Assembly (NCBI GenBank): GCA_026026165.1
Contig: JAPEUD010000045.1
Location: 62,001 to 126,000, forward strand
Source of the DNA: Sarea resinae
Lineage: Eukaryota
Direction: 5' to 3'
DNA: 64,000 nt
Of this stretch, positions 1 through 64,000 are shown in pieces. The notes under the pieces were generated by a model that saw only the letters and a list, made by a program, of their open reading frames with translations, was not told where the DNA came from and made no database searches. The position numbers and the translations under genes are program-made. Numbering within the stretch: position 1 is the first letter of the stretch; each line of letters begins with the position of its first letter.

Positions 1-438
1 TCGGCGACCGAAATTGTCGCTCAGCCTGGCAAAGATGATCAGAAAGGCTGTGGCGTAGTATCGCGGGACTTGGTCAGCAGAAAGCTTTAGCCTTCGAGTC
101 ATTGAACCGGTAACCGTACCGTTGTAGGTTACCAGATACATGGTGACCACCCAATTCGACCGTTCCAGATCCTGGAAGTGCGTGGCAATCTTCAGCAGAC
201 TCGTAGCGATGATGGTCGTCTCCAATGCGGAAAGGAACAGGGCCAGCGACATCCTAAGCCGTCATTGCACGACCTAGACATGACAGACGTGGAGAGCAGA
301 AACCAACCCTAAAACGGCAATATGCAGTCGCAGACCATAGACCACAAGCGGCCCGTCTCGAAAACCTTCTTCTGTGTCGGTTGAAGGGCGACGGTCAGGG
401 CTCTCAGCCGCCGCGGCTGGACGCTCAGGCAACTCCAT
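1..438 (-). CDS. MFS multidrug/toxin efflux transporter (DHA2-like), 5' part; runs off the window edge
   Basis: Manual splicing from ATG 438 gives MELPERP...LRLHIAVLG | MSLALFLSALETTIIATSLLKIATHFQDLERSNWVVTMYLVTYN | AFLIIFARLSDNFGRR. This has two GT-AG introns, the DHA2 TM1 pattern and MFS motif A (RLSDxFGRR). Confidence 0.85.
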
Positions 439-1648
439 GCTGGGGGGCTGCGGGTGGCCGTTGTAAGTTGCTGGTTGTGGTTTGAGGGTATCGTACCACT
501 GGAGTATACGATGATGATTGTTCGTTCTTCGAGCTGGCCGCTCTCTTTTTCATAGGAGACTCTTTCTCTCCGACCAGGCTCTTACTGGCATTGCACAAGG
601 AGGTCCCATCTTTCGCGCTCTTGGATTCCATCGTCATGCATTGACCCCCGTCGACTCACTGGCGGCACCGAAGTGCTGCGGGCTGTCGTGTCAACTGTCG
701 TCCAAAGCACAGATAAGCGTTGGTGTGCAGGGTAGGGACCGGCGCAGGGACCAGGGCAGGAAGTCGGCTACAAGCTACAGCTCTATTGCCTGTCGCCCTG
801 TACTATGATAAGACGCCAAATATAAGCTTACTTTGGCTAGCATGTAGCGGGCGCGGATCAATGAGACGAGACAGGCATCGCTGTTGGCTCGTGCACGTTG
901 TCAACACACGTGGCGAGTATGGGGAATCGCTACTAACCCCCACGGGGCAATGCGCATTAGCACGGCAGGGATGGTAGGGGATACAAGTTCAACCATCACC
1001 AACATCTCACTCGCCGTCAACCCCAAGCCACTCGAGTCGACATCCTTCTCAAAACAGCTGAGCTCTATGTCATCTCACACGCCTCCCACAGGGGAACAAC
1101 GTCTCGTTGCGTATGAAGCTTCTGGTGGCGTTAGGATCCGCGTAAGGTTTGAAAAGCGCTTCTCCCCCGTGTCGTGCATCCTGCATCCTGCATCCTGTAT
1201 CCCGTATCCAGTAGCCAGTACCCAGTGTCCTGTGTCCCGCTGGAGCGAAACGCGCGTTCGCGCCTTATCGAGATCGAATGTTCGTCGTACACCGTATACT
1301 CATTCTTGCGATTGAGGAGATATCGGCCATGCGGAGACTGAAGCTTTGGGGTGTCGATAATGCGGACGGCCTGCAGATGTCGTATGCAACCTCCTACCAC
1401 GACACTGGATGGCGGGAAATGGCCTGACCCAAGCGCATAGGGTCACTGTAGCATAGAGCAGTGCAAATGCCACTCGGCCACGGTCAGATATCATGGAGTT
1501 GTCCTAGCTGCCGTACTTTCCCCCTTTGCTCAGTTGACTTGACAAGTTAAGCACAATCCAAGAGTAGTCGTACACGCCAGTCAGTCAGTCGCTTCGACGA
1601 TCTCTTTTCCTTTTTTCTTCCATACTTATGCCTGATTGAACGGTGAAG

Positions 1649-3090
1649 ATGGCACATAACGCAATTGACGAAAAACCTCTCCGCGTTGCTGTCATCGGAG
1701 GAGGTCTGGCAGGGCTTATCCTGGGTCAAGCCCTAAGGACGAACCCTCGAATAAAGGTGACGGTCTACGAGAGGAACAAAGAGCCCGTTGACCGCCTGGA
1801 CGGATTCAGGATCATTGTTCCCGACGAGGTCATGGCCGCGATCAAGTCTGCCATCCCCGAGGACGTGGCCGAACACCTCAATCCCAGCATTGGGGCTCAG
1901 CATGCCGGCGGACAGCAGATGTACTTCATCACCGAGCTCGGCGATATCATCTTCTCGCATTGTCCCAAGCACGTATTGAAATCGGCGTCTGTCTCCCGTT
2001 GGAAGCTGCGAGAGGGGCTTCTCCACGGAATGGCGGGCTCGCTGGAGCTCGGGAAGCATTTCCAGCGATACGAAGAACGGGCTGATGGCATGGTCAGGGC
2101 CTTCTTCGCGGATCAGAGCTCCGTCGAATGTGACTTGCTGGTCGGCGCAGACGGATTGAGATCGCAGGTCAAGAAACAGCTGTATCCTCAGGCCAAAATA
2201 ACTCGCACTGGAGTTGCGGTGATGTACTTCAAAATCCCCCTTACGCCGGAAGTGGAGGAGCTCATTCCGTATGGCTCAGGTGGAATGGTGAGTGAACCTT
2301 CAAGACGACCCTGGCCATACGTGAGATGGCTAACAGCAAAGCAGGTACTAGGGCCCCATAACCATTCAATGGTGCTCCACACGTGGAAGAACCCACAGAA
2401 GTGGTGGTCCAGCACTACTGCCAAACAAGAGAAATTAGGTGTAAATGAGTCGTTCATGATGATCGGCTTCGGAGGGCCCCTCGCGAGCTTCATGAACAGG
2501 ACCAAGTTCCCCGAGGATTTCACCTCGGTGGAGCTCAAAGAAGAATGTCTCGCCAGAGTGAACAGCTACCCGGTCCACCCGAAACTCAAACGTCTGGCCG
2601 AGCTGTGCTTGACGGAGTCTGCGTATGTCAATGTCATTCGGGATTGCGAGGTCATCCGGCCGTGGAAATCCAAGTCAATCACACTCATTGGTGATGCACT
2701 CTTCAAGTATGTACTGCTGCCTGCCGTGTCCGGGTTCATACTAACTCGTCCAGCATGTCTCCAATGCTGGGCAAAGGAGCGACGTGCGCCATGCAAGATG
2801 CATTAGCTCTAGCTGAAGTGCTCAACCGCCCGTCGATCCTGGATGAGTCGACCCGGGAAGACACTCTGTATAAGACAACGACCCAGATCATCCAAAAAAG
2901 GCTCTATTGGCGAAGTCAAAGCCGCCGAGTGCATAACCTGATCTGGTTCAGTGCGAATCCGATTCTGCTCTGGTTCCGCAATACTAGCATGCGTGTCATC
3001 GATCACTCTCTTGACCTGTCTTTCATTACTTGGATCTTCTTGCTGGTCCTTCTCACAAGCTTTGCTGCTCTTGTGATGCGACTTTGGTGA
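1649..3090 (+). CDS. FAD-dependent monooxygenase (aromatic hydroxylase family) with C-terminal hydrophobic helix
   Basis: GGGLAG Rossmann motif, DLLVGADG motif, and ITLIGDA followed by MSPMLGKGATCAMQDA. Introns at ~2288-2344 and ~2707-2753 join ORFs 1643..2806 and 2755..3090. Confidence 0.9.
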
Positions 3091-3764
3091 TAATAAATCT
3101 TGTGACGTCCGTCTTCCACTTCTTCCAGCCTCTACAATTATTCTCATCTTAGGTAGTCAATTCAATGCCATCAATTCGTCATCACATTGCTAGTATCTTG
3201 TAGACGTCGTCCAGAAGATCCAGAAGATGCTGATCTGCGCGAATGCCCTCACCCACCGCTTCGGCAGTCCGAGCGTGCTACAACGACAGTCAGGAATGGC
3301 CATCAAGTCACTAGGATCATACTCACACCTTCGCCTGCTCATGCCTCTCGGATTCAACGCAATTCGTTGCTGGGCCTAGTCAGGAGGTATATGTCCCGTC
3401 TGGTAACATCTCCCCTCGGATGCGTCCCAAAGAAAGGAAGAGCTCAGTGCACCAAAGCAGTGGTCCGGCATAGAAAAGAAAGTCATACTATCTTACACAT
3501 ACTAAGGGAGACAATGAAACTTTATTGTTATTATCGTAGCAGCAATGACTTCATCGAAGTGGCGGCTAACTAAAAAGAGAGTCCTATTCATGGGCCAGTG
3601 ACCCCAACTAAACAGAGGAAAAGCCTGTGCGACAAGGTACCGAGACGGCCAGATGAGAAACCCAACAAGCGCTCGTTAAGAAACACGGTAAGAGAGCTCC
3701 CAAACGTTGCTTGTCGGGCATACATACAGCCAGCCCTTCAACAAGACAGGAACCCCGGAGTCTC

Positions 3765-5416
3765 CTATTCGATGACGTTGTCGGCCATTCTCTTCCAACC
3801 AATATCTTCGCGGAATAAATCCATCTCCTTTGATGTCAAGGTGATCTGAATATCCATCGTCTCGCCATCGGCCGAAGGGAGAGCAGTGATCACGCCAGGA
3901 GCATGGTCAGGCTGGATGGAGCGAATGGCCTGGGGTTTATGGTGAGGCACGCCGGGGATATACCACTGGAAACCCTCGCCAAAGCCTGAGAGGTTATTGA
4001 AGACGGCATTGGTATTAGTTGTGGGGTTGAAGTCAAGCTTTAGCTGGCGGATGTCGGCCATCGATTTACCCAGCTCGAGGCGCTGGCGGATGAAAGCATC
4101 ATCGACTTTCAAGATCTGTTGGCGAATCGCGAGCGCGACCTCTGCGAGGCACTTGAGACCCTGCGCATCCTGACCGGCGTAAGCGGCTCCGACAAGCGTG
4201 TGGACCTCGACAACAGCGGGAACAGTGATGATCGCGTTGCCGATATATGTCTTGTCGGTGAAGCTTGGTTGAATACGGTTGCGGAAGTCAAGGGGGATGA
4301 AGAGCTTGGAATACTTCGGGTGATTAGCGGGCTGAGCCTCGTAAGGGCAAAGGGGATCGGCTGGAGGCCAGCGAGCTTTTGTCATATGCGCCCAAGCGTA
4401 AGCGGCGATGCAGTCGTTGGTGGACGCAAATGCACCCATCGGAGCGAAAGTAACGAGGCTCTTGCGAATGTATTCCTTGAGACTCGGTATCAGCCAGAGA
4501 GGCATCTGAAAGATGCAGGTCGTCAGGTCCGGCATGATCATCTTTGAAATGGCAATGGAAACTCCTTCCTTCACAATCACGCGTTCGTCGCATTTCTTGA
4601 CCAACTTCTCCGGGTTCCTCAGCTTAAGAGAGGCTTCAAATTCGTCGATGCGTAGAGGGGCCGAAATGATCTCTATATCGAAGTTCTGAAGGAGGCAGAA
4701 TGAAAAGAACTGTACGATTTTTCGAAGCCAGTACCCATCGCCAACGGCATGGTGAAGGCAAAAGGAGAGCAGCAAACCACCATCGATGAAGTTCTTTTGC
4801 ATTCCAAAGACTGGGGACTGATCCTCAGCTGAGGGCGCATCTGGAAATGGTGACAGAATGGCCTTGTCAAACGCAGCTGGCGGGAACTGCTTGTCCTGAA
4901 GCTCCTTGTAGGTGAACGGAAATCCCTCTGAGCTCAGGTGGCGTGTACGGCACGGTATACTATGATCCGTCAGTACGACATCTACCAATTCTTCGTTTTC
5001 ACTTACGTCAAAGGCTCTCTCTTGCGGAGGCGGAGAACCAGGCGACCATTGCTTGGCTGAGCTGGGTCCAGGGAAACAGTACCAGCAAGAACATTCATCC
5101 GGGTGAGGAGACGCGCAAGGGCGTAGTCAAGGACGTCTTGTGCATCCACTTTTGCCTCGTTGTTGATTTGGAAGCACAAGGTGACGCCCATGTAGTGGCG
5201 TGGAGCCAAGGCATTGTCGGCAGTGGATAGCTCAACATACTTGTACTCAGGGACTTCACCCATGGTCGTTGAGTCAAATGAGTAGTGGAAAGATGAAGGC
5301 TCGAGTATGGAATGAATCTTGGATTTAAGACGAATGAGCCGTTCTTGAATCGACTTCTTGAGATGAAGACGATCGAGTCGTTCTCGGATCAACTTAGCCT
5401 TCTTATAGAGGGCCAT
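3765..5416 (-). CDS. Transferase-family (HxxxD) O-acyltransferase, Tri101-like
   Basis: Catalytic HHAVGDG motif, plus PLDFRNR and YIGNA motifs. A 47-nt intron at 4960-5006 (GTAAGT..CTGAC..TAG) joins ORFs 5003..5554 and 3765..4988 in frame. Start is ATG 5416, or possibly ~5263. Confidence 0.8.
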
Positions 5417-6611
5417 TTTGGCGGTGGAAAAGGTACTGATCGGATTGAGTGAGAAAGTGAGTGACGGTGGTGACGGTGGAGGTGACGGTGGAGGTGACGG
5501 TGGAGGTGAGGAAGTGAAAAGGAAAGAGGGAAAGAGGTGCTGAAACTGCTGCAAAAGGGTGAATGGCAGACCTCCGTTTTATTGCCGCTTCACAAAGAGG
5601 AACAAAGTCGCCGTCGTGAAACCATGATTCACCAGCTGATCTGCATATTTGCAAAGACTGGCTTTACACCAACTAGGGAATCTCAGCTTCGTTTGAGCGA
5701 CCCATATATTTGCTACACTTTGGTATTTTGAACCGGATCCTACTCCTAGTCGAAGACCCAGATTCTCCGCCGCAATTATCGGTTCGGCCCAGCGATAAGA
5801 CGTCAAGATAACCGTCAGTGTGAAAGATTTCTCTCCTTCTGCTTTTCTTCGCCGACTCTGATTCCAGGCCGACGGTGGTAATTCGCCAAGCTTCGAATGA
5901 CGGCTCTTTCTTGCCCCTGGAAGGCTTCATCAGGCCAGCCCCTTACTCAATGCCCTCTCGCTCAGCTAATACCGCCAGTGCGATACAACTGAGGGTACTG
6001 CGGAAGCTGGAGCCTAGCCCATTGCCACCATGCCAATGGCCATGTTGGAGTGGCCCTGTCTGCATACCTTAGATGTATCCCGGATATAATGAGATATTGA
6101 CAATATCAGGAAGCCCGTTCGCCAGCCAACAGGTCCGGCATCCCAAAGGGAAAGAAAGTTGAGAAAAAAGATCTGGTGAAAGGAGACCAAACAATTTGTA
6201 TCAAGAAAACGAGTTATCTTTCCTGAAGGCTCAGCAGGGATTTTTGGGGACTCTGCAATGTGAGCTCCTTTTCTCAACGTCACAAAGAAATGGGGTCGAA
6301 GCTACCTCATTAGAGAAGTTGTGGATCTGTGGCCATCATAAGCGCCTAACCAATCTAATTTGAATCGAACTTAGTCACAAAGCATTTCAAGCTTAATCGT
6401 GCGAGTGTTGCTAATTGCTACTGTGTAGCTGAAAAATATATCGTTGTGGAATCGTAATATAAGTTCGTACGGCCCTTCACCTATAAGGCCCTTGGAACCT
6501 TTATGACCAGTAATCGAATAGCACCAGCCTTTCGGCGATTGATAGGCTTCCTCGAGTTTTCTCCCCCGAATGCCATGCCACAGCGCCTCCAGGCCTTGAA
6601 ACAACAGCTCG

Positions 6612-7868
6612 TCAAAGCAAATGCCAAAACCGGACAGCATTATCCGCATCAAGACAGATTACCAGCCTTCTTGAATTGCACCAAAGAGCTTGTTGCATAG
6701 CATGAGGACGGTCTTGAACTCTCCGATGCTGCTCTTTCGAAGGTGCGAAGCGCCATTTCTTGTTTTCCTTCACGTCATATAGCTCTATTCCAAAGTCCCT
6801 TCCGGCAAAGAAGAGGATCTTCTTTCCGTTATCAATCCATTCGATGCTTTGGGTCTCTGTCAAGAGCTCTTCCCTGGCACCTTCGACTCTTCGACGTCGC
6901 TCTTGCACGACATCCCTTGTCTGGGCATTTCGGATACTGACCAGTCCACTCATGCCCCCAAAGGCAACGTGGCTACCGTCTGGGCTCCACGACACGCTTC
7001 TTACCCATCCGCCACCAACACTGTGAAATAGAACATGCTCCGTTCCGGTCTCGACCTCCCAAATGCAGAGGCGACTTCCTGTGCCATGAGCAATAAAATG
7101 GCCGTTCGGTGAAAACGCCGCTCCCCAATTTTGCCAGTTCGACGGGCCAAGTGAATGAAGCAGGTTGCCAGTAGCTGAGCTCCAAAGCTTCAGCGTTTTA
7201 TCAAAGGACGAACTGGCAATGATTTCATCATTGGGGCTGAAGCCTGCCCACACGATGCTTTTTGTGTGTCCTTCGAGACGCATGCGTCGCTTGGAAATGC
7301 TTGTATTCCATACATCGACAGCATACGTAGCTGAGTCAGTCTTGGGAGAATGGGGAAAGTCTGCAAAGGACAAAAGAATGTCATCCCCCGAGTGACTGAA
7401 TGCTTTCGAGCCGAATGCAAAAGAAGCACCTTCGATGACGAACTCATGGCCATTCTCTTCTCGGCGGCCGGCTCCATCCAGCTCCCAGAGCATGGCCTGT
7501 GGTGCGGCCTTTTCGGTTCGCTGTTGAGAGCCGGATAGAACCCAGTAGTTGCCTGGATTCTTTTGACCGGGTCGCCATTCCAGCGATGTGTACTTGTCCG
7601 CGGGCGCTTTCAAAACCTGACGAAGAGAATAATCGTCGACGGAGTAAATGTTGACTGCTTCCCGGGTACGGACAGCCAGAAGACGTTCATCCGGACTGAG
7701 GCATGCTGAGCTGACGGCGCTGTCATGTGGAATGAGATGATCCTCTGCACCCCAATGGGCCGGATGGTCATCAGCCCATTGGGCGATGACCCCTTCTCGG
7801 GAAAAGTCTTTCTCAACTTCAAAGGGGATCCATTTGTCCCCCCGATCTTCGTGACTTATTTCACTCAT
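6612..7868 (-). CDS. WD40-repeat protein
   Basis: Intronless 418-aa ORF with clear WD repeats (LEGHTKSIVWAGFSPNDEIIASSSFDKTLKLW; VRSVSWSPDG; DNAVRFW). Confidence 0.85.
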   Translation of the reverse strand: MSEISHEDRGDKWIPFEVEKDFSREGVIAQWADDHPAHWGAEDHLIPHDSAVSSACLSPDERLLAVRTREAVNIYSVDDYSLRQVLKAPADKYTSLEWRPGQKNPGNYWVLSGSQQRTEKAAPQAMLWELDGAGRREENGHEFVIEGASFAFGSKAFSHSGDDILLSFADFPHSPKTDSATYAVDVWNTSISKRRMRLEGHTKSIVWAGFSPNDEIIASSSFDKTLKLWSSATGNLLHSLGPSNWQNWGAAFSPNGHFIAHGTGSRLCIWEVETGTEHVLFHSVGGGWVRSVSWSPDGSHVAFGGMSGLVSIRNAQTRDVVQERRRRVEGAREELLTETQSIEWIDNGKKILFFAGRDFGIELYDVKENKKWRFAPSKEQHRRVQDRPHAMQQALWCNSRRLVICLDADNAVRFWHLL

Positions 7869-8522
7869 GTCTTTGCGCCAAAAAGTTATGTTTTAAGAAG
7901 GGTAAGGTGGGGAAGCCAAGAATTAGGTTCTTTGGGACTGTCGATGGACCAACCGGTGGGAATCGGGTGGCTTTAATACTCCCCGTCTCAACGTGTGACG
8001 CCCACATGGATCATCATCCATGCCCCTACGCGTACCACGGGCCTTTGACACACATATCGTAGTAAGCCCTTGCTTGTACTTGGACAGATCCCGTGTTGAG
8101 GCGGTGCATCATCCATGTTAGAATTTGCCTTGCGGAGTAGATGCTCGCGCCTAATGCATCTACTACAGACAATTCCATGTAACCAATCGAGGCAAGTTCC
8201 GGCATCTGCCTAGTGCCTGCTCTACTCACTGATCCCCGGATCGTAATAGAACATACCTTAGGGTGGGATGGGTCGATGATGATAACTACCTTATTCGAGA
8301 GCGTATCTATCGTTCACAAGAGCGCAGGAAGGTTCTTCACGGAAAGATTCAATCTTTCTTGCTACTCGGTACAACAGTAGCTGGTAGTCCCAGTCTTGCC
8401 ATGACTGAATCACACGACATGGTCATCTATCAACGAGCCATGTACACTGTTCCTCTTCTGATTCAAGATTGTCCAATTGTTAACACCCTTTGACCAAGAC
8501 TTGGCAATGAAAAGTATGCCGA

Positions 8523-9107
8523 TCAAGACCCCGACCTTCTAATGGTGCCGTATAGTTTCCCATAAGCCACAGCATAGTCTCGCTTCTCCTCGTGGCTCTC
8601 GAAACCCTGAAGGATGTGGGCGTTGGGCGCATCTTTGCGCATGCCGTAGACGGTCCCGTTGACAAGGAATGCGTAGGCGTTCGGTTTCATGCACTCACGA
8701 ACTTGCTGGCGCTTGACTCTACTGGAAGTCGAGTCCGTCACTTGTCCAGCTTGGACAGAAGCCTCAAGAGTGCCCTCAGCGCAGACATATTCGTTAATAT
8801 CAGCATTCATGGCTACCCGAGTCACCGCAACTCCGCATGGGTCGCTGTTCTGGGTCGAATATGCTTGATCATAGAAGCCGTCTTGCTGAGGAGTATCTGC
8901 GCCCCATCGCGCCGCGACGGAACAGCCGGCGACTTGGTTATCTCCGCAGCAAGTATTCACATCGGCACTGTCGCACACTGCATCACTCCCATCCTCAAAC
9001 GTGGCAACATTTCCTTCGCAACTGCAATCCTCAAAAATAAGGATGTCGACAGCGAATGCAGTTGTGGTCAATGCCAGAAGACAAGCGAAGGGTAGAAGCT
9101 TCACCAT
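8523..9107 (-). CDS. Secreted cysteine-rich protein of unknown function
   Basis: 194-aa ORF with signal peptide MVKLLPFACLLALTTTAFA, 9 Cys in the mature part and an internal KR dibasic site. Confidence 0.75.
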   Translation of the reverse strand: MVKLLPFACLLALTTTAFAVDILIFEDCSCEGNVATFEDGSDAVCDSADVNTCCGDNQVAGCSVAARWGADTPQQDGFYDQAYSTQNSDPCGVAVTRVAMNADINEYVCAEGTLEASVQAGQVTDSTSSRVKRQQVRECMKPNAYAFLVNGTVYGMRKDAPNAHILQGFESHEEKRDYAVAYGKLYGTIRRSGS

Positions 9108-10412
9108 GTTGGTGCTGATTTGGAAGATGATATGTCAGTATAGAGAGCTTCATGGTCCTAGGCCATTGAGGACTAGTATCACTCACCTGTATGATGGAAT
9201 AGCTGATAATCGCTGGGCTTTTTTGACTGAGCTTGGCCGTGGTTGAATGATAGAATTGCCCGGTGAGAGTCGAGGTGAAACTCTAGCTATTTATCAGCGC
9301 CCACACCGGAAGTTAAAGTCCAGCTCCATTGACGTCCCGTCTCTTCTACAGTTGGATAACTCTAGGGTCAAGCATCTCTGTCTGGGAACCTTCATCGTCT
9401 CGCATGTTGCACATACAGGTTCCCCTGTTCGAAATGCAATCATCTTCCCATTCTGCGTTCCGTGTCCTGCAGATGTCGTCCGAAGATATTCGGAGACATT
9501 ACTGTTTTCGCGCAAATTGCTCATGCGAAGCAGTCCAACGCTATGCTGAGCTTGGTCTTCCTGTATGGGAGAGTTCTCTTCAATTCCTCCGACTGATGTC
9601 AGCTTTTGCCCTGGGCCTCCATGTTCCTTGTTCCGATATGCAGGTTTTGTGGGCCGTTGTGGCATTTGAAAGCCTCACAACCGCCCAGAGGAGTTTTTCC
9701 AAATTGCCGACAGGCAATCAGCAGGTTATCTCCCAGGATTTGAGCTCGTGGTGTCCATTGAACTCATCGCATCCAACCGCCAAGTACATTCCAACATCTA
9801 TTCAATAGGCTCAGCTTCCGCAAACACTTGGCATTCTAGTGATGAAACGGAAAGGTCATCTATCGGACTAGATCATCACCGGCGTCCGGAGTTGCCATGC
9901 TTTGTCGAACCTGGGCATGCATCATGTAGAGTATGTGCATACATAGCCATCCTGTCCTGTATACAGCGGCTACAGCGGCAGGGTCGGGTCAACAGAGATA
10001 AGAGCAGATGTTGGTAGGCTAGAAATCGCATTCATAAATTGCCGGGTGTTCTGTGGTCTACCTAGTCCAACATGTCTGAGGATCATGATGTCAGGCAGCC
10101 GTGAAGTTGCAATGCAGCTTACTAGAGCGTAATACGGCACAAAGTTGCAAAGAAAACTTTCTGCAGCTGTTCTTCGCTACTGTGGCATGACATAGGCTAT
10201 TTGAGCTTTGGAAGCAGACGGTTAATCAGATCCCTCCTTGAAGTCAAGGCCGCCAGTCGGAGAACATAGATGCCAGCTTCATCGTTGATGCTTAAAAAGA
10301 CTGTTTCCTCTACTAAGGGTTCCCGCTTCTTCTCAACATCTTCAATTGATAACAACGAGCGCCCAGAACAACAGACATCACCAGTCACTGCCGAATCCGC
10401 TCACCTTGAACA

Positions 10413-10689
10413 ATGAAGTCCAGCACCGTCTTCGTAGCGCTTATGATGGCTGTTACAGCCTCTGCCAGCGCGCTCTTCGGACCCTGTGCGTCCGACTTTC
10501 CAAACAGCTGCCCGACTCATAGCAATTGCGAGTCCAACGATGAGAGCTGTTCTTGCGTGAGTACTCCTGTGGGCGTACGTTCCGCACGAGGAAAGTCTTT
10601 GATCTAACAGAGAACCACAGTCGGGTATTTCCAGTCCACCAGATAGCTATCTGTGCGACGAGGATGGGATAACCTATTGCTGCTACTAA
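10413..10689 (+). CDS. Small secreted 70-aa, 8-cysteine peptide (2 exons)
   Basis: Signal peptide MKSSTVFVALMMAVTASASA. Intron 10557-10620 (GTGAGT..CTAAC..CAG). Exon 2 encodes SGISSPPDSYLCDEDGITYCCY*. A TATA-like CTTAAAAA lies ~120 nt upstream. Confidence 0.75.
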
Positions 10690-12875
10690 ATCGCTTTCTG
10701 TTCAACCCTCGTTGGTAGTTGTAAGTCACACTGATCAGCCCGGTCGGACTTCTTAATATTGACTGATGTTCCAGTGAGAAACTGGCGAGGTTTGCAAGGG
10801 TTCAGAGAGGGCGAGAGAGCGAGGTCGGGCCTTATTGGAGAGGGGTAGATGCTTGGCTAGAGATCGGCATTGAGACTAGAAACCAATTACAATCCATTAT
10901 CCGAGAGGAGATCTAGTCGGCCCTACCTGTCATATCCTTATAGCCAATCTCCATCTTTTTGCATAGCACATCAATGGCAATCTGAGAAAGTTGTCATGGA
11001 GATTGCCTACTCGAGTGCAAGGGGTAGAATGTGTTACGTACTGCGAAAAGTCAGCATCCGAGATAGCTCTGGCCCAAATTCCGGGGCCGAGATATGGATC
11101 TATGTCAGGGTTCCTAATTCGGCCTGTTCGTGAGAGCTATGTCGCTGCCTCGTCCGGTGTTGGTCCAAACCGGTCAGGGGTAAGGATGAATCCAGCCCAG
11201 CCAACACACACACTCTCTCTCTCTCTTTGCTTGTCGAGCTTTAGGATACCGACCCAAATGGAGCACGCCAAGATCGGGGTGGCGACGGCAACGTCAAGCC
11301 TCCAATGCAGGACCATCTGCCGAGCATTCAGTTGGATGTAAGCGTAAGGCCGTAAGCCCCCGCACGGCGCGGTCCGCCACGTTCTACAACAAGCGTCGTG
11401 CGTCCGAGATGATCGGCGGCTAAGGTACGACATCCCTGGATGGGATAAGGTACATTTGCAGATACGGTTGCGCCACTAAACGCCTCGAGATTTGTGACTA
11501 TTCAGTTATGTTCCACTTCTCCAACAGAAGCTCAGAACATCCATCCGTCGAATAATAAGCATCGAAGGAAGAAGTCAATTTGGTCGACGATCGTCCTGAT
11601 CGTTTCAGCCTGATCTGTCATCCGGGATCAAGATATACAGAACAACTCCGAAGTATCGCCTCGTGAAAGACCAGACGCGCAGTGAAACTCGGGGACGTGC
11701 TTGGGATCCCGCCGTATCCGCGCCGCCTGCGACTGCAGCAACTATGATCATACCAACACTCGCACCAGAGACCCTCGTAAACATGAATGTAACCGTCAGG
11801 ATAGACGGTATGCTACCCCCGCATTTGAAAGCCGCGGTCTTTCATGCCGCATTAGGATGACTACCCGTGCAAAAGATCAGCCGTTGGAGAGCTGGACGGG
11901 CAAATCCCCCATCATCTTACCTACTGCGCAATCGGAACCCGAGGACAATCAGTCGAGGCAGGAGGAGTTTGGCAGGAGGACCGGGACAGTGTGCCCTGCC
12001 GTCCCGGTTGCAAGGGCCAAGGATACAGCTACAGGTACCATACAACCAGCACGTCCCACGTGGCACACCCCCCAATCCAACCGGTACCTTGTCTTCAATG
12101 TCAACCATCTCCGCGTTCTAGATTTCTAGAGGCAGAAACAGTTTTTTCGTACGGTCTACAGAACCCCGGTTCCTCGGCTTGATCTCTCGCTGTTGCAACT
12201 GGCATGGATGCTCGAGGCAATCTCTATATGGCCACTTCTATGTATGGTGTTGGCTTTTTATTCTTCTCATTTTTCTCGGCGCTCGTTTCGTATCTAACCA
12301 ACGATAATCATCCATGGCCTTTCACACGGGAAAAACATGACGTCAAAGTTCCTTGCTCCTTGAGATGCACCATGCTTAGTCTCTATCAGTCGTCATAAGG
12401 GTACTACGGACTGACCCGCAGCCGAGCTTCCTAATACCCACTTGAGCTGGATTACAAACATGCTGGTTACTCAGAAATGGCAATGTACAAAGTTTCTGCG
12501 TGCAACGGCGTCCATCAGTTGATCCTCAAACGACTGTGAGAAGTGAGTAACTGCTGTCTTTTTTTTTCGGTAGCACGGTAGGACTCAATGGTATTGAGAA
12601 ATTAATCCTCTTCTACAGGCGCAAAGAAGTATTGATTCGCCAGACGCAAGTCCACAGCCTTACCGATATACTTCAGTTCAAGGGGACCACCTGAAGAACG
12701 GGTTAGATGAACACTCAGCTGCTGGACAGATAGACTGTGTTCAGTTGGTAGGCCCAGGGTGAGAGATAAGGAAACCATTAGATAGTATAGTATTAAATAG
12801 ACCCTATGGCTCGGCGAACAGGCTGACAAGCCAAAAGCCAAAAAGATAGAAACTCCGAATCAACGCTATCAAATT

Positions 12876-13919
12876 TCAAAGCTGTTTTCCAGTGAAGACA
12901 ACGTTTAGCTCATGGCACGCCTCCGCATAGAGCTTATTGATACTGGTGAAATCCATGAACGGGTTGATATGCTTATCCCAGGCGTGGACGACTTCTTCGA
13001 CCATGGTGAAGCGTACCCTCTTCCCAAGTCTTTCATGCAGCCTGTCCCTGAACGCCTTACCCTCCGCCTGCAGCATATCCCACTCGCAGGTATACAGAAT
13101 TATATCTTCCGGTAGCGTTTTCAGCAATTCATCGCTCGCAACGCCGGGCGATAGGTATGGATCAGACATATTTAAGCCTTCCGGATGTAGGTAAGACTGA
13201 TCAAGTAGGTCGGTGAGGGTTGGGGGCAGCGTCTTCTCTGGGCGCGAACAAGTGGCTCTACGCTCGTCTCGCGTCATGGTATAATCTAGGGTCGGGTACC
13301 AAGAGACGATGGCGGCGATATTATAGTCGAGCGGTAAGTCATCGGATTCGACGACCTTTGCCATAGTTGCTTCCGACACCCTCTCCCTCAGTTTGAGCAT
13401 ACGCAGCTCTTCTCGGAACCGCATTGCTGCAGTGATACACAGGTTTCCACCGGCCGAGAACCCGCTCGTAGCAACTTTTGTCGGGTCGATGCCAAGTTCC
13501 TTTGCATTCTGGAAGACGTATAACAGCGCGTCGGCCGAGTCCTCCACGGCCGTAGGAAACGGATATTCGGGCGCCATGCGATAATCCACACTGATCACAA
13601 CGGCATCAGTCTGTTGAACGAGAGCAGTAGCCCAGCGCGAGTCGTCGGCCGGAGTGCCAACGACAAATCCACCTCCATGGTAATTGACGACCGCAGGGAA
13701 CTGGTAAGTTGCCTTTCTCGTGTAGTAGTCCTTTGGCGTGTAAAACAGAAGACCGATGCGGCCTGGCTGCGGAGAGATGGTCGACGGAATGGTCCGCTTA
13801 AAGGATGCCGAGATGGGTCGAGGACTGGACCAGGTGTGAAGGAAGCTCAAGCATTTCCCTATGAACCTGAACAAAAGAGCCTTTAAGCGGAGCCTCCACC
13901 TTGGAGGCTGTTGCTCCAT
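12876..13919 (-). CDS. Alpha/beta hydrolase, hormone-sensitive lipase (abhydrolase_3) family esterase
   Basis: HGGGF oxyanion motif, VDYRMAPEYPFP, GFSAGG nucleophile elbow, and WD..H catalytic residues. Confidence 0.92.
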   Translation of the reverse strand: MEQQPPRWRLRLKALLFRFIGKCLSFLHTWSSPRPISASFKRTIPSTISPQPGRIGLLFYTPKDYYTRKATYQFPAVVNYHGGGFVVGTPADDSRWATALVQQTDAVVISVDYRMAPEYPFPTAVEDSADALLYVFQNAKELGIDPTKVATSGFSAGGNLCITAAMRFREELRMLKLRERVSEATMAKVVESDDLPLDYNIAAIVSWYPTLDYTMTRDERRATCSRPEKTLPPTLTDLLDQSYLHPEGLNMSDPYLSPGVASDELLKTLPEDIILYTCEWDMLQAEGKAFRDRLHERLGKRVRFTMVEEVVHAWDKHINPFMDFTSINKLYAEACHELNVVFTGKQL

Positions 13920-14169
13920 AATGATCGCCGGTAATCTTCACGTTGGACGGCTTTGTATAGAGTGTAGAGTAGAGTTTCCAAGGCGAGGCGGAGCTCCTTA
14001 GACATGGGCTCGATTCCATATCAACAGATTACGTAATCCATCGGGTGAACTCGCGATGATCCATCCAATCCTTTAGTAAACAACAAAACCCATCGATATG
14101 GCAAACTACCTATGCAACTCTATATAGTGGTCGGTAAAATATCATTGGATCTACAATACTCTCAATAAT

Positions 14170-15324
14170 CTAGTCGAAGCGATCTTCATCGAGCCCAGGC
14201 CAAAGAATTTTCCTCCTCCACAGGGCTCTAATGTGACAGAAAGCAACGCCGAGATACGTAATGACCAACAGAATGGTCAACACGCTTGTAAGCCAAAGAA
14301 TTGCGTCGCTTCCGAGAGCTTTGCCAATGTTGATGGTAGCGATAATAAAACCTGTATTCGGAAAGACGAAGCTGTAGCAACTCAGATGGAAAGACATCTC
14401 GTTCGCTCGGTATAGCACTCCAACAAGGGCCATAGCAAACCACCAAAAGGCCAGCAGCCAGAGGAAAATCCCAAAGAAAACAGCTACGATCAAAAAGATC
14501 TCTGCTGTTGGAACCGAAGATGTGCCAACGATGTAATGCTCGGGAAAGGCGATTAGAGCATCATTTCCCAGCCCGATCAAGGCGAGCGCGGTGAAGGCAG
14601 GGGGGCCAACGGCGATGAACATTCCCGGTCGTAGACTCGGAGCTGGCAGCCCGTGAACGAAAAGGCGACCCGTGTAATTGCCGTAAATGAAAATCGCAAC
14701 GAGCATGCCGAGACCTTGACAGGCAAGACCTCCAACGATGATGGCCTTGGCAAAATGAGCCGGTTGGGTACTAGCAATGTTTGATGCTACTGTACCAGCA
14801 AGCATGGTGGGAAAGACAGGTAGCAACCAGCCTGGGGTCATGGACTGTATTGTCAGAGGCTTGCCCGTGAATAGAAAATGATATTGGAAGATGGCGTTCA
14901 GGATGGCGCAGGCTACGTAGATCCAGAAGAGAACTCGTATCGTCGTGACAAGCCATTCGCCGGTCTTTGGGACGCCGTAACGCTGGATTCCCATGATAAT
15001 CGTCGCAATCGACAGCCAAAAAGTGGCAAAGTACAATGATTCGGACGAATGCGTCAGAGATTGGACCAGGGTGCCCTTGTACTTGACGAATCTGGTCGTA
15101 ATGGCGCTGCACAGAAAGGTGAAGAGCACCAGGTTGAAGATGAAAACCACTGTGCCGATAGTTTCGAGGCCACGAAAGCGGTGGGGGGTGACGGAAAGCA
15201 CGAGGGCGATTCCGCCGGTGCTCATGGTGGAAGTGAACCATGCCCAGGTGAAGTGCTGCAATCTCTCCAGCGGCAATTCTTCTCGAGTCTCTTTGACTTC
15301 GGCATCGAGAATGGTCGAGGCCAT
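14170..15324 (-). CDS. mae1: Mae1-type C4-dicarboxylate/malate transporter (SLAC1/TDT family)
   Basis: Motifs HFTWAWFTSTMSTGG, PGWLLPVFP, RPGMFIAVGPPAFT, SFVFPN and ILWPGLDED; ~10 TM helices. First ATG is at 15324. Confidence 0.92.
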   Translation of the reverse strand: MASTILDAEVKETREELPLERLQHFTWAWFTSTMSTGGIALVLSVTPHRFRGLETIGTVVFIFNLVLFTFLCSAITTRFVKYKGTLVQSLTHSSESLYFATFWLSIATIIMGIQRYGVPKTGEWLVTTIRVLFWIYVACAILNAIFQYHFLFTGKPLTIQSMTPGWLLPVFPTMLAGTVASNIASTQPAHFAKAIIVGGLACQGLGMLVAIFIYGNYTGRLFVHGLPAPSLRPGMFIAVGPPAFTALALIGLGNDALIAFPEHYIVGTSSVPTAEIFLIVAVFFGIFLWLLAFWWFAMALVGVLYRANEMSFHLSCYSFVFPNTGFIIATINIGKALGSDAILWLTSVLTILLVITYLGVAFCHIRALWRRKILWPGLDEDRFD

Positions 15325-15469
15325 GATTTTGATCTCGTTCTGGTAATGACAGACTGGCTCGGAGGGCAACAATGCAAATGCATATATTGTGCTAATTTGG
15401 TTGGGATATCGTGCTGGATCGTGTGAATATATCTCTCGAATATCAAATTTCGACAACAGTCAACGCCAG

Positions 15470-16319
15470 CCGGTTTCTTCCGAGCCAAACGGGAGGTGCT
15501 GGGCTCCAAATTCCTGGTCGGGGGCCTCCTACACGCCGATGCAGATCATCGTAGATGGTGGAAGGTTCGACAGGATCCCTAAAGTAGATGGCAAAATGAG
15601 GTATCCACAAATCCACGATGGTGGTGATACCTCTCGGGAAGGATGTGTAGGTACGTGATGTGACCAGGCCGCAACTCCGCGTGCGCACTCGCCTGGGGCG
15701 AACGATCGCAGCGTGTTCAGCGACTACGCAGGAGGGAGAGAACAGATTGAAATCCTGCGGTGGGCCTCGGGCTTGCGTCTTCGTCGATCAAATAGACTTG
15801 GTCGCATCAAGCTTGCGCTTCCTTGGCAGTGCTCTACTCCGTACCTTGGGGAAGAGTCCGATCTCGTGGTCTAGCCCTAGCCGTTCAATCACACAGGCAC
15901 CGGAAGAGGAACTTCATTTACAGGGCATCATGAGGTCAGCCTGGTCGAGGACAGGGTTCCGTGGCAGATAGAGTAGCGACTTGAACCGCCTACTACTACT
16001 TCAGTATGTATGTAGTAGTACTACGTAGTAAAGTGCTTGTTCAGTGCTGGCGTTGAGGACCCATGATGCGTCGGGGTGCATGATTGGGGTGATCGACTCC
16101 AGATTACCTTACGAAGCACTCGTGCTCGGAGTAAGCATGTCGGAGGTATAGTCGGGCCGTAGCTTCGCGATCCTTCCAGATTTAGGATCCGCATCGCCTC
16201 AATTCCGGGGCCTCGATGCCACTGCGCTCAAAGGGGCGAAAGGCGAGGCACAGACGAGGAGAGACAGGGAGACGAGGAGGCTCCAACGACGAAAACAGGG
16301 AAACACCCGACCATCCCCG
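15470..16319. promoter_or_regulatory. Three CCG-N7-CCG motifs (candidate AcuK/AcuM = AOD2/AOD5 sites) in the bidirectional mae1/malic enzyme promoter
   Basis: CCGGTTTCTTCCG at 15470-15482, CGGTGGGCCTCGG at 15758-15770, CCGACCATCCCCG at 16307-16319. Confidence 0.45.
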
Positions 16320-16816
16320 GTGAGACCCCACGAGCGCCTCCCTGAGCGCCCCCATGAACCCCCATCAGCAGCTTTCGGCCCCCGTCAGCCCCATCAATTT
16401 CCGGAAAATTATCGACCCGCGAGACACTACTGCCAATACCACCACTTGCCCTCGTAATAGGAAGAAAACCAACGAATATGAATAGTCCGCGCCCTCCCCA
16501 GTCTCCTTTCCATGGCCGTTTCATTCCATGAAAGAAGAAATATAGCCCTCGAGACGGGTGATACGCGTGAAAATGAAAGTAATCCCTCACGTCTCACGTG
16601 TTGGGCATCCGTGGTGCTGTGGGATGTGTGGACTTATTGACATGACCTACAGCTGGTCTCAAATCTTGAACACGTAGAAGACGTAGCGCACAGCCAGCAG
16701 CCATCAGCCACCGTCCAGAGATAAATGCTTGACGAACCACCTTCGTTGCAGCTCTCACTTTTCGTCCTCCCATTTTCTCCTCTGTTGAGAATCCGACGAG
16801 AGGTGATACCGCTGCC

Positions 16817-19046
16817 ATGAGGCGCTTCCTCACTCTTTCAGAACCCTCTGCAAGGGCGTTCACCACGACGTCACGACGAGCTGCTTCGTCGATTGCCGAT
16901 GTGACCCCCACAGCTCCTCACCCACCACATCCCAATATCAAGCAGGCTGAGACGCTCACACGCGGAGGCCCATCGCTGACATCGTGAGATCCCAAACTCT
17001 TCTCCCAAGACCTCGCTGACAGGTCCTAGAGCGGGCGACTTCGATACGAGCTACTCTGTCGGAGTTCGCAAGTACCTTCGCGTCCATGGATTGACGCCTC
17101 CAGCTGTCGAGACTTATGAAACGCAGGCCGCACGATGTAAGACCACGCTTTGGCCATCTGGGTAATTCGGACAACAGCTCATAGCAAGCAGGTCTCAAGC
17201 AGATCCGAACCAAAACGACAAACCTAGGCAGGTATACGTATCTGAGCCATATCCGCAACTCCAACCCGCATCTCTTCTACCGCTTAGCAATCGACCATCT
17301 GAAGGTAGGACGAATGTTTCCCTTGGCAGCACATGCATCTGCTAACGGTTCGTAGGAGGTGACACCTCTCGTCTACACGCCCGTTGTGGGGGAAGCTTGC
17401 TTGAAATGGTCGGAAATCTACCGAGACCCTGAGGGTAACTTTCGTCCTGTCCACACTTCACAATGAAACCCTGACGATGATCCAGGTCTATACATTTCCT
17501 ATTCTGATCGAGGGAACATCTACTCGGTCCTTCAGAACTGGCCCGCCGAACACCCAGAGATCTCAGTGGTCACAGATGGATCCCGCATATTGGGCCTCGG
17601 AGATCTAGGGATCAATGGCATGGGCATTCCCGTCGGCAAACTGGCACTTTATACGGCTTGTGCGGGTATCAGGCCGGGCTCAACCTTGCCCATAATGCTC
17701 GATCTCGGCACCAACAACCCGAAACTGTTGAAGGATCCGTTGTACATGGGCGCCAGGCGTGAACGGGTATCGGCGCAAGAGGAGATGGAATTTATGGATG
17801 AGCTCATGGCAGCGCTTACGGAGAAGTGGCCTGGGTACGTTGGTCCGTCCTATATAACCTGATGAAGCTAATTGGTCTAGAATCGTCATACAATTTGAAG
17901 ACTTTAAGGATCCTTTCCCACCATTGAAACGATACAGGAATACATACACCTGCTTCAATGACGACATCCAAGGAACCGGTGCTGTCATCCTCGCAGGCGC
18001 AATAAATGCGATCCGGAGATCTGGAGTATCAGTGAAGGATCACAGAGTGGTCTTTGTAGGAGCTGGTAGCGCTGCCGTCGGTGTCGGTAGAGAGATTGCA
18101 AAGTTCTTCGTGAAGACCGGTCTGACAGAGGAAGAAGCTCGCCAAAGCCTGTGGTACATGGACGTGAAGGTAGGGATATCGAATTCCATTCCTGATTCAA
18201 ACAGCTAATGTGAAAACAGGGGCTGGTAACCAAAGATCGAGGTGACGAGTATGAACGGCATCTGGCTCGCTTCGCTAGAGACGACAACGAAGGCAAACAA
18301 TACAGCACAGTAGCGGAGGTCGTCGATCACGTCAAGCCAACAATGCTTGTAGGGCTCTCGACGGTTGGCGGCATCTTTGACAAGCACATTCTTTCTCGAA
18401 TGGGCGAATTCAACGAGCGTCCAATCATCTTCCCATTATCAAATCCATCCTCACAGTCAGAATGCACTTTCGAAGAAGCGCTGAAGTACACTGGTGGTCG
18501 AGCAATATTCGCGAGCGGCAGTCCTTATGACTCTATTGAGTATGATGGGCAGATGGTCTATCCCGGTCAAGGTCAGTCAACCTTTTCAGCCTCTTTTGGC
18601 ACGCTAACCTTTCCTTCAGGTAACAATATGTATGTGTTCCCCGGTATTGGTCTGGGAACGATCCTTTGCAAGGCGGCATCGATTTCAGACGAAATGGTTG
18701 GTCTATATAATCTCCAGATTGTATTGCAACGCCACTGACAAAAGTCCAGACATATGCGGCTGGAGACGCACTCAGCACCGCCCTAACGCAACAAGAGATC
18801 GATGATGGGAAGCTATATCCTGACGTGGAACGGATCCGGGAAGTCAGTGTCACGGTCGCGAGGGGTGTGATTCGTGCAGCGCAGAAGCAGCATCTAGATC
18901 GGCAGCTAGCAGTCCGTGGGATTGACGACGACGTTCTTGACGAGTATATCAAGGAACGTATGTATGATCCGCGGCTGGAGCAGGATGCCGTAGAAGGTGA
19001 AGTCATTCGGCTTGTCAAAGACTTGAGGAAGTCTCAGTGGCCTTGA
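16817..19046 (+). CDS. Malic enzyme (malate dehydrogenase, decarboxylating) with probable mitochondrial presequence; 8 introns
   Basis: Motifs VTDGSRILGLGDLG, FNDDIQGTG, GAGSAA, PLSNP and NNMYVFPGIGLG. Introns at about 16984-17029, 17137-17191, 17305-17355, 17435-17485, 17835-17880, 18170-18219, 18572-18619 and 18697-18749. The N-terminus MRRFLTLSEPSARAFTTTSRRAASS is Arg/Ser/Thr-rich. Confidence 0.93.
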
Positions 19047-19625
19047 CCTCTAGATACGATGTTTCCGACATGCAACGGTTTCGGAGGTGACGGTTCAGAG
19101 AAGTTCAATTCTTGCTAGCAGCGGTTTCCTTGGGATTGATGGATCAATAGACAACGGATTAGACGGGGGGTAACAATAGATGTACATTATTCATATAGGC
19201 ATAGTCTCTAGACTCAATATCAGCGGGCGTTTGACTCTTGGCATTTTTCCGCTCCTTGTTTCTCAAGCCAGGTTTAGACTAGCCAGGCCCTAGCCTCACA
19301 TGGTAATACAGCCGTCGGAATCACTACTCCGTACTCGGAGTACCTGAAGATCTCGAGGATGAAATTGTCATAGTTCTATTTTTACAGCAAGCTCATGATC
19401 CAAACAGAATCATGATCGCTTATCTTAGCGCTGCCCCGTTGTTTACACTCGTCCTTGATCCTGACTAACAGTGCATAGTGCTTATATACGAAATCCCCTC
19501 ACCGTTTTCCCCATCCAGCTTGGAACAGGATCCTTTTTCATGAATCTCTCTTGTTCCCTACAGTCTATCAATTTGTCCACGTCTCTATCACCGACTAACC
19601 GACAATTAGCCGTAAGAAGTTTGCT

Positions 19626-20909
19626 ATGGCGTCCACCGTTCACGTCGTATCCAAGACCGATCTCAAAATCCACAAAAGCCTCTCAGTCCCCTCACCTTCC
19701 TCGGCACCTCTCCCACCGTCCTCTGTCTGCGTACGCCCCACTCTCCTCAGCTTAACAGCCAATAACCTCACCTATGCACAACTAGGCACCCTTATACACT
19801 GGTGGGAAGCTTTCCCCGTTCCTTCCTGTCTACCCGCCCCGTACAATGACCCTTCGGCCTATGGAATCGTTCCCGCGTGGGGCTATGCCGCCGTGCTCAA
19901 GAGCTCTATCCCCTCTGTCTCCACGGGGCAACTTGTTTGGGGTTATTTCCCCACATCAACATTCCCGACGGTCCTACAGCTCTCTCCTACGAAGACGCCG
20001 GGCCATTTCATCGAAGCATCACCGCATCGCAAGAACCTGATGAACCTGTACCAGCGCTACATGCTCACCTCCCCATGCGTCTCTGACTGTGCTCTCACGT
20101 CCGCTGACTACGACTACGACAAAATGGCCTACGCCGCGCTCCTAAAGCCGGTCTGGGAAAGCATGTATTTGCTCTCCCGCTTCGTCTTCTCGACCGCCAC
20201 TACACCCGTCGACCCCATGCCCGGCGCACATCAAACCTGGAGCGTGCACGAGGCTGACCTCCAGGGCACGGTGCTCATCAGCCTGGCGGCGGCATCGAAG
20301 ACTGCACGCGCATTTACGTGGGAATTAGGACGGAGACTACCAGACGCAATGCCAAAGGGTTTGGTATCCGTGACTGCTGACCCCGCAAGACTTCTTGATC
20401 CTGCTTCACCTCCGTTCCCTCATAAAGTGATCACTTACGCCGACGCCACATCTTTGACCACCGACGCGTTCACCACCTCCCTGCACCCGACCAAGGTCAT
20501 CATCCTTGACTTCGGCGGCAGAGACAACGCCGTCTCAGCCCTCCATTCGCACCTGCTCTCCCAAAATCATCTACCTAGGGAGAAGATCATAACTATAGCC
20601 ATCGCCTCCGAAGCGCGCATCTACACCCCGGAAACATGGGCCGAGTTTGCAGCGACGTCGGAGAGGGTGGGCAAAGTGCAATTCAATGCCTCTGGGGTGC
20701 GGGACGCGGCAATGGAGCTTTTGGGCGAAGAGCCATATTTTGCGGGCTTGGACAAGGCGTGGCGAGAGTTCTTCGACGAAGGGGGAGTAGAGGGTATGAG
20801 CCTAGTCTGGGGGGAAAATACCGAAGGGGAGTCGGGCGTGGAGGGGGGTTGGGAAAAGCTTGTGAAGGGAGAGGTGGAGGGGGGGAAGGGCATGGTGTTT
20901 AAAATGTAG
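19626..20909 (+). CDS. DUF2855-family protein
   Basis: Intronless 427-aa ORF with LTANNLTYA..WWEAFP..GIVPAWGYA..GYFP and ASKTA motifs, which I recognise as DUF2855. Confidence 0.75.
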   Translation: MASTVHVVSKTDLKIHKSLSVPSPSSAPLPPSSVCVRPTLLSLTANNLTYAQLGTLIHWWEAFPVPSCLPAPYNDPSAYGIVPAWGYAAVLKSSIPSVSTGQLVWGYFPTSTFPTVLQLSPTKTPGHFIEASPHRKNLMNLYQRYMLTSPCVSDCALTSADYDYDKMAYAALLKPVWESMYLLSRFVFSTATTPVDPMPGAHQTWSVHEADLQGTVLISLAAASKTARAFTWELGRRLPDAMPKGLVSVTADPARLLDPASPPFPHKVITYADATSLTTDAFTTSLHPTKVIILDFGGRDNAVSALHSHLLSQNHLPREKIITIAIASEARIYTPETWAEFAATSERVGKVQFNASGVRDAAMELLGEEPYFAGLDKAWREFFDEGGVEGMSLVWGENTEGESGVEGGWEKLVKGEVEGGKGMVFKM

Positions 20910-21536
20910 GTCACTGGAGGGAGGTCAAGTTCTGGCCCTACAGATTACGAATTATGGAATCATGTAACGATCAAAATAGAAGCTCAAAGAGTCCATCATC
21001 GCCAATACATCGAGTTAATATGATAGCATCTGTGCTCCTGGATTGCCCACGGTGAAACCGTGAAAGTCCAAAGATACCTTATCCAGACAGACGAACTATC
21101 TTATCTGCGAAATAATCTAATCTAATCTAATCTGTCGCGGAAGATAGCCGCGGGCCGACACCGCACAGCGCGGCGGCCGCAAAGCACAACGGACGGATCC
21201 ACTCTGTGTCCAGGGCGGTCGAACTGATCGATGGTCCGACGATCTTGTAGTTGCATGAAGACGGCACCGATATCCCCCACCATTGATTATTGCGGGGTCT
21301 GGGCTGTGCATTTCTAAGCAATCGGGGTGACGTCGTAGCGTAGCGCATCGTATTGTATCGTGCCGAACAGACTCAGCAGCCGATTTACTCTTCTGCTTTC
21401 AAGACCATTCGAAGTGACGATTGCAGGTCGACTAGCTCTCTGACCGTTGTCTCCCTTGTCCTTCTTGCCTGCACCAGATAGGAATCAAGCTATTGTGTCT
21501 ATTCCATTCGAGAAGACGGTTCAGTCCTCCACCGCT

Positions 21537-23098
21537 ATGGCTCCCAAGATCTTCATGTTTGTCCGCTCCTCTCCCCAAAACCCCTCACCATTCACTCGCT
21601 GCTCCCCTTTCTTCCACCCTGCTTCCCTTCCTCGCCCCTCACCTCCTCATCTGCTCGCCTACCGCACACCGTCCAAAACCCACTAAACCTCCCAACTCAC
21701 ACCACCCGCAAACAAAACAGAACAGGCACGTCCGGCTACATTGGTGGCAGCGTGCTCGACGCGCTGGTGACCGCGCACCCAGAGTACGAGATCTCGGCGC
21801 TGCTGCGCCACGTGCCGGAAACATACACGACGCAGTTCCCCCACGTACGGATCGTCAGGGGCGATTTCGGCGCCATCGATGTCCTGGAGACTGAAGCCGA
21901 GGCCGCAGACGTGGTTGTCCGTATGTTTGTTTGTTTGTTTGCTTCTTGGCTTCTTGATTCATGTTTTATCATCGGTGCTTTCCCGCTCGTTCTTTTTCTT
22001 GCTCCTCTTTGTTGCTGTCCCACCCAACCCTCCGCAGAGCGCCCCATGCGACTAAGGGGGGCTGTGAATTGGGACTCGCTTTTCTGTTCCCGCCCTCTCT
22101 TACCTTACTCCATCCCCTTTTTCCCTCCCTCTTCTCGCCTTCGTCAATCAGCCAGCTAACTCCCACTGCCCGACGTAGACATCGGCGGCTCCGACATCCC
22201 CGCCTCCGTAACGGCGCTCCTAACGGGCCTCTCGCGGCGCCCAGCCAAGAATCAGCCAATCGGCACATTCATCCAAACATCGGGCACGGGGTCGGTCTCG
22301 GACGTCTTCAGCACGGCCACGCCCGGCACATACACGGCGCAGATCTACGGCGACGAGTCCTCGCTCGAGGCGATCAAGACGCTGCCATCCAACGTGCTGC
22401 ACCGGTCCACGGACCGGCTCGTCTTCGCCGCCGCCTCGGACTACGGCAACCGCGTCCGCACGGCCATCGTGGCGCCGTCGGACATCTACGGCCGCGGCAC
22501 GGGGCCCGGCAAGAAGGAGAGTTTCGAGATCCCGCTCTACGTCGACGAGGCCCTGAAGCTGGGCCACGCCTTCTTCGTCGGGCCCGGCGAGAACGTGCGG
22601 TCGACGGTGCACATCGCCGACCTGGCGAACTTCTACGTGCGTCTGGTGGCCGAGGCGCTGGACCCCGCCGGCAACGGCGGCGTCGCCGACTGGGGCCCCG
22701 ACGGCTACTACATGGTGACGTCGGACGAGTTCTCGTTCCTGCCGTTCGCGCGACGCATCGGCGCCGTGCTGGCGGGCCTCTCGCTGCTGCCGACGCCCGA
22801 GCCGCGCGAGGTATCGCCGGACCGCGTCAGGCGCATGCTCGGCGGCTTCGGCAACGGCGTCGTCGGCATGTATATGTTTGCGGGGTCGTCGCGGGCGCGG
22901 GCGGAACGGGCACCGCGGACGCTGGGGTGGGTTGCTAAGGGCCCGTCGTGGTGGGCTTGTTTGGATGAGGGCGTGCGGACGCATCTGGAGGAGAGGGAGA
23001 AGGGCGGCAGGGAGGCGGGCGAGGGGTTCAAGTTCTTTGAGGGGACCAAGGTGGGGCGGTTTGGTGCTGTTGGGGGGCAGGGAGAGGAGGGGAAGTGA
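21537..23098 (+). CDS. NAD(P)-binding atypical SDR / epimerase-dehydratase (NmrA-like)
   Basis: Spliced start MAPKIFI|TGTSGYIGG (intron 21557-21720) and a second intron at 21921-22178. Motifs FIQTSGT, IYGRGTGP and VHIADLA. Confidence 0.88.
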
Positions 23099-23708
23099 GA
23101 GGAGTAGACGAGACTCATCACGCATGAAAAGAGGGGGGCACCTCAATTCTAGATTCTAGATTTCTAGATCTAAATTCAGCTTTGGGATCTCCCCAACTTC
23201 CTATACAGGGCAGGGTCAGACAAGACGTCGACATCAAGTCACCATAACCTCGACACAGAAGTGGCAGAATTACATACATATATATATAGCCAGACAACCG
23301 ATACCAAGAAGCCACAAACAAACAACCAAACAAACAAACAAAAGCCACCCACGGAGAACAGACCGACCGAAAAACAGCCGGCAGCGGCAATAGAAAAAAA
23401 AAAGGTTGGAGATGGAGATGGAAGCAATCTCCCACCCCCACATATAACACATATAACAGATACCATCTTCGCCAAATCCTCCCCAAACCTCAACGCTCAC
23501 CTTCTCAACCCTCAACGCTCACCTCCCAACCAACCAACTCCTTCTTATAAGCCCCCTACCCTTCCCTCTCTCCCCTAGCCCTCGTTTCCCCCTCTCCCCA
23601 CAACCCGGCCCTCTTCCCGCTCCCCTTCACACCGACTAAGCCAGCATCCTCACAAGAGAAAAGATAAATCCTCCTCTATCTCCTGATTTTCCCCCTCTTC
23701 CTCTTCTT

Positions 23709-23785
23709 CCTCGTCCCTCGTCCCTCGTCCCTTACCCCTTACCCCTTACCCTTACCCCTCACACCCCTCGTCCCTCACACCCCCT
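23709..23785. repeat. Heptamer tandem repeats (CCCTCGT)n/(CCCCTTA)n; G-tracts on the minus strand
   Basis: Read directly from the sequence. Confidence 0.8.
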
Positions 23786-24551
23786 GAACGAACATACTAG
23801 AAACTAGCAAATATCTCACGAACCCTCCGAGGAAAAAAAAAAACTAAACTCAGATGAGATAAAACGAAGCACCCCGCGTCGTCTGCAGCTAAAAAAAAAA
23901 AACGACCGATGACGGCGTGGATGTCGTAAGGATTTTACACCAATTACAAAAAAGGACAGACAGACAAACATCATGGCTCACGTGTGGATTGCATGTTCGT
24001 TAATACGCTGAGGGGCGTAGGTGTATAGGTAGGTAGGTAAGTAAGTAAATAACCAGACACATTCATTTCAAACTCGACCCCATCATCACACTTCTCGGGC
24101 ACCATCTACTCACTTCTCACTCCTCACTCAGAACGTAAGAAATCTCTCGGAGACGTATATCCTCTCAGATGAATTAAAAATTAATAATAGCTCTTCCTAT
24201 CGTCGTCGAAGAAGAACAAAAAGAAGAAGAGAGAAAGGGCTTTGTCCGTCGCGACCAGCATCATACTCGTACATATATTCACCACCCCTCCCAGTCCTCG
24301 AGGGGAGAAAAAAAAAGAAAGCCGCCCTTGGAAATTCCCCAGACATTGATTGATTGATGAATGGATGATTGTATTCTCGCGGCAACAACACGAAGGAATA
24401 AGTAGGTATCGCTGTAAATGGCATAATAGGCCTGGTATACCAGTGAGAGTAGACGGAAAAGGAGAATGTACATGATGCAATGTTCGTGTAGATATTACTT
24501 CCGCAAGGACAGCAGCAGCAGCACGAAAGTAAAGACTTAGTGAGGGATTTC

Positions 24552-27500
24552 TCAATCATGAATGCCAAAAACCCGCCTCAACATGGGAAACTTCTTCTTC
24601 TTCCCCGTGCGTCCAGATACAGGAGCGCCTTCTATCGTCGTCGTGAGAGTGGAACGACGAACGCCGAGCTCCGGTCTCGACGTGGCCGGTAGCCCGTCAG
24701 CCGTACTCGGTCGATCGTCGCCATCGACAGTGCTGCCGGGCGACAGAGGCCAGAGATCGGGAACCACACCCTGCGACGGGTTGATTCCCTGTGGTGTGAT
24801 CCGTCTTTGCAGCTTCGGGGGGCGAGGAGAATTGTTCGCACTGGTCGTCTTCCCCGCGTGGATCTCGGCCATGCTCCTTTCGAGAGGAGTGTCTCTTCGG
24901 GCCGCACTCTCCATGTCGGCCTTTGCGACCTTGGATGTATCCTTGCGTCTTCCTAGAGCGCCGAAGATGGATTTTTTCTTCTTCTCCCTTCCTGGAGACG
25001 CAAATGATGCATCACGAATGTCTTGATCCGAAATGCCCTGTCGAAGTGATCCAGCAGCAAGAGCGCTACCCTCCCGAGAATCCGCTCTCGCGCGGCCAAT
25101 GACAGGCGCGTCAACCGCTCTCGCAGCCACGGCCCTCGGACTGACTGCACTTTCATCGGCTGAACTGTCAGAGAGATCCGTGGACTCTCCGTCATCATTG
25201 GCTTTCCGCGGAATACCGCGTACGGGAGTTAGATTCGACGGCACCTTCATCGGAGCGACTGAGTCTTCGTCATCGGAAGAATCAGCGAATCGGCTGCTGA
25301 ACTGTGCGCGAGACGGCTCTTCATCACTTGAACCACCGCCGAATCGGCTGGAAAACCGTGATCCGCGGCTAGGAGGTTGCTTGGGTTTCGACTTGCCAAA
25401 CAAAGGAAATCGGCTAGGCGACATTGGCCGTGGTTTCTGGGCCGACGACGTAGAGTCTATGGAACCTCTCATCGTTGGACGCATGGTAGACATACCTCCA
25501 CCAGGTGGGCTGAAAGGTCTTCTTGACGAACCCGTAGGCGACAAAGACCGGATACTGAATCTACTTGATCGAACAGCGGGATCGTCTGAAGACATGGGCC
25601 TTTGCTCGGATGGAATCGGAGGAGCACCTCTCATGGTTTGCTTCAGCGAATAACGTCCTTCGGCACTAGAGGGCCGTAGCTTTCTGAAACTGCTATCCGA
25701 ATCACTTCCATTCGACAAAGCCCTTCTCGGCCCAGGCTTTACGCCTGGGTTGGCGTGACTGGCGGCAGCCACGGAGAGAGGTCTTGGCACCTGCTTCTGC
25801 AAAGTACCTCGACCTCGGCCCTGTCCATCGAAAGATTGTCTGGGAGAATCTGCAGGGCTGCCACGCATAGATGAACGCATTTGACCATTGCGCATAGTCC
25901 TGCGCATCTGAGTCTCGGGTACAGCCTCTGCTGGCGGAGATCGCATGGACTTCTTCATGAGATTCGGACCCTCGGTCCGAGTGGATTCTCGGTATTGCTG
26001 ATCCGGCCACGGAGGCAATGGAGGCTGGCCGGCATTCACGGTGCTCTTCTTTTTCTTCTTTTTCGGTTTCGCGACAGTATTGGTGGCAGCAACCGTTTGG
26101 ACGGGAGGTGCAGCTGTCGGCTCAACCACACGTTTCTGCTGATCATTGACGCTACTCCAATGCGCGCGAGCCTTATCCCAATCCTTTTCGGCCTCAAGGT
26201 CTGATTCATTACCTTCGTCCACTTGAGAAAGAGGTTCGCTTCGTCCTTGCAGTTGGATAGCAGGACTATCAGGAGGAGTAGTGATGGCTTGGCCGGGGGT
26301 TGGTTTGGTCGCAGGACTCTCGATGATAGCATTTATCGAGCCAAAGCCGTCGCCCTCCAAGTCAGAAAGATCTTCCGCGGCATCGCTATAGATACTACCA
26401 GCAGAATCGTCGGATTCCTCTGATTCATCTTCTTGTCGTGGCTTGGTTCCACCTTGAACAATGGTATCAGGAGGCAGAGCTTGACCATCAGAAGGACCAT
26501 CGCCCTTTGACTCGGTGACTCTAGACGGTACGGCATCCGAGTTCGCTCCAGCCTTGTTCTGATCTTCCGGGGCAATGCCGGGGAAACCGCCAGGTATATG
26601 TAGCCATGCATCCCTGGATTGCTCCAAGGTAGGCGTTGGCTGGACTACCTCGATCGAGGGTACTGCAGGATGTTCCGCTGGAGCGGATTCGGATACCCCG
26701 CTGGTCTCCGAAGAGATACCTTGGAGAAATCTCGCCGTCGACGGGCTGATTCGTCTGGTATCCTCTGTGCTCGTGATACTTTCGTCGGCCGTGGTATCGC
26801 TAATGTCGTCGTCATGAGTTGTCGAAGGAACAGTTTCCTCAGTCACAGATTCGACCGGATGTCCATTACCGGGAGAGGTCTTCTCAGCAACATCTTGGGC
26901 TATGACAGACCCTAAAGCATGATCACTAGACATTTCAATCCGATCCCCCGTCGAGCTAGTAAAGACAGGAGCGGGATCTGCAACATTGTCGGGAACGGTA
27001 TCTGCAACCTTTTCCGGTTGGATGTCACCATCGTCCTGCTCCTTCCGGCTTCGCACACTTCCAAAAGACGGCAGAGCAGGCCTGGGCTTCATGGTATCAT
27101 CAAACTCTTCCGGGTCGTCGTGCTTCTTGCCCCGTCCGAAATTAAACCAGCCCTTTTTGCCCGTTTCCTTGTTTTGAGGGCTGAGGACGACGGGAGAGTC
27201 GGGGCTGGTAGGTGGACTAGCACTTCGACCAACAACCACGGAGTCTTCGTCGAAGCTGACCCGGACGTTGCGCTTTTTCTTTTGCGCGGATTTGACGCCG
27301 TCTTCAGACATGATCGATGTGTTGTCTGAAGCCTCACTGGGCGTTGAGCCACGACCCTTGCCAGAGCCAACGCCCAGTGTGCTAAGCGGGGATTCCGACC
27401 TCGGCGAAGGCGAGTGTTTGAGTGCAGATTTAGCGGGAGAGAGCGAGCGTGGAGGAGGCTGATGCATCATTCCTTCGGGCGTGTCCAGTAACGGGGCAGA

Positions 27501-28992
27501 CGAGAAGCGAGTAGACCTGGACGGACTCAGAGACTGAGGCCTTCCACCCCGGATACTCCCATTTCCTCGTCCTAGGGTCGTTTGCTCGGAAGCGGGACTT
27601 GGCTGAGGCGCTTTGGGCGCGTACTGCGGCGCTGGCACACTTGCGGAGCGGTTATGCTGCTTCGCCGCTGGAGCTCGGGCTGACGAGGGGCCTCTCATTT
27701 GGTTCGAAGGCCCTCTTGGTGGCGTGCCGAAATTGGCAGCTCGGTCGCTCTCCTCTTCTGCCTCCTCGAGTTCTCGATTCTCGTGAACGACAGAGGGCTG
27801 TTTCATTAGCAGGCCAGCTGCTCGTGTGTTGTAAGAGCGAGGACGGTCCGGTGAAGGCGGTTCTACTGCGCCACCGTCCGGTACAGATGCCGCAGGAGGA
27901 GTGGCTGTTTGAACCTGCACTGGAGGTGTGGCCTTCTTCTTCTTTTTCTTCACTGGTGCGGCTTGTATCGGCACCACGCCCGCCTGCCCAGCAGGCCCAG
28001 CAGCTGGTTGCGACGGCGCTGGCGGACCTTCATCAACAGCCGAGCCCATAGGCTTTCCTCCCATACCACCGTGAGCCAGGTGACTTCCTTCGGCTATATT
28101 TTGAGAGAGGGCCTTTTTCTTCTTCTTGACCGGTTTGTTGGCAGCATCTTGTACGGCGCTTTCCAAGAATGAAGCTTCACTAGGCTCCAATCCATTTTTC
28201 GAAATGGCTAGAGGCGAAACGGCGCGATCTCCAAGCGGGGATGCCAATCGCCTGCCACCTGTGGGCGAAGCTGGAGGAGAGGTCCAGGATTTCTTTGGGT
28301 ACGAAAAGTTGATCGAGTTTCGGCTATCCGGGCGCTCCAACTCTTGCACACTCCCAAGACTGGTGACACGTTGTGCCGCTATCCTACTCGGTGATGTCGG
28401 AGCTGCTGTCGATGCTGGGCCTCTGTCAAGACTGACACCACGGCCTGACGCTTTCGGTGGCGGAGACCCGACGCGAGGAGCAACGCGGGGAATAGGATCG
28501 ACGCTGGCGGCTCTCCGCTTTGACTTTTTGGGTATCGCAGGTATTCCCGCTGGCAGCGCAGGGACAGGAGGTGCATCCGGCCGCGGTCCGGAGATACTGG
28601 CTCGATTGGGAGAGGGATCTCGGAAGGTCCTCTCGGTCATCGATCCGGAACTGTTGGCTCGCTGCAGCCCCTTCCCGGGCCCACGTATGCTTCCGGTGGT
28701 ACTACCAGCGTACGAGGATGTAGACGCCTGCCGCCGGACCGTCCGCTTGGTCTGGACTTGACTGACTGGTGGCTCGTTGAAAGGGTTGTTTTTGAGCGCC
28801 GCGGCAGCGGCAGCGGATGAAAGGCTGGCATTGGAGGCTCGGGAGGAGAGAAACGCTTGGGCGGCGGCGGATGCGGCATTCGGATCGGGATTTTTATTGA
28901 TTGGCTGTCGCTGTTAGTACTGTTGTAGACCGAGTGTGGCAGAGATGGCGACTCACAGGACTCGACTGCGCCCTTTTCCGGCGGCTGAACAT
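24552..28992 (-). CDS. Large disordered Ser/Pro-rich protein (~1462 aa), Seg1/Sle1-like eisosome scaffold candidate
   Basis: Exon 1 is MFSRRKRAQSSP (28957-28992). Intron 28905-28956 (GTGAGT..CTAAC..CAG). Exon 2 begins PINKNPDPNAASAAAQAF..LSSAAAAAAL and runs in frame into ORF 24552..28640. Polybasic C-terminus GKKKKFPMLRRVFG. The gene model is solid; the family call is inferred. Confidence 0.75.
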
Positions 28993-30349
28993 TGTCTGCT
29001 ACTCAGGCGGCTCGCCTGAAGCACTCTGGGGTCAAGGAGAAGCAATGTCGGGAAGTTGGTCAAGATGATGGCATGAGTGAGGTTGGCGATGCGCTGGCGA
29101 CGAATGATGATGTCGAAGGAAGGACCTCCTTGGCAAGCGAGCAGCAGGAATCAGTAGCTTCGAAGAGCGGTCAAGCGCATTTTGACGAGGAACAAAGAAC
29201 GTCCGTAGCGATCAATGGAGAAGCGGTGATGGATGGCTTGGAGAGGCAACGTGAGGTCGGTAATGATCGATGGCGATGATGATGAGGAGGATGATTGATG
29301 AAGTGGATGGAGGAGTGGATGAGGTGAGGTGCGAAGGAGGATTGTTGGTGTTGCCGAAGGACCCAAGGATGTCCGTGCAAGGTATTGTTGTGGAAGGCGC
29401 AAATGAATGACGGGGGGGCACAGTGACAAGTGTCGACTTGGCGCGACTATGACGAAGCTATGGAGGCGCAAGTTGCGGTGGAGTACCCGAGTGCTGCGGT
29501 GCGCAGTAGATGCAGATCCAGATCAAGATTTGGATGAGCAGTAGAGCCGGTCTCTGCTTGGAAACGCGACCACCAGCTCCAGCGTGACGGCGGCGGTCAG
29601 GTAGTGCCAAGTACCGGGTGGGCGCCGAGGTGTGCCAGCGCTACCGACGAGTACCTCGCCATCATGGTCGGTCTCGTCAACATCAACACGATCAACACGA
29701 TGCGAAAGACTCGCCGATCCAAAGGGAGGAGTCGGTATCCCACGCACCGCAGGAGCACGGCGCCGTACCAGACTCGATCACGTAACGGCTTCCTCAGGGC
29801 TGTCTGTCGGCCCCTTCAACGGTGTCGTCTTCACCCGGTCGGAGCATTGCCCGTGCAGACAGCGCATCTCCAGCTCATCTGCTCCACTCCACGCTACTCT
29901 ACTCATACATAGTAGTACGAAGTACACTAACTCAGGTACTGGCGGCCTCCCCACCTGGTCTAGACTGCAGCGCGGACTCGTCCAGGAAGGCCGCAATCAT
30001 CCGTGCGGTGCTTCTACCCTGTCGCCTCGACCAGATCGATTGCCTGCGCGGTCAATAGGGGATCGCATGAGATGGAAAAGATGAAGAGGCAGCACGAGAG
30101 GGAGACGGAGATGCAGATGCAGCATTGACACTAGCCCTACTGCTCCCCGCAATTGCCGAGACTCTGAACATGCGTCACCATCCCGTATCAACATGCACCG
30201 ATCCATCGTGGAGATCCACTCCGTCTGACGTGCATCGGCAGCATCAATCCTTTGCCGTGTTCTGTATCTAGCATCTTACCATCCATATAACGTCCATGTT
30301 GCCACTCCACTTTGGAACTCCTGAGTCTTCGTCGTGATACTTAAGGTAG

Positions 30350-31750
30350 ATGGCCGACCTCCCGCCCCTGCCGCTGCCCCCGGGGATAACCTCATCCCTT
30401 ATCCCCTGCCCAGCCGTCAACCTCCAATTCCACGTTCTCTCCTCCGGCGACGACCACGGCGACAACCACGGCGGCGACCCGGACACCCCCCGCCCGCTCC
30501 GGCCCCTCATCGTGCTGCTGCACGGCTTCCCCGAAATCGCCTACTCATGGCGAAAAGTATTGCCATTGCTCTCAGCAGCAGGCTACCACGCCGTGGCCGT
30601 CGACCTGCGCGGCTACGGCCGCACGACGCCTCTGCGGCCGTCGGAGAACCCCTCGAGCGACCCGCGCACGCCGTTCGAGGCATCCGATCTTGACGACTAC
30701 CGCCTCACGCGGCTGGTGACGGACATGGTGGCGCTCGTGCACGCGCTCGGCCACCGGCGCGTGGCGTGCATAACGGGGCACGATTTCGGCGCCGTGCCGG
30801 CCGCGCTCTGCGCCCTCGTCCGCCCTGACATGTTCCGGTCCCTGCTGCTGCTCTCGCACCCGGTGACGGGGATGCCGGATCTGCCGTTCGACACGGCGCC
30901 GGGACACGCCAATGATCCCGCCTCGGGAGCGGCGAAACCAGACCACAGCTCCAAAGAGGAAGACGAAGACCAGGGACCGAACATCTACGCGGCCCTGGCC
31001 CAGCTGTCGCCGCCCCGCAAGCACTACAAGCAATACTACGCGCAACCGCACGCCAACGCCGACATGATGGCCGCGCCCCAGGGCCTGCGCGCCTTTCTGC
31101 GCGGCTACTTTCACCTGAAGTCCGCGGCCTGGGCAGGCAACGCACCGCACGCGCTCTCGGGCTGGACGGCGACCGAGCTGGCCAATATGCCGGCGTATTA
31201 CATCATGCCGCTGCGGTCGACGATGCCGGAGGCCGTTGCCGAGGCCATGGCATCGATCCCGTCGGCCTCGTCCTCGTCCTCATCCTCATCCATGCCCTCC
31301 TCATCTTCGTCCCCAAAGACCAACCACGACGACCCCAACCCCAACCCCGAACCCGAACCCGACCACGACGACCACGACGACCACGACGACCACGACCCCC
31401 TCCTCCCCTTCCTGCCCCCCTCATCCCTAACAGTCTACACGACCGAATACGCACGCACGACCTTCCAAGGCGGGCTCAACTCCTACCGCCTACAATTCTC
31501 GCCCCGCCACCTCTCGGACCTGCTGCTGTACGCGGGCGCGCACATCACGGTACCGGCGCGCTTCGTGGCCGGCGAGCGCGACTGGGGCATGTTTCAGGTG
31601 CCGGGCGCGCTGGAGAGCATGGCGCGGTATTGTCGGGACTGGAGGGGCGTGGGGGTGGTCGAGGGGGCGGGGCATTGGGTGCAGCAGGAACGGCCGGCGG
31701 AGGTGGCGGGGGAGGTTTTGAGGATGGCCGGGCTGGGTGGGGGAGAATAG
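30350..31750 (+). CDS. Epoxide hydrolase (alpha/beta hydrolase fold)
   Basis: HGFPEIAYSWR, DLRGYG, GHDFGA (Asp nucleophile) and GAGHWVQQE motifs. Confidence 0.92.
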   Translation: MADLPPLPLPPGITSSLIPCPAVNLQFHVLSSGDDHGDNHGGDPDTPRPLRPLIVLLHGFPEIAYSWRKVLPLLSAAGYHAVAVDLRGYGRTTPLRPSENPSSDPRTPFEASDLDDYRLTRLVTDMVALVHALGHRRVACITGHDFGAVPAALCALVRPDMFRSLLLLSHPVTGMPDLPFDTAPGHANDPASGAAKPDHSSKEEDEDQGPNIYAALAQLSPPRKHYKQYYAQPHANADMMAAPQGLRAFLRGYFHLKSAAWAGNAPHALSGWTATELANMPAYYIMPLRSTMPEAVAEAMASIPSASSSSSSSSMPSSSSSPKTNHDDPNPNPEPEPDHDDHDDHDDHDPLLPFLPPSSLTVYTTEYARTTFQGGLNSYRLQFSPRHLSDLLLYAGAHITVPARFVAGERDWGMFQVPGALESMARYCRDWRGVGVVEGAGHWVQQERPAEVAGEVLRMAGLGGGE

Positions 31751-32826
31751 AGAGAGGGTGAGAGAAATAGAGAGGGGGGAGGGGAGGTAAAGGGGTAAAG
31801 GAGTAAATAGTCAGAACCTGTAGGACACGAGCATAACGACTAATGACAATAATGCTAATAGTAAAATAACATACTAAATATTTTCTCTCTCTCTTCTCTT
31901 TTCATCCTTCTGTCTCTCTCTTAACCTATAACTTTTCTACTTACTACTTACTAACTTTCTCTCCTTTCTTCTCTCTTGTTTTCTCTTCTACTATATATCA
32001 CTCTCTCTCTCTTTTATATATATATATATATATATATATTACGCTCTCTTCTTGCTCTCTTTACCTCCTACTAAGCAACTCTAACCTACTTAGACCTACC
32101 TCTTCTGAATATATCTCTATCTTTCTACCTTCTCTCTCTCCTCTTCTCTCTCTAACCCTCTCTCTCTAATCTATCTACTCTACCTCCTCTCTTTAAATTA
32201 CCTACCTACTACCTTATTACCTCTCTACCTCTCTCTCTTCTAACTACCTACCTCTTTAACCTTCTCTTCTTTACCTTCTCTCTCTTACCTCTTTACTTTA
32301 CCTTACCTACTTAAATCTAACCTACGTCCTTTGAAAAGATAAATCTCTGGCTATTATTACCTTAGTATCTAAGAGTATAAGAAGCTTTTAGCTATAAGAG
32401 AGTTTGTTATGATGTTTATAGGTTTATCAGTAGGTGAGTAAGTAGGTGTAGAGGTGTATAAAGAGATAGGTAAGTAGGCAGGTTAGAGAGAGGAGGTAGG
32501 TAGGTAGGTAGGTAGGTAGGTAGGTTAGAGAGGTAAGGTTGTAAGGAGGTAAGTAGGTCGGTAGGTCAATGTATAAGGAGATAAGGCAGGTTAGAGAGAG
32601 GTAGGTAGGTAGGTAGGTGAGGTTGTAGGTAAGAGAGTAGGTAAGAGAGTAGATCGCAACACCTATCCCTCCCTCTTCACACTGACACAAACATACCTTA
32701 CCCACCTTACCCACCTTACCTACCTTACCTAAAGGTAAACATAAGGTACGTGAGGAACACACCCAGACAGAGACAGAGACACACATACATACATACATAC
32801 AGTATATAAGGTATACACTTACTGCG

Positions 32827-32860
<34 letters not shown>
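31751..32860. repeat. AT-rich low-complexity/microsatellite tract: (TA)n, (CT)n, (CCTA)n/(TAGG)n, (CA)n
   Basis: Pyrimidine-rich arm at ~31880-32330 and purine-rich arm at ~32430-32650. TpA is abundant and CpA/TpG scarce by eye. Confidence 0.8.
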
Positions 32861-32861
<1 letters not shown>

Positions 32862-33445
32862 GTGCCTCTCATACTCCCGCCGCACGTCACGGCGAAGAGA
32901 ACACACGAGAAGAGTGCCTCTCCCACACAAAACGTCCAACAGTATACACAATCTCATACGAACAAACAAACAAGCAAGCAAGTAAGCCAAGCGAGTCATA
33001 CGGCACATCAACACTCTACAACCATCGGCGCCCTCGACGAACGGGGAACATGTGGGCAGAGGGGGAAAGACGGATTCATTCAAATTGATCATCCTCTCTT
33101 TTTCTTTTCTAATTGGGGGCTCAAGGGCGAGGTAGATCGCCCGTGATGCTCTGCAATGGTGGTGGTGGTGATTTGTTCCCCCAAAGAATGTGGGGGGGAA
33201 TCTGGATACACGAAGCGCGAATTATGAAGATGCCAATGTGACGGACAGAAACAAACCCCGCCCGAGAGAGACGGGGACAGGTAGATAAACGCCGGACTCG
33301 GAGACGCCAGCCGAGTAAACAAGAGATGACGTGGTATAAAAACAAAAAGAGACGACCTTTCCATCCCTTCTCCCTTTCCCGGCACGTCGGATTGGAAACC
33401 AAAAAAAAAAAAACTCCAAGATCGACCGTTCTTTTCGTCCTCGTC

Positions 33446-34232
33446 CTACAGCCAGGCGACGCCCATGGCAAAACTCGCCAGCAGCGGTATCGAGAACCAG
33501 GCCGGCACCAGCGAGAGCACCGAGTCGGCGCCCGACAGCGCAGCAGCAGTAAAAACGAGGTCGAAGCCGATGGCCGAGTCGTTGAAGCAGTTCTGCGGCG
33601 TGACCTCCTCGACCTCTTCGGACCCGTTTTCGACAAAGGTGATATCGACGCACTGGTGCAATGGTCAGAAAACGGTGCATCATTGGAAGACACAGGCAAC
33701 ACTTACGTTGAAGATGCCGGCGCCGTGCTTGGCGGCCTCGACGATCTGAATCGTGGCGTTGGTTCCCACGGCCACGTTCGCCAGCGGCGCGTTCGTCGGC
33801 AGCGGAACTTGAGGCAGGCAGAAGCCCTTTCCGGGGTAGGCGTCGTTGGTGGGACCGAGGATCTGGAAGACGGGCACCATCGGGTTGCTGTAGTTGGGCG
33901 GGTTGGTGCCGAAGCCCATGTTCACGTACATGAAGGCGGTCGAGTGGCCTCGGAACCAGCCCGGTTGCACGGCGACGGCGCCGCCGCCGATGGGCCATTT
34001 CGTCCGGTTCGTGGTCATGGGCATGCCGCCGCCTGTGGGATGGATTGTCAGCTGGAAGCAAAGGAGAGACAAGTGGAAAAGACGCACATGGATACATCCA
34101 TTGCATGCCATAAGGGAAGGTCGCGTTCGTGTGGAGGTTGTCGCCTCTCCAGCCGGGATAGGTGATGATGGTGTGCGCCGAGACCAGCGAAGTCGTCGCC
34201 AGGACGACCAACGAGAGAAGAGAGAAGCGCAT
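33446..34232 (-). CDS. GPI-anchored copper-binding LPMO-like protein (BIM1/X325 family)
   Basis: Signal peptide followed by His (SA|HTIITYPGWRG). Motifs YPCGG, NRTKWP, FCLP, NATIQIVE and FNCVDITF, plus a hydrophobic GPI tail. Introns at 34033-34087 and 33653-33706. Confidence 0.85.
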
Positions 34233-35707
34233 GGTGAAGGAGGTCGAGATGGGCGGCACGACAGTGCTTCTAGCCAGCGTAGATGGGTCGATGTTCGTTT
34301 GCTCGTTTGCGCGTTCAGCTCGTCCGACGAAAGAAAGATGGAAAGAAAAGAGCAAAAGAGATGAACGGCAAAGGCCAGCAACGGCGACGACGGATAGTAA
34401 GCTGAGAGAAGAGATTCGTAGACGGATGGATTGATGCTTCGCTCGAGTCGCTGTGGCGGCCGGGCGGTCAGATGCTTAAGAGGGGGCGGCGGCATCGAGG
34501 CAGCCATGGACCGACTGGCCTTGACTGGCCTTGACTGGCCTTGACTGGGCGGATGGGGATAAGCAGCGGCGGCAGCACGCAGGCAGGGACAGCGACTAGC
34601 CCGTGATGGGGGGATGGCTTTTCGCATCTCAGCGGTACGAGGGCTGGGACGGGCAGACGTGAGTGGTTACCAGCAGAGCCGATCGATCCATGCTGTGTGC
34701 GGTCTTGCTCCAGGGCGCATGCGCACTCTCGCAGGCCTGGCAGGTCTCGCAGGTCTCGCAGGTCTCGCCGGTCTCTTGTGCGACCAGCAGTGCCCATCTT
34801 ACTCTACGATGTAGTATGTGCCATGACCTCGCACTCCTCGCACACCTCGCACACCTCTGGTGATCTGCGAGCGGGCCAAGGCCAATCACGGCGGGCAATC
34901 CGCCATCTGCAGTGTCTGCAGTGTGATGGCCGGGCAGGGCAGGGGCTCGAGCAGTGGTCGCGCCCTCGAGGACCCTGGAGCGACCTGGTAGCAAGTACTG
35001 GTGACTTGTGCCGACGCCTCGGCTCCGGTGGTGCCCCAGGTACCCCGACTACGATACCACGATAAGGTAGCGCCCGCCCTCTCTTCCCCACCACTCACCC
35101 GCATCGAATACGCGCCCGTACGGATCGAGGACGACGGACTACTACACATCAATGCACGTTCCACCTGCCGACACTGCTCGACACCAACCAACCGCGCCCT
35201 CTCGCGGCGCCACCCCTCGACGCACCGGCGCCGTGCCGGCATCAGGCCGCGTGGAGTCAGCTCACGTCGGCGGCAGCGAGGAGCAAGTCATGGCTCGAGC
35301 GATAAATATGGAAACCGAGTCAAGGATGAGCGGCCGTCCGTGGACATCACGATGCTGAAGCGCTCGGGAAGGCAGGGACGAAGAGCGAGTGGTGGTGTAG
35401 ACGAAGACGAAGCTGCAGAGTACAGAGTCCAGAGTCGGTCGAGGAGTGGTGAGTGTGAGTGGTGCGGGCGGTAAGACAAGCCAAGGAGAGCACGAAGTGC
35501 AGAGTAGAGTATTCGTCGTACCTTGGTGCCAGTCGTGCCAGTAGTTCCCGTCGGCCAAGCACCGCCCGCACGCAAGCTTACCCGGCGCCTCGTCGCCAAT
35601 CGGATAAGCCCCATCTGATAACGATCGATGATCGCAAAATGCCTACCTACCTAGGTATCTATTCCATCCAAGAGATCAATCGCCCATCTCAGGCCACCGC
35701 ATCCAAG

Positions 35708-36482
35708 ATGCCCCATTCAACCCGCAAACATCGACCCTCGCCCAGCAGCAAGAGACGCTTTCTGCCCTCCTCCAACGGTGACGGCTGGACCCACGTCCTC
35801 ACGACCCACCACAAGCCCTCCACTCATGGCTCCTCCACCGCGCGAAAACCACTTCAGCCTGCCGACATCCCGCCCGGCCTGACGCTCGAGAAACTACATG
35901 CCGAATACGCACGGCACCTGCAGATCTTCCAGGCGTCCGAATGCTGGACACAGCTACGAGCGATGCTGGCAGAAGCCGTCTTGCCATCCCCGTCGTCGTC
36001 ATCGGACGAGAAGAAGAAAAGGACAGACGATTGCGTCTGTGTCGGCCTAGGCAGTCCGTCGGACCCGATATCCAGACGGATAACGCTCTTCCAGCTCGCG
36101 GCCCTCGAATCGATCCTCTCGCTGCTCGGTACGTCCATTTATCGTCTTCATCATCAACTCTATCTCTGTGTAAATGCATACATACCCAGACTGACACGCG
36201 AGACCTCCAGACACAAGCCCCTCGCACCAGCCTCTGAAAACATACGCCCAAGACCCCGTCTTCAACGCCCTCGACACGGCCTTCCTGACCTCCCTGCCCC
36301 GTCCCCTCGACATGACCATCGTCGCCGATCCGGCCGCCGTCGCCCTGATCAAGCCCTCAACGCTGGTCTATGCACCTCACTGCGAACGCTCGTTCCTGCT
36401 GCCCGCTCTGCACGGTCGAAACCCAGCCATGCTGTTGGGAAACGACATGGACGCTCTATTGACGGGGTAAGTCGTCGTCGTT

Positions 36483-36524
<42 letters not shown>

Positions 36525-36856
36525 GGTCGGCTCTTTTGGCGCATCTCTCTCATGACGGAGCCCCTTGCTAATGACGAGCGTGAAATAGACCACTCTCGTC
36601 CTCGCTAGCGCCGCCGGAGACGGAGACAGCACGGACATTTCTACGGCACCGGACGAGTCGACGATTCCCCGTCTTCGAGCCCTTGGAGGCTGCGTTCAAC
36701 GATACGCGCGTCTACTGGACGGAGGATGGGGATGAGGATGAGAATGATGCATCCATTTCCACCTCTACCCCCACCTCCACCTCTACCGACGCCGACGCCG
36801 ACGCCGAGACGAAAATCCAAACCAGGGCCGAGCATGCCACATCCACATCCTCGTGA
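35708..36856 (+). CDS. SRR1-domain protein (Ber1/SRR1-like)
   Basis: Motifs DGWTHV, CVCVGLGS, QLAAL, YAQDPVFN, LVYAPHCE and AFNDTRVYW. Introns at 36129-36210 and 36467-36588. Confidence 0.85.
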
Positions 36857-37226
36857 TGAAAGGTGAGGGAACCGCTTCCACCATTCGCCTCACCGCCCCA
36901 AACCTCTCGATTCCCGGGGCTCCCTTCATCTCTCCGCAATACTGGTAAGATGGACATCTCCATCGAGTGCTTTGCGTGCCGTCCCTACCTAGCATCGCAA
37001 ATAGCCCAACACCCTTCCTGGGCCCTGTCATGTACTTTTCGTCTGTGGTTCCTTTCTGCTCCTACCGCGAAGGGGATGGACGTTTAAGTGTAGAAAATGG
37101 CTCGCTCGCCCTGTCGCTCATGCATACACACACACGAGTGTCTTTACTCCCTACAGCACATCTATCTAGATCACAGACAGAGACAGAGAGAGGGAGGAAA
37201 GAGGGAAAGAGTACGCTCACATCTTA

Positions 37227-37230
<4 letters not shown>

Positions 37231-37274
<44 letters not shown>

Positions 37275-37634
37275 TCACTAGGTGTGTGTGTGAGAGAGAG
37301 AGAGAGAGAGACAAACCATCTACTCCCCCCCAAGAAGATTCAAGATGCAATCAAACTCGAAAGAGAAAGGTCTTGTTCTAGGAAGAAAGAAAGAAAGAAA
37401 GAAAGAAAGGAAGAAAGGAAGAAAGAAAGAAAGAAAGAAAGGAAGAAAGAAAGAAAGAAAGAAAGGAAGAAAGAAAGAAAGAAAGAAAGGAAGAAAGAAA
37501 GAAAGAAAGAAAGGGTAAAGACCAGGATAGACTACGAGAGCGAGGTGACTGGGGAGCGAGGGAGTAAGAGAATACTATATAGTAAGAGCGTTCAAGAGTC
37601 GAGGAATCAGAGCCAAGGAGACTTGACTACTTAT

Positions 37635-37702
<68 letters not shown>
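37231..37702. repeat. Compound microsatellite: (CT)n - (GA)n - (AAAG/AAGG)n - (CT)n
   Basis: Purine-only run at ~37380-37515 and pure (CT)n at ~37641-37702. Confidence 0.9.
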
Positions 37703-37706
<4 letters not shown>

Positions 37707-38335
37707 CTCTACTCTAGATAGCTCCTGAAATACAGCCACTTGGAACTTTATACTCATCCATCTCTTCTGTTCTTATCTTATTCACCTAACCTGATTCATG
37801 TATTTCTCTTATATACCTCCCAACTGCAAGCTAGACACTAGACACTGGGTCACTAGATGCCTAGAGACTAGACACTAGACACTAAATACGTAATACTGAA
37901 TACCAGAAACTAGATCCCGAGTCCTGATGCTTAAATACAAGAGATATGCAAAAATCCCCCCAAAAAAGAAACTATAGACATCTAAACACTTCCACTTCCC
38001 CCCATCCGAAGGATAGATACTACAGAAAGATAAGAGGAAATCCAAAAAAAAAAAAAAAAAAAATGCCAGACGCGAGACAGAACCCACCAGATGCCCACCC
38101 AGCGCGCAAACGCTGACGCAGACGCTGACGCTGGACAAGATGTGAGACAAGACGCAAGACGGCAAAGAAAAAGTCCCTAAAAAAAACACCCTACCGGGCC
38201 ACCAACCGTCCAAGTAAGCCCATTCATTCACTCACTCACTCACTCACTACACACCCTATCCCACCTCATCCCGTCCCATCTCAACCCATCCCATCTCATC
38301 CCATCTCATCTACCATCCCCAAACACAGCCCACAC

Positions 38336-40990
38336 TCAGACCGTTCGGCCCCCACAATCAGGCAACTTGACGCCATCCTTGAGCGCCCTATCGACCGTAA
38401 AGAGCCCCCACTGGTCCTCCCAGCCTCGCCCCTTGGAATCAAACTGCACCTTCCAGGGCTCGTCAAAGGCCTCGAACCAGAAATACTGCGTGCCGTTGCT
38501 CAAGCTAGCGCAGACCCAGTCATCGAGGAAGACGTTGAGGCCGGCGACGCCGGCGACGCTGCCGGTGCTGGACGTGCAGGATGAGGATGTGGAGGCGCAG
38601 TTGGTGCCGCCGGCCGTCGGCCAGCCGACTTCGCTGATGATGGATTTCTTCTGCGTCGCTCCCGTCGAAGACGACGAGGATGCCAAAGATGCCGACGAGG
38701 CTTCAGCGTCGGCATCGGAAGAAGAAGAGGAAGAAGATTTGCTGGCGAGGATGACGTCGTGGTCCTGCCAGAACTGCCAGGTCCAACTGGCCGCCTGGGG
38801 GGCAGGCACACCGCCGAAAAAGGGATGGACGTTCGACATGACGACGTCGACCTTTTCCGCCAGATTCGCCGTCCAATCATCGCCCAAGTCGGATGTAGCC
38901 AGCGGGAGATCCATCTTCATATCCGTGAGGTTGCTTTTGACGCCCTCCAGTACAGATGCGAGCTGTGTCTCGGTCATGTCCTTGCGATACAGCACCTCGT
39001 TGCCCACAATGACGCCCGCAAAGTGATCGCTGCCATAATGGTTCAAGAGCGTATACATCTGGTCGAGTTGACGCGTGTTGGTGGTGGCGTTGTTTTCGAG
39101 CCAGACGCCTAGCCAGATCTTCATGGAGGAATTGAGGCCCAGGTGGTCGATGGCGGCCAGGACCATCTCTGTTTGATTGCAGTCGGTGCCGTAAAGGCGG
39201 ACGGCATTTGTGAGTTGGGAGAGAACAGCGACGTCTTTGGTGACATTATTCTGATTCGCGGGGTTGGTGAGGCAGGCTGGGTACTGGGCGTTCATGGGGG
39301 TGTAGTCCATGCCCGGAAAGACTTTGTGGAGGGCCGTGTTGTTCATCAGAGACTTAATGGCTGGGGAGTCTGCATTCAAATAGCCGTTGTTCGTGTTCTT
39401 GGTTGAAGATGATGCTTGGCCGGATGAGGAACTGCTTTTTCGAGATCCAAGAACGCCTCCTACTGCACCGCCTACAATGGCCGCAATAAGGACCACGGCA
39501 ACGAAGATTCCGACAAGCCATTTTAGCCTCTTGTTGCCCGAATTTTGGTGATTGAGCCATTCGCTCTTCTCCAAATTCCCATCGCTATTGTTATACCGAG
39601 GACTGTCCGTTCCTGGGACGAGACCATATTGGCCACTCTGGGTATTCCTCGCTCCACTCCCACTGACCAACCTTTTCACGCCGAAGATACCCCCTAGCGA
39701 GCCAGCCACTCCACTGGCTACGGCACCACCAGCCACATGGCCAGCCCCCAAGCTCTTGCTGCTGTCTGTTGCCTTCCCAAGACTCAATATTGATTTACGT
39801 TGCGAAGGCTCCTCCTGTAGCCCATCCTCTCCATCATCGGCAATGTCTTCTGGATCAATGCCGGAGCCCGCTTGACCGACTCGCGGATCCCACATAGATG
39901 TGTATCGAGCATATGGATGGTCTGCATAGTGGGCCGTGCCGTCGTTTATAAAATGCCCCTGTGAAGTGTCCGAATGTTGTGACATGGGATCGGATAGGCG
40001 ATTCGTCGGCGATGGGAGAGGGGGTGAGGCAAGCGCTGGAGCAGTAGCAGCCGCGCCTAGTGGCACATTCGACGAGTATGACTCTCTATTTCGCGATCCA
40101 TGAGATAGTGGCCGAGGAGCATATGGAGAGTCTGAGTCAATCGGATCAAATTCTCTTTCGGCAGGATCCATGTGCACATCGCTGGGAGTTCCGAATGCTC
40201 GTGTGGGATTTATGATTCCGATGTCACGCAGGGCTTGGAGGCCACTTTCGCGCTCGTTACGGTTGGCGACCCCTGTTGCGATCCCATTTATGCCACCACC
40301 CGCAGCGCCATCTCCAAGATTGTCCATCCCAGGAGTCGTAGTCGAAGCTGTCCGTGTGGATGTAGAATAACCAAGCTCCCTACCCCAATATCTACCGTCA
40401 TCATCGGGCTCTCTATCTTGGGGTAGGATCTTTGTATAGGTATGAGGAGGAGGCGGTGGTGCTTGTGAGTCGGTGGAGTAGAGAGGAACAGTAGGGAGAG
40501 GTTTTCTGGGTTGTGCTGGAATTGCTTTTGCCATTGTACTTGGAGCCCAGGTACTCGATGCAGGAGGCATATATGCTCTCCGGGGTTCCTGTTGGAAAGA
40601 CTCTTCGGGATGAGTGGGAGCATTATGATCCAAACCCGAGAAGCTGTTGTATCGGTCAAGTTGTTGTGCATCCGGCTCTTGTTTTCTGACAGGACCTCCA
40701 TACGTGGGGCCTCTCCCATTAGCTCTCGAATCCTCCTGCCGCCTGTACGATGCCTGTCGGTAGATGGACGGTTTAGAGCTGTACGTTGAAGAGAGCGGGC
40801 TGACAGCAGCCGTTCGTGGTGGTGGCGATGCATTCAAGGGCGGTGGTGTTATCTGGAGCCCTCGTGTGGGGCTCGGACTGTCTCGGTATCTTTGCGGATA
40901 CGGCTCATGCTCGTCGTCTTCAGCGTAGTGCTGTGGCGGTCCGTCATCGTGGTAGTCAAAGGAAAATGTTCGATGACTTGGCTGTGCCAT
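38336..40990 (-). CDS. btgC: GH17 endo-1,3-beta-glucanase/glucanosyltransferase, type II membrane protein (BtgC/Bgt3)
   Basis: 884-aa ORF with a long cytosolic N-terminus (TTPGMDNLG, EKSEWL), one TM helix and a GH17 domain (VRLYGTDC, VGNEVLYR, ISEVGWP, FEAFDEPWK). Confidence 0.92.
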   Translation of the reverse strand: MAQPSHRTFSFDYHDDGPPQHYAEDDEHEPYPQRYRDSPSPTRGLQITPPPLNASPPPRTAAVSPLSSTYSSKPSIYRQASYRRQEDSRANGRGPTYGGPVRKQEPDAQQLDRYNSFSGLDHNAPTHPEESFQQEPRRAYMPPASSTWAPSTMAKAIPAQPRKPLPTVPLYSTDSQAPPPPPHTYTKILPQDREPDDDGRYWGRELGYSTSTRTASTTTPGMDNLGDGAAGGGINGIATGVANRNERESGLQALRDIGIINPTRAFGTPSDVHMDPAEREFDPIDSDSPYAPRPLSHGSRNRESYSSNVPLGAAATAPALASPPLPSPTNRLSDPMSQHSDTSQGHFINDGTAHYADHPYARYTSMWDPRVGQAGSGIDPEDIADDGEDGLQEEPSQRKSILSLGKATDSSKSLGAGHVAGGAVASGVAGSLGGIFGVKRLVSGSGARNTQSGQYGLVPGTDSPRYNNSDGNLEKSEWLNHQNSGNKRLKWLVGIFVAVVLIAAIVGGAVGGVLGSRKSSSSSGQASSSTKNTNNGYLNADSPAIKSLMNNTALHKVFPGMDYTPMNAQYPACLTNPANQNNVTKDVAVLSQLTNAVRLYGTDCNQTEMVLAAIDHLGLNSSMKIWLGVWLENNATTNTRQLDQMYTLLNHYGSDHFAGVIVGNEVLYRKDMTETQLASVLEGVKSNLTDMKMDLPLATSDLGDDWTANLAEKVDVVMSNVHPFFGGVPAPQAASWTWQFWQDHDVILASKSSSSSSSDADAEASSASLASSSSSTGATQKKSIISEVGWPTAGGTNCASTSSSCTSSTGSVAGVAGLNVFLDDWVCASLSNGTQYFWFEAFDEPWKVQFDSKGRGWEDQWGLFTVDRALKDGVKLPDCGGRTV

Positions 40991-42185
40991 TATAGGCTTT
41001 GCATAGGCTTCTGGACCGGAGCCAAATAGAATGCTTCAGCACCTTCAGGCGTAATCATGAAGTTTCGAGTCTGAGAATATCAGCGACGTATCCAATTGCA
41101 TTAGCAGGGAGGATTTGTGGGTGGTTACTGAGGCAGTGATAACAGCAGTCAAGCACTCTCGTGAAGCAATGCAAGCAGAAAGTCTCTGAACAGGTTCCCT
41201 AGAAGGTAATCGTAATCGTAATCGTAATAGTGAGCCTCGTAATCGTAATCGTGAGGTTCAAATGTTCAAGTCATGACATAGCATTATAGAACGCAGCGAA
41301 AGAAGTCATGAGCCACAAATAATGCGGAAGAGAGAGACAGGGTTCAGGACGACGGAAGGACGAGACAATCGAATTTCTTTCTGCCGCCATGACAAACTAG
41401 AGGGCAATGTCTTTTCCCAGTTTCCATTGTTGGGCTTTTGCTCCTTTGGGCGTAGTGCGAGGTTCCCCCGCCAGCTGAGCCGGGCAAGCGAGCCATCCAC
41501 GCGCGATGTGATCACCCAAGCAACAATAGCTGCAGACGACGGATTACAGTAATAGAGTACGAAGTAGCTCCGCCATGATCCCACTCTTTCTATGAATAGC
41601 GGATGCCGCAGGGGCACGTGGCGAAACCAAACAATCACTAGAGCGAGCACTATGTACTCCCGCTATCCTAGTACAACATCAGGCAATCAAGTAGCGGAGT
41701 GAAAAACACCTTTTCTAAGCTATAGCAACCTATTGACATCGTGTGCTGATAGCATCCCATCCAGATCCCCGTTTCCAGTGCTCATCCATGCTTGTAAATG
41801 CACGCCACCCTTCACCTCCCTCTGCCTATCGGACAAGGAACATTTTGTCGTTGGATCCTTGAAAAGACATAGATTGACGGGCAAAGGGTCCGACGCGACA
41901 GGAAAGACAACCAAACCATGAGTACATAAAGAAAAAGGCATTACTACCCGGCTTCAGATCAGCAGAGCTCGAAGTGTATGAACAGTTGAAGATTCCATTT
42001 CCTTAGCAGTCACGACATATTCCAGCTCAACCATCAGATACAAAAGACCAACGCCCCAAGTGAGACGACGGCATACGCCTTGAGCTTTACGTGACATCGC
42101 CATAGAGTAGATCATACCAGCGGTAGTTGCTATCGATCGTTAGTGGAAGGAATCATCATCACGAGGCGAAGACCTACAAGAGCGT

Positions 42186-42776
42186 CTACAGTCTGGAGCC
42201 ATGAACGACCTTGTAGTCAACAGCCAACTCACGGCCGCCATCGTTGATGACGAGGACACGAACGCTTCCGCGGCCATTGGCAAAGGATTCGTTCAATCTA
42301 GTCCACAATCCACCTTGGTCAATAACGGGAAGACCCTGCTTGACATCACCAGTCTCGGTCATGGCAACAACGCGGCCGTCGTCACGGCAGTCGAGGACAC
42401 GGTATTGCTTGAACACAGGGCCGGACATGTTCTGGACGATGACCGAGGGAGCCGGGTTGGAAATGAAGCTCGACTCCTCGTGGAGTTGCTTGCTGAAGAG
42501 ATCGACACCCAAGTAGCGGTGTTGGCCGGTCTGAGCGGACGTGGTGATGCGAATGATCTGGCAGGGACGACCTTGGAGGATCAGGATATCGCCGATACGG
42601 ATGTGATGGCACGGAATGGTGATGGTGTTTGGCACCGCGCCGCCGCGGGCGGGCTTGGGAGCATCATCCACGTAGATATCATCGCGTTCTGTATGAGGAC
42701 GAAAGATGCGGTCAGCAGCACGATGGAGACCATGACGGAAGGAGTGGTAATGACCATCATCGTCGAAGTAACCCAT
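42186..42776 (-). CDS. hex-1: Woronin body major protein HEX-1 (canonical AUG-initiated form, 196 aa)
   Basis: MGYFDDDG start, eIF5A-like core IPCHHIRIGDILILQGRPCQ..HRYLGVDLF..GPVFKQYRVLD, and C-terminal PTS1 signal SRL. Confidence 0.97.
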   Translation of the reverse strand: MGYFDDDGHYHSFRHGLHRAADRIFRPHTERDDIYVDDAPKPARGGAVPNTITIPCHHIRIGDILILQGRPCQIIRITTSAQTGQHRYLGVDLFSKQLHEESSFISNPAPSVIVQNMSGPVFKQYRVLDCRDDGRVVAMTETGDVKQGLPVIDQGGLWTRLNESFANGRGSVRVLVINDGGRELAVDYKVVHGSRL

Positions 42777-43645
42777 CTTGATTTTACGGTCGGTCTTTCC
42801 GTCGACGGTAGTCTTGGTCTTTTCTACTTTGAATTGCTTGCGAGATTGGGATTCGCGGCGTGGAGGTTCTTCGGCGGCGTAGCTGGCTTGCGTACGCTGA
42901 CGATATTCGCGTTCGGGGACGGCGGTCTCTGAGCCGATGTCTGAGCCGGCGTAGTGAGTAGCAGGTCCGTGGACGATGGGGTACTCTCGGTCGTGTCGTC
43001 GACGAGGGAGGTCGACTTCGATGTGACTCTCAGAGTAGCGTCGATATGGTTCTTGGTAACTATGGTGGGACGATGAATATTAGTGATGAGGTTGGAGAGA
43101 CGAGGTGGAAGTGAGGCGGTTGTTACTGGGTCAACCAGGAAGAGCTAATTTTTCATTGGGCTGGCAATCGAAAAGGGATATGCAATGCGTTGTTCGTACA
43201 GTAGTGCACTAAATTTGGGCACAAAAGTTGTGAAGCAGGGCTGCTCGCAGACTTACCGCTCTTTGGCAAATTGGACCTCGGGATATCGTTCTTGGTGACG
43301 GTAACGGTCAGACTCTTCGTAGACGGTAAAGTCTTCGCGACGCGAGTCTGGTCGGCGGAAGTCTTCTCGACGGCGTGGACGAGGGCGTTCTTCTTCGTAG
43401 ACGTTGACGCTCTCTTGCTCGTACCGAGATCGGTCTCGGTCCTTGCGTGGCGGGAGAGAGGCTTCGAAAGAAGAGTAGCTGGTTTCCTGAGCGTGACCTT
43501 CCCGTCCGACGCGCGAAGCCCGAGAAGGTAGGTCGATTTCAGCTTCCTCTACCTGGACTTGAGTTGCCTCGGTGGTGACAGCGTCGCTCCGGTACGAGGA
43601 CGGGAAGACACTGAAGGGGATCGGGACTCGGGCGTCAAAGTCCAG
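42777..43645 (-). CDS. hex-1: Putative in-frame N-terminal extension of HEX-1 (224 aa, candidate CUG start)
   Basis: Stop-free exons 43645-43257 and 43059-42777 are joined by a phase-2 intron at 43060-43256 (GTAAGT..CTAAT..TAG). No ATG occurs in any frame. Start context is GTCACC-CTG-G. Confidence 0.65.
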
Positions 43646-46600
43646 GGTGACTGGATTTCGGGCGTCCTTTCTCGAATGCCTTTCGAATCGTTATGGAAAC
43701 AATTCAAAAGGAAGACAAGAAAGAACTCTTGCTTCTAAATGAAGAGAGAAAGGTGAGGTAGAAAGCGAACGGGAAGTTCGTGACTACTCCAGTCTTTCAA
43801 TCAAACAAGTAGCAAGTAGCTCTTGGGTGGTGGAAGGGAGAGGTTGCCTGCGACGACTTCCGATTGACGATGACTACTCAATGTTCGATGCAATATGATG
43901 ATGCAAGGTGATTGAATGATTGATGTTGATGATGATGTTGATGGTTCTGCTGATGAGGTAGCGAGGAATGGAAGAAAAGAAGATGGAGGAAGAACGGGCG
44001 TGGAGGTAGGGTGGAGGGGAAGGGGAGTGAGCGGGTGGTTGGGGAAGGGAATGGCTATGGGTGCGCGATACGGGGCGGCGGGCGAGCTCAGTGCTCATCT
44101 CAATCAACAACACACTACAGCGTGAGGTGGTACAGGGGGTGGCAGGTAGACGACACCTGGGCTACAGGGCTGCCGAGGGGACCGAGGACCTTTCAGCTGT
44201 GCGCAGAGTACCAGAACCAGAGTCCTTTCTCACCTTCTGGGCTTACTTCAATACGAGAGGTCCGTGTACCTAATAGTAGTACTCTGAGTACTATGTAGAG
44301 AGGGCATCAACAATTGCTGCTGAGTGAAGAGCCCTGGAGGTACCTTACTCAATGAAGTTCGATAATGATCGGAGCTGCTTTGTGCCAATTTCCGGGGTGC
44401 GCGCGTTGTGTTGTCCTTTGCTGTTTGTTTTGGCAGCCGAGCCAATCATCGTCTCACGTTTAGCTTGCAGCTTCTTTCCCGCCAGTCTCCGTCTACCACA
44501 ACTTCCTTCTCACACTACAGAGTACTACATACTACTGCGCAGTTTGTAGTCTGTCCCAGCCTTCCATCGCGCATCCATCGCATCGCATCGCATCTTACAG
44601 CGCCCCCCCCCCCCCCCCCCCAAAAGGTACTACTCTACTGTGGGTGCACTACTCAGAGCTACTACCACCGGGCCTGCGGATCTTCTTTTCACATGTCTAA
44701 GGTACTAGTAGGTAGCAAGCACTCACTCATTCGTCTTGTTTGGCGTCAGGGATCTGATAGCTTCCTGCGATGTATCTCATCGGGTCGATGTGGATCAGCA
44801 GCCTCTTCAACGAACTTTCTGCTGCGATATCTTCACATCATTGCAAGCTACTTGCTTCTCTGAGCTGTTTCTTCGGTGGTCCAGAACGATGAGATTCCTA
44901 TTGAAGTCGCCCAGCCTGGAGCCTTCCAAAATGCACGGCAGCTCATTGCTCGGGCCTACTATAATATCGCGCACCTGGTCTTCGCAGCGTGGACGTAGCT
45001 GACTGGCCTGAAGGGCTTGTTTCGGGCACAAGTAGAAGCAGTTGTAGAGTATCGAGTGGTAAAGTGTACAAAGACTCCATGGGGAGAGTGTCATCAGATA
45101 TCCATTGTTGGAAAACCAACCGGTCCCACAATTTCTCTATTCCGTATCGCGGCAGACAGCATCAATCGATCGGTCGTTGTCTGTCTCCAGCTGTACGAGT
45201 GCTCTGAGTGAATAATGGAAAGATGTACGCGTACCAATTCGGCTTTGAAGACGCATCTTTAATTGGACGACGTCGAAACAGCCGTACACCGTGGCTGATT
45301 TTGCATTGATCCAATCCTGCCAGACCTGTTCCAAATGAGAGCTCTCTCGCTTACGTCGTCCAGGCAACGCCCAGTGCTCGATGTGTTTGGGCCTCTTCAG
45401 GGGAATTGCCCAAATGAGACAAGACAGCGGAATTTCCCTGACTAGCACTGCTCATAGTACGTTACTACTGCTGAAGCAACGCGACTACTTGTCGCAGATC
45501 AAACCGCTAGGCTATTCCAATCAGAAAATATGTCCCAGGCAAGGAACACGTAAAGAGAGGAAAAAGACTTCCAGTCTTAGAAAACAATCCTGTGTGCATA
45601 ACAGCAGCGCTTCTACAATGCGTCAATAGGGTCTTGTATGTAGGGTGAGTACATCATGATTGTAATCTAACGAGCCTTGCGCTGAATTTGCACAGAAATC
45701 AAATCCAAGGAAATTGTGACCATACGCTCAACTTGGTAATCGATTTCGTATGCACAGAGTGTGGCACTATTAAGAAGGGCTCGGAGCTTGTCCAGATGAC
45801 TGTATTTCTACCCGGCTGATATTGTGTTGAGTTCTATAGCCATCCATTTGCTGCTGGCTTTCGCCTTTTTCAGGAAGAGTCCAAGCTCACTTCGAAAGCC
45901 GCAGTATATCACCATCCGTGGAAAATTGCCCGCCTGCTTGAGTCAATCATGCTCATTACGCCCGTCATTTCAGCAGATGGTACTCGCTCTGAGGCAGTGT
46001 GGGTCTTCGATGCCTCGGGCCCGATCTTATTTCCTCTCGATGTCGAGACGTGGTCGAGGTTTTCCGCTTGGCTACCTCACGCTTCAAATGGATCTCGTGG
46101 TTTTCGGGGCGGATTCTGGGCTCCTCTTTTGAAATATTCCTTTTCATACGCTTTGGCTTCGCCCGTTCATTATACAAGGAGCAATACGTCTGGTGCGATC
46201 AGATCACGTCGATCTATTTTTGTCACGTTTGATCTTGCATTGCTGACACAAGGCGCAAGAGTCCAACCTTGTTTTGTCTCATTGTCTTCTTTCTGGTATT
46301 GAAGCAGCTGGTGACAATCACGAAGATGTTTGAGTGTCCCAGTGTCGGCGATTCAATAGTATACTGGATAGCCATACCTGGCTTAGTCAGCGCTTTCCAC
46401 GGCCCTGGAGTACTCGGGCTTCGTGCTCGATGAACTCCAGATTAACACCTCCACTATCTTGTCCTCACACCGAGTGACCGCACTGACTCTCTCGGTTAGC
46501 GTTTAATTGGACTCCGCCGCACAATGATGATTCCCGAGTGCTCCCCTGGGCATTGCTTGAACCAAGCACCGCGCCCGCGCATCATGGGCGTCACTAAGTC

Positions 46601-49600
46601 ATCATGAAACGTAGTGCTCCGCAGAAACGTTGGGTTTCGGTGTCGCTCCTAACGAGGAGAAGACCTCGAGCACTTGCAATCAGCAAACGGACTGAGAACT
46701 ACAGATGGCTCATGCGAACTTGGGGAGCACGAATCGGAGGGAGACGCCTTTGAAACCGAGAGGTATCTCACCTCAAATTCTCCTACCGCCAGTCATCTAT
46801 GGAGTATCTGACAGGCATCATTATGATGGCGCAGCTGATACTGGACGTACTGATAATAGAGGAAAGCTGTGCACCGATGCTGCTGGTATACAAGGCGCGG
46901 AGACTGAGACAAGATAGCTGGAATTGGGCTCTGCACGCGAAGGTCTTGTAATTCCAGGAGTGCCAATGTTGGCTTCTGGCTGTATGTCCACCTTTTCTAG
47001 CACGAGGAGTGGCGAGATTTATTTAAAATCATTGCCTAAATACCTTGTCCGGCGTTTTCAGATCCTCTTCACACCCATCCGCTTCCTCGTCTCCCTGTAT
47101 CCCTCCTTCGTCTATGGTAAGGCTTGCAAGATCTGGAGCGGCAACAGTGGGTACGCGGTCGCCAGTAGGTTGCTACAAACGTATCAGGTATCTTGTACGC
47201 TGAGCTCGGAGGTTTCTCGATTGCGTTTGAGGGAATCTGAGGCTGGGGTCCAGTGACGGGAAGTCTACCCTTACTACTCCGTAGGTGGCCTTGCTCGTCG
47301 GCATCTTTGTTGCCTACCGACAACGAAATCAGGGGGTATATTTTTGGCAAGCGGACTCTTTCTGTTTGGATGTGAGCATTCTTCGCCGATCTTCTCGTTG
47401 CATATCACGCGCTGTCAATTCACGCAGGGCCACCTAATGCAAGCATCAACTACTGGCCTTCCATTATCAGTAACGCCTTTCCCGGCTTCGGTTTCACGAG
47501 GGTCTTCCAAGCAGCATTGAACTATATCGTCGACACGGTTAATGCGCTATAGGGCCATCGTTGTAGCGTCCAACACCTTTCCGCGCTTTATGCTTGCAGG
47601 CGCGGTTTCTCTTCTAATTGGCCCCATGTACCACAACATCGTCGTAGACTGGGGGAGCGTGATCTTCGATGCGTGGTGGTTCTACTGGTGCTGGTGCCAT
47701 TCGTGGTCTTCCTTTAGGGGCGAAGCATCAGGGCCCAGAGCCAGTGGATTAGGGGAGTCTCCAAGGCTCATAAATGACTGGGTGCAACGAATATATCGGC
47801 CATATTTGGGCCGCATTTAGGGATGAATACATCGATATCGCATAGCACAGACACACACGTATACTTACATACAATCCGGAGTCTCGTGTCGGCGGTCAGA
47901 AAGAAACTGTATAGGGCCATCTACGACACCGACTCAAGCACATGCAACGAGTACTACCTTCGTAAGATGCCTCTCATGATGACGCGAATGAAATACAGGG
48001 CTTGATTGGTACTGTCGATGGTGCTACCAGACCCGGCCTTGATCAGTCGAGGATCAAGTATAGAGCTTCTAGATTCGGCATCGACGGCAGACAAGACGAT
48101 TGCATCCATGCATCCAGGTCTGGATCCTGAGACTGCTGCTAGTCATCCGTTATCAGCTCGGAGAGATCTTACTGATGGCTGGTCTCGTTGGCCTTGTATT
48201 GAAGTTGTTGCTACATATTATAGCCAATGGAGATAAATGAATCGGCATTCAATCAATCATGGGAACTGGGGAAGCATTGTTCTTTGCCAACGGGCATGCC
48301 TGATAATTTACGTTGCTGTACTACATATGGTGATCATCGAGCAACAAAGCTGAGATGGCTTGGGTAGGGAGGTAGGTATCATTGATGCTTCGCATCACCT
48401 CAATCATCTCGGTCTGCCGCATCGGTGCTTAGCAGCGGCTCGTCTCCGCGAGATGGGTCAATGATGACGACAGTGTCTTCGGCTCGTCCCGAAAGATTGG
48501 AAGGCCTCGGACCCTTGAGCGCCCTAGGTAGATGGTACCAGATGATCTACTGAAGTAGGCACGGATTTGATAGCTTGATCCGCCTTACGATGGAAATATC
48601 TCCAGCGACAGCGAATGAGTTGGTGTAATTCGTAGATGGGTTCGATCACTGGCCTCGTGATGCACGACAGATCCATCATTGCCTCGTTCGGTCAGAGCTC
48701 TGAGACGAGTGGGGAGTCTGGAGAGTCTGGAGTTGGGGCGACCACAGGGACGTCCCTTGTATCGATTGTCGAACATTCCTGGTGTGTTGAGGGCCACGTT
48801 GCCCCCGAGGATCAGTGGCAAGATTCACGTACGCAGTACTCCGAGCACTCCCTCGTCCCTCCGAGAAGCACTCGTTCCTTCGGGTTGCCATGGTCGTTGT
48901 TGATTTATCGCCAAAGGGTTCTCTCTCCTTCACGCGTACGAATACTTCCAGTACGCGACTGCAGGCCATTTGCGAAGGTGAGGCAAGCAGCCCAGATCGA
49001 TCCATCATCCTGATTGGGATTGATGCAGTCCACCCTCGCTACTGCACTCACTGCACTCAGTGCACTCACCACCCTCACGACCTACTCCGGAGTACTTCAT
49101 ACACGCACAGGCGCCGAGAGTACTTTGTACACTCCCCTACCCTTACAGCGCAGTGGAAGAGCGGAGAAGCGCCCGTCCCTAACCCTGTTCTTCCCTGCTC
49201 TTGCCCAGTCCGCTGGGCTTCTGTGGCCCGGTCCTTGGCTGAGATCCAGGCGTATTCGTACTATCCATCCTTACCGACCCTCAAATACACCGCAACACCG
49301 CCGCTCCCGCTGCGGTGCCGCTCCTCCCCTCCACTTCACTCCAGTCTACCGTCTACTTGCAGCCCCGTCACAAAACGACTCCCGACCTCACTCTGCGCTC
49401 TCCTGTACGGGTACTTTTGTCTCTCGCTCTTCCGTTGCCACCCCCGGCATCTGCCGCGGCCAGGGATTCTGACCTTCCGCGCTGGTCGAGACCGAACAGG
49501 AAAGCGGAAAGGTGATTGTGGGGTTCAGGCATCGATCAGGCCGCTGCGGACCTCCTTGGCTCACGACCATCCTCGCCGACAGCCAACACACGAACACAGT

Positions 49601-49918
49601 CCTTTCACTTTTCACCAAAACAAACAGACCGACTCAGTCCGAGAATATATATTACCATATCTGTAAGTGGCTGCTCCAGCACTCGGTTGTACTGCATGTT
49701 ACTACCGTTACTGTTGAATCTCAAGAACTGCGGTCCCCGATCGATCGCTCTCTCTCGTCATGGAGGCTGACACTTGTACCAAGTACCTACCTGTCAGCTT
49801 GAGCACGTGTGCCCCACCTACATCACTGCATCCCAATCCTCGACCTCTGCAGCAAATCATAACCCGACATCTACAAATTTCTTGTGGTCAAGGCCCGCCC
49901 AAAGGGTCGAATTCTGCG

Positions 49919-52663
49919 ATGGATTCAAGATTTCATCGCCCTTCCTCGCCAGGCGGCCGTCGACTGGCGAATCCCATGAGAGTGACGACCGGCTCTGTGG
50001 GCTACAATCCACCTTACGATCCCTACTTTAGCACGTCACCAAGGACCAGTAGAGAATTGATCACGTCTCCTCGATCGAGCGGGGAGCGTTTGCTAGAGCC
50101 ACCCCGAGACGTACCCAGAAACTACAAAGACGACAATCTACTCACGCCTAGGGTCCGTGGCGAATACGCTCCGAGACCGCGACGAGCAACGCTTGACAAT
50201 AGAGATGCAAGGAGACCCGCCAATATACTTGCACCAAGCTCGCCCAATCGAGCACGACCTATAATTCACGGTGCCAGCGGCAACGAGCGACCATCGAGTC
50301 CTCTTGCTGGCTACTATAACTCGAGCGACGAAGGCGACCAATATTATGTGACGCCAGCTACCTCTGGACATCGGAAATCGCACCGCAGAATCTACAGTGT
50401 GGATAACGACCAGGTTGGTCGTGTACAGAAGCCGGTGGAGAGACCAAGAGAGACCAAAGTTGCGAGGACCTCCGACGTAGGACCCGTCAGTAGAGCCTTC
50501 GCTCCAAACGGGGTTCCTGCGAGACTACCAGATAGTGACGAGGATGCATATGGCTATTCATACATGGATTCCCGTGAGCCCACTTACGGAGACCTTGCTC
50601 GACCGAGGAAACGGCCCGAGAGCTACGAAGGCGGCAGGTTAGATAGACCTTTAAGTATGACCGGTTTGGAAGACTATCTTCCTCGCGTGTCAAATCCCCG
50701 TGAGCTCGGCCCTCCTCCCTCCACACGCGGTTTCGAGAAGCTAGGCCGATCATCGAGCGTCAGGCAAGCTCCACGACAGCCATACCCCGACGAACTCTCT
50801 TTGCCAGGATTTCCGACAGCAAGGGAAGCTGATCTCTTCGAGGCACCGGCTTCTCGGGTTCCAAGCCGCCGGCCAGTTTCTCTGCACCAGGAACCTCCTG
50901 ATGATGCGTATCCGCCTTATCAACCATCTTTCCAAGACTACGATGATGGTGGCAGCAGATATCGACGTCCTCATCCTTATGATAGTGACATCGAAAGACG
51001 AGGCTTCGGTATTCGAACAGAGAGTCTAGACCGACAACTACCTCCAGATGAGAGAGTCGATCGGGCGATTCTTCCACCTCCACCACCTCGCGACCCAAGA
51101 CCGCCAGAAACAGTTGAAAGGCGTGATATAGAGGACGAATATCAAGAGCAAAAGAGGCGCGTAAGAGAAGCTAGAGAACTTGAGATTCGTGAGCGTGAGG
51201 AGGAACTTCGTGAGCAGCAACGCCTTCGAGAATATCGAGACAGGCAGGTCTTCGACGGAAAGGTCATTGAGGATGGCGAGCGAAACAGGGATCGCCCAAG
51301 GAGAGAGCCCAACGACAGAGAGATACCGGGAGCGGAACGTCCCCGTCGCGGGGATCGCCCCGAAGATCGGGAGCGCACCTCAAGTGACGAAGAGCGTCGA
51401 GAGCGCCATGAGCGACGCAAGGAACGACGAGAGAGAGAGGCACTGGAACGCGACGCAATAGAAAGAGATGGCCGGGAGAGAATTGCAAGGGAGCAGCTCT
51501 CTTCTGATCGGGATCGTTCTCGAGACCCTAGAGAGAAGATCAGGGATGGAGATATCGCCGCGCGCCCGCGAGACCCTAGAGAAAAGATCAGAGATGGAGA
51601 TATCGACTCACGCTCTCGAGATCCTAGAGATAAAATCAGGGAAGGAGATATTGACGTGCGCACTCGGGACCCCAGAGAAAAAGTTCGGGATGGCGGAATC
51701 GATGTGCGCCCTCGGGATCCTAGAGAGAAGGTCAGGGATGCAGATATCGACTCACGCTCTCGAGACCCTAGAGAGAAGGTCAGGGATGTAGATATCGACT
51801 CGCGCTCTCGAGATCCTAGAGAGAAGGCCAGGGATGGAGCCATCGACCGTGATGGCGATTTGCGGCTAAGAGAACGTGAGCGGGAGTCGCGTCATCGAGA
51901 TCGCGAAGAGGAATCTCCGACGGAAGATGAGCGGCGCTCTCGTGAAGCCCGGGATCGCCCTCTTCGCTCTGATAAGCCGATCCCCTTCGAGTCCCAGGAT
52001 ACAGGGAGAGAAGACAGAGAGAGCAAAGTCCGTGTGGCATCTCCTCCTTCGGTGGAGAAGCAGTCCGAGGTGCCTATCAAGGGTATACTCAAAGATCCAA
52101 AGCCAAAGTTTCCCGAAGATCCTGCTCCTATACGCGAGGGTGTCGCGCCTCTCAAAGAGGCTGGCAAGAAGGGCATACCACCGGGTGCTCGATGGACCAA
52201 GATCGATAGAAAATTAGTGAACCCAGAGGCTTTAGAAGCAGGGCACGAGCGATTTGAAGAAAGGCCCGACTATGTCATTGTGCTTCGGGTCTTGACAAAG
52301 GATGAGATCAACGCATACGCAGTGAAAACACATGAGATTAGAGGTAAGAGCCGAAGATGACATACATCGTACGGACGCTGGCTCAATGTGGCTTCAGAAG
52401 AACGATACGAGAGGGATCAGCGAGAGCGGTCTACATATAGACCCGATGAACGAGAAATGAAAGCGATTGAGGCCCCGGAAATGGCGGAGCCTCGAGCTAT
52501 TGAGGCGCCGCCAAGTAAGAGCACGCGGTACACTGTGCCAGCCGAAGTTCCTCAGCGCGCCGAGCCAGCCCCCGTCGATGGCCGACTGAGGGAGAACCCC
52601 GAGATGCCTGGAACCTACGTCGGTTACCGGAGGAATCCCCCGCCACCACGGCAGCAGCGATAG
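49919..52663 (+). CDS. Disordered Arg/Asp/Glu mixed-charge protein with a conserved C-terminal domain (DUF8035-like)
   Basis: Long ORF from MDSRFHRP. C-terminal GIPPGARWTKIDRKLVNPEAL..FEERPDYVIVLRVL block. Intron 52344-52397 joins the final exon. Confidence 0.8.
51518..51850 (+). repeat. Coding minisatellite, 7 x 48 nt (16-aa unit SRDPREKIRDGDIDSR)
   Basis: Seven imperfect tandem units read directly from the sequence. Confidence 0.9.
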
Positions 52664-53839
52664 TATGTGATTTGGACGAAAAGAGATGTCGAGGTCATGG
52701 GTCTTGCTAACAGACGGTAGTTATATGTCTGGGCCAACGGGGAATAAATGAAGGCTCATTCTTTTTCTTTCCTTCGCACATGCATTGCTTGCTTTTACGA
52801 GTCATCGTGTTTTCAGCGTTGCTTGACTTGACGCAGGATGTCATGTCGTGTCACGGGGTAGAGGAGCCAAATCCAAGATAGCAAAAGTGATCGAACAATG
52901 CGTGCGGTGCAGGGTGATGGCGATGGTCGAATGCGTCGAGTATGATCTGATGCTTTGCGCAATATCAACAGAAAGTAAGATATAGTAGTCGCTGTCGTGA
53001 CTGCTTGCTGCGCTGTGACGTGGGTGTGTCCAATCGCCAAAGCACTGGGCTCGGCCGTCAGCGACGGGTCCAATTGATGGCTCGATGGTTGATCCATCAT
53101 CAATCAATCGTTGATGTTGTTTGTTGCACCACGCCATCCGCATCCACCGCGCTGCATATTGCGGCACCACATGATGAGCCCTACTATGTGCCAAGGACGA
53201 CGGTCGTCGAGCTTCATCGCGTTGGCACCGTCCCTCGTTGGTAGAAGAGTGCGGAGTACTGCGCACCTCGGTACTCTCACGAAAGATGCACTATCCCGCA
53301 TGCCACAGCACGAAGTACGCAGTACCACGCACGGGGTACTCTACATAGTATGTCCCCACGTGTGGGGCTCCAGGCTCATCACGGCCATGCCGATCCACCA
53401 CATCGACCCTCGTCCGACGGCTCCACGCCCGTACTACGAAGCGTTTCCGAGCTGACTGAGGAGCACCAATGCCTGACATGTGATGTTGATATCTCGACAT
53501 AGGGCTATGGGCGCCGAGGCCATTCATGATGGTGCTGCCTGTCGGGGGCCTAGGGGGTAGTCTCTGCGAACAAGACGGCAGTAAATGAGGCGATGCTGCT
53601 GCTGCCTGCCTGGCTAGGGATGCAGCTACCGGCTCTCAGCCCTCAGCTTCAGCCCTCAGCCCTCAACATGCAACTCTCAGACTCTCATATATATATATAT
53701 ATATATATCCGCCTGATCTGCTACCGGGCGGACGGCAATCGTTAATTGCAATTGTCTTGTTCTCACTTTCTCCATCACAACTGTTCTCGTCGCCGACCCC
53801 TGCGTCGTCTTCAATTCCATCATTCCGCTCGTCAGCATC

Positions 53840-55763
53840 ATGCCCGCCCACACAAAAGACATGAACGGCTCAGCCGCAGCTCACGCAAAAGTGGCAGATG
53901 TAGCAAATGGGGTAAGAGTGTCAAAGGCATATGAGATCAACAATGCCAATCCACGCAACTGCACCGATGCCGCACTTGCGTCGGCCATCCATGCACGTTA
54001 CCCGCATCTCATCCTGACCATCACTTCGATTGAAAAATGCGATCTGATTGCCTACGCCAAAGCGGGTCATGCTGTCGCCGAGCTGGACAACAGCGAGGGT
54101 CATCCGCTGGTGACTCGAAACTTTGTCGCGACCGTCAGACGCTTCGAGGAGAGAAACAAGGGCGATCTTGACGAGCATGTGATTTTTGCCAAATATCAGT
54201 ATCGATGGGGAGAGCATGATCTCATCGTATATTGCGCCGAAGGCCAAGAGGGACCATGGGGTGATACTAACAATCACTACGTCTTAAGCCATCCCCAGGG
54301 AGATGAGAACGTCTATGGGAACTCGAGTGTAGCCGAAAAGCTGATACTCGATGCATCGGTGTATACGGCGGAGCTGCATGAGGAGGTGCTTGTCTATGAC
54401 GAGGGTCAGTGGAATAAAGATAAGAATGTCTGGCGGGAGATGCAGACGGCTTCGTGGGATGATGTGATCTTGAAGGATGAGATCAAGCATGCTTTGACCG
54501 ATGATATCCAGTCATTTTTCGATAAGAAGGCCATCTACCGGAAATTCGCCGTGCCATGGAAGGTATGGAGACAACCCCATTCGTCGTTCATCCGGCCTCT
54601 AGTTCTCATCTTTGATTCCTTTCGTTTTCTATGCTTGTACTGATAGGAATAGAGAGGAATCATCTTCCACGGGCCCCCGGGAAACGGAAAAACTGTCTCT
54701 ATTAAAGCAATGATGAATACACTATCACGCCGTCCGGGCGCCGACGCCATCCCTATTCTCTACGTCAAGACCTTTGAAACCTGCAGTTCCTGTTACGGGC
54801 CCGAGGTGTCGATCCGCAAGATCTTTATGAAAGCCCGAGCCACGGCGCCTTGTCTGCTTATCTTCGAAGATGTCGACAGTCTCGTTACCGATGATGTGCG
54901 AAGCTATTTCCTGAATGAGGTGGATGGATTGGCGAGTAATGATGGAATTTTGATGGTGGGCACGACGAATCACTGTAAGTATCTTAATGTTGGAAAGCAC
55001 TTGAGAAGACGGTCTTGCTGATTTGATAGTGGAACGTCTCGATGCCGGCATTTCCAAACGCCCAAGCCGCTTCGACCGGACTTATCTCTTTGACAACCCC
55101 AACGGAGAGGAGCGAGTTCAATATGCCGAATACTGGAGGTAGGCTTGCCGATTTCATATAGGACATACTCGTCCTCCGTTCCCTCTACCCCATTTTCTTT
55201 TGAAAAGGTATCAAGCGGTTCAGCTGACGATCCCCAGGGAAAAACTCGCATCCAACCCCTCCATAACCTTTCCCGCTCATCTCTCCCAAGCAATCAGTAA
55301 CCTGACTGCCGACCTCTCCTTCGCCTTTATGAAAGAAGCCTTCGTCGCCACTCTGCTCCTCATCGTGACGAGGGGTAGCTCCGACACGGCAGGTCATAAT
55401 GGAGATGCCGCACCCAATGGCACCGCTAGAATCAACGGGAATGCGGATAGCAAGACGCAGTCGAAAGGAAATCCCTCGGAAGATGGAGAAGACGACCCAT
55501 CCCTCTCACACCTCATCCTCTGGCAAGAAATGCGGAAGCAAGTCAAAGCGCTACGCGCCTCGATCGCGGCGGAGGAGGAGCTGGAGAAATCCAAAGGGGA
55601 AGGAGGCAAGGCCGATGTGGCTGTCAAGGGGAATGACAGCGTCCGGTCATGGCACGATACCTTTCGGACAGTATCTGAGATGGTCGCACTGGGTGTCATC
55701 TTTCAAACTGCGTCGTGGGCTTCGAGACGGTTCCTTGTGTTTGGAGGCTCAAAGACGGGGTGA
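53840..55763 (+). CDS. AAA+ ATPase (single AAA domain, fungal family)
   Basis: Walker A GPPGNGKT, Walker B LLIFEDVD, FLNEVDG, and SRH TTNH..LD..RPSRFDR. Introns at 54563-54652, 54975-55029 and 55139-55237. Confidence 0.9.
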
Positions 55764-56149
55764 TGCTGAACAGATGGGATGCGATGTTGCTGGCGAGCCG
55801 CGTATGGCTGCGGATCGGATGGGATACGAGACTAATGGCAAAGCTCTGGAAAGGAAGGGTAGCATTTCTAAAAGGTAGTGGTGGTGGTCGTCGTCATCAG
55901 TGTCATCGTTGTCTGCCCGGACAGATGGATAGATTGCTTGCTCGAGCCGAGAGAAGATGCGACTGTCCAGTGGGCGGCGTCTGTGCTTCCCTGGCTACTA
56001 CAGCTGGCTATAATTACAGAGTATTCTAGCTCGAAGACTCAATACATTACCCTGATATTTGTTGCCAAGGTGGCGTTGTCATGAGTGAAGTGAAAATCAT
56101 ATCAGGGACGGGAGATTTTCTGAATCTTCTTTCCTGGCTCGGCCTTTAC

Positions 56150-57035
56150 TTGCCCTTTTTTCCTCCTGGGGTATAATACTGTGCCTTTTTTTTTCTTCGC
56201 GCGCTCTCTGTCTATGTATCCTTTGTTTCTATATTCCTTTGCTTTAGACTTAGTTGACTACCTAGGCTTTTCCTGTCTTCTCTTTCTTTCTCTCTCTTTT
56301 CCTTTCTCTCTTACTTCCTACCTCCTCTTTCTACCGCTTCTTACCTCTCTCTTCTTCTCTGCTTCTCTTCTTCTCTTCTTCTTCTCTTCTTCTCTTCTTC
56401 TCTTATTTCTCTCTCCTTTTTTCCCTCCTCTTTTACTCTCCTCCTTCACTCTCCTTCTAAATCCCCTCCTCTTTTCCTCTCCTTTAAAATCTCCTCTCCT
56501 TAGATTCTTCTTTCTTATATATAGAGTCCTCTCTGTTGAAAATTCCCTCCTTACTTTCTTTTTCATCTTTTTTCCCTTTTCTTTTACTTGACTATTCTCT
56601 ATCTGTCTAAGGAATTGGATTTCTTAGAAGAGATAAGAGAGGGCAGTTTAAGATAGAGGTAGGAGTAGGTAGAAGAGTAGGTAGAAAGAAGAGAAGAAAA
56701 GAAGCGAGATAGTCTTCTTCTTCTTCTTCTTCTTTTTCTATCTAATAGGATTATTAGAATCTTTACACTAAATCCTCTCTCTCTCTCTCTCTCTCTCTCT
56801 ACTAACCTACCTCTCTAACCCTCTAACTCTACTACCCCTTCTTCTCTAATCTCTTGACCTACTAAATAAACCCTGAAAAAAATCTTCGATCCCCTTGAAT
56901 TATTAAAAACAATTCAAGAAATTAGCATTAAAAGCCCTCTTCAACCCTATCCTTTTCCTAATTAGATTTTCTATTCTCAAGTAGTCTAGAGAGAAGCTTT
57001 AAGGTTTTTACACCACTACCACCACCACTACCACC

Positions 57036-57068
<33 letters not shown>

Positions 57069-57500
57069 TTTTTTACTCTAGTGTATATAATAGGGCTAGG
57101 ATGTATACGAGTAACATAAAATAGAGAGAGAGAAAGAGTAAAGTAAGATAGATGGATAGAGAGGGTAGACTAGAAGTAGAGTAGAGTAGAGTAGAGTAGA
57201 GCAAGGAAGTCTATCAAGTAAGGTTCAAAGCGCAGAAAGATAGAGAGAAAAGTCCAAGTAAACACAAAGACATCACAATCACCCTCGACCCCAACCTCAA
57301 CCCCAACCTCAACCCCAACCCTAACCTCTCGATAACCTCTCGACAACCTCTCAAACAACCCGACCAGGGCATGCCCCAGGCCCCAGGCCCCAGGCTCCAG
57401 GCGGCGGCGGCGCGGCGGCGGCAGCGGGAGTCAGGATTGGGGTTGAGGGGCCAGGCCGGGGAGGGTGGGAGGGGGAAGGGGAGGGGGGAGGGAAGGGGGG
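56150..57500. repeat. AT-rich low-complexity tract with alternating pyrimidine/purine blocks, (CAC/CTA)n, ending in a G-rich run
   Basis: Read directly; TpA-rich and CpA-poor by eye. Confidence 0.75.
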
Positions 57501-58032
57501 GACCAAAGAGCTTAAGCAAGAAATTCCATCTCCCAGGACCACTGTAGGTACTGCGGTACGAAGTACGAAACTATCGAGGTGCTGGGGGCAGTTGGAGCTA
57601 CAGAGAGCTACCTTAGGTACCCGTAGAGAGCTTGAGCTCGAGCTCGGACGAGCTCGCTGGCTGGCTGGCTGGCTGGCTGTTTACGGTACCAGTACAAAGT
57701 ACAGTACAATACGAGCAGAGTTGACTGGAGCTAGGGAGCTGAAGCTCTGGGGAGGGAGCTGGAGATACCTACCTACCTTCCTTCCTGCCTATCTGTCGAT
57801 CTACTCTGTATATGTAATGTATGTACGAATAGGTAGGGTATGTAGTACTGAGTAGACATAAGCAACCACCACTGGCTGCCCCGTCCTGCTGTCCTGTCAG
57901 TCGTCGGTACCGCAGTCGAATCATCGACTCTACTCTATGATCTACTTTATGCCCTGCGATAATCTAGCCTGTCCTCCCCGTTCCCCCTTACCCCCGCCGC
58001 TGCATTAGATTAATAGACAGAAAAGTGACAAG

Positions 58033-58034
<2 letters not shown>

Positions 58035-58081
<47 letters not shown>
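58035..58081. repeat. (CA)n microsatellite
   Basis: About 23 perfect CA units. Confidence 0.95.
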
Positions 58082-58083
<2 letters not shown>

Positions 58084-60591
58084 CTCTAGTCGTTCCGTTC
58101 AAGGGCCTCGGCTTGGCTTGTCCTTGACCTTTGGACTAGAATACCGAAACCATCCCAGCCAGCCAGCCTAAACAGACCAGGTTGGAAATTCTCCGAGAGG
58201 GCTTGCTTTCTTGCTTGCCTGCCTGCTTGCCTGCTGCTTGATAGTACTCTACGTGCCAGACCAGGAGCCCAGTCTCCCCAGTCTCCCCCATCCCCTATCC
58301 CGCTTCTACGCTGCGCGGCCAGACAGGCTTCCCCGTTCGCTACAGTTCCTGTCCATGACAGATTACATTCATCCCAGGCCCTATTCGTTACAGGCTGCTT
58401 GACTTGGTAGCCTGCCAGATCGGAGCGAGGGTTGCTTGCTAGAGCAACTGCGTGAACCGTCGCGTGCGCACGCTCATCAAACAGGGTACATTACCGTAGT
58501 CCTGATCAATCGACTCTTCTCCACAAAACACAATACAGCACAGCAAGCAACACGCGGGCGCGCGCGTCTGTTCGCTCCCAGAGATGATTTGGGAGTTTCG
58601 GGCAGGAGATATCCGAAAGTGTGCAAGGAAAAGCGCGTCAATCAGTCAGCCAGCAGTGGCGTTTATCAATACACCCGTGCTGTGCAACTCAACCACTTCA
58701 ACGTTGTTTTCTCCTCTGGGCTTTCCGTCCGGTCATCCGTCGCGCTCCGTCGTTATCGTCGTCGTCGTACGACCGTGATGAAATCTTGACTATGTGCAGA
58801 TAATCCGAAGAGAAGCGAACGAAACGCGTAGTCCGTTTTTCTCCCCTTGTCCAACGGCAGGATACCGAGATTGTCGTCAATCCCATAAAGAGAGAAGCTG
58901 GCCGAACCCCGCGAACATTCGTCGTATCGTGCCCTATCTATCGTACATGTGCCTTGGTGATGCTGAACGGTGATGATGATTCCTGCAGCTCGCATATTCC
59001 ATACCTACGTGCATATCTAGCTGGGTAGATTGCTCGGTGTCACGCCAGCCCTCTGCACGATGCACCCGACTGCAGAAAGTCAGCTTACTCGATCGTTCGT
59101 CTTTGTAAGTAGGGTGCTGCACATAGAGCACGTTAAGATCTTCATCAAGCGATCATGTTGACTGTCAACGCACATGGTCGGCGCATAGACATTGCTTCTT
59201 TAGGAGGAATCCGATCGTCTGGAGTCACGATTCGTCTCAAGTCTTATGTAGCATCCCCGAAGAGATAAGAGGAATGCCATCCAGTCTGTCAGCAGTAATT
59301 TCCACATCCAATGATAGGCTCAGAGTGATGGGTTATTTCCTGGATTATTTCCATGCTTGGACGATGGCACCCGCACCTCGAAGTCGTACCGTCACACGCC
59401 TGGGCCTGCCGAGTTGTTTACTTGACCGATCTGACCTTGCCTCCGCAGTCGAGTACATATTCTCCATGCGTTTTCCTACGCAGTAGTTGAACGTTTGTGC
59501 TAGGATGACAACCCTCATTATTAGCCCAAAGGATCCCTGCGCGCAGCCTGACCCTATCCTTGCTTAGGGGAACGGGGAAGCGACCGAGCCGGTCCGACCT
59601 GGGCTGGCAGTTCGAGCACAGTTCAGTTACGGCTTTCGGGCCTGCGACCTACTATGAGCATCCTTGCAAAGTAGCCAGCAACGGGCGCCACATTGGTCGC
59701 CAAAAGGTCTCAGGATCTGGAACAGCGATTTCCAATCAAGGACGGAAGAAATGGGCTAGGACAGATGAATCGTGCTAGGCCGTTATATCTCGGCCTAGAA
59801 TTAGGGTGCTGCGCTGAGCACAACTCCCGAAAACCTTCCCGCTGCACCAGGCCGAGGGAAGTAGGTAGAGGGCAGACACTTTATTTTGGGCGTCGTGCTG
59901 ACTGTTAGTCTTGCAGCATCTCTCCATGTCGAAAGTGACCGGGCGGCAAGACCGATCACAGTCTAGTAATGCTTGCCTCGATGAGGAAGTGTTATCACGT
60001 CTCTTTGTTCTCTATATCGCTTGATCGCATGCTTCTGTTGACCTTTCATTCTCTGCGCATTACGCATTCGAGATTCATGCCGATCGGATCGAGGGAGCGT
60101 TCTGCTACTAACCTGCCGAGGTACCATCACGCATGATTTGCTTGCTCCGTTTTTGAATGTTAGCGTATGTCCTATTACTCGAGGACGACGAACGAATACC
60201 TCGAAAACGTCGAACACCTCGAAGTTCTAGTACACGCCATCCATGATTCTTGGGGCCCTGTATCGTGTCCATCTCAAGAACCAGGAGTTATGATCTTCCC
60301 TGGGGGCAGAGGAGATTCAGGTCGCGCTCGTCTGTCGTCGCACCCGTCCCGCACATGGAGCTCTTTACACATATCGTGAATCAACATCAGCCACCTCTCA
60401 CGACTCGCTCAATCGAATGGTGATGATAGCGGAGAAATCTCCGAGCCCTGTATAAGACGTGCATCTGCATAAATTTGAATTTCGCCATCTCTGACTTCCA
60501 TGTTCCGGTAGGGAGAGTACAGTAGAGTACAGCACGATAGCTGAAGGTACCTTACGGTCGGGGGGAAGACGGCGCTAGTCAGAGGCCAGAA

Positions 60592-60657
60592 GGGCTAACG
60601 GGGCTAACGGGGCTAACGGGGCTAAAGGGGGCTAAAGGGGCTAAAGGGGCTAAAGGG
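60592..60657 (+). repeat. (GGGGCTAAM)n tandem array with 8 G-tracts
   Basis: GGG-CTAAC-GGGG-CTAAC-GGGG-CTAAC-GGGG-CTAAA-GGGGG-CTAAA-GGGG-CTAAA-GGGG-CTAAA-GGG. Confidence 0.9.
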
Positions 60658-63600
60658 TCTTCGTTGCTCTCGCACCATCTCTCTGGATCCCTGTAATAGC
60701 CGAGGGTCTGCACCGGCTAATGTGTCGATAGATGTGCGGGCATATTCCCTGCATTATTTTCGGACGCCTTTTGACGCCATGCTCGAACGAGAATTAACAG
60801 GGCAGCTGAAGTCCAATCCCCCTCCTGCACTGCTGCCTGCATGCTGGTCCGATCTCAATGGGTCAATTGATGTGATTGATGTCCTTGCACCCCCCAGCCC
60901 TCCGTCCAATCCCTTCCTCCACTTACGCCGGAGTACTGATCATCAACCACCACCAGCAGCAACACCACCACCACCACTACCACCACCGCCATCATCACCA
61001 CCACTACCGCAGTACGGCCATCGCCCTGGACATGATTCTTCCGTTTAAAGATGCCCATCTAAAGAGATCGCCAGCTCATTCACCCCCCTTCGCCGTTTCA
61101 TCTGCGCCGACTAATCTTTGTTACGTCGCCTTCTCCAATTTCTATCATCAAGCCAACCGTTTCCCCCGTTGCTCAGATGGATAGCGATATCTGCTTGGTC
61201 GCCTGAATCGAGCCCGCCTCTGTCCTGATTCGTCCTGTCGCATGGAGAGGACTGACCTTCAGATCATCACCCGTCATGGATTCTTGTACACATCGCACTG
61301 GACCGAGCAGCTCTGGCTCTCTCGCCCCCTCTCGCTCTAGAAAAGTCCGAAGCCTCAGAACAGCTAATTTCCTGGAGCAGCAGCTGGGACCGATCAGGCC
61401 AGTGTCCGAGGATCTTGATGAATTTGAACATGCTTTCGGCTGGTATGCGATGTATGTAGGTAGTCCGGAGTAGTAAGGTAGCATTACTAGAGCACGATAC
61501 TAGGCCTCGTTGACTTTCAGATGCATCCATCCTACTCTAATAATACGACGAGCCACCGTCTCGGTACATGTCCGATGTTGCCGATCGCGTCCACGAAGGC
61601 CTTTGGCAGGTGTGTATCCGTAGCTTGGGACGGAGCTGGCCTAAAAACGTGCGGCCGATGTCGAGATTTGAGATGAGAGAGCTCTACTTTCCAGGGACTG
61701 AGCAAGATTGCCAATTAATGTGATATCGATGGATGGAGATCCCCTCTGTCCTAGGTGCAAGCAAGTAAGTCATCGAGACCCTTACATACATCGAAGCATG
61801 TCCGTAGCGAGCCATCGATCCCTGACCTACTCATGTACAATACCGTACTTCGTACATAGCGCAAAGGTAATGTGCCTGTGCCTGTGGCTGTCGGCGCCGG
61901 TATCTGTGCTTGACCTCGACTCTGACCATGGCATGACCATGACCATGTTGATCGTGAAGTCTGGACGCCATTGAAGTTGCTTATTCTCCGAGCAGGATTG
62001 CCGTCTTCTGTCTTCTATTTGCTTTTGTCCTTGCTGCTTTCGCCCGTGGTCACCCTGCCATAGCCGAAGCGGGAGATCCCGACGCACGAGGACGACCAGG
62101 ACGAGCATCAAGAGCTCCGGGACAGCACCAGCAGCACCAGCAGCACCAGGAGCACCAGGCTGCAGTGTACGGAGTACTGTACATTCCTCTGTACCCGTCT
62201 CAGCTACTCTACTTAGTACTCATCGTAGTACTCGAGGACTCCGTAGTGGCGCTCTCACTCATCTCTCTCGCCGGGATTCAGAGCGAGAATGGGTAAAGCT
62301 CCGGGGCCGAATCCCACGACCGTCTGATCGCTGCGGGATCCCTGCTACCATCCGTCCATCCATGGATATTCATCGGCGACCACATCGGGTCCGGATTGGA
62401 CAGCACGTCCAAGTTACGTACAGTACGTAGTAGTGACCACCATTGGGCATTCTGGAGTGATGAGCGTTTCGATTGGAAGAGTACCGGAGTATTGGCTCGG
62501 CCATCAGAAGCCGAGGACATCATTTCACCATCATCCGTACACGGTAGCAGTCGAACCTTATGTACCCGACTACCTTGCCTGGACCTGCCCGCGCACACAT
62601 CGAACCTGACTCGCGCGGAGACAAAACGGCTGCCGCGACCGTTGCTGGTGCCATAGTCATTAGGGCGTTTTGAGTTTGTTCGAGCTGCGGGTGCCACATC
62701 CCATCCCATCCCATCCCATCCATCTCGATGGCACGGACGGTGATTAGGTAGGCCTGGCCCTGCTGCAGCGGCGCCAGTGCGGTGCAGCTCAGTGAATCGC
62801 CTCAGCACGAATATCAAAAGCAGAAGCTTTTCTCGATGCTCATGGCGATATTGGATATCGAGACTGAACGAGCCGGGCAGCCTTACTATTCCCATGATTT
62901 GCACTATGACTAAAGCTCCTCGCCAATGGGATGTCCGTCGTATCTTGACTTCGCCTGCGGTCGCAGATAATGAGATATCTGCCCTTACCCAAATAGTAAA
63001 GTTCGTAGTAAGAATAGCAATAATTATGGGGTCGGCTGCCGGGTAGCATGGCATCAAACAATGGCATCAGTCGATAGGAGGCAGAGCAGAGATGAGATTA
63101 TCGATGAGCGGCGCTGGTTCTCGTCAGGTGCAGGAACGGAAGCCCTCGTCTGCATCTGATCTCGTCTCGACCTGTCTGTTATTCATACTGTTTCCGTTCT
63201 CGTGTCGTCGCAACGAACCTGAACTTTGGTCGAGAAGAAGTCGACCCGGCCGAATTTAGCCTCGACCGATATGCTCTGATCCAACCTAAAGTCTGTTCCT
63301 AGGCAAGCTCAGACCGTAGTCACCTCGTCCCTGCCCTCCCACGGCCATATGCTGCCCATAGGCATCCACATGCTCCCGCGATCCGCCCCAGTGCGATCCA
63401 CTCCGGATGCCATGTCGCATCAGGGCGTGGACTTGGGGCTTGGTGGCTCCTGGTCCTGGAAGGTATAAGGAAGAGCCGGCTCCTGTGGCGGCCGATCCTC
63501 CTGTGCCCAGCACTCGTACCGCTGTCCTTGATCGTCCACCAGCATCTGGCGTCTGCATTACCTTACATTACCTTGCCCGAACACCCCATGAGCTGCGGAG

Positions 63601-64000
63601 GAGTACTCTACACCGCGAACCGTTCGGCCTACAGGGAGGGTGCCGTACAGATACTTCGTACCTGCCCATCCCCTCCACTCGAGTCTGGTCTGGTCTGATC
63701 GCTCGCTCGCCATCGCCAGTCACTGATTGACTTGACTACCTGCGAAGACCTGTGGCCGCTGGAGCTCTTTTCCTCCCTCGCCCACGACGACTGCTGCTAT
63801 ACCCGCCACTATTATCACTGCTCCCTCTCTTTTCGCGTTGTCGCGTCTCTCGTTTTCCCTTTCCTTGGGCTTCTCTCCTCTCTCCTCCATCCTCCCACTC
63901 GCTCTCCGTCCTGATCCCGTGCCGGCTCTGCCAACTGCTGCAGTCGACAGCTACCGTATCTGCATGCGCCCCCCCAACGTCCAGGCGTCGTCGTTCTGCC

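What the first reader, a model, noticed from the sequence alone, without database searches (positions are those of the whole stretch)
42186..44095. Hidden non-AUG (CUG)-initiated long isoform of the Woronin body protein HEX-1
SEEN: the HEX-1 reading frame stays open for 283 nt upstream of its AUG (42776), up to an acceptor at 43060. A canonical intron (43256-43060) joins it in the correct phase (CG|T) to another stop-free exon: LDFDARVPIPFSVFPSSYRSD...YPEVQFAKER|YQEPYRR...DRKIK-MGYFDDD. An in-frame TAA 15 codons upstream of the LDF Leu closes the frame, and there is no in-frame ATG. The spliced minus strand from 44095 to the AUG (~1.1 kb) has no ATG in ANY frame, against ~17 expected at 1/64; the only one lies inside the intron. 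The LDF Leu is a CTG (43645-43643) in strong context, GTCACC-CTG-G. KNOWN: CUG is among the most efficient near-cognate starts in Neurospora; HEX-1 is usually described as a ~19-25 kDa PTS1 crystal protein; from memory, some Aspergillus hexA annotations include an LDFDARVPIPFSVFPS-containing extension (unverified). INFERENCE: leaky scanning makes a minor ~420-aa isoform with a 224-aa disordered, R/E/D-rich tail alongside the major 196-aa form. It could co-assemble into, cap or modulate the Woronin body lattice.
Basis: partly seen in the sequence, partly recalled or inferred. Interest (0 to 1): 0.88.

Follow-up and report, generated by a model that had tools for sequence, protein, structure and literature searches.

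The report
Hidden CUG-started long HexA isoform
The gene for the protein that plugs fungal cell-to-cell pores (the Woronin body protein HEX-1/HexA) also encodes a conserved version about 224 residues longer that can only begin at a CUG codon, a form that genome annotation and the literature have overlooked or dismissed as error.

Summary
On the minus strand the HEX-1/HexA frame is open upstream of its AUG (42776). A metatranscriptome contig confirms the 197-nt intron (43256-43060). That contig runs unspliced through the CUG (43645) and the in-frame TAA (43693) to at least 43869.

The spliced 1122 nt before the AUG hold no ATG.

In 80 of 80 related loci, fetched with a pattern that excludes this codon, the Leu codon is CTG. 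A is at -3 and G at +4 in 51 of 51 distinct contexts. CTG makes up only 9% of the other Leu codons.

An in-frame stop lies 4-47 codons upstream in 78 of 80 loci, with no intervening ATG.

In 26 non-redundant cDNA-like contigs, ATG occurs twice in 28.4 kb before the HEX AUG and 444 times in 22.8 kb after it.

The extension is under purifying selection and is predicted to be disordered. A conserved hairpin just upstream matches the orphan 'hexA motif' of Li and Breaker.

Seven literature searches found no description of a non-AUG HexA.

Translation from the CUG and the function of the long form remain untested. Best reading: CUG/AUG dual initiation by leaky scanning.

The parts
43646..44095 (-). 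AUG-free 5' leader upstream of the CUG. The transcription start lies somewhere between about 43869 and 44095.
   Evidence: There is no ATG on the minus strand between 44096 and 43156. RNA contigs cover the leader up to 43869 (depth 45) and from 43850 to 44000 (depth 2.1). In 20 distinct genomic relatives the nearest upstream ATG lies 191-586 nt before the CUG.
43664..43726 (-). Conserved RNA hairpin, inferred to be the 'hexA motif' of Li and Breaker 2017. The in-frame TAA (43693-43691) sits in its apical loop. Its 3' end is 18 nt before the CUG.
   Evidence: A 111-nt fold gives -40.2 kcal/mol with z -5.6. The RNAalifold consensus has 14 core pairs. 98.9% of cells are paired, against 40-67% when the partners are slid, and 3 pairs show compensatory change. 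The paper's description matches.
43643..43645 (-). Proposed CUG initiation codon, in the context GUCACC-CUG-G (A at -3, G at +4).
   Evidence: CTG in 80 of 80 related loci and 51 of 51 distinct contexts. C at -4 in 45 of 46, A at -3 in 46 of 46 and G at +4 in 46 of 46. CTG is 9.3% of the other Leu codons, and three invariant core Leu residues vary freely among synonymous codons.
43257..43645 (-). Extension exon 1: (M/L)DFDARVPIPFSVFPSSYRSDA...YPEVQFAKE plus the first two bases of an Arg codon.
   Evidence: Translation. 217 longer homologues at E<=1e-3. RNA contig collinear across it.
43060..43256 (-). Intron within the extension, 197 nt, GTAAGT..ATAG. It holds the only ATG of the region (43156).
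   Evidence: The joint that skips 43060-43256 is present in the RNA contig. Boundaries.
42777..43059 (-). Extension exon 2 part (YQEPYRR...DRKIK), in frame with the HEX AUG.
   Evidence: Covered by the RNA contig.
42186..42776 (-). Canonical HEX-1/HexA coding sequence, MGYFDDD...HGSRL, 196 aa, with the stop at 42188-42186. The AUG at 42776 is the first AUG of the spliced mRNA.
   Evidence: Pfam PF21485 and PF01287. PDB Woronin body major protein 8qlw E 5e-91 and 1khi E 7e-78. The three best-matching chains (8qlw, 8qnu, 8qlu) align from their residue 1, which in the one alignment printed (8qlw) is MGYY.
42689..42754 (-). In-frame 66-nt alternative intron just after MGYFDDD. It removes GHYHSFRHGLHRAADRIFRPHT.
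   Evidence: The joint is present in the RNA contig. GT..AG boundaries and the resulting 174/398-aa forms are. An alternatively spliced N-terminal intron is described for other fungi (PMC7762394, passages).
42130..42177 (-). 48-nt intron in the 3' UTR, 8 nt after the stop codon.
   Evidence: Joint in the RNA contig. GTAGGT..GATAG boundaries.

Best explanation
One hexA/hex-1 mRNA carries two start codons in the same frame. Its 5' leader (at least 224 nt, probably about 350-450 nt) and the 672 nt that encode the extension contain no AUG in any frame.

Scanning 40S subunits first meet an invariant CUG in near-optimal context (C-4, A-3, G+4). A minority initiate there and make a 420-aa (48.5 kDa) HexA. 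This long form has a 224-residue, R/E/S/P-rich, intrinsically disordered N-terminal extension that begins with the near-invariant motif (M)DFDARVPIPFSVFPSSYRSDA.

The majority scan on, unhindered because no AUG intervenes, to the AUG of MGYFDDD and make the classical 196-aa crystal-forming protein. Both forms end in the peroxisomal signal SRL. A 66-nt in-frame alternative intron would give each form a second variant; only the spliced variant was seen in RNA here.

A conserved hairpin (the orphan 'hexA motif') ends 18-29 nt upstream of the CUG and probably tunes this choice.

Shown here: the transcript structure, the conservation of the CUG and its context, the bounding stops, the AUG depletion, and purifying selection on the extension.

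Inferred: that ribosomes start at the CUG, that leaky scanning rather than a second promoter yields the short form, and what the hairpin and the long isoform do.
For: Transcript evidence
1. A 1914-nt metatranscriptome contig (8 mismatches) has the introns 43060-43256, 42689-42754 and 42130-42177 removed. It is collinear from 43257 to 43869, through the CUG, the TAA and the acceptor that the database model uses.

Start codon
2. Loci were fetched with the peptide pattern VPIPFS[VI]FP and a query that begins after the Leu, so the fetch was blind to that codon. CTG is found in 80 of 80 loci, with A at -3 and G at +4 in 51 of 51 distinct contexts. In 46 aligned sequences C-4 is 45 of 46, A-3 46 of 46 and A-2 43 of 46.
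3. Control: CTG is 37 of 397 (9.3%) other Leu codons in 20 non-redundant ORFs, and three invariant Leu residues of the HEX core use CTC, CTT, TTG and, for two of the three, CTG.
4. An in-frame stop lies 4-47 codons upstream in 78 of 80 loci (2 are too short to tell). None of the 80 has an in-frame ATG between the stop or contig end and the CTG. In 26 of 80 the stop is only 4-7 codons upstream, for example TGA AAG GTC GTC AAC CTG.
5. The conserved block upstream of the CUG is read in different frames, or holds stops, in different lineages. Conservation at the protein level therefore starts at the CUG.

AUG depletion
6. In 28 cDNA-like contigs (26 non-redundant) the CTG frame runs into MGYY. ATG occurs 2 times in 28,389 nt before the HEX AUG (0.07 per kb, Markov expectation 108, observed/expected 0.02; the next-lowest trinucleotide is at 0.46). 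It occurs 444 times in 22,785 nt after it (19.5 per kb).
7. In 117 annotated orthologues the extensions total 26,355 residues with 2 Met, both in one protein.

Coding signal
8. Median dN/dS is 0.39 in the extension (281 pairs) against 0.15 in the core (126 pairs).
9. Annotated N-termini upstream of the conserved block are mutually unrelated, and some models are marked partial and begin there.
Against: - No ribosome, peptide or western evidence was available, so initiation at the CUG is an inference.
- The window alone is weak: the Markov expectation is only 4.1 ATG.
- The Met count in annotated proteins is open to selection bias. A model that started at an internal Met would lack the motif and would be missed.
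- dS is near saturation (about 1.5) and the low-complexity alignment is uncertain.
- The loci are not phylogenetically independent.
- The RNA is an assembled metatranscriptome contig, not reads from this isolate.
- In the window the CUG lies in a small predicted stem, so part of its conservation could be structural.
- In two other species the intron inside the extension also lacks ATG (0 in 178 nt and 0 in 229 nt). Composition may therefore contribute to the depletion.
- A separate shorter transcript for the short form cannot be excluded with contigs.
Confidence: 0.8

Rival explanations
1. The extension is translated from an ordinary AUG in an upstream exon that is spliced onto an acceptor just before 'HSRKDA'. 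This is how database gene models draw it. The Sarea resinae model P0003 uses ATG 44449 and a roughly 660-nt intron.
For: Many database models have such N-termini. Li and Breaker noted a sequence resembling a 3' splice site on the right arm of the hairpin.
Against: The RNA contig is collinear across that acceptor and keeps the in-frame TAA. In 27 of the 28 cDNA-like contigs of other fungi the leader holds no ATG at all; L069 has two, 211 and 219 nt upstream of the CUG, and all 28 carry an in-frame stop before the CUG. The modelled N-terminal peptides share no similarity with each other. cDNA L014 on genomic L013 and L033 on L038 are collinear upstream of the CUG.
Confidence: 0.03
2. The region upstream of the AUG is only a long, structured 5' UTR. 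Its conservation is at the RNA level (the hexA motif and its tail) and no long protein is made.
For: There is a conserved hairpin, and synonymous sites are unusually conserved in the first codons: GAC TTT GAC is nearly invariant. The literature treats the extensions as annotation error (PMC7762394).
Against: An open frame of 216-359 codons is kept in 28 of 28 cDNA-like contigs despite length variation. dN/dS is 0.39. Synonymous variation occurs at most codons of the motif while the peptide stays fixed. Li and Breaker themselves saw a three-base periodicity. 217 homologues align at the protein level.
Confidence: 0.04
3. The CUG-initiated long form is real, but the abundant short form comes mainly from a second, shorter transcript that starts inside the extension, not from leaky scanning of the long mRNA.
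For: Contigs cannot show transcript starts or relative levels. hex-1 is very highly expressed in model fungi (recalled, not from any call), which could fit a dedicated promoter.
Against: AUG avoidance in all three frames over the whole extension and leader, 2 in 28.4 kb, is expected only if ribosomes must scan through it to reach the HEX AUG. A short transcript would remove that constraint on the leader and on the upstream part of the extension.
Confidence: 0.12
4. Initiation occurs at another near-cognate codon, such as the in-frame AAG or AGG upstream or the AUC of PIPF downstream, and the CUG is conserved only as a Leu codon or as part of a stem.
For: In the window AGG (43681) and AAG (43669) are in frame between the TAA and the CUG. 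The CUG pairs with CCAG in the predicted fold.
Against: AAG and AGG are the weakest near-cognates (general knowledge, recalled). The upstream codons differ in frame and identity between lineages. In the group of loci whose in-frame stop lies 4-7 codons upstream, the sequences have no CCAG partner yet keep CTG. The Kozak positions around the CTG are invariant.
Confidence: 0.04

Closest known systems
Non-AUG (near-cognate) N-terminal extension of Neurospora crassa cpc-1 and its Pezizomycotina homologues (Ivanov et al. 2017, PMC5487733; passages read)
   Same: It is a conserved in-frame extension upstream of the annotated AUG. It has conserved near-cognate codons with A at -3 and G at +4, is under purifying selection (their dN/dS 0.285), and is included in some automated annotations without a resolved start.
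   Different: cpc-1 has several candidate codons and two AUG uORFs in the leader. Here there is a single invariant CUG, a stop directly upstream, and complete AUG depletion of the leader and extension. hex-1, Woronin and NCU08332 do not occur in that paper's main text.
Classical HEX-1/HexA short isoforms made by alternative splicing of the N-terminal intron (described in PMC7762394, passages; Leal et al. 2009 seen only as a reference)
   Same: Same gene and same MGYYDD start. The same kind of alternatively spliced intron directly after it was seen here as the 66-nt joint.
   Different: Those isoforms differ by about 20 residues and both start at the AUG. The form described here adds 224 residues upstream and needs a non-AUG start.
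'hexA motif' candidate structured RNA (Li and Breaker 2017, PMC5640933; passages and supplementary Table S1 read)
   Same: A long hairpin with small internal loops in the 5' UTR or 'intron' of hexA genes, followed by a conserved tail with three-base periodicity. It was found in Eurotiomycetes, Leotiomycetes and a Dothideomycete. The hairpin found here has the same place and shape.
   Different: The authors proposed control of splicing and left the function open. They named no start codon. Their figure and alignment were not visible to me and Rfam 15 has no model that hits here, so the identity is inferred from the description.
[quoted passage not shown] 2020; seen only in reference lists)
   Same: A fungal peroxisome-related protein with an isoform from a non-AUG start.
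   Different: By its title, the non-AUG start there creates the peroxisomal isoform. Here both isoforms carry the same C-terminal PTS1. The paper itself was not read.
Mammalian CUG-initiated long proteoforms (c-Myc, FGF2, PTEN-L; recalled, not from a call) and structure-assisted non-AUG initiation 'START' (PMC11165317; search listing and start of abstract only)
   Same: An upstream CUG in good context gives a minor extended proteoform by leaky scanning. RNA structure near the codon can influence its use.
   Different: As I recall it (the paper was not read), the structure in START lies downstream of the codon. Here the conserved hairpin lies upstream, ending 21-29 nt before the CUG.

Membership tests
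HEX-1/HexA Woronin body major protein | eIF5A-like two-domain fold and sequence | tested here: met
   PF21485 (27.9 bits, cut-off 27.1) and PF01287 (25.0 bits, cut-off 24.2) on P0002. PDB 8qlw E 5e-91, 8qlu (hexA) 2e-78, 1khi (Hex1) 7e-78; eIF5A itself scores only 1e-12. The AF2 core has pLDDT above 90.
HEX-1/HexA Woronin body major protein | N-terminal MGYYDD hexapeptide at the AUG start | tested here: met
   MGYFDDD at 42776, with Y4 replaced by F. M, G, Y and D are invariant columns in 67 orthologues.
HEX-1/HexA Woronin body major protein | C-terminal PTS1 tripeptide (SRL) | tested here: met
   The protein ends ...VVHGSRL*. G, S, R and L are at least 90% conserved.
HEX-1/HexA Woronin body major protein | Self-assembly into a crystalline core and the conserved histidine needed for it | not testable with these tools
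   The TIPCHHIR block is conserved. Which histidine is the crystal contact is recalled from the literature and mentioned in PMC7762394. Assembly itself needs experiment.
Non-AUG-initiated N-terminally extended proteoform with leaky scanning | In-frame open extension bounded by a stop, with no in-frame AUG | tested here: met
   In the window, TAA 43693 to CTG 43645 holds no ATG. 78 of 80 loci have the stop and 0 of 80 have an in-frame ATG.
Non-AUG-initiated N-terminally extended proteoform with leaky scanning | Conserved near-cognate codon in a good Kozak context | tested here: met
   CTG in 80 of 80 loci. A-3 and G+4 in 46 of 46, C-4 in 45 of 46. Synonymous control.
Non-AUG-initiated N-terminally extended proteoform with leaky scanning | Purifying selection on the extension in the main frame | tested here: met
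   Median dN/dS 0.39, maximum 0.70, over 281 pairs (dS near saturation). Codon tables show synonymous change under a fixed peptide.
Non-AUG-initiated N-terminally extended proteoform with leaky scanning | No AUG in any frame between the two starts | tested here: met
   0 in the window's 672 nt between the two starts. 0 between the CUG and the HEX AUG in 28 of 28 cDNA-like contigs.
Non-AUG-initiated N-terminally extended proteoform with leaky scanning | Direct detection of initiation or of the product (ribosome profiling, mass spectrometry, western, mutagenesis) | not testable with these tools
   No such data were reachable. A full-text search for the tryptic peptide found 0 papers, and supplements are not searched.
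hexA motif RNA (Li and Breaker 2017) | Long hairpin with two small internal loops or bulges upstream of hexA, followed by a conserved tail with codon-like periodicity | tested here: met
   Two 7-bp helices are separated by a 4 x 4-nt internal loop in 41 and 45 of 46 sequences. 98.9% of cells are paired and 3 pairs show compensatory change. The tail is the coding start.
hexA motif RNA (Li and Breaker 2017) | Match to the published consensus or alignment | not testable with these tools
   The figure is not held. No Rfam family hits 41500-45500 at E<=1 apart from two chance snoRNA-like matches.

The most novel reading that the evidence does not exclude
The orphan hexA-motif hairpin is a dedicated cis-element that sets, and perhaps regulates, how many scanning ribosomes stop at the CUG. 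For example, it could refold behind the 40S subunit just as the CUG reaches the P site, or it could bind a factor.

On this reading most Pezizomycotina other than Sordariomycetes make a fixed minor share of a 45-60 kDa HexA. Its disordered, motif-bearing arm cannot fit the crystal lattice. It would instead decorate, nucleate or cap the Woronin body core and link it to the sorting and tethering machinery or to the septal pore.

This would be an upstream-structure-assisted non-AUG start that controls the build of an organelle.
Probability: 0.3. Interest if true: 0.85.

Novelty: new member of a known kind. Interest (0 to 1): 0.78.

Why it matters
HEX-1/HexA is the textbook self-assembling organelle core protein. 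In the three best-matching solved chains (8qlw, 8qnu, 8qlu) the match begins at chain residue 1, aligned to the AUG-started form; the one alignment printed (8qlw) starts MGYY.

Over half of 460 database Hex1 proteins are 405-534 aa long, and this is unexplained (PMC7559983). Others attribute the extensions to faulty annotation (PMC7762394).

The evidence here indicates that the extension is real, ancient and universally started at a CUG. That has several consequences:
- It would correct hundreds of gene models, whose invented AUG exons are not supported.
- It gives a function to an orphan conserved RNA motif.
- It predicts an unstudied 45-60 kDa HexA species in Aspergillus nidulans, A. fumigatus, A. 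niger, A. oryzae, Botrytis and Sclerotinia. These species carry the motif and have genetics ready for testing.
- N-terminal tagging at the AUG, or cDNA constructs starting at the AUG, would have removed or split the long form in past work.

It is also one of the cleanest comparative cases of CUG/AUG dual initiation: 2 ATG in 28 kb.

Tried and rejected
- Rfam scan of 41500-45500 at E<=1: only two sub-threshold snoRNA-like chance hits and no hexA family.
- The window's own genome is not held, so paralogues and genome-wide ATG statistics could not be examined.
- Earlier findings of this scan: none for these words.
- RNA run X1 gave no cover upstream of 44000, which includes the database model's first exon (44347-44449).
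- Only one RNA run held the stretch, as assembled contigs. Transcript start, strand and isoform ratio could therefore not be read.
- Introns as an internal control for ATG depletion were inconclusive. The window's intron has 1 ATG in 197 nt. The introns of L013 and L038, with boundaries approximate from BLAST, have 0 in 178 nt and 0 in 229 nt.
- AF2 on 67 aligned orthologues: the extension has pLDDT below 50 almost throughout, and the N-terminal motif does not dock confidently on the HEX core. This suggests no intramolecular contact and no fold to search. No fold search or complex prediction was run.
- A small stem that encloses the CUG in the window is not kept in the loci whose in-frame stop lies 4-7 codons upstream. 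It is not proposed as a conserved part.
- The 'TCGAA-AGGCA-TTCGA' mini-hairpin was considered by eye and rejected in favour of the long-range pairing supported.
- Whether Sordariomycetes, Neurospora included, have the extension was not settled. No name among the 120 listed hits (of 217) is, by my recollection of their taxonomy, a Sordariomycete. None is among the 18 hexA-motif species although several were in that study's database. However, a 392-aa Metarhizium Hex1 is reported and I could not examine it.
- Literature: searches found no description of a non-AUG or CUG-initiated HexA. Subscription-only papers (for example Beck and Ebel 2013) and supplementary proteomics tables were not searchable.

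Full report
**What is in the window**

On the minus strand lies a HEX-1/HexA gene. The canonical product (MGYFDDD...HGSRL, 196 aa, AUG at 42776, stop at 42188-42186) matches the eIF5A-like Pfam families PF21485 and PF01287. It also matches solved Woronin body major proteins: 8qlw E 5e-91 and 1khi E 7e-78. The three best-matching chains (8qlw, 8qnu, 8qlu) are matched from their first residue, and the one alignment printed (8qlw) begins MGYY.

The nearest database protein is a 465-aa model from a Sarea resinae metagenome-assembled genome, 99% identical over the query. Sarea belongs to the Sareomycetes within the Pezizomycotina.

**Check of the observation**

- The frame is open for 283 nt upstream of the AUG, as far as an AG acceptor at 43060.
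- A GTAAGT...AG intron of 197 nt (43256-43060) joins this in phase (CG|T) to a second stop-free exon that is open from 43690.
- TAA lies at 43693-43691, 16 codons before a CTG at 43645-43643, in the context GTCACC-CTG-G.
- Minus-strand ATGs occur at 44098, at 43156 (inside the intron) and then at 42776. The spliced 1122 nt hold none.
- Against composition this is 0 observed versus 11.4 expected from shuffles (0 of 2000 shuffles had none), but only 4.1 expected from a first-order Markov estimate. The window alone is therefore suggestive, not decisive.

**Transcript evidence**

One public RNA run (coded X1, a metatranscriptome kept as assembled contigs) holds half of the sampled words.

When laid on 41800-44700, a 1914-nt contig (depth 45, 8 mismatches) shows three GT..AG joints on the minus strand:
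- the predicted 197-nt intron (43060-43256);
- a 66-nt in-frame intron just after MGYFDDD (42689-42754);
- a 48-nt intron in the 3' UTR (42130-42177).

The contig is otherwise collinear from 43257 to its end at 43869. That stretch covers the CUG, the in-frame TAA and the acceptor near 43677 that the database model uses. A second contig (depth 2.1) covers 43850-44000.

The mRNA therefore carries the extension in frame with HEX. It starts at least 224 nt upstream of the CUG, and in this contig it has no upstream AUG exon spliced in. Being a contig, it shows neither the true 5' end nor isoform ratios.

**Relatives: proteins**

The exon-1 peptide finds 217 longer proteins at E<=1e-3, of which the best 120 are listed. 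Of those 120, 115 carry the HEX Pfam domain PF21485. By their source names they come from many lichen-forming and other ascomycete genera, including Cenococcum, Botryosphaeria, Talaromyces, Aspergillus, Penicillium, Coccidioides, Histoplasma, Trichophyton, Cadophora, Lachnellula, Geoglossum and Xylona.

Their N-termini upstream of the conserved block have nothing in common. Several models are 'partial' and simply begin at ...RHSRK or FERHSR. This is what gene predictors produce when forced to find an ATG.

In 117 proteins where both the LDFDARVP motif and MGYY can be located, the extensions total 26,355 residues and contain 2 Met, both in one model without Pfam hits. Models that began at an internal Met would escape this count, so the DNA test below matters more.

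**Relatives: DNA, blind to the codon**

I built a query that starts at the Asp after the Leu. The scan of metagenome contigs used the peptide pattern VPIPFS[VI]FP. It returned 159 relatives, of which the best 80 were kept.

- The codon before the Asp is CTG in 80 of 80 loci, which represent 51 distinct 96-nt contexts.
- A is at -3 and G at +4 in all 51 contexts.
- In an alignment of the window plus 45 of the 51 contexts, G-6 is 46 of 46, C-4 45 of 46, A-3 46 of 46 and A-2 43 of 46. Six contexts were left out: three had fewer than 110 nt upstream and three were near-duplicates.
- As a control, CTG is 37 of 397 (9.3%) of all other Leu codons in 20 non-redundant ORFs. Three invariant Leu residues of the HEX core use CTC, CTT, TTG and, for two of the three, CTG.
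- An in-frame stop lies 4-47 codons upstream in 78 of 80 loci (the other two are too short). No locus has an in-frame ATG between that stop and the CTG.
- In 26 of 80 loci the stop is only 4-7 codons away, for example TGA AAG GTC GTC AAC CTG. This leaves essentially no other place to start.
- The conserved block just upstream (TTCGAAAGGCATTCGAGAA) is read as FERHSRK in some lineages. In others it falls in other frames or holds stops. Its conservation is therefore in the RNA, and protein-level conservation starts at the CUG.

**AUG depletion in relatives**

In 28 loci the CTG frame runs without interruption into MGYY. Two of these, compared with genomic loci, are spliced copies that are collinear upstream of the CUG.

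In the 26 non-redundant ones, the leader plus extension (28,389 nt) holds 2 ATG, both about 215 nt upstream of the CUG in one contig (L069). That is 0.07 per kb. The Markov expectation is 108, and the observed/expected ratio of 0.02 is far below the next-lowest trinucleotide, TAA at 0.46. The sequence after the HEX AUG in the same contigs (22,785 nt) holds 444 ATG, or 19.5 per kb.

In 20 distinct genomic loci the nearest upstream ATG lies 191-586 nt before the CUG. In the window the distance is 451 nt.

Avoidance of AUG in all three frames over a coding stretch is what leaky scanning to a downstream AUG demands.

**Coding signal and nature of the extension**

Median pairwise dN/dS is 0.39 in the extension (281 pairs, maximum 0.70) and 0.15 in the core (126 pairs). 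dS is near saturation, so these values are rough.

The first 21 codons encode a nearly fixed peptide while their third positions vary.

The window's extension is 224 aa, rich in R (35), E (30), S (21) and P (17), and has no M, C or W.

AlphaFold2 with 67 aligned orthologues gives pLDDT below 50 almost throughout the extension and above 90 in the HEX core. The extension is best seen as a disordered arm with short conserved motifs: the N-terminal 22 residues, SRVGREG, PEVE..RERY.EP and D.TEREYR.R.

**The hairpin**

RNAalifold on the 46 sequences pairs CTTCTTG with CGAGAAG and CCTTTCG with CGAAAGG, around a variable apical loop.
- On these 14 pairs 98.9% of cells are standard pairs, against 40-67% when the partners are slid. 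Three pairs show compensatory change, in 20 cells. Sequence conservation is high, so covariation is modest.
- In the window the hairpin spans 43726-43664. A 111-nt fold gives -40.2 kcal/mol with z -5.6, and the TAA sits in the apical loop.
- The conserved helix ends 21-29 nt before the CUG in 46 of 46 sequences.

This fits the description of the 'hexA motif' of Li and Breaker: a long hairpin with two small internal loops in 5' UTRs or 'introns' of hexA genes, followed by a conserved tail whose least conserved positions fall on every third base. The function was left open and a role in splicing was suggested (PMC5640933, passages).

Their species list has 18 species, including Aspergillus fumigatus, A. 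nidulans, A. niger and A. oryzae. It has no Sordariomycete, although several were in their database (supplementary Table S1).

I infer that their 'tail' is the start of the CUG-initiated coding sequence. I could not see their figure, and Rfam has no model for the motif.

**How it most likely works**

One mRNA is used with two in-frame starts. A minority of scanning 40S subunits initiate at the CUG, which is well placed but inherently weak. The rest continue through about 670 AUG-free nucleotides to the HEX AUG.

This yields a minor 420-aa form (398 aa after the 66-nt splice) beside the major 196-aa (174-aa) form. Both end in SRL.

That the codon is never ATG in any of the 80 loci suggests selection for a low, fixed share.

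What the hairpin does is inference. It might refold behind the 40S subunit as the CUG enters the P site, bind a factor, or throttle scanning. The role of the long form is also inference. A 224-residue disordered arm is hard to reconcile with a close-packed crystal, so a surface, nucleating, capping or linking role is plausible.

**What is known**

Seven full-text searches found no paper that links HexA/HEX-1 to non-AUG or CUG initiation or that describes the long isoform.
- The four papers holding both 'Woronin' and 'non-AUG' do so in unrelated places (the fourth was seen by listing only).
- Tang et al. 2020 recorded that most database Hex1 proteins are 405-534 aa long and left this unexplained (PMC7559983, passages).
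- Vangalis et al. 2020 attributed the 'hypervariable N-terminal extensions' to inaccurate annotation (PMC7762394, passages).
- The closest precedent is the near-cognate-initiated extension of cpc-1 in Pezizomycotina (PMC5487733, passages).
- Subscription-only papers and proteomics supplements could not be searched.

**Verdict**

It still lacks any direct evidence of translation.

It is a new member of a known kind, namely a CUG/AUG dual-initiation proteoform. Two things add interest: it concerns a textbook organelle protein, and it explains an orphan RNA motif.

Noticed in passing
window 42689-42754 (-): A 66-nt in-frame GT..AG intron directly after MGYFDDD is removed in the RNA contig, deleting GHYHSFRHGLHRAADRIFRPHT. 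The retained form is the one in database models and is well conserved (H, S, R and G invariant in 67 orthologues). Both forms are therefore probably made, as reported for other fungi.
   Followed up: partly
window 42130-42177 (-): A 48-nt intron in the 3' UTR begins 8 nt after the stop codon and is spliced in the RNA contig. An intron this close to the stop would not normally trigger nonsense-mediated decay. Its purpose is unknown.
   Followed up: no
window 43677-44449 (-): The public Sarea resinae protein model (P0003) starts at ATG 44449 and splices about 660 nt to an acceptor before HSRKDA. The RNA contig is collinear across that acceptor. The modelled first 34 residues have no counterpart in any other species' model.
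   Followed up: yes
window 43632-43663 (-): A small predicted stem (CCAG/CUGG flanked by AAA/UUU) encloses the CUG in the window. GAC TTT GAC after the CUG is almost invariant at synonymous sites (TTT in 25 of 27), although TTC is the usual choice elsewhere in the motif. This hints at an RNA-level constraint just downstream of the start.
   Followed up: partly
window 43727-43760 (-) and alignment A2 columns 20-50: A pyrimidine-rich tract (CTTC/CCTT repeats) precedes the hairpin in nearly all relatives. It was not analysed.
   Followed up: no
L069:35-45: This is the only cDNA-like contig with ATGs in the leader: two, at 211 and 219 nt upstream of the CUG. It could be a lineage-specific uORF or an assembly artefact.
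   Followed up: no
L013:3351-3528 and L038:3279-3507: The intron inside the extension holds no ATG in these two other species, whereas the window's intron has one. This could be chance, composition, or tolerance of intron retention.
   Followed up: partly
window 38336-41035 (-): The neighbouring long open frame (899 aa from stop to stop) carries a glycosyl hydrolase family 17 domain (E 4.6e-16). Open frames at 44369-44863, 45820-46302, 48791-49666 and 49718-52360 (+) gave no Pfam hit.
   Followed up: partly
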